NCBI GenBank assembly: GCA_014323935.1
Contig: JACOND010000001.1
Location: 30,348-94,347 of the forward strand
DNA length: 64,000 nt
Source: Bdellovibrionales bacterium
GTDB taxonomy: Bacteria > Bdellovibrionota > Bdellovibrionia > Bdellovibrionales > UBA1609
Direction: 5' to 3'
Made by a program: the position numbers and the translations under genes. The notes under the pieces are model-generated. The model made no database searches and was not told where the DNA came from. It saw nothing but the letters and a program-made list of their open reading frames with translations. Below, one piece after another: positions 1 through 64,000 of this stretch (positions within the stretch are counted from its first letter, which is position 1; each line of letters starts with the position of its first letter).

Positions 1-1977
1 AGCACTAATACTATCAACTGTTCTAGTTCTAGTTCACCAGAATGTAGAGCTAGTCAGACTCAATTTCGTTTAACAGGTATTTATCCTGAGTATTGTGATA
101 ATTCCTACTTTACTTGTATAAGCCATGATTTATGGAAAAGAGGAGTAGAAAGTGGTGATCAAAACTTATGTCGTCAATCGAATGTTTCTATCACTCCTAT
201 TAGAGAACTGCCTCTTATAGCCCCTTTTTTACCAGAAGCTCGCATCGCTGAGAGAGCTGTAGATCTTTTAAGAGATGAAGTTGGTCAATCTTGTCCTTTA
301 GAAGGAGGTTTAAATTGGCTTATGACACAATTATTTTTAACACATTTTCGATTAGATCAAAAAGATCGAAAAGGCATGTTAAAAGAACTTTATAACAAAA
401 CTTTAAAAGAAGGAAAAGACCTAGATAACAAGGATATTTTTGAAGGAGCTAAAAAAGTTTTCATAGGAAATCTTACAAAAGTAAATTTTCATAATTTAAA
501 AGATCTTGCTGATTACAGTTTAGAAGAATTTCAAGCTTTCAAAGAAAAAGAATTCGAAGAGATTTTTAAAAGATTAGATGTTCAGCCTATCTTACTTTAT
601 GCAAATGTAGATGCTATAAGTGAAAGTGATTCTACTAGATGTACTGTCGAGTCCGTTCCTCATTTGGAAACCTTGTCATCTGATACTCGACAAACTCTTC
701 TAGATTTTATAAATACCCGTTTTTCAAGACCTCCTCATGGATTATTAAATTATTTAAGAAAAGAGAATATTTTAAATTTGTTTGAACTGAATCGTACCTT
801 TAAAGAAGAAAATGAGGACTTTCTAGCAACATTAACAGCTTCTTTTTTTAAGGAAAGAGAAGAAATTCTATACTATGGCTTAAGGTCAGAATTTGATTAT
901 AAAGATCAAATCTTTTCTTTGAATCTAGGTTCAGGAATTAAATTTAAAGCAAGTTCTTTTGCAAAAGCCTTTGGAGCTTCTTTTGGCCCTCAACCCGAAC
1001 AACATGATCCTTTTATTCCAACTAACAATGATAAAGCTCCCACTAAATTTGTTACTGATCGAAGCTTTTTAACTTATGTTCATCAACCTAATTTTTCTCG
1101 GTGGCCAGGGGATCCTTGGGGATTAGTAGACCTTCAATTACATGATCCTGATAGTCAGTTCATTTTTTTAAACAAGCAAAAAGATTACAAAGATACACAG
1201 CAAGTCTATAAAATGGAAGACTATTTTCATATCATCTTTTTTAACAGTCCAGATGATCCTTTAGCTCGTAATTTACCCCTTAATGAAGGTCATGATCCCT
1301 TTAGATTCACTCGATTAATGGAATGGTTAGCAATCTATCCCAATATGTACGATATCAGTTATTATTCTATCTTAGCGAACTACCATCAAACCTACTTTCC
1401 TAAAATCTGTAATTTATTAACAGGATCTGACTGTGAGGCTGAAAAAAGTAGCTCTTTCTCATTGGGAGACAATGTGTTTTATGTCAGAGGAGATTTTGGT
1501 TGGTCCGACAGTGAAAAATATATAAACGAGAATTCTAGATTAAAAGAGATTGAACTTTCTATTGCTCCTTTTTTTTTAATAGACAACCTTAGACCTAACA
1601 TAAATTTAGCTCCCTCCTCTCCACTGGAACTAAAGGCTAGAATCTTTGGCACACATAGCTCAAGCAATTTAAACTCTGTAAGAAAGCAACCCCCTTTAAT
1701 TCGCACAAATGTTTTTAACCAACCTTGGTTTGCTAACCCCTTACCAGATTTTTTACTCAGTTCTTGGTTCAATCCTTCCCCTTTAAATTATACGAACTAT
1801 GACCATCAAATGAATAACTTTTTAACATGTCAGTTTAAAGCAGAAGAAGGTCAACGTGTTCCAAGTTCTTGCGTAGGAAGAGGACGAACCGGTTATTCTG
1901 TAAAACTTATTTCCTGCAACATGGTTCGAACTTTTAAATCTAAACCAGACACAATTAATGAATTTTGTCCTCCTTAA
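1..1977 (+). CDS. Large hypothetical protein; 5' end lies upstream of the window (658 codons visible)
   Basis: Frame +1 has no stop from base 1 to the TAA at 1975-1977. The 551-aa ORF-track entry (Met at 322) is therefore only part of a longer CDS. The visible N-part is Cys-containing (CSSSSSPEC, YCDNSYFTC). I recognise no family motif. Confidence 0.6.
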   Translation, partial: STNTINCSSSSSPECRASQTQFRLTGIYPEYCDNSYFTCISHDLWKRGVESGDQNLCRQSNVSITPIRELPLIAPFLPEARIAERAVDLLRDEVGQSCPLEGGLNWLMTQLFLTHFRLDQKDRKGMLKELYNKTLKEGKDLDNKDIFEGAKKVFIGNLTKVNFHNLKDLADYSLEEFQAFKEKEFEEIFKRLDVQPILLYANVDAISESDSTRCTVESVPHLETLSSDTRQTLLDFINTRFSRPPHGLLNYLRKENILNLFELNRTFKEENEDFLATLTASFFKEREEILYYGLRSEFDYKDQIFSLNLGSGIKFKASSFAKAFGASFGPQPEQHDPFIPTNNDKAPTKFVTDRSFLTYVHQPNFSRWPGDPWGLVDLQLHDPDSQFIFLNKQKDYKDTQQVYKMEDYFHIIFFNSPDDPLARNLPLNEGHDPFRFTRLMEWLAIYPNMYDISYYSILANYHQTYFPKICNLLTGSDCEAEKSSSFSLGDNVFYVRGDFGWSDSEKYINENSRLKEIELSIAPFFLIDNLRPNINLAPSSPLELKARIFGTHSSSNLNSVRKQPPLIRTNVFNQPWFANPLPDFLLSSWFNPSPLNYTNYDHQMNNFLTCQFKAEEGQRVPSSCVGRGRTGYSVKLISCNMVRTFKSKPDTINEFCPP

Positions 1978-2011
1978 TTTTTTAGAGCAAAAAGAAAAAA
2001 TAGATTCTTTT

Positions 2012-3019
2012 TTATTTAAGTTGTTTGTTTTTAATTTGATATTTAAAAACATTTTTTTTATGTTCTTTATAGGTTTTTGAAAAATGATGACTCTTATCAT
2101 TACGGCTGACAAAATAAAGAAAGTCAGACTTTGAAGGGAAAAAAACAGCTTTTAAACTCTCTCGTCCAGGATTTGCAATAGGACCAGGAGGAAGCCCTTC
2201 GATCACATAAGTGTTATAAGGAGATTGAAATAAAATATCTTTTTTTTTAATATCTTTTTCAATATCAAAACCTCTGACTAAATAAAGAGCATATAAAATA
2301 GTAGGATCAGTTTGTAGTTTCATATTTTTTTTTAACCTATTAAAAAATACACTAGAAATTAAAGCTCGCTCGTTTGCTAAGCCTGTCTCCTTTTCTATTA
2401 AACTTGCTAAAGTAACAACCTGATGATCTGTTAAGTCTATCTCTAAAGTCTGCTTAGCAATGTCCTGATAGGCCTTTGTAAAATTTTCAAACATAGAATG
2501 TATCAATTGATTAGCCGGAAGATATTTTTTTACATAATAAGAATCAGGAAACAAATAACCTTCTAAAGAAGGTCTTTCTTGCTTTAAAAATTTCTTTATT
2601 AATTTTTTATCCCAAACTCCCTTTAAAAAAAGATTACTTTCTACATAATTATGACTCCTTAAGAGTTCTACCATTTCATAATGATTAAATCCTTCAGGAA
2701 AAGAAACTTTAAAACTTCGTTCCTTTCCTTCTTTTAAAATTTTAAAAATTTCCCATAAATTCATAGAAGCAGAAAGTTCATATTCTCCTTTTTTGAGATG
2801 AGGACGTCCCATGAACCAAATGAGTATTTTTAAGTCCTGAACGGAACGAATCAGATTTTTTTCTTTTAAAATTTCAGCCATGTGATAAAAAGTTTGACCT
2901 TCAAAAACATCTATTAAAAGATTTGGAGATTCCTTTTTATTTAAGGGAACTGCTAATCGAAAGCTCAAAAACAAAAAGAAAGAAATAAAAAACGTCACAA
3001 AAGATATAAGGATTTTCAT
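2012..3019 (-). CDS. mltG: Endolytic murein transglycosylase MltG (YceG family)
   Basis: 335 aa with an N-terminal membrane anchor. It carries the YceG-type core LASLIEKETG...ERALISSVFFNRLKKNMKLQTDPTILYAL. The ATG at 3019-3017 overlaps the upstream stop as TAATG. Confidence 0.85.
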   Translation of the reverse strand: MKILISFVTFFISFFLFLSFRLAVPLNKKESPNLLIDVFEGQTFYHMAEILKEKNLIRSVQDLKILIWFMGRPHLKKGEYELSASMNLWEIFKILKEGKERSFKVSFPEGFNHYEMVELLRSHNYVESNLFLKGVWDKKLIKKFLKQERPSLEGYLFPDSYYVKKYLPANQLIHSMFENFTKAYQDIAKQTLEIDLTDHQVVTLASLIEKETGLANERALISSVFFNRLKKNMKLQTDPTILYALYLVRGFDIEKDIKKKDILFQSPYNTYVIEGLPPGPIANPGRESLKAVFFPSKSDFLYFVSRNDKSHHFSKTYKEHKKNVFKYQIKNKQLK

Positions 3020-4482
3020 TAAAACCCTTTTTCAGCCATGGGGATAACACAAGAATCAATAGCAAAAGCTCCTGCAGGTCGATCATTTCCTGACTTACCA
3101 ACACCTCCAAAAGGAAGATAAGAGCTAGCTCCCACACTCGCTAAATTATAATAGACAAGCCCTACCTTTGAACACTGAAACATCTCTTCTTTTACTTTTT
3201 TATCCTTAGAAAAAACAGATAAACTTAAACCAAATCCAGAGTGATTAATGAGTTCTACAGCTTCTTTTAACTGTCTTGTCTCATAAATAATAACTTGAGG
3301 AGTAAAAGTTTCTTGAGTTCCTATTAAGGAGTTTTTATCAAAAGCCATCTTATAAATTCCAGGACTCACATAATAACCTTTCTCTTTATAAAGCTGTTTT
3401 CCCTCAAGTAAAAATTGTCCTCCCGCTTTTTTAATTTGTTTTTGAAATTTAAAAAATCTTTGAAGGGATTTTTTGTCAATCAAACTTCCCATCCAAGGAT
3501 TTTGACTCCAATGATTCACTTTGAGTTGCTTAGCTTTTTCAAGAAAAAGCTTTATAAACTCAGAGGCTATTTTTTTATGTAAAATAATTTGAGAACAAGA
3601 AGAACATCTTTGTCCTGACGTCCAAAAACAAGCTTTTAAACACTCTTGAACAGCTAAATTTAAATCGGCATCGTCCCAAACCAAACTGCTGTTATAGCCT
3701 CCCATTTCTAAAGCCAAAAGCTTATTATAATCTTTGACAAGAGATTGTTTTATTTTATCTCCTGTTTCAAAGGAACCTGTAAAAAAAATAGCATCAATGA
3801 GATTTTGATTGCAGAGCTTCTTAGAAATTTTTCCTCCACCTTGAACAAGCTGATACAGTCCTGATTCTAAACCTATTTGATCAAAAGCCCCCGTCAGAGC
3901 TTGAGCTGAAGCCGGAGCTTTTTCAGAAGCTTTAAAAATAACAGCATTTCCGGCCAGTAAAGCAGGTAATATTTGCCCAAAGGGAAGATGCATCGGAAAG
4001 TTAAAAGGACCGATAACTAAACAAAGACCTCGACTTTTAAAGCGAATTTGTCCATAGGGAGGAAGACTTTGAGTTTTAATACGTTTTAAGGCTTCTTCTA
4101 ACGTAAAGTCTAGTTTTAGAAGTAAGGCTTTTACTTCTCCTTCACTTTCCCAAAGAGCCTTCCCGGTTTCTCTAGAAATTAATTCTCCCCAATTTTTGAT
4201 ATTTTTTTTTATAATGGGCTTCAGTTTTTTTAACTTTTTAACTCTCTCAGGAAAAGGGGTTTGACTCCATTTTCTTTGAGCTTTTTTTCCCGAAAAACAC
4301 AAAGAATTCAAATCCAAACAAGGATGTTCATCCCAGTAGAAAATAAGGTCCTCAAAATCTGCAGGACTTTTATGTTTTTGTTGAAGCCTTTTTTTATTAA
4401 CTTTTTGAAATTTTCCCTTTATATAGGAACCTAAAAAAGGAAGAGCTTTTTGTGTTTTTTTAACTTTACGAAATATCTTCAT
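3019..4482 (-). CDS. Aldehyde dehydrogenase family protein (AstD-like by context)
   Basis: 487 aa with ALDH hallmarks: the catalytic Glu context LALEMGG and the Cys context SGQRCSS. It lies directly downstream of an AstA-like gene on the same strand. The specific AstD role is inferred from context only. Confidence 0.75.
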   Translation of the reverse strand: MKIFRKVKKTQKALPFLGSYIKGKFQKVNKKRLQQKHKSPADFEDLIFYWDEHPCLDLNSLCFSGKKAQRKWSQTPFPERVKKLKKLKPIIKKNIKNWGELISRETGKALWESEGEVKALLLKLDFTLEEALKRIKTQSLPPYGQIRFKSRGLCLVIGPFNFPMHLPFGQILPALLAGNAVIFKASEKAPASAQALTGAFDQIGLESGLYQLVQGGGKISKKLCNQNLIDAIFFTGSFETGDKIKQSLVKDYNKLLALEMGGYNSSLVWDDADLNLAVQECLKACFWTSGQRCSSCSQIILHKKIASEFIKLFLEKAKQLKVNHWSQNPWMGSLIDKKSLQRFFKFQKQIKKAGGQFLLEGKQLYKEKGYYVSPGIYKMAFDKNSLIGTQETFTPQVIIYETRQLKEAVELINHSGFGLSLSVFSKDKKVKEEMFQCSKVGLVYYNLASVGASSYLPFGGVGKSGNDRPAGAFAIDSCVIPMAEKGF

Positions 4483-4517
4483 AGTTTTTTAATTTTTATC
4501 ATATCCTAATAATAACT

Positions 4518-5471
4518 CTAAGACATAGAAAGAGCTACAATTTCTTCCCCTTCTGTAAAAAAAGGGGTTTTCGTTATTTTTAAGAATTGTCCTTGTTTTT
4601 GAGCTTGAACTTTAGAACAAATAAAACCTTTTTTTGTTTTTTGTCCCATTAAAAAATAAAAACCTTGAATCTTATTTTCAAATTTCAAACGATATTTTTT
4701 TATTTTTCTTAAAAAAGTAAAGCCTTTATTTTCCAAATAAATAGCCCCATCTAAAAGATGATGTCGCCGACGGGGATAAAAGTTTTTTTTTAAAAGACCT
4801 TTATAAGCCGGAAGAGTTTTAGGATGAACAAGACTGAGGCAACTTTGAGCTGGGGGACTCAAAGAGGAAATAGACACTTTGAGGTTTTCAGGGAGATGCT
4901 TGATAAAAAAAGAATAGTTATCTCTATAAGTTCTAAGGGCTTGAGGGTAGTCTTGTTTTAAATACTTAGCTCCTGTTTCTAACCAAAAAGGTTGGTTTTT
5001 TTCTTGAAAAGGGCTTGTTAAACTGGCTTCAAAAAAATCAAAAAAATCTTTGGCATGGAGTTTGACATACAAAAAACGTCCAACCCCTATTTGAAAACCT
5101 AAGCTTTCAGGAGAAGCTCTATAAGCTTTCTCTAAAATCAATCCCCCTAACTGATGACGTTTTGTTTTAACTTGAGTCAGTTCTAAAAAAGAAGAATCTT
5201 TTTTCCACAAATAACAATGAGAATATTGTTGACCAGAAAAAGATAAAATTTGACTGGAACCTATGATTTTTTTTAATTTTAGATCTTCTAAAATAAAACA
5301 ATAGTTTCTCTTGAAAGCTGATATCTTTTTTAGAAAAGATTTTTGACTGATTTCTATTTTTTTCTTCAATAAAAGCTTGTTATTAGAAAGGTTATAAAGA
5401 GAAAAAGATCGACTGAGCTGTAAAAGAGAATCAAGGTCTTTGATTTGAACTTCTCGCATTAAGTATCTCAT
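4518..5471 (-). CDS. astA: Arginine N-succinyltransferase-like protein (AstA family)
   Basis: 317 aa, colinear with E. coli AstA as I recall it. Matching blocks are N-terminal REVQIKDLDSLLQL, FILED, a GG-containing block, and C-terminal HPKTLPAYKGLL...LLDGAIYLE. It ends in TAG at 4518-4520. Confidence 0.6.
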   Translation of the reverse strand: MRYLMREVQIKDLDSLLQLSRSFSLYNLSNNKLLLKKKIEISQKSFLKKISAFKRNYCFILEDLKLKKIIGSSQILSFSGQQYSHCYLWKKDSSFLELTQVKTKRHQLGGLILEKAYRASPESLGFQIGVGRFLYVKLHAKDFFDFFEASLTSPFQEKNQPFWLETGAKYLKQDYPQALRTYRDNYSFFIKHLPENLKVSISSLSPPAQSCLSLVHPKTLPAYKGLLKKNFYPRRRHHLLDGAIYLENKGFTFLRKIKKYRLKFENKIQGFYFLMGQKTKKGFICSKVQAQKQGQFLKITKTPFFTEGEEIVALSMS

Positions 5472-5533
5472 AAACTAGATTCTTTCAATTGACTTAGGAC
5501 TGATAAATTTATTCCATTTGTTAAAAACAATCC

Positions 5534-5959
5534 TTAAAATTTTTTATTTTTCATCTGATCTAAAGCTTGATTGGCTAAAAGATCCGCTCCTTTATTTTTA
5601 TCCCTTGGAATCCATTTAAACTGAACCCGAGGAATTTGTTTTATAAATAGCTTACATTCGTCAAAGAGTTTTTTTATAGAAGCTGTTTTTACTTTATATT
5701 TATTTTGCATTTGATAGACTAAAAATTGACTGTCTGAAAACAAAGTCAGATCCTGTACTTGATGCTTAACAGATAATTCTAAAGCTCTAATAACAGCTTT
5801 GTATTCAGCAAAATTATTTGTATTGTTATCTTCGAGGTAAGCTGATTCTTCATAAATCAAATCTTGATTTATACCAAAAACTTGTAAACCTATGGAACAA
5901 GGACCTCGATTGCCTCGACAGGCCCCATCTGTATAAATAAGAATTTTTTTAGACCACAC
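5534..5959 (-). CDS. rnhA: Ribonuclease HI
   Basis: 141 aa with the RNase H fold motifs ILIYTDGACRGN, NNFAEYKAVIRALE, SDSQFLV and NKGADLLAN. The start codon is GTG. Confidence 0.85.
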   Translation of the reverse strand: MWSKKILIYTDGACRGNRGPCSIGLQVFGINQDLIYEESAYLEDNNTNNFAEYKAVIRALELSVKHQVQDLTLFSDSQFLVYQMQNKYKVKTASIKKLFDECKLFIKQIPRVQFKWIPRDKNKGADLLANQALDQMKNKKF

Positions 5960-6073
5960 AACTTAATTCTTTAAAAATAGCAAAAAAAGTTAAGACGGAC
6001 AAGTAAAAAAATAAGATATAAAATAATAACTAAAAAGTTGACCTTTGTTATTTTTTTTAGAGACTGTATAAAA

Positions 6074-8830
6074 ATGAAGGATTATAAACTTTTACTACCA
6101 AAAACTAACTTTCCTATGAAAGCTCATCTTTCAGAAAAAGAACCTCAAAGAGTTCAAGACTGGGAAAATCAAAAAATCTATCAAAAACTTTTAGATAAAA
6201 GAAAAGGAAAGCCTTTATTTTTCATGCCTGATGGTCCTCCTTATGCCAATGGAACTCTTCATATGGGACATGCTCTTAATAAAACTTTAAAAGATATTGT
6301 GATAAAATATAAAAATTTAAAAGGATTTCAAGCTCCTTTTATTCCCTCCTGGGACTGTCATGGGTTACCTATTGAATTAGAAGCTTTTAAGAAATTGAAA
6401 AAGGACAAAGATCACAAGTTAAAAGAAGAATGCCGTAAAACAGCTCTTTATTGGGTGAAAAAACAAGAAGAAAGTTTTAAAAGATTAGGTATCTTAGCAG
6501 ATTGGGATAAAAAACTCCTCACAATGGATTCTTTTTATTCCGCTCAGCAGGTGAGAGCTTTTGCAAAAATGGTTGAAAAAGGCTTGATTTTTTCTGGACG
6601 AAAACCTGTTTTTTGGTGTTTTAAATTACAAACCGCTTTAGCTTTTTCTGAAGCAGAATACCGTGAACATGAAAGCCCTTCCATCTATGTAAAATTTAAC
6701 TTATCAAAAGATTCCCTGCAAAAGCTTAATCTTTCTCAAAATGTATCTGCTGTTATATGGACAACAACTCCTTGGACTTTACCCGCTAATACAGCTATTT
6801 GTTTACATCCTGATTTAGAATATGGCTTATTTACAGTTTCTAAGGAATCTTACCTTTTAGCTCTAGCTTTAGCAGAATCTTTTTTTAAAGAAATAGGAAT
6901 TTCTGATTTTAAAAAAGAAAAAGTTTTTAAAGGAAAAGACTTAGAGAATTTAACAACGCAACATCCTTTTTTAGATTCTAAGTCAGTTATAGTCTTAGGA
7001 GAACACGTAGGACAAGAGACAGGAACAGGTTTAGTTCATACAGCTCCTGGACATGGTTTAGATGATTACAATGTAGGATTGAAATACAAATTACCTATGC
7101 CTTGTCCTGTTTCAGCAAGCGGGCATTTTACAAAGGAAGCTCCTGATTTTCTTCAAGGTCTTTTTATTTTAAAAGCAAATCAAAACATCATAGATAAACT
7201 TAAAGAATCAAGGCATTTACTCTCTGTAAAAAAGATAAACCATAGTTATCCGTACAACCCTCGTTCTAATACTCCTTTGATTTATCGCCTCACTCCACAG
7301 TGGTTTTTAGCACTAGATAAAAGTTTTGATTCCGATCTAAGTGGAAGCTCTTCAAAGGGAACTGTAAGACAAAAAGCCTTAAAAGCTTGTGAAGAAGAGA
7401 TTTCCTTTGTTCCTGATTGGGGAAAAGCTCGTTTAAAAGCTATGCTTCAAAACAGCCCAGATTGGTGTTTAAGTCGTCAAAGAACTTGGGGGGTTCCTAT
7501 AGTTGTATTTTACTGTAAATCTTGTTCTAAACCCCTTTTATCAGCTGAAATTATCAATAAGATAGCCAGTCAAATGGAAGAAACAGGAGAAGGAATTAAT
7601 TATTACTTTAATCAAGATGTCAGCTCACTTTTACCTCCTAAGACCTCCTGCTCTTCTTGTGGCAGTCAGAGCTTTAAAAAAGGAACAGATATTTTAGATG
7701 TGTGGTTTGATAGTGGAGTTCAGCATGAAGTCCTTTCTAAAAAAGAAGATGTCAAAATTCCTTTTGATTTATTTTTAGAAGGAAGCGATCAACACAGAGG
7801 ATGGTTTCAAACAAGTTTGCTATCTTCCATAGCTATCCATTCTAAAAGTCCTTTTAAAACTTTATTGACACATAGTTTTATAACGGATCAAAAAGGACAT
7901 AAAATGAGTAAAAGTAAAGGAAATGCCCCAAGCCTTGAAAATCTCATTCAACAAAAAGGATCTGAAATCATTCGTCTCTGGCTTGCAAGTGAAAATTTTG
8001 CTGTCGATATAAGACTTGGAGAACAAAACTTTAAAAGAGTAACAGAAAGTTATCGTCGCTATCGAAACAGCTTTCGATTTATTTTAGGAAATTTACATAA
8101 CTTTAATTTGAAAGAAAGTTTAGATTTTTCCGGTTTAAAACCAATTGATCAATGGCTTCTTATTCAACTGAGTGAACTGATTAAACAAGTTACACAAGAT
8201 TATGAAGACTATGCTTTTTACAGAGCCTATCAAAGATTCAATTATTTTTTTACAGTTACACTTTCTTCTTTTTATTTAAATGTCATAAAAGATCGTCTTT
8301 ATACTTTTCCTCAAAAAAGCCTACAAAGAAGGCAGGCTCAAACTGTTCTACATCAATTGTTAAATGATCTTATTGTTTTAATGGCTCCTATTACAAGTTT
8401 TTTATCAGAAGAAGTTTATTCTTACTTTGAAAAACTTGACAAAAAAGAAAGTGTTTTTTTAGAAGATTTTCCTAGCCCTCAAAATTTTGAAAAAGAAAAA
8501 GAAATCAAGGAGCTTTTTCTAAAACTTTTTCCTTTAAGAGAACATTTAAATAAAGAACTAGAAACCTTGAGAGAAAAAAAAGAGATTGGATCTAATTTAG
8601 AGGCTCAGGCAAATTTGACACTCAAGGAAGATTTTATTACAAAATCTTTGTCAAAAGAGGATCAACTGGAATTTTTTTCTGTTTCTCAAATAACAATTCA
8701 AGAAGGTCAAAAGACAAATTTAAAAGTACAAAAAGCAGAAGGTGAAAAATGTCTTCGTTGCTGGTTTATATCTCCTCAATTAAATGAAGAAAAAATCTGT
8801 CCTAAATGCGTTCAAATTTTAAAAACCTAA
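6074..8830 (+). CDS. ileS: Isoleucine--tRNA ligase
   Basis: It has the class I HIGH-type motif (PYANGTLHMGHALN), KMSKS, and a C-terminal Zn-finger CLRCW...CPKC. I prefer the ATG at 6074 (MKDYKLLLPKTNFPMKA) over the TTG at 6038 given in the ORF track. Confidence 0.95.
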   Translation: MKDYKLLLPKTNFPMKAHLSEKEPQRVQDWENQKIYQKLLDKRKGKPLFFMPDGPPYANGTLHMGHALNKTLKDIVIKYKNLKGFQAPFIPSWDCHGLPIELEAFKKLKKDKDHKLKEECRKTALYWVKKQEESFKRLGILADWDKKLLTMDSFYSAQQVRAFAKMVEKGLIFSGRKPVFWCFKLQTALAFSEAEYREHESPSIYVKFNLSKDSLQKLNLSQNVSAVIWTTTPWTLPANTAICLHPDLEYGLFTVSKESYLLALALAESFFKEIGISDFKKEKVFKGKDLENLTTQHPFLDSKSVIVLGEHVGQETGTGLVHTAPGHGLDDYNVGLKYKLPMPCPVSASGHFTKEAPDFLQGLFILKANQNIIDKLKESRHLLSVKKINHSYPYNPRSNTPLIYRLTPQWFLALDKSFDSDLSGSSSKGTVRQKALKACEEEISFVPDWGKARLKAMLQNSPDWCLSRQRTWGVPIVVFYCKSCSKPLLSAEIINKIASQMEETGEGINYYFNQDVSSLLPPKTSCSSCGSQSFKKGTDILDVWFDSGVQHEVLSKKEDVKIPFDLFLEGSDQHRGWFQTSLLSSIAIHSKSPFKTLLTHSFITDQKGHKMSKSKGNAPSLENLIQQKGSEIIRLWLASENFAVDIRLGEQNFKRVTESYRRYRNSFRFILGNLHNFNLKESLDFSGLKPIDQWLLIQLSELIKQVTQDYEDYAFYRAYQRFNYFFTVTLSSFYLNVIKDRLYTFPQKSLQRRQAQTVLHQLLNDLIVLMAPITSFLSEEVYSYFEKLDKKESVFLEDFPSPQNFEKEKEIKELFLKLFPLREHLNKELETLREKKEIGSNLEAQANLTLKEDFITKSLSKEDQLEFFSVSQITIQEGQKTNLKVQKAEGEKCLRCWFISPQLNEEKICPKCVQILKT

Positions 8831-8911
8831 GGCTTAAAATTTTTGATAAAAAATTAATTAAGAGACTAATAAACAGTTGTTTTTAAAAGTCATTAATTGT
8901 AAAAAGTATTT

Positions 8912-9409
8912 ATGTCAAATTCCTTTTTAAAGTATTTTTTTGTTACGATTACATCCTTTTGGATTTTATGTTTAGACCAAGCTTCTAAAATTTATGTTCA
9001 TACACAAATGACAAAAGAAGAACCTAAAGTTCTTATAGAAGGTTTTTTTAATATTTCTTATGTTACAAATTCCGGAGGAGTTTTTGGTTTATTTAATAAT
9101 GGACCTGAAGGGTTACGGATTTTTCTTTTTCTTTTAATTCCTCTTGCATGTTTTGTTTTTATTTTTCTTATGCTTAGAGATACGAAACATCCTTTTCATG
9201 TTATAGCTCTAAGTTTTATTTTAGGAGGGGCTTTAGGAAATTATTTCGATCGGTTGAGATTAGGTTATGTCGTTGATTTTTTAGATTTGTATATAGGAAC
9301 CTGGCATTGGCCGACCTTTAACTTTGCGGATTCTTTTATTGTCATTGGGGTCAGTATTCTATCTTTTTTTTATATTCAAGAATATAGAATTAAAAAGAAC
9401 TCAAAATAA
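8912..9409 (+). CDS. lspA: Lipoprotein signal peptidase (signal peptidase II)
   Basis: 165 aa, multi-TM, with conserved NSGGVFG and FNFADSFIVIG blocks. It is in the canonical ileS-lspA arrangement. Confidence 0.9.
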   Translation: MSNSFLKYFFVTITSFWILCLDQASKIYVHTQMTKEEPKVLIEGFFNISYVTNSGGVFGLFNNGPEGLRIFLFLLIPLACFVFIFLMLRDTKHPFHVIALSFILGGALGNYFDRLRLGYVVDFLDLYIGTWHWPTFNFADSFIVIGVSILSFFYIQEYRIKKNSK

Positions 9410-9419
9410 ATATTAGCTG

Positions 9420-10136
9420 ATGAGGTTAAACAAATTTTTAGCAAAATGGGGATATGTCTCTCGCCGTAAGGCTGAAGATCTGATTCAAAGTGGGAAAGTT
9501 TTTATTAATGGGAAAAAGATTCTTGATGCCCATCAAGACGTAGAGCCTCAAAAAGATAGAGTCCGAATTCAAAAAAAATACATTGAAGCTAAAAATCAAA
9601 AACTTGTTTATCTTATGTTTCATAAACCTAGCAAAATGCTCAGCACAAGCTCTGATCCTAAAGGTCGACTTACGGTTATGGATTGCATTCCCTATAATAA
9701 AGAAAGACTTTTTTTAGTCGGTCGTTTAGACTGGGATTCAGAGGGACTCTTACTTATCACTAATGATGGAGATTTTTCCAATCGAATTTTAAAACCTAAA
9801 AATTATATTCCTAAAACTTATTGTATAAAAGTAAAGGGAACACCTACAATTTCTGATTTGAAAAAAATTACAAAAGGAGTCAGTACTCCCGTTGGAAAAA
9901 GAAAAGCTTTATTTGCAAAATACAATCGAAGAGGAGAAATTAAAGTCATTTTAAAAGAAGGAAAAAACAGACAAATTCGTTTTATGTTTGAAAAAATAGG
10001 ATTTCCTGTGAAAAAACTAAAAAGAGTTGCAATTGGACGGTTAAAACTAAATCGTTTACCTAAAAGACGTTTTACCTCTTTAAGGGAACAAGACTTAAAA
10101 AAGATTTTCTTGCTTCCAAAAGAGCTAAAAAAATAA
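9420..10136 (+). CDS. rluB: Pseudouridine synthase, RsuA/RluB family, with N-terminal S4 domain
   Basis: 238 aa with an S4-like N-terminus (MRLNKFLAKWGYVSRRKAEDLI). The catalytic block is GRLDWDSEGLLLITNDG. Confidence 0.7.
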   Translation: MRLNKFLAKWGYVSRRKAEDLIQSGKVFINGKKILDAHQDVEPQKDRVRIQKKYIEAKNQKLVYLMFHKPSKMLSTSSDPKGRLTVMDCIPYNKERLFLVGRLDWDSEGLLLITNDGDFSNRILKPKNYIPKTYCIKVKGTPTISDLKKITKGVSTPVGKRKALFAKYNRRGEIKVILKEGKNRQIRFMFEKIGFPVKKLKRVAIGRLKLNRLPKRRFTSLREQDLKKIFLLPKELKK

Positions 10137-10147
10137 TTTTTTAAAGT

Positions 10148-10705
10148 TTAATAAAAATCAAAGTAGTAAGCAAATCCCATTTTTATATTTTGTCGAAGGT
10201 GAATGTCTGTAAAAAAAGGAGAGTTTTGAAAAGGAAGAATTACGTCAAAATTGAATGTAGTTATAAAGGCTGTCCTTTTTGCTACAAAAGCTTTCAAAGA
10301 GGCTTGCAAACCTACAGCTCCTTGAAAAGCTCCTAATTCCTCAATTCCTAAAATAATTCCTAAAGAAGGAATCCATTTTCTTTTTCCTCTATTTTTAATG
10401 AAGTTATATTCACCGAGGAAACCGATTTTCCAATCTACTATCTGTCCAGGTAATGAGAGATCAAAATAAGGACCAAATTCAAAACGTCCTTCAAAATTAT
10501 AAGTATAAACTCCCTGAAATTCGGCTTTTAGCTTATCCATGGAAAAATCATTAAAATCCAATCTATATTTATCCATAAGAATATTTCCCGTAAATCGCAC
10601 GCCATGCTCTCTTTTTATATAACGATATTTTTTCGTAGCAAAACAAGGACTTACTTCCATTACAAAAAGAGAAAGAAATAAACCTACATATAATACCTTT
10701 TTCAT
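10148..10705 (-). CDS. Hypothetical small outer-membrane beta-barrel protein
   Basis: It has a signal peptide and an alternating hydrophobic pattern. The C-terminal aromatic end YYFDFY is typical of OMPs. Confidence 0.5.
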   Translation of the reverse strand: MKKVLYVGLFLSLFVMEVSPCFATKKYRYIKREHGVRFTGNILMDKYRLDFNDFSMDKLKAEFQGVYTYNFEGRFEFGPYFDLSLPGQIVDWKIGFLGEYNFIKNRGKRKWIPSLGIILGIEELGAFQGAVGLQASLKAFVAKRTAFITTFNFDVILPFQNSPFFTDIHLRQNIKMGFAYYFDFY

Positions 10706-10827
10706 AAAAACTCCTTTTTAAGTTTTAAATCAACTTAAATATACGCTATAAAGTGAAACTTTGCAAAGATTTTTTATTTTCAAAAGAAAATATTAAATGA
10801 ATTTCATTTATTTTGTTATAGGAAGCT

Positions 10828-11766
10828 TCAAAAATTCATACCAGCTATTATCATAATTTGAAAAAGATCCCCGTAGAATTTATAACCTTTAATTTCTGGT
10901 CTTTTAGGAGTTTGAAGTAAAAAGAAAATATCTTGATTTTCAGGTACAATAGGTAAAACCGGAAGCTCGAGCTGAGAGAGATCTTGGTCTTCATGTTCAA
11001 GATTTACATAAAGATGGTTGACTTCTAGTCCTATAAAAAAATTCTCAATCAGGTTAAATTCTAAACCTAAACCTAATTTTAATCCCAAACGTTGATAAGT
11101 TTGATTTTCAAGAGCTCTTCTTTCTAAACTATCTATCCGGGGAATATTTGATTCGCTCGTTTGAGAGACTTGTTGCTGGGAATTAGATACATTGAAGAAT
11201 CCTTGCATTTGCGGGGTAATTTGAATTTTAGAATTAAATAAAAAAGGACCTATCATTAAATAAGGATTGATGGTTCTTTTTTCTTCATTTAAATACTGTT
11301 TATGTAAATAATATTTTAAATCCAAACTAAAGTTAAAAAGCTTATAACTTGTATTATATAAACTAACATAATGGTTTGTTGGAAAAGAAGTACTCAATTG
11401 AAAGGCTATATGAAAGTCAATAAAAAAGGAGAGACCTAAACCAGGAACAAAAAGAGAATCCCCGTAAATTTGTCTTAGATTAAAAGTAATACCTTGATAG
11501 CCTCCTAAAAAAACAAGAGAAAGAGAGCGACCATGTTGAAAAAAACTAAGGCTTTCTTCTTCAGCTATATTATCTTGAAACTCTCCAAAATCAATAAAGG
11601 GATCAAAAGCTTTATTATCAATCCCTTGAGCTAAGAGAAGGGACTTTTTTTTTAAAAACTTTAAATTCTGCTCATAATTTGAAAAGTTTTCTCCATTTTT
11701 GTTTTGCAAAAGGTTTTCAGCAAAAACAGTAAAGTTAAAACTTAAAAAAAAAAGTACTATCTTCAT
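10828..11766 (-). CDS. Hypothetical outer-membrane beta-barrel protein
   Basis: It has a signal peptide (MKIVLFFLSFNFTVFA) and beta-strand-like alternation. It ends in a terminal Phe (AGMNF). Confidence 0.45.
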   Translation of the reverse strand: MKIVLFFLSFNFTVFAENLLQNKNGENFSNYEQNLKFLKKKSLLLAQGIDNKAFDPFIDFGEFQDNIAEEESLSFFQHGRSLSLVFLGGYQGITFNLRQIYGDSLFVPGLGLSFFIDFHIAFQLSTSFPTNHYVSLYNTSYKLFNFSLDLKYYLHKQYLNEEKRTINPYLMIGPFLFNSKIQITPQMQGFFNVSNSQQQVSQTSESNIPRIDSLERRALENQTYQRLGLKLGLGLEFNLIENFFIGLEVNHLYVNLEHEDQDLSQLELPVLPIVPENQDIFFLLQTPKRPEIKGYKFYGDLFQIMIIAGMNF

Positions 11767-11852
11767 ATAGATTTTATTATACTATCATACTTTAAAAGGA
11801 AAAAACTTTTTTTAAAGCTTTAATCCTTAAAAACCCTTAGTCTAAAGTCTAG

Positions 11853-12770
11853 TTAGTTTTTAATTGTTTGATTGAGTTGAGTTTGAAATTTCTCTAGAAT
11901 TAAACCATAACGAACTCCTGTCACGGAAACAAGAAAGCTTGTTTTTTCACTCAAATGTAAAATCTGATTTAAAAGGCTAAGACCTGCTACAATGACATCA
12001 GTTCGATGTTCTGGAAGATAGGGAATCTTTTTTCTTTCTTCAACACTTAACTGAGATAATTTACTTAACCAAAAATCAACTTGCTCTCTTTGAAGAATTA
12101 AACCATGTATCTTATTCATATCTGTTGTTTTCGTTTCCATTAAAGCAAGAGTTGTAGGAGTTCCAGCCGTAAAGATAATTTTATCATGAGATTCTTTTAA
12201 AAAACTTTCAAGGTGTTGAAGTTTTTTAAGGATAAATTCATTGAGATTTTTTCTTTCTGATAAGCTTATAGCTTTTAGACTTAAAAACCTTTCTGTAAGA
12301 GATACAGTACCTATATTTAGACTGTATTTTTTTTTTGAGTCGACAAATTCAGTCGAACCTCCTCCTATATCAATCACTAAAGGGTTAAAACAAGTTTGAC
12401 CTAAACCAAAAAAACTTCCTATAAAAGTAAGTTCCGCTTCTCTTTGAGAAGAAATAATTTGAAGAGGGCTAAGAAAGTATTGATTTGCTAAGTCTAAAAT
12501 ATTTTTTTTATTTTCAGCTTGTCTTACAGCACTTGTTGCAACAATAGAATATTCTTTAATATCCCATGATTTGAGTTTTTTTTGAATATCTTGAAAAGCT
12601 TTTTCTAAGCGAGCTAAAGCACTATCACTGACTTTAGAACTATATTCCATATTCTCAGCTAAGCGAGTGAAATAAATTTCATCAGCTAGAACTTCAAAAC
12701 CTGTTTCCGTTTTTTCAACAATTAACAAAAGACTTGTATTTGAACCTATGTCTACTCCAGCCAATCTCAT
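11853..12770 (-). CDS. ppx: Exopolyphosphatase / GppA-family phosphatase (short form)
   Basis: 305 aa with ASKHA motifs GVDIGSNTSLLLIV and IDIGGGSTEF. Confidence 0.8.
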   Translation of the reverse strand: MRLAGVDIGSNTSLLLIVEKTETGFEVLADEIYFTRLAENMEYSSKVSDSALARLEKAFQDIQKKLKSWDIKEYSIVATSAVRQAENKKNILDLANQYFLSPLQIISSQREAELTFIGSFFGLGQTCFNPLVIDIGGGSTEFVDSKKKYSLNIGTVSLTERFLSLKAISLSERKNLNEFILKKLQHLESFLKESHDKIIFTAGTPTTLALMETKTTDMNKIHGLILQREQVDFWLSKLSQLSVEERKKIPYLPEHRTDVIVAGLSLLNQILHLSEKTSFLVSVTGVRYGLILEKFQTQLNQTIKN

Positions 12771-12771
12771 T

Positions 12772-14202
12772 TCAGCAATCCTCTAAAAGTTGTTTTAAAA
12801 TATGAGATAGTTTTTGAGGGTTAGCTTGCCCTTTGGTTTTCTTCATAACTTGCCCTATAAAAAAACCAAAGAGTTTACTTCGTCCCTGTTTATAATCTTG
12901 AACTTGCTTGGGGTTTTGATTTAAGACGTCTTGAGCGAAAGCTTTTAATTTTGAATCACTAGAGATTTGTTTTAAATTTTTCTCTTTAATAATTTGATCA
13001 GGAGATTTAGCTTGATTCCACATTTCAGAAAAAATATCTTTTGCCATCGTATTAGAAATATCTCCCTCATCAATTAAATTTAAAAGACGGGCAAAATCTT
13101 TTACAGGTATAGGACAGACTCTTTGATTTTTTTCTTTTAAGTGAGCTTGAATTTCCCCCCTAAACCAAAGACTTAAAGCTTGAGGGTTTTTAGTTTGCAA
13201 AACCACCTGTTCAAAATAATCAGCTTGTTTAAAATCTTCAACAAGAATTTGAGCGAGATCTGGTGTGAATTTATACTCTTTTACAAATCTTTGAGTTTTA
13301 TCAAAAGGAAGCTCAGGTAAATCAAGCTGGTTTAAAAAATTTTCTGAAACGTCAAGTTCAGGTAAATCTGGATCAGGAAAGTATCTATAGTCTCTTGCTG
13401 ATTCTTTAGAACGCATAGATTTAGTTTGGTTTTTAGTAGAGTCATATAACCTTGTCTCTTGTGTAAGAGCTTGTCCTAATTTTAAACATTCTATTTGTCT
13501 GGCTTTTTCATAAAAAAGAGCTTTTTCTATAAAACGAAAAGAGTTGATATTTTTTAATTCTACTTTAGCCCCTAGTTGTTTTTGCCCTTCGGGACGAACA
13601 CTTATATTACAATCACACCTCATAGAACCTTCTTCTAAATTACCATCACAAACCTCTAAATATCTTAGAAGGCGACGAATAGCTTTAACACATTGACTCG
13701 CTACATAAGGATCAGAAATAACTGGTTTTGTTACAATTTCTAACAAAGGAGTTCCCGCTCGATTATAGTTAATAAGAGAAAAATTTCCTTTGTGAAGAGA
13801 TCGACCGGCATCTTCTTCAATATGAATTCTTTCTAAAGCAATAGAAATTTCTTGATTCTTATGAAAAAACTGAATAAAACCGCCTTCACAAAAAGGTTTA
13901 TCGTATTGAGAAATCTGATACCCTTTAGGGAGATCAGGATAAAAGTAATTTTTTCTAGAAAAAACACTCTTCTTTTTTAAACATCCCTGGACAGCTTTTC
14001 CTGTTTTAAAAGCCATTTTCAAAGCCTCTTCATTTAAAACAGGAAGGGTCCCTGGAAGAGCTAAGCTGACAGGGTGAATCTCTTGATTTTCTCCGGGATT
14101 AAATCCTGCTCGATCTGGGGAAAAAAGTTTGCTTTGAGTTTTGAGCTGAGCATGTATTTCTAAGCCAATACTTACTAAAAAATTTTGTTCTTTTGCTTGC
14201 AC
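12772..14202 (-). CDS. gatB: Asp/Glu-tRNA(Asn/Gln) amidotransferase subunit B
   Basis: 476 aa with the GatB N-terminus IGLEIHAQL and a C-terminal YqeY-like tail. The start is GTG. It lies downstream of gatC-gatA. Confidence 0.92.
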   Translation of the reverse strand: MQAKEQNFLVSIGLEIHAQLKTQSKLFSPDRAGFNPGENQEIHPVSLALPGTLPVLNEEALKMAFKTGKAVQGCLKKKSVFSRKNYFYPDLPKGYQISQYDKPFCEGGFIQFFHKNQEISIALERIHIEEDAGRSLHKGNFSLINYNRAGTPLLEIVTKPVISDPYVASQCVKAIRRLLRYLEVCDGNLEEGSMRCDCNISVRPEGQKQLGAKVELKNINSFRFIEKALFYEKARQIECLKLGQALTQETRLYDSTKNQTKSMRSKESARDYRYFPDPDLPELDVSENFLNQLDLPELPFDKTQRFVKEYKFTPDLAQILVEDFKQADYFEQVVLQTKNPQALSLWFRGEIQAHLKEKNQRVCPIPVKDFARLLNLIDEGDISNTMAKDIFSEMWNQAKSPDQIIKEKNLKQISSDSKLKAFAQDVLNQNPKQVQDYKQGRSKLFGFFIGQVMKKTKGQANPQKLSHILKQLLEDC

Positions 14203-14327
14203 TTTAATCCATCCCTTTGTGAGTAAATTCGATTCTATATAAAAATCTATTTTTTATTTTAAAATTCATTCTAGCTGTTTTTCAACTTTATTCTACTTTA
14301 ACTGCATTTTATAACAATTAATCTTTT

Positions 14328-15761
14328 TTATTTATATTTTTCAGGAGATTTCTCAAAAATATTGAGATCTTCTTCTAAAGCTAAAGCTACATTTAAAATT
14401 TTTTGCTCTCCTAGAGCCGGACCTATAAGCTGAAGACCTATAGGTAATTTATCTTTTGAAAAACTACAAGGAAGGCTAAGAGCTGGGGAACCAATCAAAT
14501 TTGCAAAAACAGTAAAGATGTCATTTAAATAAAAGGATAAATTCTTTCCTTCCGTCTTTTTAGAATTTAAAAGAGGAGCTGTGTTTTTAGATACAGGGGA
14601 GATAATAGCCTCACAAGAAGAAAAAATCTCATCAAAAGCTTGCTTGATAAGATATCTTACTTGACAAGCTTTATGAAAATAATCCTCATAATATCCTGAA
14701 GACAGACTAAAAGTACCAATGAGAATACGACGACGAACTTCTTTACCAAAAAAATCTAAACGATTTAAAGAATAAAATTCTTGAAGAGATTGAGAAGATT
14801 TCAAACTTTGTTTTCCGTAACGAATTCCATCATAACGAGAAAGATTACTACTAGCTTCAGAGGTAGATATTAAATAATACGCAGAGATTCCATAGTCTAA
14901 AAAAGGTATCTTCTTTTCTATGAGACAACATCCTCTTTGTTCTAAGAGTTTTAAAGCTTTCTGATAAGCGGATACAATTTCTGGATTCATTTCATTTTTA
15001 AAAGGCTCTAAATCAAAATAAGCAAGGGTTTTATTTTTAATTTCAGAGCTTAAATTTTTTTGAAAATAAGGTGGTTTTGTCTTTAAACTTGTAGAGTCTT
15101 TGGAATCAAATCCACTCATAACATCTAAAAGAAGGGCTGAATCTTCAACCGTATGAGTAAAGATTCCCGCTTGATCAAGGCTAGAGGCATAAGCAATCAT
15201 TCCATAACGACTCACTCTCCCGTAAGTCGGTTTCAAACCTACAAGATGACAATAATTAGCAGGAAGGCGAACCGAACCCCCCGTATCTGTTCCTAAACTT
15301 GCAGGACAAAGACGTGCAGAAACCGCTGAAGCACTTCCACTACTAGAACCTCCTGGACTGTGCTTCTCATTCCAAGGATTTTTACTAGCTCCAAAATAAG
15401 AATGTTCTCCTGTAGAACCCATACCAAACTCATCATTATTGCATTTGCCAATAATGATAGCTCCTTCTTGTTCTAATTTTTCAACAGCTGTTGCTGTATA
15501 AGGAGGAAGGTACTGTTCTAAACCTTTAGAACCTGCAGTTGTTCTTAAATCTTTTGTACAGAAAAGATCTTTAACCCCAATAGGAATCCCAGCTAAACGT
15601 CCTTTTTTTTTAAACGAAGGGATTTTTTTCCAGCTGATAAAAGCATTTAAACAAGGATTATATTTTTCAATCCTTTTAAGGTAAAAATCAAAGACTTCTT
15701 TTGGGGAAACTTCAGAGGATTGGAGTTTTTTTTGAAGACTACAAAGACTAAAAAAATCCAT
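14328..15761 (-). CDS. gatA: Glutamyl-tRNA(Gln) amidotransferase subunit A
   Basis: 477 aa with the amidase signature GGSSSGSASAV and the TDTGGSVRLPA block. Confidence 0.92.
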   Translation of the reverse strand: MDFFSLCSLQKKLQSSEVSPKEVFDFYLKRIEKYNPCLNAFISWKKIPSFKKKGRLAGIPIGVKDLFCTKDLRTTAGSKGLEQYLPPYTATAVEKLEQEGAIIIGKCNNDEFGMGSTGEHSYFGASKNPWNEKHSPGGSSSGSASAVSARLCPASLGTDTGGSVRLPANYCHLVGLKPTYGRVSRYGMIAYASSLDQAGIFTHTVEDSALLLDVMSGFDSKDSTSLKTKPPYFQKNLSSEIKNKTLAYFDLEPFKNEMNPEIVSAYQKALKLLEQRGCCLIEKKIPFLDYGISAYYLISTSEASSNLSRYDGIRYGKQSLKSSQSLQEFYSLNRLDFFGKEVRRRILIGTFSLSSGYYEDYFHKACQVRYLIKQAFDEIFSSCEAIISPVSKNTAPLLNSKKTEGKNLSFYLNDIFTVFANLIGSPALSLPCSFSKDKLPIGLQLIGPALGEQKILNVALALEEDLNIFEKSPEKYK

Positions 15762-15763
15762 AA

Positions 15764-16048
15764 CTAAATACTAGGAGGTGTTTTAATTAAAGCTCCTTGT
15801 TTTTTAGAAGCTTGTTCTAGAAGTTTATCTTTATCTGGAAAATCAAGAACTTTGTCAGATCTTAAACATAAAGGAGGTTTTAAAGGACTTACAAGAGCAG
15901 GAAGCTTTTTAGATTCAATACTTTTAATTTTTTCAAAGTAAGATAACACTTCCTTCAAAAAAAATTTTAATTCCACCTTCTCTTCTTCTTTTATTTTAAG
16001 AGCTGCAAGTTCAGAAATTTCTTTTAAAACCTTATCTGTAATTTCCAT
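15764..16048 (-). CDS. gatC: Asp/Glu-tRNA amidotransferase subunit C
   Basis: 94 aa from the ATG at 16048 (MEITDKVLKEISELAALKI). The ORF track extends to a TTG at 16084. The TAG stop lies 2 nt before the gatA ATG. Confidence 0.85.
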   Translation of the reverse strand: MEITDKVLKEISELAALKIKEEEKVELKFFLKEVLSYFEKIKSIESKKLPALVSPLKPPLCLRSDKVLDFPDKDKLLEQASKKQGALIKTPPSI

Positions 16049-16192
16049 GGATTCTCTTATAAAGGAATTAAAAAAAAATAGCAAGAGAAAGGAAGTTTTA
16101 ACTTTCCTTTTTTCTTAACTTTCTGATCTAAACTGAGAAGGAGATTTTTAATTGACAAAAGAAAATTTTTAAATTTTACTAGTTTTAAATTT

Positions 16193-17557
16193 ATGGAAAA
16201 CCTTATAGAACCTTATAAGATAAAATCCTTAGAACCTATTTACTGGACCAGCCGAGAAGAGCGAAAAGAAATCTTAAAAAAAGCTCATCTCAATTTGTTT
16301 TTTATTTCTTCTAAAAATGTCATTATAGATCTTTTAACAGATTCAGGAACAGGAGCAATGAGTGCTAATCAATGGGCCAGTCTAATGAATGCAGATGAGT
16401 CTTATGCGGGTTCAAAAAGTTTTGATCTCTTTGAACAAACTGTTCAAGAGATAACAGGATTTAAACATGTGATTCCCACACATCAAGGAAGGTCGGCGGA
16501 AAGAATTTTATTATCTCAATTTAAACAAAACGGAGAATATATTGTTTCAAATACTTTATTTGATACAACAAGAGCTAACTCTGAAGACTATGGGTTTAAG
16601 GTTTTAGATATTCCTTGTCCTGAGTTTTTTAAAGATGATGAAGTTCATCCCTTTAAAGGAAACATTGATCTCATAGCCTTAGAGAAGACTTTAAAAGAAA
16701 AATCCGTAGCTCTTGTGATTTTAACCATTACAAATAATTCAGCAGGAGCTCAACCTGTTTCTTTAGAAAATATAAAAGAAACAAAAAAACTATGTCAAAA
16801 GTATTTTGTACCTCTTTGTTTAGATGCCTGCCGTTTTTCTGAAAATGCATGGTTTATAAAAAAAAGAGAGTCTGGTTTTTCAAAAAAAACCATTAAAGAG
16901 ATTGTCAAAACTAGCTTTGACTGTGCTGATTTAACTTTTGTATCTGCTAAAAAAGATGGCTTGAGTCATATCGGAGGTTTTCTTTGTGTAAGAGAATCAA
17001 CTCTCAGTGAAAACTGTAAAAACCGTTTGATTTTAACAGAAGGCTTTCCCACATACGGAGGTCTAGCAGGCCGGGATTTAGAAGCTGTAGCTTTAGGTTT
17101 GAGGGAGGTTTTAGAAGAATCTTATTTGAAACATCGTATAGACTCTACGGCTTATTTACATCAACAGTTACTTGAAGGAGGATTTCCTGTTTTAAGTCCA
17201 CCTGGAGGACATGCGGTCTATATTGATGCTAAAAAGTTACTTGCTCATCTTCCTGTATCTTCTTATCCTGGACAAGCTTTAGTTTCTTCTTTATACGAAT
17301 ATGCAGGGATAAGAACTTGTGAAATAGGTTCTGTTATGTTTGGAAAAACTTTAGAAAACGGAAAAGAAATATATCACAATAAAGAGTTGGTTCGGCTTTG
17401 TCTTCCTCGAAGAGTTTATACAAAATCTCATCTGAATTATGTATCTAACTCTCTTATTTCTTTTAAGGAAAAAGAATTAGATAAAATTAGAGGAATTAAG
17501 ATAGTAAAGTCTTCTCCTTTTTTAAGACACTTTAGTTCTCACTTCGATTGGATTTAA
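16193..17557 (+). CDS. Tryptophanase / tyrosine phenol-lyase family PLP enzyme (beta-eliminating lyase)
   Basis: 454 aa, colinear with E. coli TnaA as I recall it. Matching blocks are MEN...EP, IDLLTDSGTGAMS, DESYAGSKSF, TITNNSAGAQPVSL, the PLP-lysine context SAKKDGL, and EGFPTYGGLAGRD. I cannot separate Trpase from TPL by eye. Confidence 0.85.
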   Translation: MENLIEPYKIKSLEPIYWTSREERKEILKKAHLNLFFISSKNVIIDLLTDSGTGAMSANQWASLMNADESYAGSKSFDLFEQTVQEITGFKHVIPTHQGRSAERILLSQFKQNGEYIVSNTLFDTTRANSEDYGFKVLDIPCPEFFKDDEVHPFKGNIDLIALEKTLKEKSVALVILTITNNSAGAQPVSLENIKETKKLCQKYFVPLCLDACRFSENAWFIKKRESGFSKKTIKEIVKTSFDCADLTFVSAKKDGLSHIGGFLCVRESTLSENCKNRLILTEGFPTYGGLAGRDLEAVALGLREVLEESYLKHRIDSTAYLHQQLLEGGFPVLSPPGGHAVYIDAKKLLAHLPVSSYPGQALVSSLYEYAGIRTCEIGSVMFGKTLENGKEIYHNKELVRLCLPRRVYTKSHLNYVSNSLISFKEKELDKIRGIKIVKSSPFLRHFSSHFDWI

Positions 17558-17620
17558 TGTTTTTATTTCAATATTACTATTTTAAAACAGAGAAGTTTTT
17601 GTTATAAAAATTTAGAATTT

Positions 17621-19735
17621 ATGAAAATAAATACAAACAAAGATTTAAAGCGAATTCAAGAATTAAAAGAAAAGATTCGTTATCACGATAGCTTGTATTA
17701 TAACTTAGATCAACCTGAAATCACAGATTTTGAATACGATAACCTTTTTAAAGAATTAATTCATTTAGAGAAAAAATACCCTCAATTTAAAACTCAAGAT
17801 TCTCCCTCTCAAAAAATAACAGGAGAGGCTTTGTCTCATTTTGAAAAAAAAGCTCATACTCAACCGATGCTTTCCTTGCAAAATAGCTACTCTTTAGAAG
17901 AAATTAAAATTTTTTATCAAAGAGTACTAAAATCACTCAAAGAAGAAGACCTAACTTTTTTTATGGAGCCTAAGTTAGATGGAATGGCCGTTGAATTAAT
18001 TTATGAAGAGGGTTTTTTTAAAACGGCTTTGAGCCGAGGGGACGGTGTTGTCGGAGAAGACATTACCAATTCTGTTAAAACCATAAGATCTATCCCTGTC
18101 AGTTTAGCTCCTTTTGAAGAAAAAAAACCTCAAAAAAATTCGAATTCTATATCTGTTCCTCCTATTTTAGAAATAAGAGGAGAAATTTTAATTTTTAAAA
18201 AAGACTTTGAATTAATCAATAGAGAACAAGAGCTCGCTAAACTTCCTATTTTTGCTAACCCTAGAAATTTAGCCTCTGGATCAATACGGCAGTTAGATTC
18301 TAAAATAACAGCTAAAAGACCTCTTCGTTGTTTTATTCACAGCTTAGGTGGTCTTGAAATACCAGGTATTAAAACACAAGAAAAATTTATTCAATATTTA
18401 CAAAAACTCAAATTACCAACTTTTCGGGTTTGTAAACATAAAAATCTCAAACCCCCTTTAGATTTATGCCGTGTCAGTCACAGCTTTGAAGATGTTGTAG
18501 ATTATTACAAACAAATGGAAAAACTAAGAAAAAAATTACCTTTTGAAATTGATGGAATCGTTTTAAAATTGAATAAGATAGAACAACAAAAAAAATTAGG
18601 TTTTATAGCTCGAAGCCCTCGTTGGGCTATTGCTGGAAAATTCACTCCCGAACAAAAAGAAACTCTTTTAAAAGAAGTTAAGTTTCAAGTAGGACGAACC
18701 GGTGTCATTACTCCTGTCGCTATTTTAAAACCTGTTCAAATCGGAGGTGTGACAATTCGTCATGCAAGCCTTCATAATTTCAAAGAATGGACTCGAAAAT
18801 CTGTTCAAAAAGGGGATAAAGTTCTCGTTCATAGAGCCGGGGATGTGATACCAGAGATAATAAAAAAAGTACAAGATAAGAAAAAAAATTCTTTGACTAC
18901 TGATTCTGTAACAATTCCTAAACACTGTCCTGTTTGTTCAACTTTGACTAAAGAACAAGGAGATTATCTTGTTTGTACAAATCAACAGTGTCCCTCTATT
19001 ATAGAAAATAAATTCATTCATTTTTCAAGTAAAAAAGCAATGAACATAGAATTTTTAGGAGTTAAAAGCCTTAAAAAATTTTGTAAATGGGGTTGGTTAA
19101 AAAAATACTCTGATATTTATGATTTAGTAAATAAACCTATAAAGGAAAAAGAAGGATTTGGAGAAAAATCTTACCAGCTGATAGTAAAAAGTTTAGAGAA
19201 AAGTAAAAAAGTTAGTTTACAGCGATTCCTTTTTGCTCTAGGTATTCCTTTAATAGGAGAGGAAACAGCAGGAAAAATCAGTGAAGTCATTTATAGTAAA
19301 ACAGTTAATTTAAATTTACTAAAAGCTTTAAGTTTTTTAAAAAATCTCTCACAAGAGGAGTTAGAAGCCATTTCTGATATAGGACCTCTTGTCGCTCAAT
19401 CTTTTAAAAAGACTTTTGAAAACAAAGAATTGATTGAAGACATTGAAGCTCTACACTCTAAAGGTTTAAATTTACTACCTAAACCAGAAAAAAACAATCA
19501 ATTGCAAGGATTGAATTTTGTTATCACAGGAAAATTAAAAATACCTAGAGATTCTTTGAAATTACAAATTATAAGAGAAGGAGGAAAGGTTCTTTCTCAA
19601 ATAAGTTCTCAAACAAGTTATTTAATTTCTGGAGAAAATTCAGGAAGTAAAAAACAAAAGGCTTTAAAATTATCTATTCCTATCTTAAGCTATAAAGAGC
19701 TTTTAATAAAATTTCCTTTCCTAAAAAAAACATAA
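17621..19735 (+). CDS. ligA: NAD-dependent DNA ligase
   Basis: 704 aa with the adenylation site EPKLDGMAVEL and a Cys4 Zn finger (CPVCS...C...CP). HhH and BRCT-like regions sit at the C-terminus. Confidence 0.95.
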   Translation: MKINTNKDLKRIQELKEKIRYHDSLYYNLDQPEITDFEYDNLFKELIHLEKKYPQFKTQDSPSQKITGEALSHFEKKAHTQPMLSLQNSYSLEEIKIFYQRVLKSLKEEDLTFFMEPKLDGMAVELIYEEGFFKTALSRGDGVVGEDITNSVKTIRSIPVSLAPFEEKKPQKNSNSISVPPILEIRGEILIFKKDFELINREQELAKLPIFANPRNLASGSIRQLDSKITAKRPLRCFIHSLGGLEIPGIKTQEKFIQYLQKLKLPTFRVCKHKNLKPPLDLCRVSHSFEDVVDYYKQMEKLRKKLPFEIDGIVLKLNKIEQQKKLGFIARSPRWAIAGKFTPEQKETLLKEVKFQVGRTGVITPVAILKPVQIGGVTIRHASLHNFKEWTRKSVQKGDKVLVHRAGDVIPEIIKKVQDKKKNSLTTDSVTIPKHCPVCSTLTKEQGDYLVCTNQQCPSIIENKFIHFSSKKAMNIEFLGVKSLKKFCKWGWLKKYSDIYDLVNKPIKEKEGFGEKSYQLIVKSLEKSKKVSLQRFLFALGIPLIGEETAGKISEVIYSKTVNLNLLKALSFLKNLSQEELEAISDIGPLVAQSFKKTFENKELIEDIEALHSKGLNLLPKPEKNNQLQGLNFVITGKLKIPRDSLKLQIIREGGKVLSQISSQTSYLISGENSGSKKQKALKLSIPILSYKELLIKFPFLKKT

Positions 19736-19787
19736 AATATTTTATGGTCTTTAAAATAAAAACTTAACTGTAGTTTATATAAATAAA

Positions 19788-19811
19788 AAGGGCTATTTTA
19801 GAATTAGCCTT
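19788..19811 (-). terminator. Candidate intrinsic terminator between the convergent ligA and histone-like genes
   Basis: The hairpin is aagggcta / tagcctt, a 7-bp stem with one bulged G and a 9-nt loop. On the minus strand it is followed by TTTTATTTAT. It lies 14 nt past the stop of the 19825-20049 gene. Confidence 0.4.
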
Positions 19812-19824
19812 GCTTAAATGAATT

Positions 19825-20049
19825 TCACTCCTTTTCAGAGAGGCTTGTTATTGAAGAAGAATTTAGAAGAATATCAACTTTAGGAACATGAGAAGGGCGA
19901 GCTGTCTTTAGCTTGTCAGAAAAAACATTATCTACTGTTTTGAGACAAAGTTTTTCAAATTCTTTACTGAGAACCTCAAAAGTTTTACTTGAAACTCTCA
20001 CACCTTTTTCTTTAAATAATTGTTTCACTTTTTTAGTTGTAATCAACAT
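19825..20049 (-). CDS. Small histone-fold-like DNA-binding protein (Bd0055-like)
   Basis: 74 aa. The segment LITTKKVKQLFKEKG..SSKTFEVLSKEFEKLCLKTV is colinear with the Bdellovibrio bacteriovorus histone Bd0055. I recall that sequence as VVTSKVKKLIKEKG..SAETIDVLSKAIEQLCLKGV. The C-terminal third diverges. Confidence 0.55.
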   Translation of the reverse strand: MLITTKKVKQLFKEKGVRVSSKTFEVLSKEFEKLCLKTVDNVFSDKLKTARPSHVPKVDILLNSSSITSLSEKE

Positions 20050-20055
20050 GTTTTA

Positions 20056-37165: not shown

Positions 37166-38916
37166 TATAAAACATCAATTTCTTCAAAATCTTCTAACTC
37201 ATTATCTTCTATTGACTCTTGATTTTCTAACTCTTCTATTAATTCCTGATCCTCTAATTCATCTTCTTCTATTAACTCTTGATCTTCTAACTCGTCTATT
37301 AATTCCTGATCTTCTAATTCATCCTCTTCTATTAACTCTTGATCTTCTAACTCGTCTATTAATTCTCGATCTTCTAACTCACCTTCTTCAAGATCAGCAT
37401 TTTCTTTTAAACTTATTTCCTTTTTCTGATTTAACTCTTCTTTTAACTTTTCTTTTTCTAACTCTAAATCTTCGTCTACAGAATCAGTTTCTAAATCTTT
37501 TTCTTCAATTAAAAACTGAAATTCTTGTTCAATTTCATTATCTTCACGATCTTTATCTAAATCTTTTCCCCTTAAATTTTCTATTTCATCTTCCTCTTGA
37601 TTGTTAAACTTGTCTCTAATCTCTTCATCTTTCTTTTCTTGAGGGTCTTTTATCCCTTCTTCTATAAAATAGGGAGGGGTTTCTATCACTTCCTCAACAT
37701 CTAGTAATAGTTCTTGTCCTTGATCTAAATCTTCAACCGCTTCAATTGGCTCTAAGTCAATGGGGTTTAAAAGACCTGTAAAACTATCCCCTACATAGAT
37801 TCTCTCTTTTGCTGATAAAATAATCGCAGTTGATTTAAATTTAGTTGTTTTTATGACCTTCAATTTTCCAAGGGAAAAACCAGGGTATTTGGGGCGACGA
37901 AAACTAGATTTTTCAGAAGAATCAGCTCTAATATAAAAGCTATCTTCTTCATATAAACCATCACTACTTCCTTTATCTAAATAGACAATATTTCCTGTGG
38001 ATAAAACTAAAAGATCCTTAGGATTTCCTATAATTTCTCCTTGTTTATTTGCTAATTTTGTCTTGGAAAAAGTATAAAAAGGGACCTCACCTTTAAAAAC
38101 CTTGTCTCCTAAAAATAGCGTATCAAAAGTAGATATAACTTGAGCTTTATATAAATCATAGCCTTGAATGTAGGATACAACTTTTAAAATAGCTTTGATT
38201 TGAATCTCATATTCTTGAGAAAATAATCTTGAGAAATTTTTTGCTTTAAAAACAGTAAGTACAGTTCCAACTGGTACACTTTGTGATAGACGTAAAGTAA
38301 AGTATTCTCCCATAACTCCTAAAAAATCACCAAAATTTTCTGTTCCTATAATTTCTCCAGCAGATGGAGGAAGAGTGTCACTGAGATAATACGGAATAAG
38401 TATTTTTTGTGGAAGTCTAAAGACATCAAGTCCTGATAAGTCAAAACCAGATTTATCTTCTAGAAGAGGAATCTCAGGAAGAGAAGGAGGAAAATCTTCT
38501 GCTTTTAAAGCGGGTTTAGAAAAATGAGGTTCGAGTTGTATATCTGAAAACAAGGCTTGAACATCAACTCCATAGGGGGCCTTTGTAATATCAAATAAAT
38601 CTTGAGGGTTTAAATTGATACTATCTCCCTCGAAAATTCTATGTGGATTTTCTATTGTAGGATTGACAACCCATAATTTAGACCAATACAAAGAATCTTT
38701 AAACCAAGTTCCACTTAAATTCCAAAAATTATCTTTATATTGCAATTGGTAACTTTTAGACAAATTGTTGATTTTATCATTCCAGTCATTGTAAGAAATA
38801 GGTTCCTCATAATGTTCTAAATAAATGTTGTGAAGCCATTTCTCATACTCCTGGTCAGTCATACTAAAAGCCCTTAAAGAAAAAAATAAAGACAAGCAAA
38901 GGTAAAGAATTTTCAT
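37165..38916 (-). CDS. Secreted LysM-like protein with a long acidic repeat tail
   Basis: It has a signal peptide and an N-terminal LysM-like segment (YQLQYKDNFWNLSG...WVVNP...IFEGDSINL). The C-terminal ~170 aa are Glu/Asp-rich and end in ELEDQELIDELEDQELIEED repeats. Confidence 0.6.
   Translation of the reverse strand: MKILYLCLSLFFSLRAFSMTDQEYEKWLHNIYLEHYEEPISYNDWNDKINNLSKSYQLQYKDNFWNLSGTWFKDSLYWSKLWVVNPTIENPHRIFEGDSINLNPQDLFDITKAPYGVDVQALFSDIQLEPHFSKPALKAEDFPPSLPEIPLLEDKSGFDLSGLDVFRLPQKILIPYYLSDTLPPSAGEIIGTENFGDFLGVMGEYFTLRLSQSVPVGTVLTVFKAKNFSRLFSQEYEIQIKAILKVVSYIQGYDLYKAQVISTFDTLFLGDKVFKGEVPFYTFSKTKLANKQGEIIGNPKDLLVLSTGNIVYLDKGSSDGLYEEDSFYIRADSSEKSSFRRPKYPGFSLGKLKVIKTTKFKSTAIILSAKERIYVGDSFTGLLNPIDLEPIEAVEDLDQGQELLLDVEEVIETPPYFIEEGIKDPQEKKDEEIRDKFNNQEEDEIENLRGKDLDKDREDNEIEQEFQFLIEEKDLETDSVDEDLELEKEKLKEELNQKKEISLKENADLEEGELEDRELIDELEDQELIEEDELEDQELIDELEDQELIEEDELEDQELIEELENQESIEDNELEDFEEIDVL
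37201..37380. repeat. Coding tandem repeat, 3 x 60 bp (each built from two ~30-bp sub-repeats)
   Basis: 37201-37260, 37261-37320 and 37321-37380 differ by only a few bases. They encode the 20-aa acidic unit ELEDQELIDELEDQELIEED on the minus strand. Confidence 0.9.
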
Positions 38917-38959
38917 TTTGAAATGGAGTTTTATTATATTTTCAGATTTTTAAAGTTTT

Positions 38960-39913
38960 ATGTCAAAAAACTATTTTCCTAGAATAGACGAAAGTCTGAA
39001 TTTCTGGAACTTTCTTTGCTATAGGAATAAAGAAGAGTTTTTTGTGTTTTTTATTTTAGTTTTTATTCCTTTTTTATTTTTTTTTGACAGTTTTAAACTT
39101 TCTCAAAGTTTACATCAGCTGTGTTTAAACAATTTAAGTTTTGACAGTTCGATTCCTGAAATTTATCAAGCCTTGATTTGTGGTAAAAGACTTCCCTACA
39201 GTGAACTCAGAGAGCTTTTTGTGAAAGGAGGATTAATTCATCTTATGATTGTTTCAGGAACTCATTTAATTTTTTTAGAACGACTTCTTTTAAAGATTCC
39301 CTTTTTAAAAACAAATTTCATTTATTTTTTTTTAACTCTCTATGCTTTAACCAGTCAACTGAACCCACCTATCTTGAGAGCTCTATTTTCCTTTTTTCTT
39401 TCAAAATTTTCTAAAAAATGGAATTTATTTTGGAGTCCTATAAGTATTACTTTGCTCAGTGGTTTTTTATGCTTACTTTATAGACCCAATGATCAAGATT
39501 CTTTTTCTTTACAGTTAAGTGTTTTAGCCTCTTTATTACATCATTCTTTCAAATCCCCTTTAAAATGTTCTTTTTTTATTTATCTTCTTATTTTACCTCT
39601 TATTAATCATTGGCAAGAACTATCTTCTTTAACTGTCTTAATCAATTGGATAATAGCCCCTGTAATCAGTTCTTTTTTATTTCCTTTATCTTTTTTAACT
39701 GGTTTCTTCCCTTTTCTTTATGTTTTCAGTGATTTTTCATGGTCAATTTGTTTAAAAATACTAAAATTCATTCAACAGTTGCCCTTTGATAAAAGTTTAC
39801 ATAATTGGTGTCTTCCTAAAAAGTGGATATGGTTCTATATTATTTTCATTTGGTTCGTTTTATTTCATTTTAAAAGCTTTTTGATTAGAATGAAAATTAA
39901 GAGAAAGTCTTAA
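38960..39913 (+). CDS. ComEC/Rec2-family membrane protein, competence-domain only
   Basis: 317 aa, polytopic, with the signature GGLIHLMIVSGTHLIFL. It has no OB-fold N-terminus and no metallo-beta-lactamase C-terminal domain. Confidence 0.6.
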   Translation: MSKNYFPRIDESLNFWNFLCYRNKEEFFVFFILVFIPFLFFFDSFKLSQSLHQLCLNNLSFDSSIPEIYQALICGKRLPYSELRELFVKGGLIHLMIVSGTHLIFLERLLLKIPFLKTNFIYFFLTLYALTSQLNPPILRALFSFFLSKFSKKWNLFWSPISITLLSGFLCLLYRPNDQDSFSLQLSVLASLLHHSFKSPLKCSFFIYLLILPLINHWQELSSLTVLINWIIAPVISSFLFPLSFLTGFFPFLYVFSDFSWSICLKILKFIQQLPFDKSLHNWCLPKKWIWFYIIFIWFVLFHFKSFLIRMKIKRKS

Positions 39914-40019
39914 AAGATATCTTTATTTTTTTAATAGAAAACAAAATTTTAAGTTATAACTTAGTTTACTCTCATTTGAGAAAAAGATTTTATATTTTTA
40001 ATTTCTTATCTCTAGATGT

Positions 40020-40346
40020 TTAAGAAGGAGAAAGAGGAGAGAAACTACTTGCTTTTTTATTATTTAACCCTGTGTAAATTTCCATGTCTATTAGTTTTTC
40101 TTCAATGTCTTTTAAGTTTTTCTCTAGTTTAAAAAATCGAGCATTGACTTTACCAGCTCCATATAAATCTTCAGACATTCTTTCCAGAGACATTTTTAAG
40201 GTATCTATAAAGTGAGAGACATGTTCTTGTTGTTTTTTTAATGTACGTAAAGTTTTTCGATTTTCATTTTGTTCCATATTAAAGAGTCGCCAAATAAGAT
40301 ATAAAAAAGGAACCTGTATTGTGATCATAAAAATAATATATTCCAT
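40020..40346 (-). CDS. Hypothetical membrane-anchored coiled-coil protein
   Basis: 108 aa with an N-terminal TM segment (IIFMITIQVPFLYLIWRLF) followed by a charged helical region. I recognise no family. Confidence 0.35.
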   Translation of the reverse strand: MEYIIFMITIQVPFLYLIWRLFNMEQNENRKTLRTLKKQQEHVSHFIDTLKMSLERMSEDLYGAGKVNARFFKLEKNLKDIEEKLIDMEIYTGLNNKKASSFSPLSPS

Positions 40347-40515
40347 AAAAAACTCCTACTTTAAAAGTTAAGTTTAAAAGGATAACTCTTAAAAAACTAG
40401 TATTAACAAGAGATGTCAAATTTAAAAGCTTTTTTAAGAAAAAACATCTCAGCTTAAATTCTTAAAAAATAAAGTTTTTGACAGTTTATTTACAAAAGTC
40501 TATTTTTCAAAGAGA

Positions 40516-41706
40516 ATGTTTCTCTATAAAAATAATAGACTTGTATTACAAAAAGAAGACAGCTTTGTCCCTGTTGAAGAGATTGCTCAACAACAAAAGA
40601 AACCTTTTTATCTCTACGATCTTGAAGGAATTAAAAAATGGTATAGATTTTTTATCTCTCAAACTAAGCAGAGTTTAAAAGTCTTTTTTGCTATGAAATC
40701 TAATAATAACAAACAGATTTTAACAGCTTTGAAAGAAGAAGGTTGCGGAGTTGATGTGGTTTCTTTAGGAGAAGCTCAGTTGGCTTTAAATCTAGGGTTT
40801 TCTCCTCAAAAAATCGTTTTTTCAGGAGTAGGGAAAACAACAGAAGAACTGAACTTAGCAGTTACTCAATCTTTTTTTCAAACCAATATTGAAAGCTTTG
40901 AAGAGTTACATCGTCTCATTCAAATAGTAAAACAAAGAAAGAAAAACATCAAAATAGGTCTTAGAATCAACCCCAATATAGACTTTAAGTCCCATCCTTA
41001 TATCAAAACAGGTTTAAATGAACATAAGTTTGGTTTAGACGAAAGTGAGCTTAAAAACATTTTAAATTGTATTAAGCAACATAAACAAATCTCTTTAAAG
41101 GGCTTGAGCATGCATATAGGCTCTCAAATTTATGATATCCAAGCTTTATCAAAAGCTATGTCTTCCCTTAAAATGCTTTACAAAAGTATAAAAAAACAAG
41201 GCTTTCCTTTGGAAGTTTTAGATATAGGAGGAGGATTAGGAATAAAATATGAAAAAGAAGATTTAGAGGATGAAAAAAACAGACTCTTTGCTTTTAATCA
41301 AGCTTTTAAAGATGTTTTTAAAAACTTTGAAGCTGAAATTATTACAGAACCAGGACGTTTTTTAGTCGCTCGTTTTGGAATCTTATGCTCTCAAGTAGAG
41401 TACTTAAAACAAAACCCACAAAAACAATTTCTCATACTAAATAGTGGAATGAATCACTTTCTAAGGACTGCTCTCTATGGAACACAGCACCGCATTCTAC
41501 CTCTTTTACAAAGACAAGGGGAAAAAGAACTTTATGATGTCGTAGGACCTATTTGTGAAACAGGAGATACTTTTTACAAAGACTGCCTTCTCTCACCAAG
41601 AAAACCAGGGGATTGGCTGGCCATTGCAGATACAGGAGCTTATGGGTTTGTCATGTCTAACTCTTATAACTTACAAATTCCTATAAAAGAAGTTTGTATT
41701 TCATAA
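40516..41706 (+). CDS. lysA: Diaminopimelate decarboxylase (fold-type III PLP decarboxylase)
   Basis: 396 aa with PLP-Lys context FFAMKSNNN, plus HIGSQ, DIGGGLGI, EPGRFLV and CETGD. Confidence 0.75.
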   Translation: MFLYKNNRLVLQKEDSFVPVEEIAQQQKKPFYLYDLEGIKKWYRFFISQTKQSLKVFFAMKSNNNKQILTALKEEGCGVDVVSLGEAQLALNLGFSPQKIVFSGVGKTTEELNLAVTQSFFQTNIESFEELHRLIQIVKQRKKNIKIGLRINPNIDFKSHPYIKTGLNEHKFGLDESELKNILNCIKQHKQISLKGLSMHIGSQIYDIQALSKAMSSLKMLYKSIKKQGFPLEVLDIGGGLGIKYEKEDLEDEKNRLFAFNQAFKDVFKNFEAEIITEPGRFLVARFGILCSQVEYLKQNPQKQFLILNSGMNHFLRTALYGTQHRILPLLQRQGEKELYDVVGPICETGDTFYKDCLLSPRKPGDWLAIADTGAYGFVMSNSYNLQIPIKEVCIS

Positions 41707-41734
41707 AAGCTTACTGTATTTTTGAAAAAAAGAA
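41705..41734. repeat. Relic of the menA 5' end at the lysA/pilin junction
   Basis: The sequence aaaagcttactgtatttttgaaaaaaagaa matches 46165-46194 (aaaagcttactgtattttttaaaaaaagaa) at 29 of 30 positions. The latter encodes the first codons of menA on the minus strand. Confidence 0.8.
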
Positions 41735-41770
41735 TTTCTTTCATTTCAGATCTTAACCCGGAAAACTTAA

Positions 41771-42367
41771 TTAGGTACCATCCTTTTCATGTGTAATTGT
41801 TTGGTTTTGATTAATTGACCATATATCAGGAGAACCCTTGCCAAAGTGTTTTACAGCGATTGCTTTAAATTTATCAACTTCTGCTGTTGCTGTTCCACAA
41901 CTTCCACAATCTTTAATCCCTGAATCCTTTACCTCACAATCAGGAGGTGTAAAAAAACCAGTGCTACGACTTATAGAAGATACACATTTCTTCTCACATA
42001 TACCCTTAAAAGAAGAGCATTCCTCTTTTTGAAGGAATCCTGCTTCCACAGGGTATTTTTTTAATTTTCCTCCTGTCGTATGTCCTTCAGAGGTAAATCC
42101 TACATCATAGTTGTAATTACTTTCGGGATTAACTCCTACTATCATTAAATTTTCATGGTAAGAATTCCAATGACTAAAAAAGATTCGTTCATAATTATAG
42201 ACAAAAGAAAGACTTTGTTGAGCTTCTGCTTTGTAAGATTTATTGATCTGTGATTGATAATTTTTTATACCAATAATTGCTAAAACAACCATAAGAGTGA
42301 CTGCCGTCAATAGTTCAAGCATACTAAAAGCTCTTTTATTTAAAAACTTTTGTTTTCCTAATACCAT
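41771..42367 (-). CDS. Type IV pilin-like protein (paralogue 1)
   Basis: 198 aa with the prepilin N-terminus KRA|FSMLELLTAVTLMVVLAIIG; Glu is at +5 and Ala at -1. Six Cys residues are conserved with paralogue 2. Confidence 0.8.
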   Translation of the reverse strand: MVLGKQKFLNKRAFSMLELLTAVTLMVVLAIIGIKNYQSQINKSYKAEAQQSLSFVYNYERIFFSHWNSYHENLMIVGVNPESNYNYDVGFTSEGHTTGGKLKKYPVEAGFLQKEECSSFKGICEKKCVSSISRSTGFFTPPDCEVKDSGIKDCGSCGTATAEVDKFKAIAVKHFGKGSPDIWSINQNQTITHEKDGT

Positions 42368-42438
42368 TCTTTTTATTATATCTTCTTTTTATATTCTTTC
42401 AAATTTAATTGTATTTTTATTTTTTCAAACCTAATTTC
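42365..42438. repeat. 74-bp exact repeat (pilin 5' flank), copy 1
   Basis: It is identical to 43176-43249 (cattctttttattatatcttctttttatattctttcaaatttaattgtatttttattttttcaaacctaatttc). Its last 22 nt equal the 3' end of menE. Confidence 0.9.
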
Positions 42439-42569
42439 AGTAAAAAAACTTAAAGAACTTTTTACTGTTATAAGACCTCTTTATGAAATAGGGGTTTGTG
42501 CTTTTATCATATCTAATTATTAATACCTTATAGATTCTTCTTTCATTTCAGCTTTTCTTAAAAACTTAA

Positions 42570-43178
42570 TTAGGTACCATCATTTTCATGTTCAATTGTT
42601 TGATTTTGATTAATCGACCATATATCAGGAATTTCCTTACCAAAGTGTTTTACAGCGATTGCTTTAAAAGTAGTATTTTTTGCTGTTGCTGTTCCACAAT
42701 TCCCACAAACTTTAATCCCTATATCCTTTACTTCACAGTTAGGTATATTAAAATAATCACCATAATAACTACTTATATCTGAGGATGAATCTGTTAGACA
42801 CTCACCATTACATATCTCTTTAAAAGAAGAACATCCTCTTACACCAAGAATCTTTTTTATGGGATATTCATTTAAATTTCCTCCTATCTTAGGCCCTGGA
42901 GATGTAAACCCTACATCATAATTGTAAACACCTGAAGGAACAGCTCCTATTATCATTAAATTTGCATGGTAAGAATTCCAATTATTAAAAAAAACCTGTT
43001 CATAATTATAGACAAAAGAAAGACTTTGTTGAGCTTCTGCGATGTAAGCTTTATTGATCTGGGATTTATAATTTTTTACACCAATCGTTGCTAAAACAGC
43101 CATAAGAGTTGTTGCCGTCAATAGTTCAAGCATACTAAAAGCTCTTCTATTTAAAAACTTTTGTTTTCCTAATATCAT
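42570..43178 (-). CDS. Type IV pilin-like protein (paralogue 2)
   Basis: 202 aa with the same prepilin N-terminus (RRA|FSMLELLTATTLMAVLATIG). The N- and C-terminal thirds are near-identical to paralogue 1. The centre diverges (about residues 93-145). Confidence 0.8.
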   Translation of the reverse strand: MILGKQKFLNRRAFSMLELLTATTLMAVLATIGVKNYKSQINKAYIAEAQQSLSFVYNYEQVFFNNWNSYHANLMIIGAVPSGVYNYDVGFTSPGPKIGGNLNEYPIKKILGVRGCSSFKEICNGECLTDSSSDISSYYGDYFNIPNCEVKDIGIKVCGNCGTATAKNTTFKAIAVKHFGKEIPDIWSINQNQTIEHENDGT

Positions 43179-43249
43179 TCTTTTTATTATATCTTCTTTT
43201 TATATTCTTTCAAATTTAATTGTATTTTTATTTTTTCAAACCTAATTTC
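43176..43249. repeat. 74-bp exact repeat (pilin 5' flank), copy 2, overlapping the menE stop
   Basis: It is identical to 42365-42438. Positions 43228-43249 are the genuine menE 3' end (EKLGLKK*). Confidence 0.9.
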
Positions 43250-44367
43250 TCCAAAAAAAATTCAGGTTTTAACTTTAAAAACCTGTATTGAGACGTTTGA
43301 AATATCAAATATAAATTTTGAATTTTCTCATATCCAGAGACCTCTTGATTGAACTGTTTTGCCAAAAAAGAGAGTTTTTCAAAATGACCGGCAAAACCCA
43401 ATAGACTCAAACAGCAACCTCTTCTTTTGTCAGGAATAGAAAGCAAGAAACTTTCTATCCCTTGTTTTTGAGATAATTCTTTTAATTTTAAACGAAGCTT
43501 TTGTAAATTCACACTCTCTCCTAAAATCTTAATTTGCTCCTTAAATCTTGTTCGAATTTTTAAATGATTTTCTTTGAGTAAAGCAAAATCTTTTAAAACA
43601 AAACAAGCTTCTTTATCTTTAGGATCATAAATTTTTCTTTTTTCTAAATCAAAGTAAGCACTTACTAAAGCCTGACTTTTCACTTTTAGAAAACCATAGC
43701 CATCTTTCTTTTTTTGAACAGATTCTACTTGAATAGAAGGTAAAATTTTCATTTTTGGAAAAGTGTTCTCTTTTAATGAATCGAGAGAAGAAGAAGCTAT
43801 CTGAGAACAGGTCTCTGTAGCCCCATAACAGATTAAAAGAGGCCAAAACAGCTCTCTTGCTTTTTTATAAATATCAGGAGATAAATAATCTCCTCCCACC
43901 AAGAGAACTCTCAAACTTTTAGGGGCTGTTAAACCTTTTTGAACCAAATCATAAATTTGAGTTGGAACAACAGAACTTAAAGTGATTTTTTCTTCTTGAA
44001 TTCTTTTTCTAAAAACATAAGGATTCCAGGCTCCTTCTTGAATAAAATAAGAGCTTCTTGATAAAAAAACCCTTGCTAAAATAGAGATGCCACTTACATG
44101 AAAAAAAGGCAAACAAATCAGCCATCTATCTTTAGAACTCGCTTGAAGATTTTGATTAACTAGGCGAGCTGAAAATAAAAGAGCTTTTTTAGAAAGCAAA
44201 CAAATTTTAGAATAACTAGAGGTGTAAAGATAAATATGTTTTTTTAAAATAGGTATTTGTTGAGCTATTTTTCTAAATTCAAGAGCTTGAGGATGCCTGG
44301 TATTAAAAAAATAATGGCTTTGAGGACTCGTCCAGTCTATTTTACTTTCATTAATTAACAATTTCAT
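43228..44367 (-). CDS. menE: Adenylate-forming enzyme, MenE-like (o-succinylbenzoate-CoA ligase by context), short form
   Basis: 379 aa with ANL motifs YGATETCSQIA and GESVNL. The P-loop is degenerate (LYTSSYSKIC) and sits only about 45 aa from the N-terminus. It is adjacent to menC-menA-menB. Confidence 0.55.
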   Translation of the reverse strand: MKLLINESKIDWTSPQSHYFFNTRHPQALEFRKIAQQIPILKKHIYLYTSSYSKICLLSKKALLFSARLVNQNLQASSKDRWLICLPFFHVSGISILARVFLSRSSYFIQEGAWNPYVFRKRIQEEKITLSSVVPTQIYDLVQKGLTAPKSLRVLLVGGDYLSPDIYKKARELFWPLLICYGATETCSQIASSSLDSLKENTFPKMKILPSIQVESVQKKKDGYGFLKVKSQALVSAYFDLEKRKIYDPKDKEACFVLKDFALLKENHLKIRTRFKEQIKILGESVNLQKLRLKLKELSQKQGIESFLLSIPDKRRGCCLSLLGFAGHFEKLSFLAKQFNQEVSGYEKIQNLYLIFQTSQYRFLKLKPEFFLEKLGLKK

Positions 44368-44386
44368 TACAATTCCCCAAGTTTAT

Positions 44387-45304
44387 TTAGATCCATTTTT
44401 CCCACTTCTCTTCTTTTAAAGCACGACTAAATCCAAAGCCAAAACCTTTAGGAGGAATCAATAATTCATTTCTATATTCTAAAGGATAATTAGACACTTT
44501 TTTCCTATGAAAATTTAAAAAAGAACCGGTGTCAAAAAAAGAAGGGTAATATTTGTAAAAGAGAGAAGCCCAAAAAAGAGTACTTACTTGACCTAAAGGA
44601 TGATCAAAACTATGGGTAAAGATAATTCTTTTCTTATTCCAAAAATTTTTTACAGAAAACACAAAATCACGAGAAGGTTTTACAATTTTAACTTGAGCCT
44701 CTGAACAAGCTAACCAATCTTCTGCTAAAATAGAAAAATTGTGGAGAGAAGAAAAATAAGGGTCCTCTATAAAATCAATTTTTTCTTTTAAAAAAGATAA
44801 ATTCCATTCCTTAAAGGAATCTCCATTTAAGTCTAATCTCAACTTCAAATGGGGAAATTTTTCACTCAAATGTCTTAAAGCTTCTGTCTGTTCTAATTTG
44901 TTTTTTGCTTTTAATTTTACTTTGACTGTTTTAAAATTTTTTAGACTTTGAAATTGTTTAAACTTATTTATATCTTCAATCAAAAAATGACTAGGGATAA
45001 AGTTTAAGGAAAAAAAAAGATTTCTTTTCTCTTTCCTTGCTTGAGCATCTATAAAAGCATTGTATTTTGCGATTTTGAATCTTTGTGATTCTTTTCCTTT
45101 TTTAATATCTTCTAACTGACAACTTAAAGTTTTTTCACCAAAAGAAGGCCAAGGCAAAAAATCGCTATAACCTATTTGTTTTGAACCAAAATCAAAGGCA
45201 AATAAAGTCCCTTCTAAGCCGGGGTTTTTACTCTTTTTCCATCTTAAGCTATAAGGGGAAATAAAAAGTTTAAATTTGATAGATTCTTTTAGGCTCGAAT
45301 TCAT
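44387..45304 (-). CDS. menC: o-Succinylbenzoate synthase-like (enolase superfamily) by context
   Basis: 305 aa with the pattern VKVKLKA...LRLDLNGD...IEDP. This is consistent with the OSBS metal and Lys residues. It sits between menE and menA. Confidence 0.55.
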   Translation of the reverse strand: MNSSLKESIKFKLFISPYSLRWKKSKNPGLEGTLFAFDFGSKQIGYSDFLPWPSFGEKTLSCQLEDIKKGKESQRFKIAKYNAFIDAQARKEKRNLFFSLNFIPSHFLIEDINKFKQFQSLKNFKTVKVKLKAKNKLEQTEALRHLSEKFPHLKLRLDLNGDSFKEWNLSFLKEKIDFIEDPYFSSLHNFSILAEDWLACSEAQVKIVKPSRDFVFSVKNFWNKKRIIFTHSFDHPLGQVSTLFWASLFYKYYPSFFDTGSFLNFHRKKVSNYPLEYRNELLIPPKGFGFGFSRALKEEKWEKWI

Positions 45305-45308
45305 ACCT

Positions 45309-46199
45309 TTAAAGAAATAAACCTAATATCCACATAAAACAAAAAAAACTATAAGAAAAACTAAGAAAAGCTAAACATTGATTATATTTTTGAGATGTTC
45401 TCTGATACATTTGATAAAGTAAAAAGCAAGAAAAAAAGATTGCACAAAAAGACAAAATTCCCGCTTTAGGATAACTGTTTAACCAGTAAAAACAAAGCAA
45501 ATAAATAAAGGCTTGAAAAACTCCCACAACAAATAAAGAGTTTTCTCTGCCTAAAAGAGTTACAAAATGTTTTCTTCCTCTTTTTTTATCAATTTTTTCA
45601 TCTCTTAAATAGTTAATTAATAAAAAAGAAACACTCCAAAAACCACATTGAATACTTAAATAAATTAAATCCCATGAAAACTTCAATGTCTGTATATAAT
45701 AAACTCCAAAGACAATAAAAAAACCAAAAAAAATAAAACAAAAAATTTCAGCTAATCCCATTTTCACAAGGGAGTATGAGGAACCTGTATAAAAGTAACA
45801 ACTTAAAAGAGACAAAAAACCCATGATAAGAACCAGAATTCCTCCTTTAAAGATTAAAGGAATTGCAAGTAAAACAGCCATGATACAAGCAAAAAAACCC
45901 ATCGCTCGAACTTCAAAAAAGCTTGCTTCTCCTGATCCAACTAAACGTAGAGGTCCTAAACGTTCTTTTTTATTATCAAGACCTTCTTTACCATCTAAAG
46001 CATCGTTAAAAAGATTAACCGCTATTTGAATAAATAAAATAGAAAAGCAAGTTAAAAGAAAGAGAGTCTTATCAAAAACAAAGCTGTGTTTATAGACTAA
46101 AGCCATAGACATAAAAGAAGGGATGAGGCTCATTAACAAAGTCTTAACTCTAGAACCTTTTAAAAAAAGCTTACTGTATTTTTTAAAAAAAGAAAGCAT
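45309..46199 (-). CDS. menA: 1,4-dihydroxy-2-naphthoate polyprenyltransferase (UbiA family)
   Basis: 296 aa, polytopic. It has the first Asp-rich motif NLFNDALDGKEGLD and a second YLRDEKIDKKRG. Confidence 0.85.
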   Translation of the reverse strand: MLSFFKKYSKLFLKGSRVKTLLMSLIPSFMSMALVYKHSFVFDKTLFLLTCFSILFIQIAVNLFNDALDGKEGLDNKKERLGPLRLVGSGEASFFEVRAMGFFACIMAVLLAIPLIFKGGILVLIMGFLSLLSCYFYTGSSYSLVKMGLAEIFCFIFFGFFIVFGVYYIQTLKFSWDLIYLSIQCGFWSVSFLLINYLRDEKIDKKRGRKHFVTLLGRENSLFVVGVFQAFIYLLCFYWLNSYPKAGILSFCAIFFSCFLLYQMYQRTSQKYNQCLAFLSFSYSFFCFMWILGLFL

Positions 46200-46210
46200 A
46201 TAAACTTAAG

Positions 46211-47026
46211 TTAAGGCCATCTAGGAAAAGAAGAGAAGTCAGGTTCTCTTTTTTCTAAAAAAGCTTTTTTTCCTTCTTCTGCCTCTTGAGTTAAATAATA
46301 AAGGAGTGTTGCTTGAGCTGAAAAATCTAATAAACCTATTTGACCATCACAGTCCGCATTGAGAGCCATTTTTAAACAACGAAGAGCTGTTGGAGAATGT
46401 TTTAAAATTTTTTGAGCCCAAATTAAAGTTTCTTTTTCTAAATCTTCTAAAGAAACAACATGATTTACCAAGCCCATTTCTAAAGCTTCCCGAGCTGAAT
46501 ATTGACGGCACAAAAACCACATTTCTCTTGCTTTTTTTTGACCTATAATCCGAGAAAGATAGGAACTCCCTAGTCCTCCATCAAAAGAACCAACTTTAGG
46601 TCCTACTTGAGCAAACCGGGCATTATCAGCACAAATAGTAAGATCACAAACCACATGTAAAACATGTCCCCCTCCCACAGCATAACCTGCTACACTGGCA
46701 ATAACAGGTTTAGGTAAAGAGCGAATTTGTTTGTGAAGATCTAAAATATTTAAACGAGCTAAGGAATCCTTAGAATCCCTATATCCTCCCTTAACTCTAA
46801 CATTTTGATCTCCTCCCGAGCAAAAAGCTTTATCTCCTTTACCCCTTAAAATGACAACAGACACTTTTGTATCATCTCGACATATTTCAAAAGCTTCTTT
46901 CATTTCTTTAACTGTAAGAGGACGAAAAGCATTTCGTAAGTTAGGACGATTTATTGTAATTCGTGCAATCGATTGTTGATATTTTTCAAACTCTATATCT
47001 TTAAATTCTTTAATAGTCTTCCACAT
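46211..47026 (-). CDS. menB: 1,4-dihydroxy-2-naphthoyl-CoA synthase
   Basis: 271 aa of the crotonase fold with MenB blocks [32 protein letters not shown] and GSFDGG. Confidence 0.92.
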
Positions 47027-47028
47027 CT

Positions 47029-47202
47029 TTACAAGCTCTTTTTAGTTTGTGTTTTGATTTTTTCTTTACCCTCTTCTTCTGAAAAATTCAAAGAAGAAAT
47101 TGAAGGAACTTCTCTGCTAAAAAAATGCTGTTGACTGATATAACTCTCATCAAAAATTTTTTGTAATTCTTCACTGCTAATTTGAGAACGAGGTATTTTC
47201 AT
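47029..47202 (-). CDS. Small hypothetical ORF immediately upstream of menB
   Basis: 57 aa from the ATG at 47202; the ORF-track TTG is at 47211. Its stop lies 2 nt before the menB ATG. I recognise no family, so it may not be expressed. Confidence 0.3.
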
Positions 47203-47210
47203 TTTAAACA

Positions 47211-47303
47211 AATTCCTTTTGCAAAAGCTAATTCAAAACAACATTATAAGCAATATAAATTTTACAAGGACTTAGAAACTGTATCCATTTTGAAAAGGAA
47301 TCC
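47211..47303 (-). promoter_or_regulatory. Long-range inverted repeat in the leader of the small-ORF/menB transcription unit
   Basis: attccttttgcaaaa (47212-47226) pairs with ttttgaaaaggaat (47288-47301), giving 14 bp with one bulged G and a ~61-nt loop. On the mRNA strand the 3' arm contains AAGGAA about 10 nt upstream of the ATG at 47202. Confidence 0.3.
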
Positions 47304-47359
47304 TAAGAAAGAATCTAAAAAACTTAAAAAACTTTTTTTAGAAAAATAAAATCAACTCT

Positions 47360-48100
47360 TTAAACATCATAGTGATACTTTAATAAACTTAAAGCAAATA
47401 AACCAGCAGTTTCTACTTTTAGAATTTGTTCTCCCATAGAAAAAAATTTAGAGGAAGAGCAAGTTTTCTGAAAAGCTTGCAATTCTCTTAAAGAAAAACC
47501 TCCTTCACTCCCTATAAAAATCCAAATCTCATTAGGAAATTCAAATTTTTTTTCAAAAGAAGAACTAAGCTCTTTTAAGTTTTTTTTACTCCCCTCATAA
47601 GCTATAAAAACAACGTGATCAGAGGGTATTTGAATCTGAGATAAAGACACGGGTTTTTGAATTTGTAATGTCTGAGTTCTTCCTGTTAAAGCCAAATGAT
47701 GTTGTATGATTTTATTCCACCTTTTAAAACGAGATTTTTTGAATTCCGATTCTTTTCTAAAAAAACTAAATTCAGAAAAAAAAGGCTGTATTTGCTTAAC
47801 TCCCAATTGAACAGAATATTCAATTAAAGACTCAAAAGTGGTCATACGAGGTAAAGAGACCGCTAGATTTAAATATGGTTTTTTTAAAGGTGGAACAGGA
47901 TAGCTTTTTACAATTTTTGCAAGAGCTTGAGTTTTAGAAAGGGAATCTAAAAAAACTTCATATTTTTGTAAGCCTTCACAAAATAACTCAAAATGTTCTC
48001 CCTTTTGAATTTTACAAACACGGCAGATATGATGATATAAGTCATCTTTAATAAGAAAATAACCTTCCTTCAAACAAGCTCTATCAATCCAAAATCTCAT
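47360..48100 (-). CDS. rsmE: 16S rRNA (uracil1498-N3)-methyltransferase
   Basis: 246 aa with a PUA-like N-terminus (MRFWIDR...HHICRVCKIQKGEHFELF). The SPOUT C-terminus is IFIGSEGGFSLRE...LGEQILKVETA. Confidence 0.85.
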   Translation of the reverse strand: MRFWIDRACLKEGYFLIKDDLYHHICRVCKIQKGEHFELFCEGLQKYEVFLDSLSKTQALAKIVKSYPVPPLKKPYLNLAVSLPRMTTFESLIEYSVQLGVKQIQPFFSEFSFFRKESEFKKSRFKRWNKIIQHHLALTGRTQTLQIQKPVSLSQIQIPSDHVVFIAYEGSKKNLKELSSSFEKKFEFPNEIWIFIGSEGGFSLRELQAFQKTCSSSKFFSMGEQILKVETAGLFALSLLKYHYDV

Positions 48101-48126
48101 AGATACAAGATCTATTAAGATCTATC

Positions 48127-48324
48127 TTACATCAAAGATGCTTTTGGTAAAACAATAGACTCCACTGCTTTTTGAGTAGCAGATATTTCTGGTCTTTGAA
48201 CTTTTCGATCTTTAGGAGCAGAAATTCCTACACGAACTTGTCTCCCTTGAACTCTAACAATACTGATATGGATATCACCATCTATTGTTATACTTTCTCC
48301 AACTTTTCTTGTTAAAACCAACAT
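48127..48324 (-). CDS. csrA: Carbon storage regulator CsrA
   Basis: 65 aa: [18 protein letters not shown]...[19 protein letters not shown] strong SD AAGGAGGA lies 4 nt upstream. Confidence 0.95.
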
Positions 48325-48677
48325 GAATCCTCCTTGATTGATTCTTTAGTTTACAAAAAACATATTCTCTGGATCTGGGCATCACAAAGGAATAGCAACT
48401 TAAAGTAACACTATTTATTTCTATGTCAACTTTTTTATTTAAAATAAGTAAATTTAATAAATATCTAAGAAAAGTCACTTCGAATTCGTAATAATTTAAT
48501 TTTATTTCATTTTTTCAAATGTTTTTTCCCTTCCCTAATAAAATCAATCCTGTTCTTAAATTTTTTTTAAAACGAAATTTGTAATGATATACAAATCAGC
48601 TAAATTTAGGAAAAACCCTTTTTAGAGCTTTGTGTCATTTTTTGACCTAATAATTATTTTTTCTAATACTTAAACCT

Positions 48678-49562
48678 ATGCTTTCGATACTACGTATCTT
48701 TTTTCTGACTTGTTTTATTTTCTTTTTACAAAAAGGTTTTACTAAAAAATTGCCTCCTTCTCCGCAAAAAAAAAAGATTCAAAATTTTCCTAAAATCTAT
48801 AATCCTGAAGTTCAAAGATGGATCTCTTTTTTCAGTAAAAATCCAAATTCTTATTTAAAACCTTGGCTTAAAAAGTCTTACCGTTATTTTCCTATGATGG
48901 AAAAAATTTTCTTGTCCAAAAACTTACCTAAAGAACTGGTCGCAATGAGTGCTATAGAAAGTTCTTTTTCTGCCCATGCTGTAAGTCGTGCAAATGCAGT
49001 CGGTTATTGGCAGTTTATTCAAAGTACTGGTTTGCAGTTTGGATTGAGAATCACCCCTTGGATTGATGAAAGAAGAGATTTTGAAAAAAGCACAAAGGCC
49101 GCAGCTTCTTATTTATATAAACTTTATATTGATTTTGAAAACTGGTTATTAGCTATGTCAGCCTATAATATGGGAGAGAAAAGATTAAATTCTTTAATCA
49201 AAAAATATAAAGATAATAACTTTTGGACACTCAGAAAAAAACCAGACTTCCCTAAAGAAACAGCTCTTTATATACCTAAGATTTTAGCTGTTGTTCACCT
49301 TTTAAAATATCCTGCAGATTATGGATTTAAGGAATTTGTCATTTTAACTCCTTATCAATATGATATTTTTTTTATTCCGGGAGGAACTCATTTAAAAGAA
49401 ATCTCCACAAATACAAAAATTGCTTTTGCAGATCTCAAAAAGCTCAATCCTGATTTAAAGACTCACCTTATTCCAAAATACATTTCTGAACACCCTATTC
49501 GCATACCTAAAGGAAAAGGATTGCTTATATCTCACTGGCTAGACAAAAAAGAAAAAAAATAG
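48678..49562 (+). CDS. Lytic transglycosylase (SLT domain, MltD-like, no LysM repeats)
   Basis: It has a signal peptide and the SLT catalytic block AMSAIESSFSAHAVSRANAVGYWQF...AYNMGE. It is a paralogue of the N-terminal half of 61409-62830. Confidence 0.8.
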   Translation: MLSILRIFFLTCFIFFLQKGFTKKLPPSPQKKKIQNFPKIYNPEVQRWISFFSKNPNSYLKPWLKKSYRYFPMMEKIFLSKNLPKELVAMSAIESSFSAHAVSRANAVGYWQFIQSTGLQFGLRITPWIDERRDFEKSTKAAASYLYKLYIDFENWLLAMSAYNMGEKRLNSLIKKYKDNNFWTLRKKPDFPKETALYIPKILAVVHLLKYPADYGFKEFVILTPYQYDIFFIPGGTHLKEISTNTKIAFADLKKLNPDLKTHLIPKYISEHPIRIPKGKGLLISHWLDKKEKK

Positions 49563-49576
49563 TAATCTTTTTATAA

Positions 49577-51232
49577 ATGTCTTATCAAGTTCTAGCTAGA
49601 AAATGGAGACCTCAAAATTTTGAAGAACTTATAGGTCAAAATTCGGCGAGTCAAACTCTAAAAAATGCTTTAAAAACAAATCGCCTCTATCCCGTACTCC
49701 TTTTCACAGGACCTAGAGGAACAGGAAAAACTTCAACTGCACGGATTGTAGCTAAGAGTCTCAGATGTCCTTACAAAAAGGAAGATTTACTCCCCTGTCA
49801 AAAATGTGATGATTGTATTTTTATTTCTAACAGTCGACATCTAGATGTCATAGAAATTGATGGAGCTAGTAATAATGGAGTAGATGCCATTCGTGATCTA
49901 AGAGATAAGATTTCTTATATGCCTAGTACAGGATATTGGAAAATTTATATTATTGACGAAGTTCATATGCTCTCTCAGAGTGCTTTTAATGCTCTATTAA
50001 AAACTTTAGAAGAGCCTCCAAAACATGTCGTGTTTATTATGGCAACAACAGAAAGCCATAAAATCCCAGTTACTGTTTTGTCCCGTTGCCAAAAGATTGA
50101 TTTTCATTTACTTTCCACTCCTATTATAAAAGAGCATTTAAAAAAAATTTGTGAGAAAGAAGATTTTTTCTTATCTGAAAATATTCTATGGACCATAGCT
50201 AAACAGGCTCAAGGTTCCTTAAGAGATGCTCAAAGTTTATTAGATCAAATTGTCACCTTTTGCGGGAAAGATTCAAAAGAAAGCGAAGTCATGAAGCTTT
50301 TAGGCTTAAGCGACCCTCAAATTTTAGAAGATTGCCTCAAAGCTCTTATAAATCAAGAAGAGGAAAAAATAATTTCCTTAATTTCTGACTTAAGAAGCAA
50401 AAATTTTTCTCCTAAAATCTTTTTACAACAGCTTATTGAAAACTTTAGTCAACTTTTATTTTTAAAAAAAAATCCAACAAATAAACCTCCTCTCGTCCAT
50501 GGTTGGCAAGAAGAAATTGATAGAAAGAAAAATCTTATTTCCTCTTTTTCCTATGAACAACTTCACTTTCTTTTTGATATGCTTTTAAAAGGAGAACGAG
50601 AAATGAATCTCTGTTATGACAGCGAACTTGTTCTAGAAGTTCTCTTATTAAGAATGTGTTCTGCTCCTCAAATTGAATCTTTAGTTCCTTTCCCTTTTGT
50701 AAAGCCAAATTTAAATTCCTTAGAAAAAAATTCAAATTTGAATCCAAAAAAAGAAGATTCTACTGTCTCCAAACAAAAAAACAAGTCTTCAGACAAAACT
50801 AAGGAACCTACAAAACTAAAACTTAAACCTTTCGACCGTAGATTTGATTTTCTAGATTATCTGAAAAAGAAAGACTCTCTTTTAAGTTCTCATATAGAAA
50901 ACCTTTCCATAAAGAAAAAAACAGATTTTGTGTTTGTTCTTTTAATTCCAGAGAATTTTCCTTATTTAAAAAAAAAATTAGAAGATCCTTTATTTCAAAA
51001 AAAACTAGAACAAGAATTTAATAACTTCTTAAAGCCTTCTCAGAAAGCCCATCTAGAGTATCATTTTAAATATCCTCTTGAAAAGACTCTTCAACAAGAA
51101 AAAGAACAAAAAAATAAAGAAGAGCTTTTCAAAGAAGCTCAAAAAGATCCTCTCGTTCAACAAACTCAAAATATATTTAATGCAACAATTAAATCAACTA
51201 AAAAGATTGACAAAGAAAACAAAGACTTCTGA
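49577..51232 (+). CDS. dnaX: DNA polymerase III subunit gamma/tau
   Basis: 551 aa with Walker A GPRGTGKTS, a Zn-module CPYKKEDLLPCQKCDDC, Walker B IIDEVHML and SRC. The C-terminus is low-complexity and Lys-rich. Confidence 0.92.
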   Translation: MSYQVLARKWRPQNFEELIGQNSASQTLKNALKTNRLYPVLLFTGPRGTGKTSTARIVAKSLRCPYKKEDLLPCQKCDDCIFISNSRHLDVIEIDGASNNGVDAIRDLRDKISYMPSTGYWKIYIIDEVHMLSQSAFNALLKTLEEPPKHVVFIMATTESHKIPVTVLSRCQKIDFHLLSTPIIKEHLKKICEKEDFFLSENILWTIAKQAQGSLRDAQSLLDQIVTFCGKDSKESEVMKLLGLSDPQILEDCLKALINQEEEKIISLISDLRSKNFSPKIFLQQLIENFSQLLFLKKNPTNKPPLVHGWQEEIDRKKNLISSFSYEQLHFLFDMLLKGEREMNLCYDSELVLEVLLLRMCSAPQIESLVPFPFVKPNLNSLEKNSNLNPKKEDSTVSKQKNKSSDKTKEPTKLKLKPFDRRFDFLDYLKKKDSLLSSHIENLSIKKKTDFVFVLLIPENFPYLKKKLEDPLFQKKLEQEFNNFLKPSQKAHLEYHFKYPLEKTLQQEKEQKNKEELFKEAQKDPLVQQTQNIFNATIKSTKKIDKENKDF

Positions 51233-51243
51233 AATAAAAGCTT

Positions 51244-51840
51244 ATGAAACTCCCTCATCTTCAATCTCTCCTTTTTGAACTTAAAAAAATACCAAGTGTC
51301 GGGCCTCGTAGTGCAGAGAGAATGGTTCAATATTTTTTAAAAACAAAAAATTCAGATCTACAACAGCTTTCTAAATTACTGACAGAATTAAAACATAAAA
51401 TTAAAACCTGCTCCCAGTGTTTTGTCTTCACTCAAGAAGAAGATCTATGTTCTTTTTGTAAAGATAATTCTAGAAAGTCGGAAATTCTTTGCGTTGTAGA
51501 ACAAGCTTTTGATGTCTTCAGAATGGAAAGTTGCGGGAGCTTTAAAGGATCTTATCATGTTCTCCATGGAGTTTTATCTCCTTTAAACAATATTCACCCT
51601 GAAAATCTAACCCTTCAACAACTTCAAAAACGAGTTGTTGAAAAGGAAATAAAAGAACTTATTCTAGCCTTTGATTCAGACCTAGAAGGAGATACAACAG
51701 CTCTTTATATTAAAGAAATCTTTAAAAATTCAAATGTAAAAATTTCTCGTCCCGCTTTAGGAATACCTTTAGGAAGTGATCTTTCTTTTGTCGATGATAA
51801 AACCCTTAAACAAGCAATTGAAAATAGAAATTACCTTTAA
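51244..51840 (+). CDS. recR: Recombination protein RecR
   Basis: 198 aa with HhH LKKIPSVGPRSAERM, Cys4 CSQC...CSFC, and a Toprim region. Confidence 0.92.
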   Translation: MKLPHLQSLLFELKKIPSVGPRSAERMVQYFLKTKNSDLQQLSKLLTELKHKIKTCSQCFVFTQEEDLCSFCKDNSRKSEILCVVEQAFDVFRMESCGSFKGSYHVLHGVLSPLNNIHPENLTLQQLQKRVVEKEIKELILAFDSDLEGDTTALYIKEIFKNSNVKISRPALGIPLGSDLSFVDDKTLKQAIENRNYL

Positions 51841-52413
51841 ATGTCAATTGTAAATGTAAATGCTAAAGAACTTCATCTTAAAATAAGCTATTTTGGAGCT
51901 AAAGGAGTTGGAAAAAAAAGTTCTTTGAAATCTATTCTTGATTTTTGTATTCCACAAAAAATCACTTGGATGTGCTTACCTTTTAAAGAACCTATTTATG
52001 GAATCATTATTCATTTAGGACAAATTTTAAATCTACAAACCTATTTCCATATTTATCACATCAATAATGAATCCAAAGAAGATAATAAAATTTTAATTAA
52101 AGGAAGTGATGGTTATATCTTTGTTGCAAGTTTAGATTTAAAAGATAAAGATAAAAACCATGAAGCCTTTTTAGAAATGGAACAACTGCTTTTAGAGCAA
52201 GGACAAAATCTTTTAAAAACTCCTTTAGTTTTACAGTACCATAAAAAAGATTTAAAAAAAAAAATGAGCTTAAACCAAATGAGAATGGATTTTAACAAGT
52301 ATAACTTTAAAGATTTTCAAACCTCACACTTAAAAAATTCTTCTGTAATAAAACCTTTAAAATGTATTTTAAAATTAACTCTTTCTCAAATCACACAAAA
52401 AACCCATTTTTAA
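51841..52413 (+). CDS. MglA-like Ras-superfamily protein with degenerate nucleotide-binding motifs
   Basis: 190 aa. The N-terminus MSIVNVNAKELHLKISYFGAKGVGKKSSLKSI is colinear with M. xanthus MglA, which I recall as [32 protein letters not shown]. G1 Thr is replaced by Lys, G3 PGQ by NNE, and G4 NKRD by HKKD. Its ATG directly follows the recR TAA. Confidence 0.55.
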   Translation: MSIVNVNAKELHLKISYFGAKGVGKKSSLKSILDFCIPQKITWMCLPFKEPIYGIIIHLGQILNLQTYFHIYHINNESKEDNKILIKGSDGYIFVASLDLKDKDKNHEAFLEMEQLLLEQGQNLLKTPLVLQYHKKDLKKKMSLNQMRMDFNKYNFKDFQTSHLKNSSVIKPLKCILKLTLSQITQKTHF

Positions 52414-52739
52414 TTGAGAAGTTCTCCTAAACACTCTCTATAATAAAAAGGTGTCTCTGACATAAAACGAATCTTTACTTCAAGAAAATACTTGTCTATA
52501 TCCTGAATAAAATCAATTTCCCCAAAAAAAGGAATCTCATATTGAGATAAAAAAAGTTCTACAGGAAGATTCAAAAAGTTTTGTGTTTCTCTTTGAGAAA
52601 AATCAAAGGAAGTTTTTTTGATTCTAAAAGTGAGTCCTGTTTTATTTGCTAAAACTAACTCACTACAACGAAATAAGATTTTTCTTGTATTTAAAATTAT
52701 AATATCTGTTAAAACTTTATTTTCTTTTTTATTTCTCAT
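52410..52739 (-). CDS. Hypothetical small protein
   Basis: 109 aa and convergent with the MglA-like gene, with a 4-nt overlap of their 3' ends. It is beta-rich by eye. It has no canonical PilZ RxxxR or DxSxxG motifs. Confidence 0.35.
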   Translation of the reverse strand: MRNKKENKVLTDIIILNTRKILFRCSELVLANKTGLTFRIKKTSFDFSQRETQNFLNLPVELFLSQYEIPFFGEIDFIQDIDKYFLEVKIRFMSETPFYYRECLGELLN

Positions 52740-53032
52740 AATACTCCACTAAGTTTAATATCTATAACCCATTGATCGGTAAGCTAAGCAAAGTATTAAG
52801 CTTTTTTTAATATCTGTCTCAAATTAAAACATTTTTTTTTTAAATTGACCACACAGTAAACAATCCTTGTAAAATAATAAAACAATAAAAATAACTATTT
52901 AAATTACTAAGAAATTTTCTTTATGAAACGAAGCTTTAAAAAAATTGGATTGTTTCTTATCACAGTTTTTTTTGAAATCTTTTTGATTTTGTAAGAATTC
53001 TTTTATATATCTTAAGATATTTTCTTGGCTTT

Positions 53033-53554
53033 TTACTCTGGTCTAACTTCAACTTTAGCTTGATACTTTAATTTACGAAGATTAAATTTTTGATCTTTTT
53101 TATTATAAACAAGAAGATGAAAATGAGGTTTAAAAAAAGAATCAAAAGTTGTTGCTCCTATATCTAAAGTTCCATCTCCATCATAATCGAAAACAGATAA
53201 AGAAAATCTCTCTTCCCAATAATCAAAATAAGCTTCTCTATTTCCTGTGAGTTCTAAAACTTGAACCTCTTGATAGGATTGATTTGATTGTTCTGATAAA
53301 ATTTCTAAGTAGATTTTATCCTTCTTTTTTAACTTGATGATTCGAAACTTAGAGCCACTTTCCTCAAATTCCACCCGGCTCAATTTTTTTATATATTGTT
53401 TTCTGAAAAGATTAAAAAAGACTTTCTTTTCTTTTTCAAAAAAGATATACGATAAAATAAACAAGAAAAGAAAAAAAAATAAAAAAACAACTTTCCAAGA
53501 GAATAAAAAAATAGCTTTTTTTTTTAAAAAATCTGAAATTTTATTTTTAATCAT
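53033..53554 (-). CDS. Hypothetical membrane-anchored protein with an FG-GAP/VCBS-like DxDxDG motif
   Basis: 173 aa with an N-terminal TM segment (IFLFSWKVVFLFFFLFLFILSYIF). The motif is FDYDGDGTLDIG. Confidence 0.4.
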   Translation of the reverse strand: MIKNKISDFLKKKAIFLFSWKVVFLFFFLFLFILSYIFFEKEKKVFFNLFRKQYIKKLSRVEFEESGSKFRIIKLKKKDKIYLEILSEQSNQSYQEVQVLELTGNREAYFDYWEERFSLSVFDYDGDGTLDIGATTFDSFFKPHFHLLVYNKKDQKFNLRKLKYQAKVEVRPE

Positions 53555-53671
53555 TCTCTTTAGCTAATCGGTAAATAAATCCTTATCTTAAATTTTATTT
53601 TTAAATCTTTTTGATTTTTTGAATATTTTGTTTTAAATAAATTTTCTATAATAATTTTTCTAACAAGTAAA

Positions 53672-54145
53672 ATGAAAAAACAGATTGTCTTATCTATAGC
53701 TCTTGCTTGTTCTATTTACGGGATTTATAAATTTTTCGAAAGCCCTGAAAAATTTATCCTTAAAAAAACAAAGAAAATCATAAAATTAAGCTCTCTTAAC
53801 AAAGAAAAAAATAAAATCGCTTTGATCTCAAAAATAACAAAATACATTAAATACGATGCAAAATTTACAGCAAATTATGAAGGTCAGATTTACCAAGCTC
53901 AATCTCTCAATCAAATTCGCTCTTTGATCATGTGGTATTTAAAAGAAGGTTCAACAGTTGTTTTGAATTATGAAAAACTTCAAGCTCACTTTTTAGATTC
54001 TAAGAAAATTCAAGCTTTTTTTCTTATTATTTTTCGAAAAAATAAGAAGGTTTTTAGCTGTGAGGTCAGTTTAGACTGGTTGAAAAAAGAAAAATGGCTA
54101 ATAAAAAAGGTAGAAATTAAAAATTGTAGAGTAAAAAAACAATAA
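53672..54145 (+). CDS. Hypothetical exported or membrane-anchored protein
   Basis: 157 aa with an N-terminal hydrophobic segment (IVLSIALACSIYGIY). I recognise no family. Confidence 0.4.
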   Translation: MKKQIVLSIALACSIYGIYKFFESPEKFILKKTKKIIKLSSLNKEKNKIALISKITKYIKYDAKFTANYEGQIYQAQSLNQIRSLIMWYLKEGSTVVLNYEKLQAHFLDSKKIQAFFLIIFRKNKKVFSCEVSLDWLKKEKWLIKKVEIKNCRVKKQ

Positions 54146-54247
54146 CTCCTATGAAAGAAAGAATAAAAAAAGTTTGATTTTTCATAAATAAAAAACAAGT
54201 TGTTTTTTATAAAATATAACTTTATCTTTTAAAAAAAGAGTTACTTT

Positions 54248-55222
54248 TTGAAAAAAACAGATCTTTTAAAAAAAATTCTCATCAAAAAACAGCAAGATCA
54301 ATTAAGAGCCGATCTTTTTTTAATTCAAAAAAAGATTGTTACTTCCCGCTCTGAATCTTCAAAGCTTTTCCAAAATCAAAAAGTTTTTATAAACCAAAAA
54401 GCAATCAAAGCTTCTTATCGACTCAAAGAAGGAGAAATCTTATCTGTTTATTTAACAACTATAAAATCTCAGTTATTAAAACCTTACTTTTTCCCTTTAG
54501 ATATTATTTTTGAAGATAAAGACCTTTTAATTCTCAATAAACCCGCAGGCTTAGTTGTTCACCCAGGAGCTGGAAACAAAGACAAAACCTTAGTCAATGT
54601 CTTATTAGCCCATAACAAAAAACTTTCCTCAGGTTCTTCTCCTCTTCGTCCAGGAATTGTTCATAGACTAGATAAAGAAACAAGTGGTCTTTTAGTTGTA
54701 GCTAAAAATAAATTTACAGAGGAAGCTCTTATTTCAGCCTTAAAAAATCATGAAATTCAAAGAGACTACTATGCTCTTGTGATAAAAGGTCCTCAAGCTC
54801 TTGAAGGAAAAATAGAGAGCTGGATTAAAAGACATCCTATCCATAGAAAAAAATTTGCTTCTTTTAAAGAGTTTAGCACAGGTTCTAAAAAAGCGATTAC
54901 TTTTTATAAAGTCCTCAAAAAACATGAAAGTGGTTTAGCTTGGCTTCATTGTAAACTTCACACGGGTCGAACCCATCAAATCAGAGTCCATCTCTCTTCC
55001 CTCCATTCTCCTATTCTAGGGGATTCTCTTTATGGAACAAAAAAGCTCTCTGCTATAAAAGATACAGCTCTAAAAGAAGATATTAAAAAATTAAACCGAG
55101 TAGCTCTCCATGCCTTTCAACTTAGCTTGATTCATCCTCATTCAAAAAAGAAACTTTCTTTTAAAATTCCTTGGTCAGAGGATATAAACTTTCTTTTAAA
55201 AAAACTTCATTGGAATTTTTAG
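54248..55222 (+). CDS. rluD: 23S rRNA pseudouridine synthase, RluA/RluD family
   Basis: 324 aa with an S4-like N-terminus. The catalytic block is HRLDKETSGLLVVAK, with HTGRTHQIRVHL further on. The start is TTG. Confidence 0.8.
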   Translation: MKKTDLLKKILIKKQQDQLRADLFLIQKKIVTSRSESSKLFQNQKVFINQKAIKASYRLKEGEILSVYLTTIKSQLLKPYFFPLDIIFEDKDLLILNKPAGLVVHPGAGNKDKTLVNVLLAHNKKLSSGSSPLRPGIVHRLDKETSGLLVVAKNKFTEEALISALKNHEIQRDYYALVIKGPQALEGKIESWIKRHPIHRKKFASFKEFSTGSKKAITFYKVLKKHESGLAWLHCKLHTGRTHQIRVHLSSLHSPILGDSLYGTKKLSAIKDTALKEDIKKLNRVALHAFQLSLIHPHSKKKLSFKIPWSEDINFLLKKLHWNF

Positions 55223-55863
55223 AAATGAGATCTCATATAATTAGCTTTTAATTTATTCCAAGTTAGAGGACAGATATTTTCTCTATAGGCTATTTCAGCT
55301 AAAGCAAGGGAGGAAATCTGAGGTTTTTTAAAATCAACTTTTGAAAAATTCTCTTTTTTAAACGGATAAAAATCTTCTAAATCTGAAAGACATACGACAG
55401 GTTCCCTAAAACTCTTCATCTTTTTTTCCCAACTTTCAAATGTTAAAAGAGTTAAAAGCTCTTGATTCAAAAATTCTCCGTAATAAACTTGATTTTTAAA
55501 AGCTTGTAAAGCAACACAGACATTTTTTGAATCAGAAAAGCTTTTAGCTATAAGCCGTAAACTATTTATAGGGTACACAGGAATAGTTAAACTATAAGCT
55601 AGAGCTTTAGCAACACAAAGACCTGTTCGAACTCCTGTAAAACGTCCAGGACCCACCCCAACAATTAAAGAACTTAAAGACTTTAAACAAAGCTTTACCT
55701 CTTCTAAAGCTTGTGACATTTTTAAAGGCAATAAATCACTATGAGAAGATGTAGGAGCTTTAGCTATCCATTTTTTTTCAACTAAACATTTTAAATCTTT
55801 TTTTCTAAGTACAGCTAAACTTGCTGTTGGTAAAGAACAATCAAAAACTAAAAGATAAGACAT
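55219..55863 (-). CDS. tsaB: tRNA t6A37 biosynthesis protein TsaB
   Basis: 214 aa from the ATG at 55863, which overlaps the rseP stop as TAATG. The YeaZ block is VGVGPGRFTGVRTGLCVAKALAYSL. Confidence 0.8.
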   Translation of the reverse strand: MSYLLVFDCSLPTASLAVLRKKDLKCLVEKKWIAKAPTSSHSDLLPLKMSQALEEVKLCLKSLSSLIVGVGPGRFTGVRTGLCVAKALAYSLTIPVYPINSLRLIAKSFSDSKNVCVALQAFKNQVYYGEFLNQELLTLLTFESWEKKMKSFREPVVCLSDLEDFYPFKKENFSKVDFKKPQISSLALAEIAYRENICPLTWNKLKANYMRSHF

Positions 55864-57488
55864 TACCAAGCACTAAACCAATTATAAATGTCATTAAAAA
55901 GAACAAACACCATAAAACTTAAAAGAAAAATAAGTCCTAGCTGTTGAGCTAAAATAAGTTTCTTTAAATTAAGAGGACGCCCTAAAACAGCCTCTATCGT
56001 AAAAAATAAAATATGTCCTCCATCTAAAACAGGGATAGGTAATAAATTTAAAAAACCAAGATTAAGGGAAATAAGAGCCATCATAAATAAAAAAGAATAA
56101 AAACCTTCAGAAAAAGAACTATGAGCTATACGACCAATAGTTATAGGACCTGCCATCGTTCTCACTGAAAGATCTCCTGTAATTAAACGAACAAGACCGA
56201 CTGAAGTGACAGTTAACCATTTCCAAGTTTCTGTCCCCGAATAGATAAGAGCTTGAAATATAGAATATTTTCTTAAGATTTTTTCAGGATAGACATTATA
56301 CCATGCAGAAGCAATTCCCAACATATATTTACTTTTAAGATTTCCCTCTACAAAGATTTTTTTTGGGGCTATGGAAATTGTTTTAATTTGTTTTCCTCTC
56401 TGATACTCTAAAATCAAATTTTCCCCTTGAGAATTTTCAACAAAACTTAAAACTTGAGTCCATGTTTTAAGCCCTTCCCCTTGAATAGAAATCAAACGAT
56501 CTCCTCTTTTTAAACCTGCCTTCCTCGCTGGAGTCTTAGGACCCACTTTTTCAATATACAATAAAGAAGATTCTAAACCTAAATCCAAAAGAGAAAGCTC
56601 TTCATCTAACTCAATAAAAAGAGTTTGCACTTTAGAATTTCTTTCAATTTTTAACTCATAATTTTTAGCCGGAGACAATAATTTTAACTCTCTCCAATAT
56701 TTTAAAGGAACCCCTCCCACTTCTAAAATAACATCAAAAGTTCTAAATCCTTTTTGAAATGCTAAGGAATTAGAACTCACTCCTAAACGTAATCCCTGGG
56801 ATAAAATTGTAAACCCTTCAATAAAACCAATATCTTGTTCTAAAAAAATAGGATCTGAAAGAGTTTGTTTTTGAACTTTAGCTGTAATATTTTTGATCAA
56901 GCCTTTTTCATTTTTTACTTCAAAAGCAAGAGTTTCTCCTACCTTTTCCTGAAGGATTTTATTCAACTCTTCATAATCAAAAATTTTCTCCTGATTGACA
57001 GATAAAATAAGATCTCCTGAACGAAATCCTTTTTGAAATGCTAAAGAATTTTCAGAAATATCTCCTAATTTAGCAGGAAGATTCGGTCTACCTAAAAGAG
57101 AAAGGGAAAAAAAAGCAAGTAAAGTAAAAAGAAAATTAAAAAGAGGTCCTGCAAAAGCAATCAACCATTTTTGATATACTTTCTTATATAAAAAACCTTG
57201 GTGTCTTTCTCTTTCAGGAACTTCCTCAAGTGGGTTGTCTCCAAACATTTTTACATACCCTCCTAAGGGTACAAGAGAGAGACAATAAAGAGTGTCTCCT
57301 TTTTTATATTTTAAAATTTTAGGACCAAAACCTAAACTAAAAATTTCTACCTTAACTTTAAAAAATCGAGCAACTAAAAAATGTCCTAACTCATGAATAA
57401 AAATCAAAATGCCAAGCAAAATGATAAAAGGTCCTAAGATAAAAAAAGCTTTTTGGAAAAAACTCAAAAAATTAAAAAAATGTTCCAA
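55863..57488 (-). CDS. rseP: RIP metalloprotease RseP (site-2 protease) with three PDZ-like segments
   Basis: 541 aa with HELGHFLVARFF (HExxH) and C-terminal NLLPIPVLDGGH. The PDZ-like cores are FRSGDLILSVN, FRTFDVILEVG and LKRGDRLISIQ. The start is TTG. Confidence 0.9.
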   Translation of the reverse strand: MEHFFNFLSFFQKAFFILGPFIILLGILIFIHELGHFLVARFFKVKVEIFSLGFGPKILKYKKGDTLYCLSLVPLGGYVKMFGDNPLEEVPERERHQGFLYKKVYQKWLIAFAGPLFNFLFTLLAFFSLSLLGRPNLPAKLGDISENSLAFQKGFRSGDLILSVNQEKIFDYEELNKILQEKVGETLAFEVKNEKGLIKNITAKVQKQTLSDPIFLEQDIGFIEGFTILSQGLRLGVSSNSLAFQKGFRTFDVILEVGGVPLKYWRELKLLSPAKNYELKIERNSKVQTLFIELDEELSLLDLGLESSLLYIEKVGPKTPARKAGLKRGDRLISIQGEGLKTWTQVLSFVENSQGENLILEYQRGKQIKTISIAPKKIFVEGNLKSKYMLGIASAWYNVYPEKILRKYSIFQALIYSGTETWKWLTVTSVGLVRLITGDLSVRTMAGPITIGRIAHSSFSEGFYSFLFMMALISLNLGFLNLLPIPVLDGGHILFFTIEAVLGRPLNLKKLILAQQLGLIFLLSFMVFVLFNDIYNWFSAW

Positions 57489-57585
57489 TTAAATTTCCTT
57501 ACCTATTGGTTTTATCTTGACTTCAAATTAAAATAAAAAGATCTTTTTTTCAACTGTTTCAAAATTAACACCAATTCACATATTT

Positions 57586-58284
57586 TTAAATCAGACCAAA
57601 GCGTCTTTCTCTTTGTTTAAAATTTTGAAGAATTTGCTCTAACTCTTGAGCTGTGAAATCAGGCCATAAAGTCTGGGTAAAAAAAAGTTCTGTATAAGCC
57701 AAAGACCATAAATAAAAATTAGAAATACGGCTTTCTCCCCCTGTACGAATAAGTAAATCAGGATTAGGAAAATTTGCAGAAGGAAAAAAAGAAGCTATCT
57801 CTTTCTCTTTAATATTTTTAGGGAATACAGACTGATTAAAATAATACACATAAGCCTTACGGAAGGCTTGAATAATTTCTTGTCGTCCCCCATAATTTAA
57901 AGCAAGAATGAGATTTAATCCTTTGTGTTTTTCTGTTTGATTTTGGGATTGAATTAATTTTTCTCTCAAATCTTTCGAAAACACAGAAATATCTCCTAGA
58001 GGACAAAACCGAATTTGATTTTGAAATAAAAACGGAATATATTTATCGAAAGCTTTATCTAAAAGTTTTATTAAAAGTTCTATTTCTTCAGCTGGACGGT
58101 TAAAATTCTCTTTGCTTAAAGTAAACAAACTTAAAAAAGGAATTTGTATTTGAGAACAGTGCTTGATAATCCTTAAAGCAGTTTTTAGTCCTCTAATATG
58201 ACCAAAAACCCGGCGATGATGTCTTTTTTTAGCCCAAGTCCCATTCCCATCCATAATAATGGCTAAATGTTTAAAAGAAGACAC
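57586..58284 (-). CDS. uppS: Undecaprenyl-diphosphate synthase
   Basis: 232 aa with HLAIIMDGNGTWAKKR and RTGGESRISNFYLW. The start is GTG. Confidence 0.92.
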   Translation of the reverse strand: MSSFKHLAIIMDGNGTWAKKRHHRRVFGHIRGLKTALRIIKHCSQIQIPFLSLFTLSKENFNRPAEEIELLIKLLDKAFDKYIPFLFQNQIRFCPLGDISVFSKDLREKLIQSQNQTEKHKGLNLILALNYGGRQEIIQAFRKAYVYYFNQSVFPKNIKEKEIASFFPSANFPNPDLLIRTGGESRISNFYLWSLAYTELFFTQTLWPDFTAQELEQILQNFKQRERRFGLI

Positions 58285-58287
58285 AAA

Positions 58288-58839
58288 CTAAAACTCCATA
58301 ATCTCTTTTTCTTTTTCTTGTATGAGTTTTTCTACTTTATCTGTTAAAAGATGAGTTGTTTTTTGAATCTCATCATTTAATTTCTTTTGTTCATCTTCAC
58401 TCATATCTTTAGCTTTAACAGCTTTTTTCACTTCTTCCATAGTTTCCCTTCGACAAGCTCTAATTTCAATATAACATTTTTCACCCATCTTTTTCACTTT
58501 TTTTACTAACTCTTTCCTTCGCTCTTCTGTTAAGTCTGGTAAAATCAAACGGATGTTTTTTCCATCATTTTGTGGATTCACCCCTAAATTAGCTTTTACA
58601 ACAGCTTGCTCAATATCTTTCAAAGCCTTAATATCCCATGGAATAATTAGAAGAGTTCGAGGAGCTATAACACTAATGTTAGAAACTTGATTCAAAGGAG
58701 TTGATTTCCCATAATAAATAAGTGTAACAGAATCTAAAAGAGCAGGATTAGCTCTACCTGTACGGATACTTCGAATTCCATTTCTAAAACCCGAGATATT
58801 ATTTTCCATTTTTTCTTTCATAGAATCAACATAAGACAT
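58288..58839 (-). CDS. frr: Ribosome recycling factor
   Basis: 183 aa. The typical Frr blocks are IRTGRANPALLD and LPDLTEERRKELVK. Confidence 0.92.
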   Translation of the reverse strand: MSYVDSMKEKMENNISGFRNGIRSIRTGRANPALLDSVTLIYYGKSTPLNQVSNISVIAPRTLLIIPWDIKALKDIEQAVVKANLGVNPQNDGKNIRLILPDLTEERRKELVKKVKKMGEKCYIEIRACRRETMEEVKKAVKAKDMSEDEQKKLNDEIQKTTHLLTDKVEKLIQEKEKEIMEF

Positions 58840-58854
58840 GTAAAACTCCTTTTT

Positions 58855-59589
58855 CTAATGAACAAAAGTTCCTATTTTTTCTCCACAAACCACTTTTACA
58901 AGGTTTCCTTTTTTCTTCAAGTTAAATATAATGAAGGGAAGCTTATGATCTCGGCATAAACTAACAGCTGCTCCATCCATAACTTTCAAATCTTTCTTCA
59001 AAATATCTGTATAACTAATAGTCTTAAACTTTTTACTTCTTTTATCAAAAACAGGATCTTTATCAAAAACACCTTCTACCTTTGTAGCCTTTAACAAAAC
59101 ATCTGCAGAAATTTCCATTGCCCTTAAAGCAGATGAGGTATCTGTTGAAAAATAAGGATTCCCTGTCCCTCCTGAAAAAATCAACATTCGATTTTTCTCT
59201 AAATGACGAAGACTTTTTCTATAGATATAAGGTTCAGCCATATCTGATATTTCAATAGCTGAGAGAACTCTCACAGCAACCTGATTTTGCTCTAATATAT
59301 TTTGAAGAGCTAAAGCATTAATACAAGTAGCTAACATTCCAATATGATCTGAGCTAACACGATTCATTCCTTTTTTAACAGCTTCTACTCCTCTAAATAT
59401 ATTTCCTCCCCCAATTACAATAGCGACTTGAACTCCTAAATCATGAACTTGTTTTAACTCTTCAGCAATTTGTCTTAACATATTAGTATGAAGACCAAAA
59501 TTTTGATCTCCAGCTAGTATTTCTCCACTTATTTTTATAAGAATTCTTTTATAAGAAGGTTTTAAAATTTTAGTTTTTTTTTTCTTCAT
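58855..59589 (-). CDS. pyrH: UMP kinase
   Basis: It has YKRILIKISGE and GGGNIFRG blocks. I use the ATG at 59589; the ORF track uses a GTG at 59598. Either start overlaps the 3' end of tsf by at least 20 nt. Confidence 0.92.
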   Translation of the reverse strand: MKKKKTKILKPSYKRILIKISGEILAGDQNFGLHTNMLRQIAEELKQVHDLGVQVAIVIGGGNIFRGVEAVKKGMNRVSSDHIGMLATCINALALQNILEQNQVAVRVLSAIEISDMAEPYIYRKSLRHLEKNRMLIFSGGTGNPYFSTDTSSALRAMEISADVLLKATKVEGVFDKDPVFDKRSKKFKTISYTDILKKDLKVMDGAAVSLCRDHKLPFIIFNLKKKGNLVKVVCGEKIGTFVH

Positions 59590-60193
59590 TCGTTTCACCT
59601 AGAGCAAATCGTGAAAAACGACGAATTACAATATTCTCCCCTAAACGGGCAATCAAATCAATTAGAGCTTCTTCTACTTTCTGTTTTTTTTCTTCTGAAT
59701 CCCTAACAAACTCCTGATGAAATAAACAAACCTGCTCTAACCATTTTTTATAAAGACCTGTGGCAATTTTTTCGGCAATTTCTTTCTTTTGTGTTTTAAC
59801 TAAAGCTTGTGACTTACAAATTTCTTTTTCCTTCTCAACAACTTTTACAGGAATCTCTGATTCTTTAATATAAATAGGATTCATCGCTACAATATGTAAA
59901 TTAAGTTGCTTAACAAATTGTTTAAAGTATTTGTTTCTTGCAACAAAATCTGTCTCTGAATTCACCTCCAACAAAACGCCTATTCGACCTCCTCCATGAA
60001 CATAAGAAGAAATCAAACCTTCCCCTGCTTGACGAGACGATTTTTTAGCAACAGTTGAAAGTCCCTTTTTCTTTAACCATTCCTTAGCCTTATCCATATC
60101 ATTATTCGACGCAAAAAGAGCTTCCTTACAAAGCATAAAACCAGCTCCTGTTTCCTGTCTTAATTTTTTAACTTCTTGAGCTGATACTGACAT
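59570..60193 (-). CDS. tsf: Elongation factor Ts (short form)
   Basis: 207 aa with a UBA-like N-terminus VKKLRQETGAGFMLCKEAL and the TDFVARN block. Confidence 0.9.
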   Translation of the reverse strand: MSVSAQEVKKLRQETGAGFMLCKEALFASNNDMDKAKEWLKKKGLSTVAKKSSRQAGEGLISSYVHGGGRIGVLLEVNSETDFVARNKYFKQFVKQLNLHIVAMNPIYIKESEIPVKVVEKEKEICKSQALVKTQKKEIAEKIATGLYKKWLEQVCLFHQEFVRDSEEKKQKVEEALIDLIARLGENIVIRRFSRFALGETNEEKKN

Positions 60194-60195
60194 TT

Positions 60196-61065
60196 TTATT
60201 TCTCTTTAGGTTCGTCTTCTTCTTTTTTTAATTCTAATTCGATCTCCATGTCCTCTGCAGTTCCCGCTGCAACCAAACGACGTCCTCTGCTCACATTTAA
60301 AACCTGAGGACCTTCATCGGAACTTTGTTTTTTATCTGTCTTTTTTTGTTCTAAATGTTGTTCCTTGTGCATATCACTTTGCCAAGTTTTCCAACCCTTT
60401 AAACAAGCCTCACTTGCTAAATTCGAAAAAAACTGAATCGATCTAAAAGAATCATCATTTGAAGGAATCGGATATTCTAAAAGATAGGGATCACAGTTAG
60501 TATCAACAAGAGCTACAACAGGAATACCTAACTTTTTAGCTTCCCCTAATGCAATTTTTTCTTTTTGAATATCTACTATAAATAAAGCTGCAGGGAGATC
60601 CTTCATATCTTTAATCCCTTTTAAATTTTCTTCCATTTTTTTATATTCTTTCTCAATCCGGCTTTTTTCTTTTTTAGAATAATGATCCATTTCAAAACGT
60701 TCTTTAATCTTTTGAATTTTTTTCATCCGATCAATACTAATTTTGAGGGTTTCAAAATTGGTTAAAGTTCCCCCCAACCATCTTTTTGTTACGTAAAATT
60801 GATTTGATTTCTCTGCAGCTTCTTGAACAGAAGAACTGGCTTGATCTTTTGTTCCAACAAAAACAACCTGTCCTCCTTTAGAACAAGTTTCTTCTAAAAA
60901 AGCCATAGCTCTTTTAGCGTACACTAAGGTTTTATTCAAATCAATAATATGAATACCATCTTGTTGTTTATAAACAAAATTCTTCATCTTTGGATTCCAC
61001 TTTTTTAATTCATGACCAAAATGAACACCAGCTAAAATTAAATTCTGAATATTTAAGTTTTGCAT
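60196..61065 (-). CDS. rpsB: 30S ribosomal protein S2 (with acidic C-terminal extension)
   Basis: 289 aa with AGVHFGH and RWLGGTLTNF blocks. It is in the canonical rpsB-tsf-pyrH-frr order. Confidence 0.95.
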   Translation of the reverse strand: MQNLNIQNLILAGVHFGHELKKWNPKMKNFVYKQQDGIHIIDLNKTLVYAKRAMAFLEETCSKGGQVVFVGTKDQASSSVQEAAEKSNQFYVTKRWLGGTLTNFETLKISIDRMKKIQKIKERFEMDHYSKKEKSRIEKEYKKMEENLKGIKDMKDLPAALFIVDIQKEKIALGEAKKLGIPVVALVDTNCDPYLLEYPIPSNDDSFRSIQFFSNLASEACLKGWKTWQSDMHKEQHLEQKKTDKKQSSDEGPQVLNVSRGRRLVAAGTAEDMEIELELKKEEDEPKEK

Positions 61066-61408
61066 AAAAGCCTCTCAAATTTTTAAATTGTCTATCATAA
61101 GATTCATCTAAAAATCAAGAGATCTTAATAAATTATCTTAAAAAAATGTTTTTTTAGTTATTATTTCTATAAAAATCTGTTATTTTTTATTTCTAAAGCC
61201 ATTTTTCTCTCCAAGGAATTTGGAATCTAAAGTTAATTAAGTCTATAAAACTAAGAACAAATTTACAAAATTGTATCGAATTATTTTCAATTTTGAGCTT
61301 TTTAGAAAATTCGTAGAAAGTAGAATATTTTTAAAAATAATTGTACAGGACTTGACAGCTTTTAGTAGTAAGAAATAATACGATTCAAAGTATATATTAT
61401 TGTGATAA

Positions 61409-62830
61409 TTATTTTTTAGGAATTATAAGTCTTCGTCCAGCTATCAGAACAGATTTAAAATTTAAAGAATTTACCTCCATCAAATTAAGGAGAGGAATTT
61501 TATACTGCTCTGCAATTCCTATCAAAGTTTCCCCTTTACGAACTAAATGATAAGAAGACTCAGATTTTTTTCTCACTTTGAGTCTTTGATTTGGATAAAT
61601 AATAGGGCTTCCTTGAATATTATTTAACTTTTTTAAGTTCTCTAAGCTTATTCTATACTGAGTAGCAATTTTCGATAAATTTTCTCCCCTTTGAACAATA
61701 TGAATATCCCTGTTTTTTTGCGATACTTGACGAATCGTTTTGGTTTTTGGCTGTTCTTTTTTAGCAACTAAATGACGGGTAGGAATTTTTAACTTTTGAC
61801 CTATTCGAATTAAAGAACGATGACCTAATTTGTTTTTTCGTCTCAGCTGTTTAACTGTCGTTTTATTTTTCAAAGCTATTTTATAAAGACTATCCCCCTT
61901 TTTTACCCTATACCAATAATGGTAATGGTAACTTTTTTCAGGTTTTACCATGGAACTTTCATTCAAAGCTAAAGTAACTTTTGAGACATAATCTTCAGGA
62001 ACACGAATTTCTGTAGGTTTTTCATAAACAGGAACATAATCTCCTTTATAACTTGGATTTAAACTTTTTAAGATTTTTTTATCTAACCCCGAATTTTTAG
62101 ATAGTTTTTCAAGAGATATCCCTGTTTTTAACTCTACAACTTTATAACTAAGAAGAGGTTGATAATTAAGATTAAAAAAACCATATTTTTGAGGATCTTT
62201 TGAGATGCGAATAGCTGCAATAAGTTTTGGAATATAATTTCTTGTCTCTCTTGGTAAAGCTTTTCTAGCACTTAAATACCAAAAATCTCTATTATAATGT
62301 TTTAAAACCGCTCGATTTACGCGGTACTCTCCTGCATTATAGGCAACTAATGCTAAATGCCATGAACCAAAAAGAGAGTAAAGATCTTTAAAATACTCAG
62401 TCGCAGCTTTCGTAGCTAAAATAAAATCTCTTCTTTCGTCTACAAAACCATCAATTCTTAAACCGTATCTTTTTCCTGTCCCATAAATAAACTGCCAATA
62501 ACCGACTGCATTTGCATGACTTAAAGCTGTTGGACTAAAACCAGATTCAATAAGAGAAACATAAACTAAATTTGCCGGCAAACCACTTTCCTTTAAAATA
62601 GCTTTCATAATGGGAAGATAACGAGAGGATCTTTGAAGATAGATTTTCATATGTTCTCGCCCCCGACCTGTAAAATAATTGATCCATTTATCTACATCAG
62701 GGTGTTCGTCTAAAGGAATATCTCCATAAGAACTTTCAAAATTCTTTTCAAGAACATGGTTTTCACGAATAAAGTGTTTACAAGAACTTAATATAAAAAA
62801 GAGCAAAAGACATTTTAAAATTTTTTTCAT
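61409..62830 (-). CDS. mltD: Membrane-bound lytic murein transglycosylase D-like lipoprotein with three LysM repeats
   Basis: It has lipobox ILSSC and SLT block VSLIESGFSPTALSHANAVGYWQF...AYNAGE. Three C-terminal LysM-like repeats follow (YRVKKGDSLYKIA, HIVQRGENLSKIA, HLVRKGETLIGIA). Confidence 0.85.
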   Translation of the reverse strand: MKKILKCLLLFFILSSCKHFIRENHVLEKNFESSYGDIPLDEHPDVDKWINYFTGRGREHMKIYLQRSSRYLPIMKAILKESGLPANLVYVSLIESGFSPTALSHANAVGYWQFIYGTGKRYGLRIDGFVDERRDFILATKAATEYFKDLYSLFGSWHLALVAYNAGEYRVNRAVLKHYNRDFWYLSARKALPRETRNYIPKLIAAIRISKDPQKYGFFNLNYQPLLSYKVVELKTGISLEKLSKNSGLDKKILKSLNPSYKGDYVPVYEKPTEIRVPEDYVSKVTLALNESSMVKPEKSYHYHYWYRVKKGDSLYKIALKNKTTVKQLRRKNKLGHRSLIRIGQKLKIPTRHLVAKKEQPKTKTIRQVSQKNRDIHIVQRGENLSKIATQYRISLENLKKLNNIQGSPIIYPNQRLKVRKKSESSYHLVRKGETLIGIAEQYKIPLLNLMEVNSLNFKSVLIAGRRLIIPKK

Positions 62831-62907
62831 TTTTATGAGAATAACAAAAAATTAGACTCTTTTCAAACAAATTTAACCTAAAAGATAGAAATTTTGCCAC
62901 AACAGCT

Positions 62908-63822
62908 TCAATAAGTGGATTGAGTTTGTTGCTGTATTAATAAGCTTAGGACCTCCATCATTTTATTCTTGTTATTATCATAGCTCCTCGAGTAAAAGTT
63001 TAAATTGATAGAATAATTAAAACCTTTTATATCTATTATTTTCAAACGTCCTAATCTCAACTGTTTATGAATGCTATGTGCTGGTAAAAAACCACAGCCT
63101 AGACCTGATTCAATAGCCCTTTTGACTGTTCCTACATTATCTGACTCAAAACTTATCCTAAAAGGAATTTTTAAGGTTCTTAATGTTGTTTGAAATACGT
63201 TTTGAAATCGAGGAAAATGATTTTCAACTTGAATCAAACGAAATCGAGATATTTCTTTTATAGAAATAACTTTAGGAACAATATGATTTCTCCCTGAACC
63301 TACAAAATACAGAGGATCTTTAATTAAAAATTGTTTTTTAAACATAGAAATATCCCGTCCATATTCTTCTTTAAGATCTGGCATAATAACAAAATCTACT
63401 TCTTTTTTTTGCATTCTTTTAATAACCTCCTCCCCTGTTCCATACGACAAAGATAAACTCATATCTTGATTAAGTTTTAAAAAATTTGAAATAACCGGTG
63501 AAACTAAAGACATTCCTATAGAATTGAGCGTAGAGACTTGAATTCTTTCTCCAGATAAATCTAAGGAAATTGCTTTTATTGAGTGCTTTACATTGTTGAC
63601 ATGAGTTAAAATTTTATTAGACGTTTCATAAAGGAGTTGACCTTGAATAGTAGGTTGCACTTTTCTAGAATCACGAACCAGCAATTTTACTCCAAATCCC
63701 TTTTCTAACTGACGCATTTGTTGGCTTACAGCGGGTTGTGTAATTTTTAATTTAGAAGCTGCTTCTGTCATACTTCCTTCTGAAACAACAGCACAAAAGG
63801 TTTGCAATTGTTGAAAATCCAT
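62908..63822 (-). CDS. LysR-family transcriptional regulator
   Basis: 304 aa with wHTH FQQLQTFCAVVSEGSMTEAASKLKITQPAVSQQMRQLE. A periplasmic-binding-like effector domain follows. Confidence 0.9.
   Translation of the reverse strand: MDFQQLQTFCAVVSEGSMTEAASKLKITQPAVSQQMRQLEKGFGVKLLVRDSRKVQPTIQGQLLYETSNKILTHVNNVKHSIKAISLDLSGERIQVSTLNSIGMSLVSPVISNFLKLNQDMSLSLSYGTGEEVIKRMQKKEVDFVIMPDLKEEYGRDISMFKKQFLIKDPLYFVGSGRNHIVPKVISIKEISRFRLIQVENHFPRFQNVFQTTLRTLKIPFRISFESDNVGTVKRAIESGLGCGFLPAHSIHKQLRLGRLKIIDIKGFNYSINLNFYSRSYDNNKNKMMEVLSLLIQQQTQSTY

Positions 63823-64000: not shown

What the first reader, a model, noticed from the sequence alone, without database searches (positions are those of the whole stretch)
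19825..20049. Candidate bacterial histone-fold protein (Bd0055-like)
Over its first ~40 residues the 74-aa product aligns with the B. bacteriovorus histone Bd0055 as I remember it. The blocks compared are TTKKVKQLFKEKG / TSKVKKLIKEKG and EVLSKEFEKLCLKTV / DVLSKAIEQLCLKGV. Bd0055 is a singlet histone reported as a major chromatin protein that binds DNA end-on rather than wrapping it.

Here the C-terminal part (KTARPSHVPKVDILLNSSSITSLSEKE) lacks the RD-type pair I recall and carries a Ser-rich tail. It may therefore be a divergent member.

It is the last gene of a three-gene minus-strand string and is followed by a terminator-like hairpin.
Basis: partly seen in the sequence, partly recalled or inferred. 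Interest (0 to 1): 0.55.

Follow-up and report, generated by a model that had tools for sequence, protein, structure and literature searches.

The report
Bdellovibrio-type bacterial histone lacking RD clamp
This small gene encodes a real bacterial histone sitting at the same chromosomal position as the Bdellovibrio histone Bd0055/HBb, but in this rare group of uncultured relatives the salt bridge that marks almost all histones has been replaced and a short conserved tail added.

Summary
It matches the solved Bd0055/HBb chains (E 8e-9, residues 2-51). Two AlphaFold models give a histone fold with a one-turn alpha3, and their best PDB matches are HBb (TM 0.77-0.88, rmsd 1.2-1.3 A).

New points:
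- **Position.** The gene lies convergent to ligA, followed by gatCAB-ppx, which is where canonical Bd0055-type genes lie. It is a positional ortholog.
- **C-terminus.** The odd C-terminus is the signature of a rare subfamily, about 24 clusters against more than 1080 canonical ones. In 31 members the RxTxxxxD motif has R 0/31 (L/I/V/M/A instead), D 0/31 (H 29, Q 2) and T 14/31. After it come an invariant Pro and a conserved [ILV]-D-x-L-L-[DSN]-S-S extension.
- **Selection.** dN/dS is 0.03-0.09 in informative pairs.
- **DNA contacts.** Most HBb DNA-contact positions are kept or made more basic.

It is most likely a dimeric, non-specific DNA-binding nucleoid protein, but this is inferred. Oligomeric state, DNA binding and abundance were not testable.

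The terminator hairpin is weak and not conserved.

Verdict: a new variant of a known kind, of moderate interest.

The parts
19825..20049 (-). Gene for the 74-aa histone-fold protein (an HBb/Bd0055 ortholog of the RD-clamp-less subfamily), stop codon included.
   Evidence: The ORF is listed. An in-frame stop lies 2 codons upstream of the ATG. The identical protein is on record as MBC6414812.1, 'hypothetical protein GDA46_00230, Bdellovibrionales bacterium'. It matches Bd0055 in PDB at E 8e-9.
20008..20037 (-). Predicted helix alpha1 (residues 5-14), carrying the conserved lysines K6, K7, K9 and K13.
   Evidence: Both AF2 models place a helix at 5-14. Across 31 subfamily members, K6 is 30/31, position 9 is K/R in 31/31 and K13 is 28/31. 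These correspond to HBb S9, K10, K12 and K16, which are DNA-contact residues in PMC11317129.
19990..20007 (-). Loop L1 (residues 15-20: K-G-V-R-V-S), with conserved G16, K/R18 and S20.
   Evidence: G16 is 29/31, K/R18 is 31/31 (HBb has N22 here) and S20 is 30/31 (HBb S24). HBb N22, T23 and S24 contact DNA phosphates.
19918..19989 (-). Predicted central helix alpha2 (residues 21-44), including the conserved K-[LI]-C-L-K block shared with Bd0055.
   Evidence: Both AF2 models place a helix at 21-44 with block pLDDT 89-93. C35 is 30/31. The region aligns to Bd0055 EQLCLKGV.
19882..19917 (-). Loop L2 plus the one-turn alpha3 (residues 45-56: D-K-L-K-T-A-R-P-S-H-V-P). This is the site where the RxTxxxxD / RD-clamp motif is replaced by L-K-T-x-[KR]-x-x-H-[VI]-P.
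   Evidence: See alignments A1/A3 and the counts:
- Position 47: L 25, V 2, I 2, A 1, M 1, and no R.
- K48: 31/31.
- Position 49: T 14, I 14, V 3.
- Position 51: K/R 29/31.
- Position 54: H 29, Q 2, and no D.
- P56: 31/31.

Both models show a helical turn at 52-54.
19852..19881 (-). Conserved C-terminal extension (residues 57-66: K-V-D-I-L-L-N-S-S-S). Its first part aligns with the Bd0055 C-terminus (I-D-H-L). The L-[DSN]-S-S part lies beyond the canonical end.
   Evidence: Counts: hydrophobic 58 in 31/31, D59 28/31, L61 23/31, L62 27/31, S64 22/31 and S65 22/31. pLDDT falls here, from 82 for residues 51-60 to 46-48 for residues 61-70.
19828..19851 (-). Non-conserved tail (residues 67-74: I-T-S-L-S-E-K-E), predicted disordered.
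   Evidence: pLDDT is below 50 from residue 63 or 66 onward. Length and sequence vary among orthologs.
20058..20063 (-). Weak Shine-Dalgarno-like AAAGGT, about 9 nt upstream of the ATG, overlapping the stop of the upstream 71-aa ORF.
   Evidence: Read directly. Most orthologs have strong AAGGAGG / GGGAGG sites at the same place.
19781..19809 (-). Hairpin (5-bp stem, 9-nt loop) plus T-run downstream of the stop. It is weak and not conserved.
   Evidence: Folding gives z = -0.58 against shuffles. The terminator scan does not report it. In orthologs the histone and ligA stops abut or overlap.
17621..19735 (+). ligA (NAD-dependent DNA ligase), convergent with the histone gene. It is the anchor of the conserved synteny.
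   Evidence: Pfam ligase domains are listed. The same arrangement occurs next to variant genes and next to canonical Bd0055-type genes.
11853..16084 (-). gatC-gatA-gatB-ppx block that follows ligA in both variant and canonical loci (synteny context).
20056..20271 (-). Upstream 71-aa ORF, 6 nt from the histone start. It has a signal-peptide-like N-terminus and a K/R-rich C-terminus ending GTGQR. It is a conserved neighbour, with no evidence of a functional link.
   Evidence: Similar 70-80 aa ORFs ending [ST]TGQR / STGKR / AKGQK lie directly upstream of the variant histone in L003/L010, L005, L006, L011 and L012. tblastn is weak (E 3e-6 and 6e-4). There is no family hit.
20325..21404 (-). Upstream 359-aa lipoprotein-like ORF (lipobox LISC, DxSxS motif). 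It is a conserved neighbour in most variant loci and absent from canonical loci.
   Evidence: Orthologs at 43-60% identity lie upstream in L003/L010, L004, L005, L006, L011 and L012. There is no Pfam hit. Canonical loci carry a Metallophos gene instead.

Best explanation
The gene encodes the ortholog of the Bdellovibrio histone Bd0055/HBb in a rare lineage of uncultured, low-GC Bdellovibrionales-like bacteria with small genomes. Their record titles read 'Bdellovibrionales / Oligoflexia / Bdellovibrionaceae bacterium', and their chromosomes are 1.4-2.2 Mb.

**Shown here:**
- It is a real gene under strong purifying selection.
- It has an alpha3-truncated histone fold closest to HBb.
- It occupies the Bd0055 chromosomal position (histone convergent to ligA, then gatCAB-ppx).
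- Its lineage has replaced the RxTxxxxD 'RD clamp' with hydrophobic-K-[TIV]-x-[KR]-x-x-H-[VI]-P.
- It has extended the C-terminus with a conserved [ILV]-D-x-L-L-[DSN]-S-S segment.

**Inferred:**
- It forms a histone-fold homodimer and binds DNA without sequence preference, as a nucleoid-associated protein.
- Binding would go through the paired L1-L2 loops and alpha1 lysines onto minor-groove phosphates, as HBb does. K9, K13, S20 and K48 are conserved. K6, K/R18 and K/R51 add positive charge, giving net charge +5.6 against +1.6 for a canonical member.
- The L2 loop would be held by hydrophobic packing of L47 and by H54-V55-P56 instead of the Arg-Asp salt bridge.
- The first part of the extension would pack on the partner's alpha2, as the I-D-H-L end of HBb does.
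- The Ser-rich part would be free to modulate dimer-dimer or DNA contacts.
For: - **Sequence:** E 8e-9 to Bd0055 chains. The subfamily profile gives 7e-12 to Bd0055, 2e-6 to HTkC and 1e-5 to HLp. hhalign against the canonical profile gives 97.5%.
- **Fold:** two AF2 runs, one using only subfamily sequences, both give alpha1 5-14, alpha2 21-44 and a turn at 52-54 with pLDDT about 80. Foldseek PDB top hits are HBb at TM(target) 0.77-0.88 and rmsd 1.2-1.3 A, followed by HLp, HTkC and H4.
- **Orthology:** variant genes in 9 of 10 loci lie convergent to ligA followed by gatCAB. Canonical genes P0038 and P0045, 84-86% identical to Bd0055, lie in the same place.
- **Selection:** dN/dS is 0.03, 0.05, 0.05, 0.08 and 0.09 in the five pairs with aa identity of at least 76%.
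- **Translation signals:** strong SD sites in most orthologs.
- **Motif counts and charge:**
- **DNA-contact residues of HBb:** PMC11317129.
- **RD clamp roles:** PMC10627809 and PMC11390915.
Against: - Dimerisation, DNA binding and abundance are all inferred.
- The RD clamp and, in half of the subfamily, the L2 threonine are lost. These are the most conserved DNA-binding-loop features of histones, so the DNA-binding geometry may differ or be weakened.
- HBb R57, a top DNA contact, is not conserved at the aligned position (S/N/G).
- The window gene has only a weak SD and sits 6 nt behind a gene for a probable secreted protein. That is not the obvious layout for a very highly expressed gene.
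- Pfam PF00808 does not detect the window protein.
- Whether these genomes also carry a canonical histone, HU or IHF elsewhere is unknown.
Confidence: 0.7

Rival explanations
1. A neofunctionalised histone fold. The protein keeps the fold and its genomic position but no longer acts as a general DNA-coating or DNA-bending protein. Loss of the RD clamp and of the L2 threonine, together with the conserved P-x-[ILV]-D-x-L-L-D-S-S peptide, would mark a switch to a protein-protein role. Examples would be docking a partner on the nucleoid, or a regulatory adaptor, much as TAF or NF-Y histone folds work in eukaryotes.
For: - RxTxxxxD is lost entirely: R 0/31, D 0/31, T 14/31.
- The extension is invariant at P56 and conserved through D59, L62, S64 and S65, yet AF2 does not confidently fold it onto the monomer. 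That pattern is typical of short linear interaction motifs.
- Schwab et al. caution that not all prokaryotic histone-fold proteins need be genome organisers.
Against: - Basic character increased rather than decreased (pI 9.7, net charge +5.6).
- K48 is invariant, and the alpha1 lysines and L1 serine that contact DNA in HBb are conserved.
- The first half of the extension aligns with the HBb C-terminus, which packs on the partner subunit.
- No partner gene is evident. Both conserved neighbours look like exported envelope proteins.
Confidence: 0.17
2. A tetramer-forming (face-to-face-like) or otherwise higher-order histone. The new C-terminus would create a dimer-dimer interface, so the protein wraps or bridges DNA rather than acting as an isolated dimer.
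For: - His at the clamp-Asp position followed by V/I is also seen at the C-terminus of the face-to-face histone HTkC (RKTLYARHV, alignment).
- The closest non-subfamily relatives, P0012 and P0014, end in RKTVKKSHI and carry basic N-terminal tails, as many bacterial FtF histones do.
- FtF histones are reported in Bdellovibrionota.
Against: - Profile scores favour HBb (48 bits) over HTkC (31) and HLp (28.5).
- Counting back from the RxT position, the FtF tetramerisation residues (R41 and N45 of D4GZE0) correspond to N41 and D45 here.
- The FtF interface uses a free C-terminus right after alpha3, whereas this protein continues for about 20 more residues.
- Synteny ties it to the dimeric HBb.
Confidence: 0.1
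3. A decaying or spurious ORF: a Bd0055 remnant with a frameshifted or read-through C-terminus in a reduced genome.
For: The C-terminus differs from the highly uniform canonical family. The window copy has a weak SD and no family annotation.
Against: - The same C-terminal motif recurs in 31 sequences that are 35-60% identical overall.
- dN/dS is 0.03-0.09.
- ORFs are intact, with strong SD sites in orthologs.
- The fold is predicted confidently.
Confidence: 0.02

Closest known systems
HBb / Bd0055 of Bdellovibrio bacteriovorus ('bacterial dimer' histones, alpha3-truncated histone superfamily; PDB 8FVX, 8FW7, 8CMP, 9EZZ, 9F0E)
   Same: - Singlet histone fold with a short alpha2 and a one-turn alpha3.
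- 43-45% identity over 56-59 aligned columns in Foldseek, rmsd 1.2-1.3 A.
- Shared blocks T-x-K-V-K-x-L-x-K-E-K-G and L-S-K-x-x-E-x-L-C-L-K.
- Conserved alpha1 lysines, L1 serine and L2 lysine.
- Same genomic position, convergent to ligA, then gatCAB-ppx.
   Different: - The RD clamp is absent: L47 for R51 and H54 for D58. D49, which augments the clamp in HBb, is only partly kept.
- R57 is not conserved, and a K/R appears two residues earlier.
- N22 becomes K/R and S9 becomes K.
- One residue is deleted in L1.
- An invariant Pro is inserted after alpha3.
- There is a conserved L-L-[DSN]-S-S extension plus a variable tail, giving 61-96 aa against a uniform 64 aa.
- The protein is more basic.
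- The family is far rarer and more divergent: about 24 clusters at 35-60% identity, against more than 1080 clusters whose best 120 listed are 78-95% identical to Bd0055.
- The upstream neighbours differ.
Face-to-face (FtF) histones: HTkC of Thermococcus kodakarensis (9F2C) and HLp of Leptospira perolatii (9QT0)
   Same: - Alpha3-truncated histone fold, with TM(target) 0.83-0.88.
- Profile E 2e-6 and 1e-5.
- HTkC also has His, not Asp, at the clamp position, followed by Val.
   Different: - FtF histones keep the clamp Arg.
- They end right after alpha3.
- They carry conserved tetramerisation residues (R and N upstream of RxT) that are N41 and D45 here.
- HLp keeps the R55-D62 clamp.
- They have no synteny with ligA.
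Archaeal nucleosomal histones (HMfB, 1A7W) and eukaryotic H4
   Same: General helix-loop-helix-loop-helix histone fold. They appear lower down the Foldseek lists, with TM about 0.5-0.6.
   Different: - They have a longer alpha2 and a three-turn alpha3.
- They have the RD clamp, the sprocket arginine and the tetramerisation histidine.
- No sequence-level match was detected: HMfB tblastn finds nothing at the window gene.
P0012 / P0014-type proteins (uncharacterised; basic N-terminal tail, ending RKTVKKSHI)
   Same: They are the closest relatives outside the subfamily in the exhaustive search (E 1e-5 and 3e-4). They share the K-I-C-L-[KR] block and His at the clamp-Asp position.
   Different: - They keep R-K-T.
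- They stop right after H-I.
- They carry a long basic N-terminal tail.
- They lie in an unrelated genomic context, next to a signal peptidase and not near ligA.

Membership tests
Histone fold (alpha3-truncated 'alpha3 histone' superfamily, Schwab et al. 2024) | Three helices alpha1-L1-alpha2-L2-alpha3 with a long central alpha2. | tested here: met
   AF2 gives helices at 5-14 and 21-44 and a turn at 52-54, with pLDDT 82-93 over residues 1-60, in two runs with different alignments. Foldseek top hits are all histones.
Histone fold (alpha3-truncated 'alpha3 histone' superfamily, Schwab et al. 2024) | Alpha3 truncated to 3-4 residues, and alpha2 shorter than in nucleosomal histones. | tested here: met
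   Alpha3 is a 3-residue helical turn at 52-54 and alpha2 is 24 residues. The best superpositions are with HBb, HLp and HTkC, not HMfB.
Histone fold (alpha3-truncated 'alpha3 histone' superfamily, Schwab et al. 2024) | Conserved RxTxxxxD motif (RD clamp plus the L2 threonine). | tested here: not met
   The window protein has L47-K48-T49-A-R-P-S-H54. In the subfamily R is 0/31, D is 0/31 and T is 14/31.
Histone fold (alpha3-truncated 'alpha3 histone' superfamily, Schwab et al. 2024) | Obligate head-to-tail dimer. | not testable with these tools
   Only single-chain prediction was available. The monomer model's pTM of 0.57 fits an extended fold that needs a partner, but it is no test.
Bacterial dimer histones (HBb/Bd0055 group) | Sequence clustering with HBb. 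This category was defined by sequence clustering. | tested here: met
   phmmer gives E 8e-9 to HBb chains. hhalign between the subfamily and canonical profiles gives 97.5%, E 6e-12. HBb is the best PDB hit by both sequence and structure. The subfamily nonetheless forms a clearly separate block in the alignment.
Bacterial dimer histones (HBb/Bd0055 group) | RKTxxxxD motif (printed 'RKTxxxD' in the paper; HBb R51-K52-T53...D58). | tested here: not met
   The sequence here is LKTARPSH. Only K48 is invariant.
Bacterial dimer histones (HBb/Bd0055 group) | Conserved alpha1 lysines (HBb K10, K12, K16), proposed to bind DNA. | tested here: met
   These are K7, K9 and K13 in the window protein. In the subfamily, position 7 is K 15 / N 13, position 9 is K/R in 31/31 and position 13 is K in 28/31.
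Bacterial dimer histones (HBb/Bd0055 group) | Non-specific DNA binding, high abundance and nucleoid association. | not testable with these tools
   No expression or biochemical data exist for this uncultured lineage.
Bacterial dimer histones (HBb/Bd0055 group) | Orthology to Bd0055. This is supporting evidence, not a published defining feature. | tested here: met
   The arrangement 'histone convergent to ligA, then gatC-gatA-gatB-ppx' is shared by variant loci and canonical loci. One variant locus, L012, lacks ligA downstream.
Face-to-face (FtF) histones | Conserved tetramerisation Arg and Asn in the C-terminal part of alpha2 (R41 and N45 of D4GZE0, six and two residues before the clamp Arg). 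| tested here: not met
   By position relative to the RxT site these residues are N41 and D45. In the subfamily, position 45 is D 17, E 6 and N only 1 of 31. No direct alignment to D4GZE0 was made.
Face-to-face (FtF) histones | Torus-shaped tetramer. | not testable with these tools
   No multimer prediction was available.
Pfam PF00808 CBFD_NFYB_HMF | Score above the gathering threshold. | tested here: not met
   The window protein has no hit at E <= 10. Nine of 26 subfamily members give sub-threshold hits, best E 0.006. Most canonical Bd0055-type proteins also lack a precomputed PF00808 hit.

The most novel reading that the evidence does not exclude
In this lineage the main chromatin protein would be a histone that has dispensed with the RD clamp, the one structural motif conserved in histones of all three domains. 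It would use a new, conserved C-terminal module (H-[VI]-P-x-[ILV]-D-x-L-L-D-S-S) to build a different dimer-dimer or DNA-binding geometry. That would be a third bacterial histone-DNA architecture, beside HBb (bending or coating) and HLp (tetramer wrapping).
Probability: 0.25. Interest if true: 0.6.

Novelty: new variant of a known kind. Interest (0 to 1): 0.45.

Why it matters
Only two bacterial histones (HBb and HLp) have been characterised. In both, as in archaeal and eukaryotic histones, the Arg-Asp clamp that shapes the DNA-binding L2 loop is treated as a near-universal signature.

Here the positional ortholog of HBb has lost both clamp residues across a whole lineage while staying under strong purifying selection. 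That makes it a natural experiment on whether the clamp is needed for a working histone, and on what can substitute for it.

The subfamily is invisible to Pfam and NCBIfam and is annotated 'hypothetical', so surveys based on those models will undercount bacterial histones. It also gives a short, easily synthesised target for biochemistry, through clamp-swap and tail-deletion mutants.

The finding is incremental rather than field-changing. The fold, the family and the probable role are already known.

Tried and rejected
- **Family libraries:** Pfam, NCBIfam, PHROGs and PADLOC scans of the 74-aa protein gave nothing meaningful. The PADLOC HORMA hit at E 0.012 and the Pfam OGFOD2 hit at 0.055 were judged noise.
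- **Word-index search:** searching with the window protein found only itself. The exhaustive phmmer search was needed to find relatives.
- **P0009:** this 2960-aa hit in the exhaustive search is a repeat-inflated false positive in a Chibby-domain protein.
- **Genome scans:** It worked with a narrower alignment.
- **Second histone, HU or IHF:** tblastn of the window and the loci fetched up to one search found no second histone gene, and a search for HU and IHF against the same loci found none. This says nothing about the whole genomes.
- **Source and habitat:** literature searches by accession or bin name found nothing useful. My reading of the RHO/CAR bin names as sponge metagenomes is from memory and unverified.
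- **Beta-clamp-binding motif:** the idea that P-Q-L-D-A-L-L is such a motif was considered and dropped. The Q is not conserved (K 14, Q 8, S 6, N 2, P 1), and the window protein has K.
- **Operon with the two upstream genes:** no family hits, and both look like exported proteins. I treat them as conserved neighbours only.
- **Rfam:** no hits in the whole window.
Full report
**Observation**

An in-frame TAA lies two codons upstream of the ATG, so the start is not in doubt. A weak AAAGGT lies about 9 nt upstream.

The identical protein is on record as MBC6414812.1, 'hypothetical protein GDA46_00230 [Bdellovibrionales bacterium]', on a 120,894-bp MAG contig. It also occurs in a JGI metagenome and in one sequencing-run assembly. 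The window has about 30% G+C.

**Is the Bd0055 resemblance real?**

Yes. phmmer against all PDB sequences aligns residues 2-51 to the Bd0055/HBb chains 8fvx_A and 8cmp_A at E 8e-9. The next hits are at E of at least 0.7.

Pfam and NCBIfam see nothing. Most canonical Bd0055-type proteins also lack a precomputed PF00808 hit.

**Relatives**

The word-index search found only the protein itself. The exhaustive phmmer search of 1.84 billion representatives found 14 hits, and a profile search then gave 24 clusters at 90% identity. A scan of GTDB species genomes gave 7 loci. Their records are titled 'Bdellovibrionales', 'Oligoflexia' or 'Bdellovibrionaceae bacterium', and three are chromosome-level records of 1.4, 1.8 and 2.2 Mb.

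A search with Bd0055 itself returned more than 1080 clusters. The best 120 are almost all 64 aa long and 78-95% identical to Bd0055. My recalled query was confirmed over residues 5-59. Residue 59 is I, not the F I had recalled.

So the window protein belongs to a rare, much more divergent sister group of the canonical family.

**The subfamily signature**

Alignments A1 and A3 separate the two groups cleanly.

- Canonical proteins end ...A-D-G-R-K-T-V-M-A-R-D-I-x-I-D-H-L.
- Every subfamily member instead has ...A-D-K-L-K-[TIV]-x-[KR]-x-x-H-[VI]-P-x-[ILV]-D-x-L-L-[DSN]-S-S..., followed by a variable tail.

Counts over 31 sequences:

| Position | Residues found |
|---|---|
| Clamp Arg (Bd0055 R51, window L47) | L 25, V 2, I 2, A 1, M 1; never R |
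| Clamp Asp (D58, window H54) | H 29, Q 2; never D |
| L2 Thr | T 14, I 14, V 3 |
| K48 | invariant |
| P56 (an insertion relative to Bd0055) | invariant |

Hocher et al. and Schwab et al. describe the L2 RKTV region and its R...D clamp as the stretch most highly conserved across all three domains of life. The clamp is present in HBb (R51-D58) and HLp (R55-D62). The Ser-rich stretch is likewise conserved (S64 and S65 each 22/31). Only residues 67-74 are idiosyncratic.

**Real gene under selection**

Nei-Gojobori estimates on the gene pairs that are not saturated give these values:

| Pair | dN/dS |
|---|---|
| L007/L008 (dS 0.52) | 0.03 |
| L007/L009 | 0.05 |
| L008/L009 | 0.05 |
| L010/L012 | 0.08 |
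| L006/L011 | 0.09 |

Most orthologs carry strong AAGGAGG-type ribosome-binding sites.

**Fold**

AlphaFold2 was run on a mixed alignment of variant and canonical sequences, and again on a variant-only alignment. Both runs gave the same model:
- mean pLDDT 80;
- alpha1 at 5-14 and alpha2 at 21-44;
- a single helical turn at 52-54;
- falling confidence after residue 60 and a disordered tail.

For both models, Foldseek against the PDB ranks the five HBb/Bd0055 entries first (TM normalised to target 0.77-0.88, rmsd 1.2-1.3 A over 56-59 columns). Leptospira HLp and Thermococcus HTkC follow, then eukaryotic H4 and archaeal histones.

The subfamily profile hits Bd0055 at 7e-12, HTkC at 2e-6 and HLp at 1e-5 in the PDB. 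hhalign against a canonical profile gives 97.5% probability.

**Orthology**

In the window the gene is convergent with ligA (17621-19735). Beyond ligA lie a beta-eliminating lyase, gatC, gatA, gatB and ppx.

- Variant genes on other contigs have the same layout: histone, convergent ligA, then gatCAB, with ppx where the flank reaches.
- One locus, L012, has lost ligA downstream but keeps the upstream neighbours.
- Two canonical proteins, 84-86% identical to Bd0055 (P0038 and P0045), lie in the same place: histone, convergent ligA, gatC, gatA, gatB, ppx.

The variant is therefore the positional ortholog of Bd0055, not a paralog. By contrast, the nearest non-subfamily relatives (P0012 and P0014: basic N-terminal tail, ending RKTVKKSHI) sit in an unrelated context.

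No second histone gene, HU or IHF is present in the 64-kb window or in the loci held at the time. This says nothing about the rest of the genomes.

**Likely mechanism (inferred)**

HBb contacts DNA phosphates across the minor groove through K12, T23, S24, A25, K52, T53 and R57. Molecular dynamics adds N22, S9, T8, K10 and K16. The window protein compares as follows:

| HBb residue | Window / subfamily |
|---|---|
| K12 | K9 (K/R 31/31) |
| K16 | K13 (28/31) |
| S24 | S20 (30/31) |
| K52 | K48 (31/31) |
| K10 | K7 |
| T8 | T5 |
| S9 | K (30/31) |
| N22 | K/R (31/31) |
| R57 | not kept; a K/R (29/31) sits two residues earlier |

Net charge is +5.6 (pI 9.7), against +1.6 for a canonical member.

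The simplest reading is a histone-fold homodimer that still binds DNA non-specifically through its L1-L2 sites and alpha1. The L2 loop would be stabilised by hydrophobic packing of L47 and by the H-[VI]-P turn instead of a salt bridge. The first part of the extension ([ILV]-D-x-L) aligns with the I-D-H-L end of HBb, which packs on the partner's alpha2. The L-[DSN]-S-S part is new and may modulate dimer-dimer or DNA contacts.

None of this could be tested here. There was no multimer prediction, no access to model coordinates and no expression data.

**Rivals**

- A switch to a protein-interaction role, with the conserved C-terminal peptide acting as a docking motif. This is possible. The increased basicity and the conserved DNA-contact positions argue against it.
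- A face-to-face-like tetramer. HTkC also has His-Val at the clamp-Asp position. However, the FtF tetramerisation residues are not present, and HBb is the closer relative.
- A decaying ORF. This is excluded by the conservation pattern and by dN/dS.

The 'three-gene minus-strand string' exists and is conserved in part.
- A 359-aa lipoprotein-like protein (lipobox LISC, DxSxS motif) lies upstream in six further loci, at 43-60% identity.
- A 70-80 aa ORF with a signal-peptide-like N-terminus and a K/R-rich C-terminus ending [ST]TGQR or a similar sequence lies directly upstream of the histone in most loci.
- Neither has any family hit. I see no evidence of a functional link to the histone.

The 'terminator-like hairpin' has a 5-bp stem and a 9-nt loop, and folds no better than shuffles (z -0.58). 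The terminator scan missed it. It has no counterpart in orthologs, whose histone and ligA stops abut or overlap.

**Comparison with the known and novelty**

The protein works like HBb, and by sequence, fold and synteny it is related to HBb. It fails the one motif (RxTxxxxD) that the literature treats as common to the alpha3 and nucleosomal histones. So I file it as a new variant (a distinct subfamily) of the bacterial dimer histones, not as a plain member. I found no paper describing an RD-clamp-less bacterial histone among the histone papers consulted, though that was not an exhaustive search.

Interest is moderate. It is a tidy natural experiment on the need for the RD clamp, and a reminder that family models miss bacterial histones. 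The kind of protein and its probable role are already known.

Noticed in passing
window 20056-20271 (-); also L003 5708-5938, L005 5761-5976, L006 629-844, L011 7745-7957, L012 7709-7948: A family of small ORFs (70-80 aa) lies directly upstream of the variant histone gene in most loci. Each has a signal-peptide-like N-terminus, a conserved Cys, a Y-x-K-L-L stretch and a K/R-rich C-terminus ending [ST]TGQR, STGKR or AKGQK. None has a hit in Pfam, PHROGs or PADLOC.
   Followed up: partly
window 20325-21404 (-): A 359-aa lipoprotein-like protein with lipobox L-I-S-C and a D-A-S-E-S (DxSxS, vWA/MIDAS-like) motif. It is conserved at 43-60% identity upstream of the histone in six other loci but has no Pfam match.
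   Followed up: partly
window 29853-30356 (-): An ankyrin-repeat protein (Pfam Ank, E 1e-11). Together with the 30% G+C and the 1.4-2.2 Mb chromosomes of relatives, this hints at a host-associated lifestyle. The bin names RHO and CAR recall sponge metagenomes, but that is from memory and could not be verified.
   Followed up: partly
window 16193-17557 (+): A beta-eliminating lyase gene (tryptophanase / tyrosine phenol-lyase type) is inserted between ligA and gatC. This occurs only in the window genome and its closest relative L004, not in the other variant or canonical loci.
   Followed up: no
L019 8001-8333 (P0014); L020 103-321 (P0012): Histone-fold proteins with a long basic N-terminal tail, ending R-K-T-V-K-K-S-H-I. 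They keep the clamp Arg but have His for Asp, and they lie in an unrelated context, not next to ligA. They may be an intermediate type or an FtF-like type. Their relation to Bd3044 was not tested.
   Followed up: partly
P0013 (133 aa, from the exhaustive search): A natural doublet of two canonical HBb-type histone folds, each with R-K-T-L-M-D-R-D. The linker and C-terminus are Cys-rich (C-N-C-P and C-Q-T-C-C).
   Followed up: no
L019 11091-11737 (-): Three tandem, near-identical copies of the C-terminal fragment of the adjacent tilS-like gene (ATP_bind_3), called as separate 64-67 aa genes.
   Followed up: no
PDB 9f2c (HTkC), alignment: The structurally solved face-to-face histone HTkC ends R-K-T-L-Y-A-R-H-V. 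His at the clamp-Asp position therefore has a precedent in a characterised histone, although HTkC keeps the Arg.
   Followed up: no
P0005, P0138 and the L011 7908-8207 reading: Some subfamily members may carry a basic N-terminal extension (for example MRRKRKREKNQRGQDRDN). Whether these are true tails or mis-called starts was not resolved.
   Followed up: no
window 1-64000: No Rfam family reached its gathering score anywhere in the 64-kb window.
   Followed up: no

Follow-up and report, generated by a model that had tools for sequence, protein, structure and literature searches.

Bdellovibrio needs type IV pili to enter its prey, and many bacteria use them to adhere and to move; the variable part of the major pilin determines the exposed surface of the pilus. 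In the Neisseria pilE/pilS system, a hypervariable region lies between conserved segments, N-terminal and Cys-flanked, with gene conversion between copies, and the silent pilS cassettes have no promoter, start codon, or leader. The pilA gene of M. xanthus is sigma-54/PilR-dependent. In its product the Cx6C cysteines form a disulfide and those of the CPxC (residues 147/150) are free, and major pilins of Bdellovibrionota have reported mature lengths of 170–204 aa (PMC11046646). PilA of Bdellovibrio bacteriovorus (Bd1290) is a type IVa fibre pilin of ~20 kDa that is required for prey invasion (PMC3818213). Xylella fastidiosa encodes PilA1, PilA2, and PilA3, complete major-pilin paralogues with diverged globular parts and different deletion phenotypes (PMC9956873). 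The pneumococcal ComGC prepilin is cleaved after an Ala at -1 and then N-methylated (PMC3694846).

We analysed a window of 64 kb (the whole stretch of DNA, 64,000 nucleotides) from an uncultured MAG labelled Bdellovibrionales. The initial annotation had placed two type IV pilin-like paralogues at 41735–43249, and both proved to be complete minus-strand ORFs (copies U and D; Table 1) with 135/203 identities (67%; E = 6e-99, BLASTP). Alignment of the two confirmed that the N-terminal helices (leader plus alpha1) and the C-termini (FKAIAVKHFGK..PDIWSINQNQTI.HE.DGT) are near-identical, as had been noted. Copy U is an exact match to NCBI MBC6414836.1, with the product name 'type II secretion system protein', and D is MBC6414835.1, labelled 'hypothetical protein GDA46_00345'. 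They scored 255.5 bits (U) and 246.3 bits (D) against the family profile, which found no further family member within the 64-kb window, and D keeps all family-invariant residues and six Cys. An ankyrin-repeat gene is also present in the window. A link to competence via a ComEC-like ORF (38960..39913) was dropped, since relatives show no synteny for this ORF.

Table 1 Features of the pilin locus and its surroundings, in window coordinates
Feature	Position	Strand	Description
lysA (diaminopimelate decarboxylase)	40516..41706	+	TIGR01048, 381 bits; conserved convergent downstream neighbour
3' flank of D	41736..41770	-	Inside the 64-bp spacer before the convergent lysA stop
Pilin copy D	41771..42367	-	ORF, 198 aa; second tandem copy, convergent with lysA
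5' block of D	42368..42438	-	71 nt, 100% identical to the U block; outermost 22 nt (42417..42438) duplicate the menE stop region but are non-coding
Degraded extension of the menE-tail copy (T-run)	42439..42451	-	From local alignment of the spacer vs the region upstream of U
lysA 3' coding relic	42452..42492	+	Matches 41524..41564 (encoding KELYDVVGPICETG) at 32/41 positions
3' flank of U	42538..42569	-	Homologous to the D 3' flank (41736..41770)
Pilin copy U	42570..43178	-	ORF, 202 aa; keeps the ancestral place directly 3' of menE
5' block of U	43179..43249	-	71 nt, identical to the D block; distal 22 nt (43228..43249) are the menE last codons and stop
menE-like o-succinylbenzoate-CoA ligase gene	43228..44367	-	Conserved upstream neighbour; synteny in relatives

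Sequence and fold comparisons both placed the two proteins among type IV pilins. All 19 PDB sequence matches were T4P major pilins or close kin, including PpdD-type proteins, which upheld the earlier assignment to pilins rather than T2SS pseudopilins. The best of these in profile searches was M. xanthus PilA (8tj2; E = 6.5e-15 over 80 residues), and the match covers alpha1 and the first part of the globular domain. Copy U passed TIGR02532 (19.4 bits vs a 16.3-bit cutoff), and both copies fell below the cutoff of Pfam N_methyl. The AF2 model of U from a 33-sequence alignment (pLDDT 89.5; a 13-sequence alignment gave an unusable 41.8) showed a long N-terminal alpha1 helix (16–67) packed on a C-terminal antiparallel beta-sheet (strands 171–177, 185–190, and 195–199). 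Its best Foldseek matches were the T4P major pilins 8tj2 and 6xxd, with probabilities of 0.98–0.99 (0.98 for 8tj2) and weak E-values (0.013 and 0.07). Mature lengths were 189 aa for U and 185 aa for D, both above ~165 aa and inside the 170–204 aa span of Bdellovibrionota major pilins. Both copies have Lys at mature position 22, not the Pro22 that accompanies Gly14/Gly42 in a typical T4a alpha1, and the family consensus FSLLELLSAASI.AVLSVVGIKSY likewise has no Pro; Pro22 is typical of the T4a class and not strictly defining.

Minor pilins or T2SS pseudopilins, as opposed to fibre-forming subunits, would agree with the NCBI product name of U, with weak Pfam ComP_DUS (minor pilin) matches, and with the absence of pilBCD genes nearby. 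No pilus-assembly family was matched among the 57 of 62 window ORFs of at least 100 aa that were scanned, every long one included, as the initial annotation had reported. However, the ComP_DUS scores of 15–21 bits were below the 27.3-bit cutoff, no GspG-type protein occurred among the PDB sequence or fold matches, the best of which were major pilins, and the M. xanthus PilA match ran well past the generic N-terminal motif. The 64 kb contained no gsp genes. Minor pilins and pseudopilins normally lie in operons, whereas the pilin gene here is monocistronic, with its own strong predicted promoter, in a housekeeping slot between menE and lysA. We consider minor pilins or pseudopilins very unlikely and correct the database labels of U and D to type IV pilins. 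From similarity and context, which carry the major status, they would be the lineage's large type IVa major-type pilins.

Both prepilins had the features of a class III signal: a basic leader, a small residue at -1, a hydrophobic residue at +1, Glu+5, and ~20 hydrophobic residues. The 13-aa leader of U is MILGKQKFLNRRA and that of D is MVLGKQKFLNKRA, each followed by FSMLELL, and the cleavage regions read ..NRRA/FSMLELLTATTLMAVLATIGV in U and ..NKRA/FSMLELLTAVTLMVVLAIIGI in D (slash, cleavage site). Ala at -1, to which the initial annotation had drawn attention, was thus present in both copies (KRA/FSMLE in D, RRA/FSMLE in U). The same residue occurred in 11/156 family members and in 6/13 of the closest ones, and among these sequences Ala at -1 is a recurrent state in the clade, with an experimental precedent in ComGC (PMC3694846). 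A Gly-to-Ala change at -1 in Pseudomonas was reportedly described by Strom and Lory in 1991, a study cited in PMC3694846. A PilD-type prepilin peptidase would cut the 13-residue basic leader after Ala-1 and expose Phe+1, with Glu+5 present.

The 5' blocks contain a predicted sigma-70-like promoter. In U it reads TTGAAA-16-TATAAT (43213..43186), with the -10 hexamer ending 7 nt 5' of the ATG and the 3' end of menE overlapping the block, and the same promoter-like site lies in the D block (42402..42375). Both copies match the consensus at 11/12 positions. In six orthologous loci the hexamers are retained immediately 5' of the start codon. L002, the closest relative, has an orthologous promoter that is far from identical, a point in favour of gene conversion between U and D. 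Such a strong consensus promoter as a sign of the most abundant pilus subunit is only suggestive. An exactly identical 74-bp 5' flank had been described for the two genes; the identity held, with 71 nt belonging to the flank and the ATG making up the 74. None of 100000 permutations of the differences gave an identical run as long as these 74 nt. The 3' flanks were similar, as had also been described, with ~32–35 nt aligning (TTAAGTTTT...CTGAAATGAAAGAA). Scans and folds of these flanks (fold z-scores +0.8 to +1.5) revealed no convincing terminator, either between U and D or past D.

The spacer of 202 bp between U and D records how the pair arose. A menE-tail relic (42417..42451) abuts the lysA relic there, and this novel junction, placed at ~42451/42452, joins both ends of the duplicated unit, as in a tandem segmental duplication. 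The lysA relic aligned with a score of 37 (shuffles 18.0 +/- 2.6; 0/2000 as high) and was the sole match of at least 28/41 in the 64-kb window. Homology upstream of the 71-nt block runs on, decayed, to about -84. Spacings between corresponding parts were 928, 811, and 799 nt, with the original 928-nt period kept at the lysA relic. A segment of ~0.93 kb (41524..42451), reaching from inside lysA to the menE tail, was duplicated in tandem. The duplication left the spacer junction, where the menE-tail relic meets the lysA relic.

Divergence since then was strongly non-uniform. In 20-residue windows, U and D were 75–90% identical in the first 60 residues and 80–90% in the last 40 vs only 20–45% at residues 91–150. 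This bore out the observation in the initial annotation that residues ~93–145 differ extensively while six Cys stay aligned; the uniform divergence that would have spoken against it was not seen, and the variable part was the Cys-framed centre. Between U and D, dS was 0.086 in codons 1–60, 0.9–1.2 in windows 101–150, and 0.08–0.28 near the 3' end; the 5' end was thus ~ten-fold lower (0.09 vs about 1). Among codons for identical residues, synonymous differences numbered 1/48 at the 5' end vs 7/24 in the centre (Fisher P = 0.0014), and the corresponding contrast for the C-terminus was marginal (4/41 vs 7/24, P = 0.08). We used the lysA relic, with 9/41 differences (22%), as a neutral yardstick, against which the promoter block had 0/71. 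Since dS itself varies along the genes and even the non-coding promoter block has no differences, the near-identical termini owe much to conversion. We strongly infer that gene conversion homogenised the ends and that protein constraint is not the sole cause of their near-identity.

Protein-level selection could also be invoked by itself, with assembly constraining the termini, positive diversifying selection acting on an exposed receptor-binding or antigenic patch in the centre, and no conversion. The orthologues were 73/40/67% identical in N-terminus, centre, and C-terminus, and their alignment indicates that conserved ends and a variable centre are a property of the whole family. This family-wide profile parallels that of U and D, as orthologue conservation was 0.76 at sites where the two agree vs 0.52 where they differ (P = 3e-9). 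Values of dN/dS were also fairly high, at 0.67 overall and 0.73 in the centre for U vs D, and 0.79 in the centre of an allele pair from two relatives (L017 and L018). Yet dN/dS never exceeded 1 in the centre (0.40–0.59 in windows 101–150), synonymous sites were just as heterogeneous, and the identical 71 nt include a functionless menE relic next to a lysA relic that has diverged. Selection without conversion is accordingly unlikely in our view. Diversifying selection, which the initial annotation had expected of the centre, was not demonstrated, with dN/dS there at 0.4–0.73. A value of 2.09 in codons 151–180 derives from 1.5 synonymous and 10.5 non-synonymous changes and is not counted as positive selection because the changes are so few.

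Conversion between the copies would account for the profile in the following way. Since the duplication, differences have accumulated along the whole of both copies. Gene conversion between them has in all likelihood made the promoter block and roughly the 60 initial codons alike again, and the last ~50 codons to a lesser degree, while the central segment (residues ~93–170) has stayed distinct. Some of the 71-nt identity could stem from selection on the promoter or an UP element. The same pattern would also be expected if an imported allele had replaced the centre and the ends had not been homogenised. Two separately promoted large type IVa major-type pilins, with converted ends and distinct centres, form the best explanation of the locus as a whole, and we hold it to be probable.

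Relatives preserve the same genomic setting. The menE-pilin-lysA slot was conserved in 16 related metagenome loci, with a single pilin in 12/16 and a tandem pair in 4/16, the latter in a separate sub-lineage. The tandem pair of L015 was 86/27/71% identical in N-terminus, centre, and C-terminus; its N-termini cluster by genome and its centres do not, and dS was saturated except at the 5' end, where it was 0.19. By these comparisons the same mosaic pattern occurs in an independent lineage. The related strains L017 and L018 have identical flanks but differ sharply in a stretch that begins at the centre of one of the pilin copies, which fits a hot spot for allelic replacement. Many relatives have a convergent ORF of ~180 aa beside the pilin, encoding a signal-peptide protein unrelated to pilins; it was absent from the window and from L002. 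Profile searches of genome contigs returned 5 loci with an intermediate alignment and zero with a close alignment, and the metagenome scan yielded only three short, distant pilins. So far, this family of ~200-aa pilins is restricted to MAGs of uncultured Oligoflexia and Bdellovibrionales.

Neisseria-style antigenic variation acts on a variable centre between conserved flanks. One of the copies would then serve as the expression locus, the other would be a cassette donating its variable centre, and both the evidence of recombination between U and D and the strain-level replacement in L017/L018 would accord with such a system. It is nevertheless extremely improbable here: both copies are complete, with an identical promoter block, an ATG, and a leader, and neither resembles a promoterless, 5'-truncated donor. 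There are only two copies, the 64-kb window holds no further family members, and the exchanged tracts are the ends and not the centre. Inverted repeats that would suggest a Moraxella-type invertible switch were also absent, and U and D are co-oriented. More broadly, the menE-lysA slot might be a dedicated hot spot of pilin diversification in small-genome (1.8–2.5 Mb), probably host-associated Bdellovibrionota/Oligoflexia, with at least two independent duplications, the promoter and alpha1 kept in step by conversion, a disulfide-stapled surface module swapped between strains, and a consensus sigma-70 promoter that abuts the ATG and gives mRNAs with no leader or almost none. We offer this tentatively, as possible but rather doubtful; if true, the pilus would have two subunits and a variable surface, tuned to the recognition of hosts or prey.

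The centre carries four family-invariant Cys and one CxxC, and the Cys pairs of U are C103x6C110 and C145xxC148 in mature numbering. Judging by the family, the conserved alpha1 helix and the three C-terminal beta-strands would form an assembly scaffold, with the centre as a loop and short-helix excursion. By analogy with M. xanthus PilA, the centre would decorate the filament surface, where it is presumably exposed, and disulfides C103-C110 and C114-C135 (mature numbering) would likely staple it. The 127-aa relatives in L004-L006 do without the centre altogether. The cell could make two surface-distinct subunits from identical promoters, giving either mixed pili or alternative pili that differ in adhesive or antigenic surface. 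Any link of these pilins to prey range, as raised in the initial annotation, is speculation. The locus offers a clean natural example of pilin duplication followed by mosaic evolution, with a junction that can still be read, ends that gene conversion keeps alike, and a surface module free to differ; the same has happened in another lineage of this uncultured clade.

Conserved ends and a diverged centre after duplication are a well-known route of pilin evolution, and the locus represents no new mechanism or system. Among described proteins, ComGC of Streptococcus pneumoniae shares Ala at -1 with the U and D prepilins; it is a small Gram-positive competence pilin, unrelated to them beyond the class III signal peptide. 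Bd1290 belongs to the same phylum and a similar size class and adjoins pilG and an RHS gene, whereas U and D lie between menE and lysA; no named Bdellovibrio protein was among the full-length family matches. Like Xylella PilA1/PilA2/PilA3, U and D are complete pilin paralogues in one genome, although the Xylella proteins belong to a different phylum and family. Compared with Neisseria pilE/pilS, the copies number just two, both are predicted to be expressible, and conversion has evened out the ends and not shuffled the centre. The best match in both sequence and fold was PilA of M. xanthus (MXAN_5783; 8tj2), of the large T4a class of Myxococcota/Bdellovibrionota. U and D differ from it in having no Pro22, Ala and not Gly at -1, a tandem duplication, a sigma-70-like promoter abutting the ATG, the second disulfide elsewhere, and no Cys in the last 40 residues, and identity to PilA across the globular domain is only ~16%. 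They resemble it in size (185–189 vs 208 mature residues), in six Cys, among them a Cx6C pair and a CxxC whose position is only slightly shifted (145/148 in U vs 147/150 in PilA), and in a common C-terminal F.A.A...D.W.I motif.

The two type IV pilin-like genes, U (the upstream copy) and D, lie head-to-tail on the minus strand. Their proteins were identical at 135/203 positions (67%, E=6e-99). In 20-residue windows, identity was 75–90% over residues 1–60, 20–45% over residues 91–150, and 80–90% over the last 40, with six cysteines aligned. The 71 nt directly 5' of each ATG (the 5' block) were identical, making a 74-nt run with the ATG, and an equally long run occurred in 0/100000 permutations of the U/D differences. 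The 3' flanks aligned for ~32–35 nt past the stop codons, and both leaders ended in Ala (KRA/FSMLE and RRA/FSMLE). The initial annotation's description of paralogues with like termini, a divergent centre, shared flanks and Ala at -1 was accurate in each of these respects. Divergence was not uniform along the genes, as both identity and synonymous divergence were strongly region-dependent.

U and D are MBC6414836.1 ("type II secretion system protein") and MBC6414835.1 ("hypothetical protein GDA46_00345"), both from a MAG labelled Bdellovibrionales bacterium. Family libraries recognised only the prepilin N-terminal motif: U passed TIGR02532, and both copies matched the N-terminal part of the Myxococcus PilA model at sub-threshold scores. 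Among 5.8 billion proteins searched, U and D themselves were recovered together with eleven metagenomic homologues at 43–51% identity. When 1.84 billion cluster representatives were searched with a profile, 25 reached E<1e-30, most of them full-length (complete ones ~190–290 aa), with the common motifs YHENL..VGA.P.G.Y.YDVGF, four Cys, and FKA.A...L...D.WSI....H..DGT. In the PDB, the profile of the family (U, D and ~200-aa homologues) matched nothing but major pilins of type IV pili and their close kin, led by M. xanthus PilA (8tj2, E=6.5e-15, 80 residues) and including Geobacter PilA-N, PAK pilin, PilE, and PpdD. No T2SS pseudopilin was among these matches, which upholds the assignment to pilins over pseudopilins. 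The AlphaFold2 model (33-sequence alignment, pLDDT 89.5) contained a helix (16–67), a beta-hairpin (83–90), a loop/short-helix excursion (91–170), and three C-terminal strands. Foldseek ranked 8tj2 and Thermus PilA4 (6xxd) first with probability 0.98–0.99 and weak E-values; lower matches were noise. Together these results show a pilin fold and kinship to major pilins. Pro22, a typical T4a feature, was missing throughout the family sequences.

"Large" major pilins are typical of Myxococcota (93%) and Bdellovibrionota (100%, 170–204 aa), and six or more Cys occur in ~9% of the large class; in M. xanthus PilA, C95/C102 and C183/C203 form disulfides and the CPxC at 147/150 is unpaired (PMC11046646). 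In mature numbering, the U cysteines are C103-x6-C110, C114, C135, and C145-xx-C148, so that the Cx6C spacing equals that of M. xanthus PilA and the CxxC is at nearly the same position (145/148 vs 147/150). By analogy, U would form disulfides C103–C110 and C114–C135 and carry an M. xanthus-like CxxC. Three related loci encode short pilins that lack the entire Cys-framed centre (~residues 93–170) and match only the N- and C-terminal profile parts. The core scaffold therefore predates the large-pilin insert, and the centre acts like a module that can be inserted. Of the 156 family members whose cleavage motif was recognisable, 144 had Gly and 11 had Ala at -1; Ala occurred in 6/13 closest relatives. 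Pneumococcal ComGC is cut after Ala and then methylated, as found by mass spectrometry (PMC3694846). Having Ala at -1 is uncommon in the family but not anomalous.

The pair arose by tandem duplication of 41524..42451, with the junction at ~42451/42452. Every part of the 202-bp U–D spacer is accounted for, including a relic of lysA (diaminopimelate decarboxylase) coding DNA that scored 37 against 18.0 +/- 2.6 for shuffles (0/2000 as high) and whose match was the only such one in the window. The original period is preserved in the 928-nt spacing of the relic, and the 811 and 799 nt found elsewhere follow from the ~129-nt deletion and a 12-nt indel. This readable junction signature argues against an assembly artefact. 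Twelve related loci carried one pilin, and two were found in the window, L015, L016, L017, and L018 (related metagenome/MAG loci); the second L016 copy was frameshifted in an assembly of 4x coverage.

Nei-Gojobori divergence between U and D by region
Region	dS	dN	dN/dS
Whole gene	0.30	0.20	0.67
Codons 1–60	0.086	0.081	0.94
Centre, alignment columns 93–172	0.52	0.38	0.73
Sliding windows 101–150	0.9–1.2		0.40–0.59
Last 31 codons	0.22

At the 5' end, synonymous divergence was lower by a factor of ~10. Among codons for which U and D encode the same residue, synonymous differences numbered 1/48 (codons 1–60), 4/19 (61–92), 7/24 (93–150), and 4/41 (151–203), with P=0.0014 for the 5' end vs the centre and P=0.003 for both ends vs the middle. 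The 5' block had 0 differences where ~16 were expected at the rate of the adjacent, neutral lysA relic (22% diverged), and the orthologous promoter of L002, the closest relative, had little in common with it beyond the hexamers. The simplest reading of the heterogeneous dS and the identical non-coding block, and one we strongly infer, is gene conversion between the copies across the promoter block and approximately codons 1–60; conversion of the 3' end is less clear, and the centre stays at its older divergence. If a foreign centre had been imported into one copy, the picture would be the same, but U and D were mutually closest in all three regions (77/48/88% vs at most 66/43/67% to any orthologue). 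Orthologues were 73/40/67% identical at the N-terminus, centre, and C-terminus, making conserved ends and a variable centre a family-wide profile, and U/D differences fell at less conserved family sites (P=3e-9). The initial annotation had proposed a diversifying centre, yet no central window exceeded a dN/dS of 1. That interpretation needs revision: the pattern reflects gene conversion together with a constraint on a surface module that is relaxed across the family, with diversifying selection undemonstrated. Codons 1–60, the part probably homogenised recently, held 11 non-synonymous vs ~3 synonymous changes (dN/dS ~0.9–1.4), too few to test but an odd ratio for this region; several (V/T, V/A, I/T, I/V) lay in the hydrophobic and normally invariant alpha1-N.

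A similar pattern was found elsewhere in the clade. Between the L015 copies, identity was 86% (N-terminus), 27% (centre), and 71% (C-terminus), with dS of 0.19 in codons 1–60 and saturation elsewhere. In trees, their N-termini clustered by genome and their centres with different relatives, and their similar promoter blocks each included a copy of the stop region of menE (o-succinylbenzoate-CoA ligase-like). The L015 duplication is independent and older, and its 5' ends have evolved in concert. L017 and L018, from two samples, were 100% identical over ~3 kb of upstream flank and pilin copy 1, and fell to 75–81% nucleotide identity (58–87% at the extremes) beginning in the copy 2 centre and extending ~1.7 kb downstream. 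Copy 2 had dS of 0.03 at the N-terminus and 0.54 in the centre (dN 0.43, omega 0.79). The alignment indicates a probable strain-level recombinational replacement, one breakpoint of which falls within the pilin gene.

Coordinates of pilin genes, associated elements and other ORFs
Feature	Locus	Coordinates	Strand	Details
Pilin D	window	41771..42367	-	complete ORF, 198 aa
Pilin U	window	42570..43178	-	complete ORF, 202 aa
Sigma-70-like promoter, U	window	43186..43213		TTGAAA-16-TATAAT, 11/12 positions; within 5' block
Sigma-70-like promoter, D	window	42375..42402		TTGAAA-16-TATAAT, 11/12 positions; within 5' block
Spacer part 1	window			promoter block, 71 nt; distal 22 nt copy last menE codons and stop
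Spacer part 2	window	to ~42451		decayed menE-tail continuation
Spacer part 3	window	42452..42492		lysA relic, 41 nt; matches 41524..41564 at 32/41
Spacer part 4	window			gap equal to ~129-nt deletion
Spacer part 5	window			3' flank homology
Terminator-like hairpin and T-run	window	43253..43285	-	CAGGTTTTTAAAGTTAAAACCTG AATTTTTTTT; within last ~20 menE codons
ComEC-like ORF	window	38960..39913	+	317 aa
Ankyrin-repeat protein	window	29853..30356	-	167 aa; Pfam Ank, 1.4e-11
ORF	window	37165..38916	-	583 aa
ORF	window	322..1977	+	551 aa
ORF	window	20325..21404	-	359 aa
ORF	window	10828..11766	-	312 aa
Divergent segment vs L018	L017	4950..6730		covers small unannotated ORFs
Short pilin	L004	1237..1638
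Short pilin	L005	5995..6378		127 aa
Short pilin	L006	166..567
Signal-peptide ORF	L001	8909..9382
Signal-peptide ORF	L003	8912..9454
Signal-peptide ORF	L007	8710..9279
Signal-peptide ORF	L008	8801..9334
Signal-peptide ORF	L009	5148..5684

In the window, menB, menA, menC, and menE lie upstream of the pilins and lysA is convergent downstream. Related loci were obtained by exact-protein look-up or a scan of GTDB genomes, and are from MAGs labelled Oligoflexia or Bdellovibrionales (chromosomes 1.8–2.5 Mb). The menE–lysA pilin slot is conserved, with one or both genes beside 15/16 loci containing a full-length family member; neither was found within the flanks retrieved for L012–L014. Between genomes, neighbouring enzymes were 55–85% identical vs just 43–51% for the pilin, which therefore evolves faster than its surroundings. 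Pilus-assembly families had no match in the 57/62 window ORFs of at least 100 aa scanned, including every long one, in agreement with the earlier remark that none are nearby. Many relatives had a conserved 157–189-aa ORF between pilin and lysA with a signal peptide, several conserved Cys, and no Pfam match; it was missing from the window and L002.

The -10 hexamers of the window pilin promoters end 7 nt from the ATG. The same hexamers end 6–21 nt before the ATG at six orthologues (L001–L003, L007–L009) and also occur upstream of the L015–L018 pilin genes. This spacing at every locus inspected suggests that pilin-family mRNAs have very short or absent 5' leaders. The pilA promoters of Pseudomonas and Myxococcus are sigma-54-dependent, whereas those of this family are sigma-70-like. 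The menE-tail hairpin, directly upstream of the promoter block, may shield the pilin promoter from transcription of the men operon. GGAG, GAGG, or AGGA occurred 6–18 nt before the start codon in 8/55 window ORFs; the genome seems Shine-Dalgarno-poor (~30% G+C).

Elsewhere in the window, a short ComEC-like protein with a ComEC/Rec2 "Competence" domain alone is encoded 1.9 kb from D. In relatives it is not syntenic with the pilin; there, lysA is followed by aspartate kinase. Ankyrin repeats are unusual in free-living bacteria, and the ankyrin gene hints at a eukaryotic host for this small-genome Bdellovibrionales MAG; one relative bears the name RHO2_bin_34. Four sizeable ORFs (312–583 aa) had no Pfam match at 1e-4 or 1e-5.

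The observation is real, and the assignment to pilins is correct. In the mechanism we propose, the tandem duplication, its junction still legible, left two complete genes whose promoter blocks are identical, and gene conversion most probably homogenised the 5' block together with codons 1–60. By analogy with known pilins, PilD would cut the prepilins after Ala, U and D would assemble via alpha1 and Glu5, and the centre would be exposed on the filament surface, stapled by disulfides; expression of both copies could give mixed or alternative pili. A link to predation or prey range is speculative for this uncultured organism. It is textbook knowledge that pilins evolve as mosaics whose ends stay conserved. 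Major-pilin paralogues that, like U and D, have diverged in the globular part are already known, for example Xylella PilA1–3 (PMC9956873). Beyond this known kind, three points are of some note: a duplication junction that is unusually easy to read, the same phenomenon in a second lineage, and possible leaderless expression.
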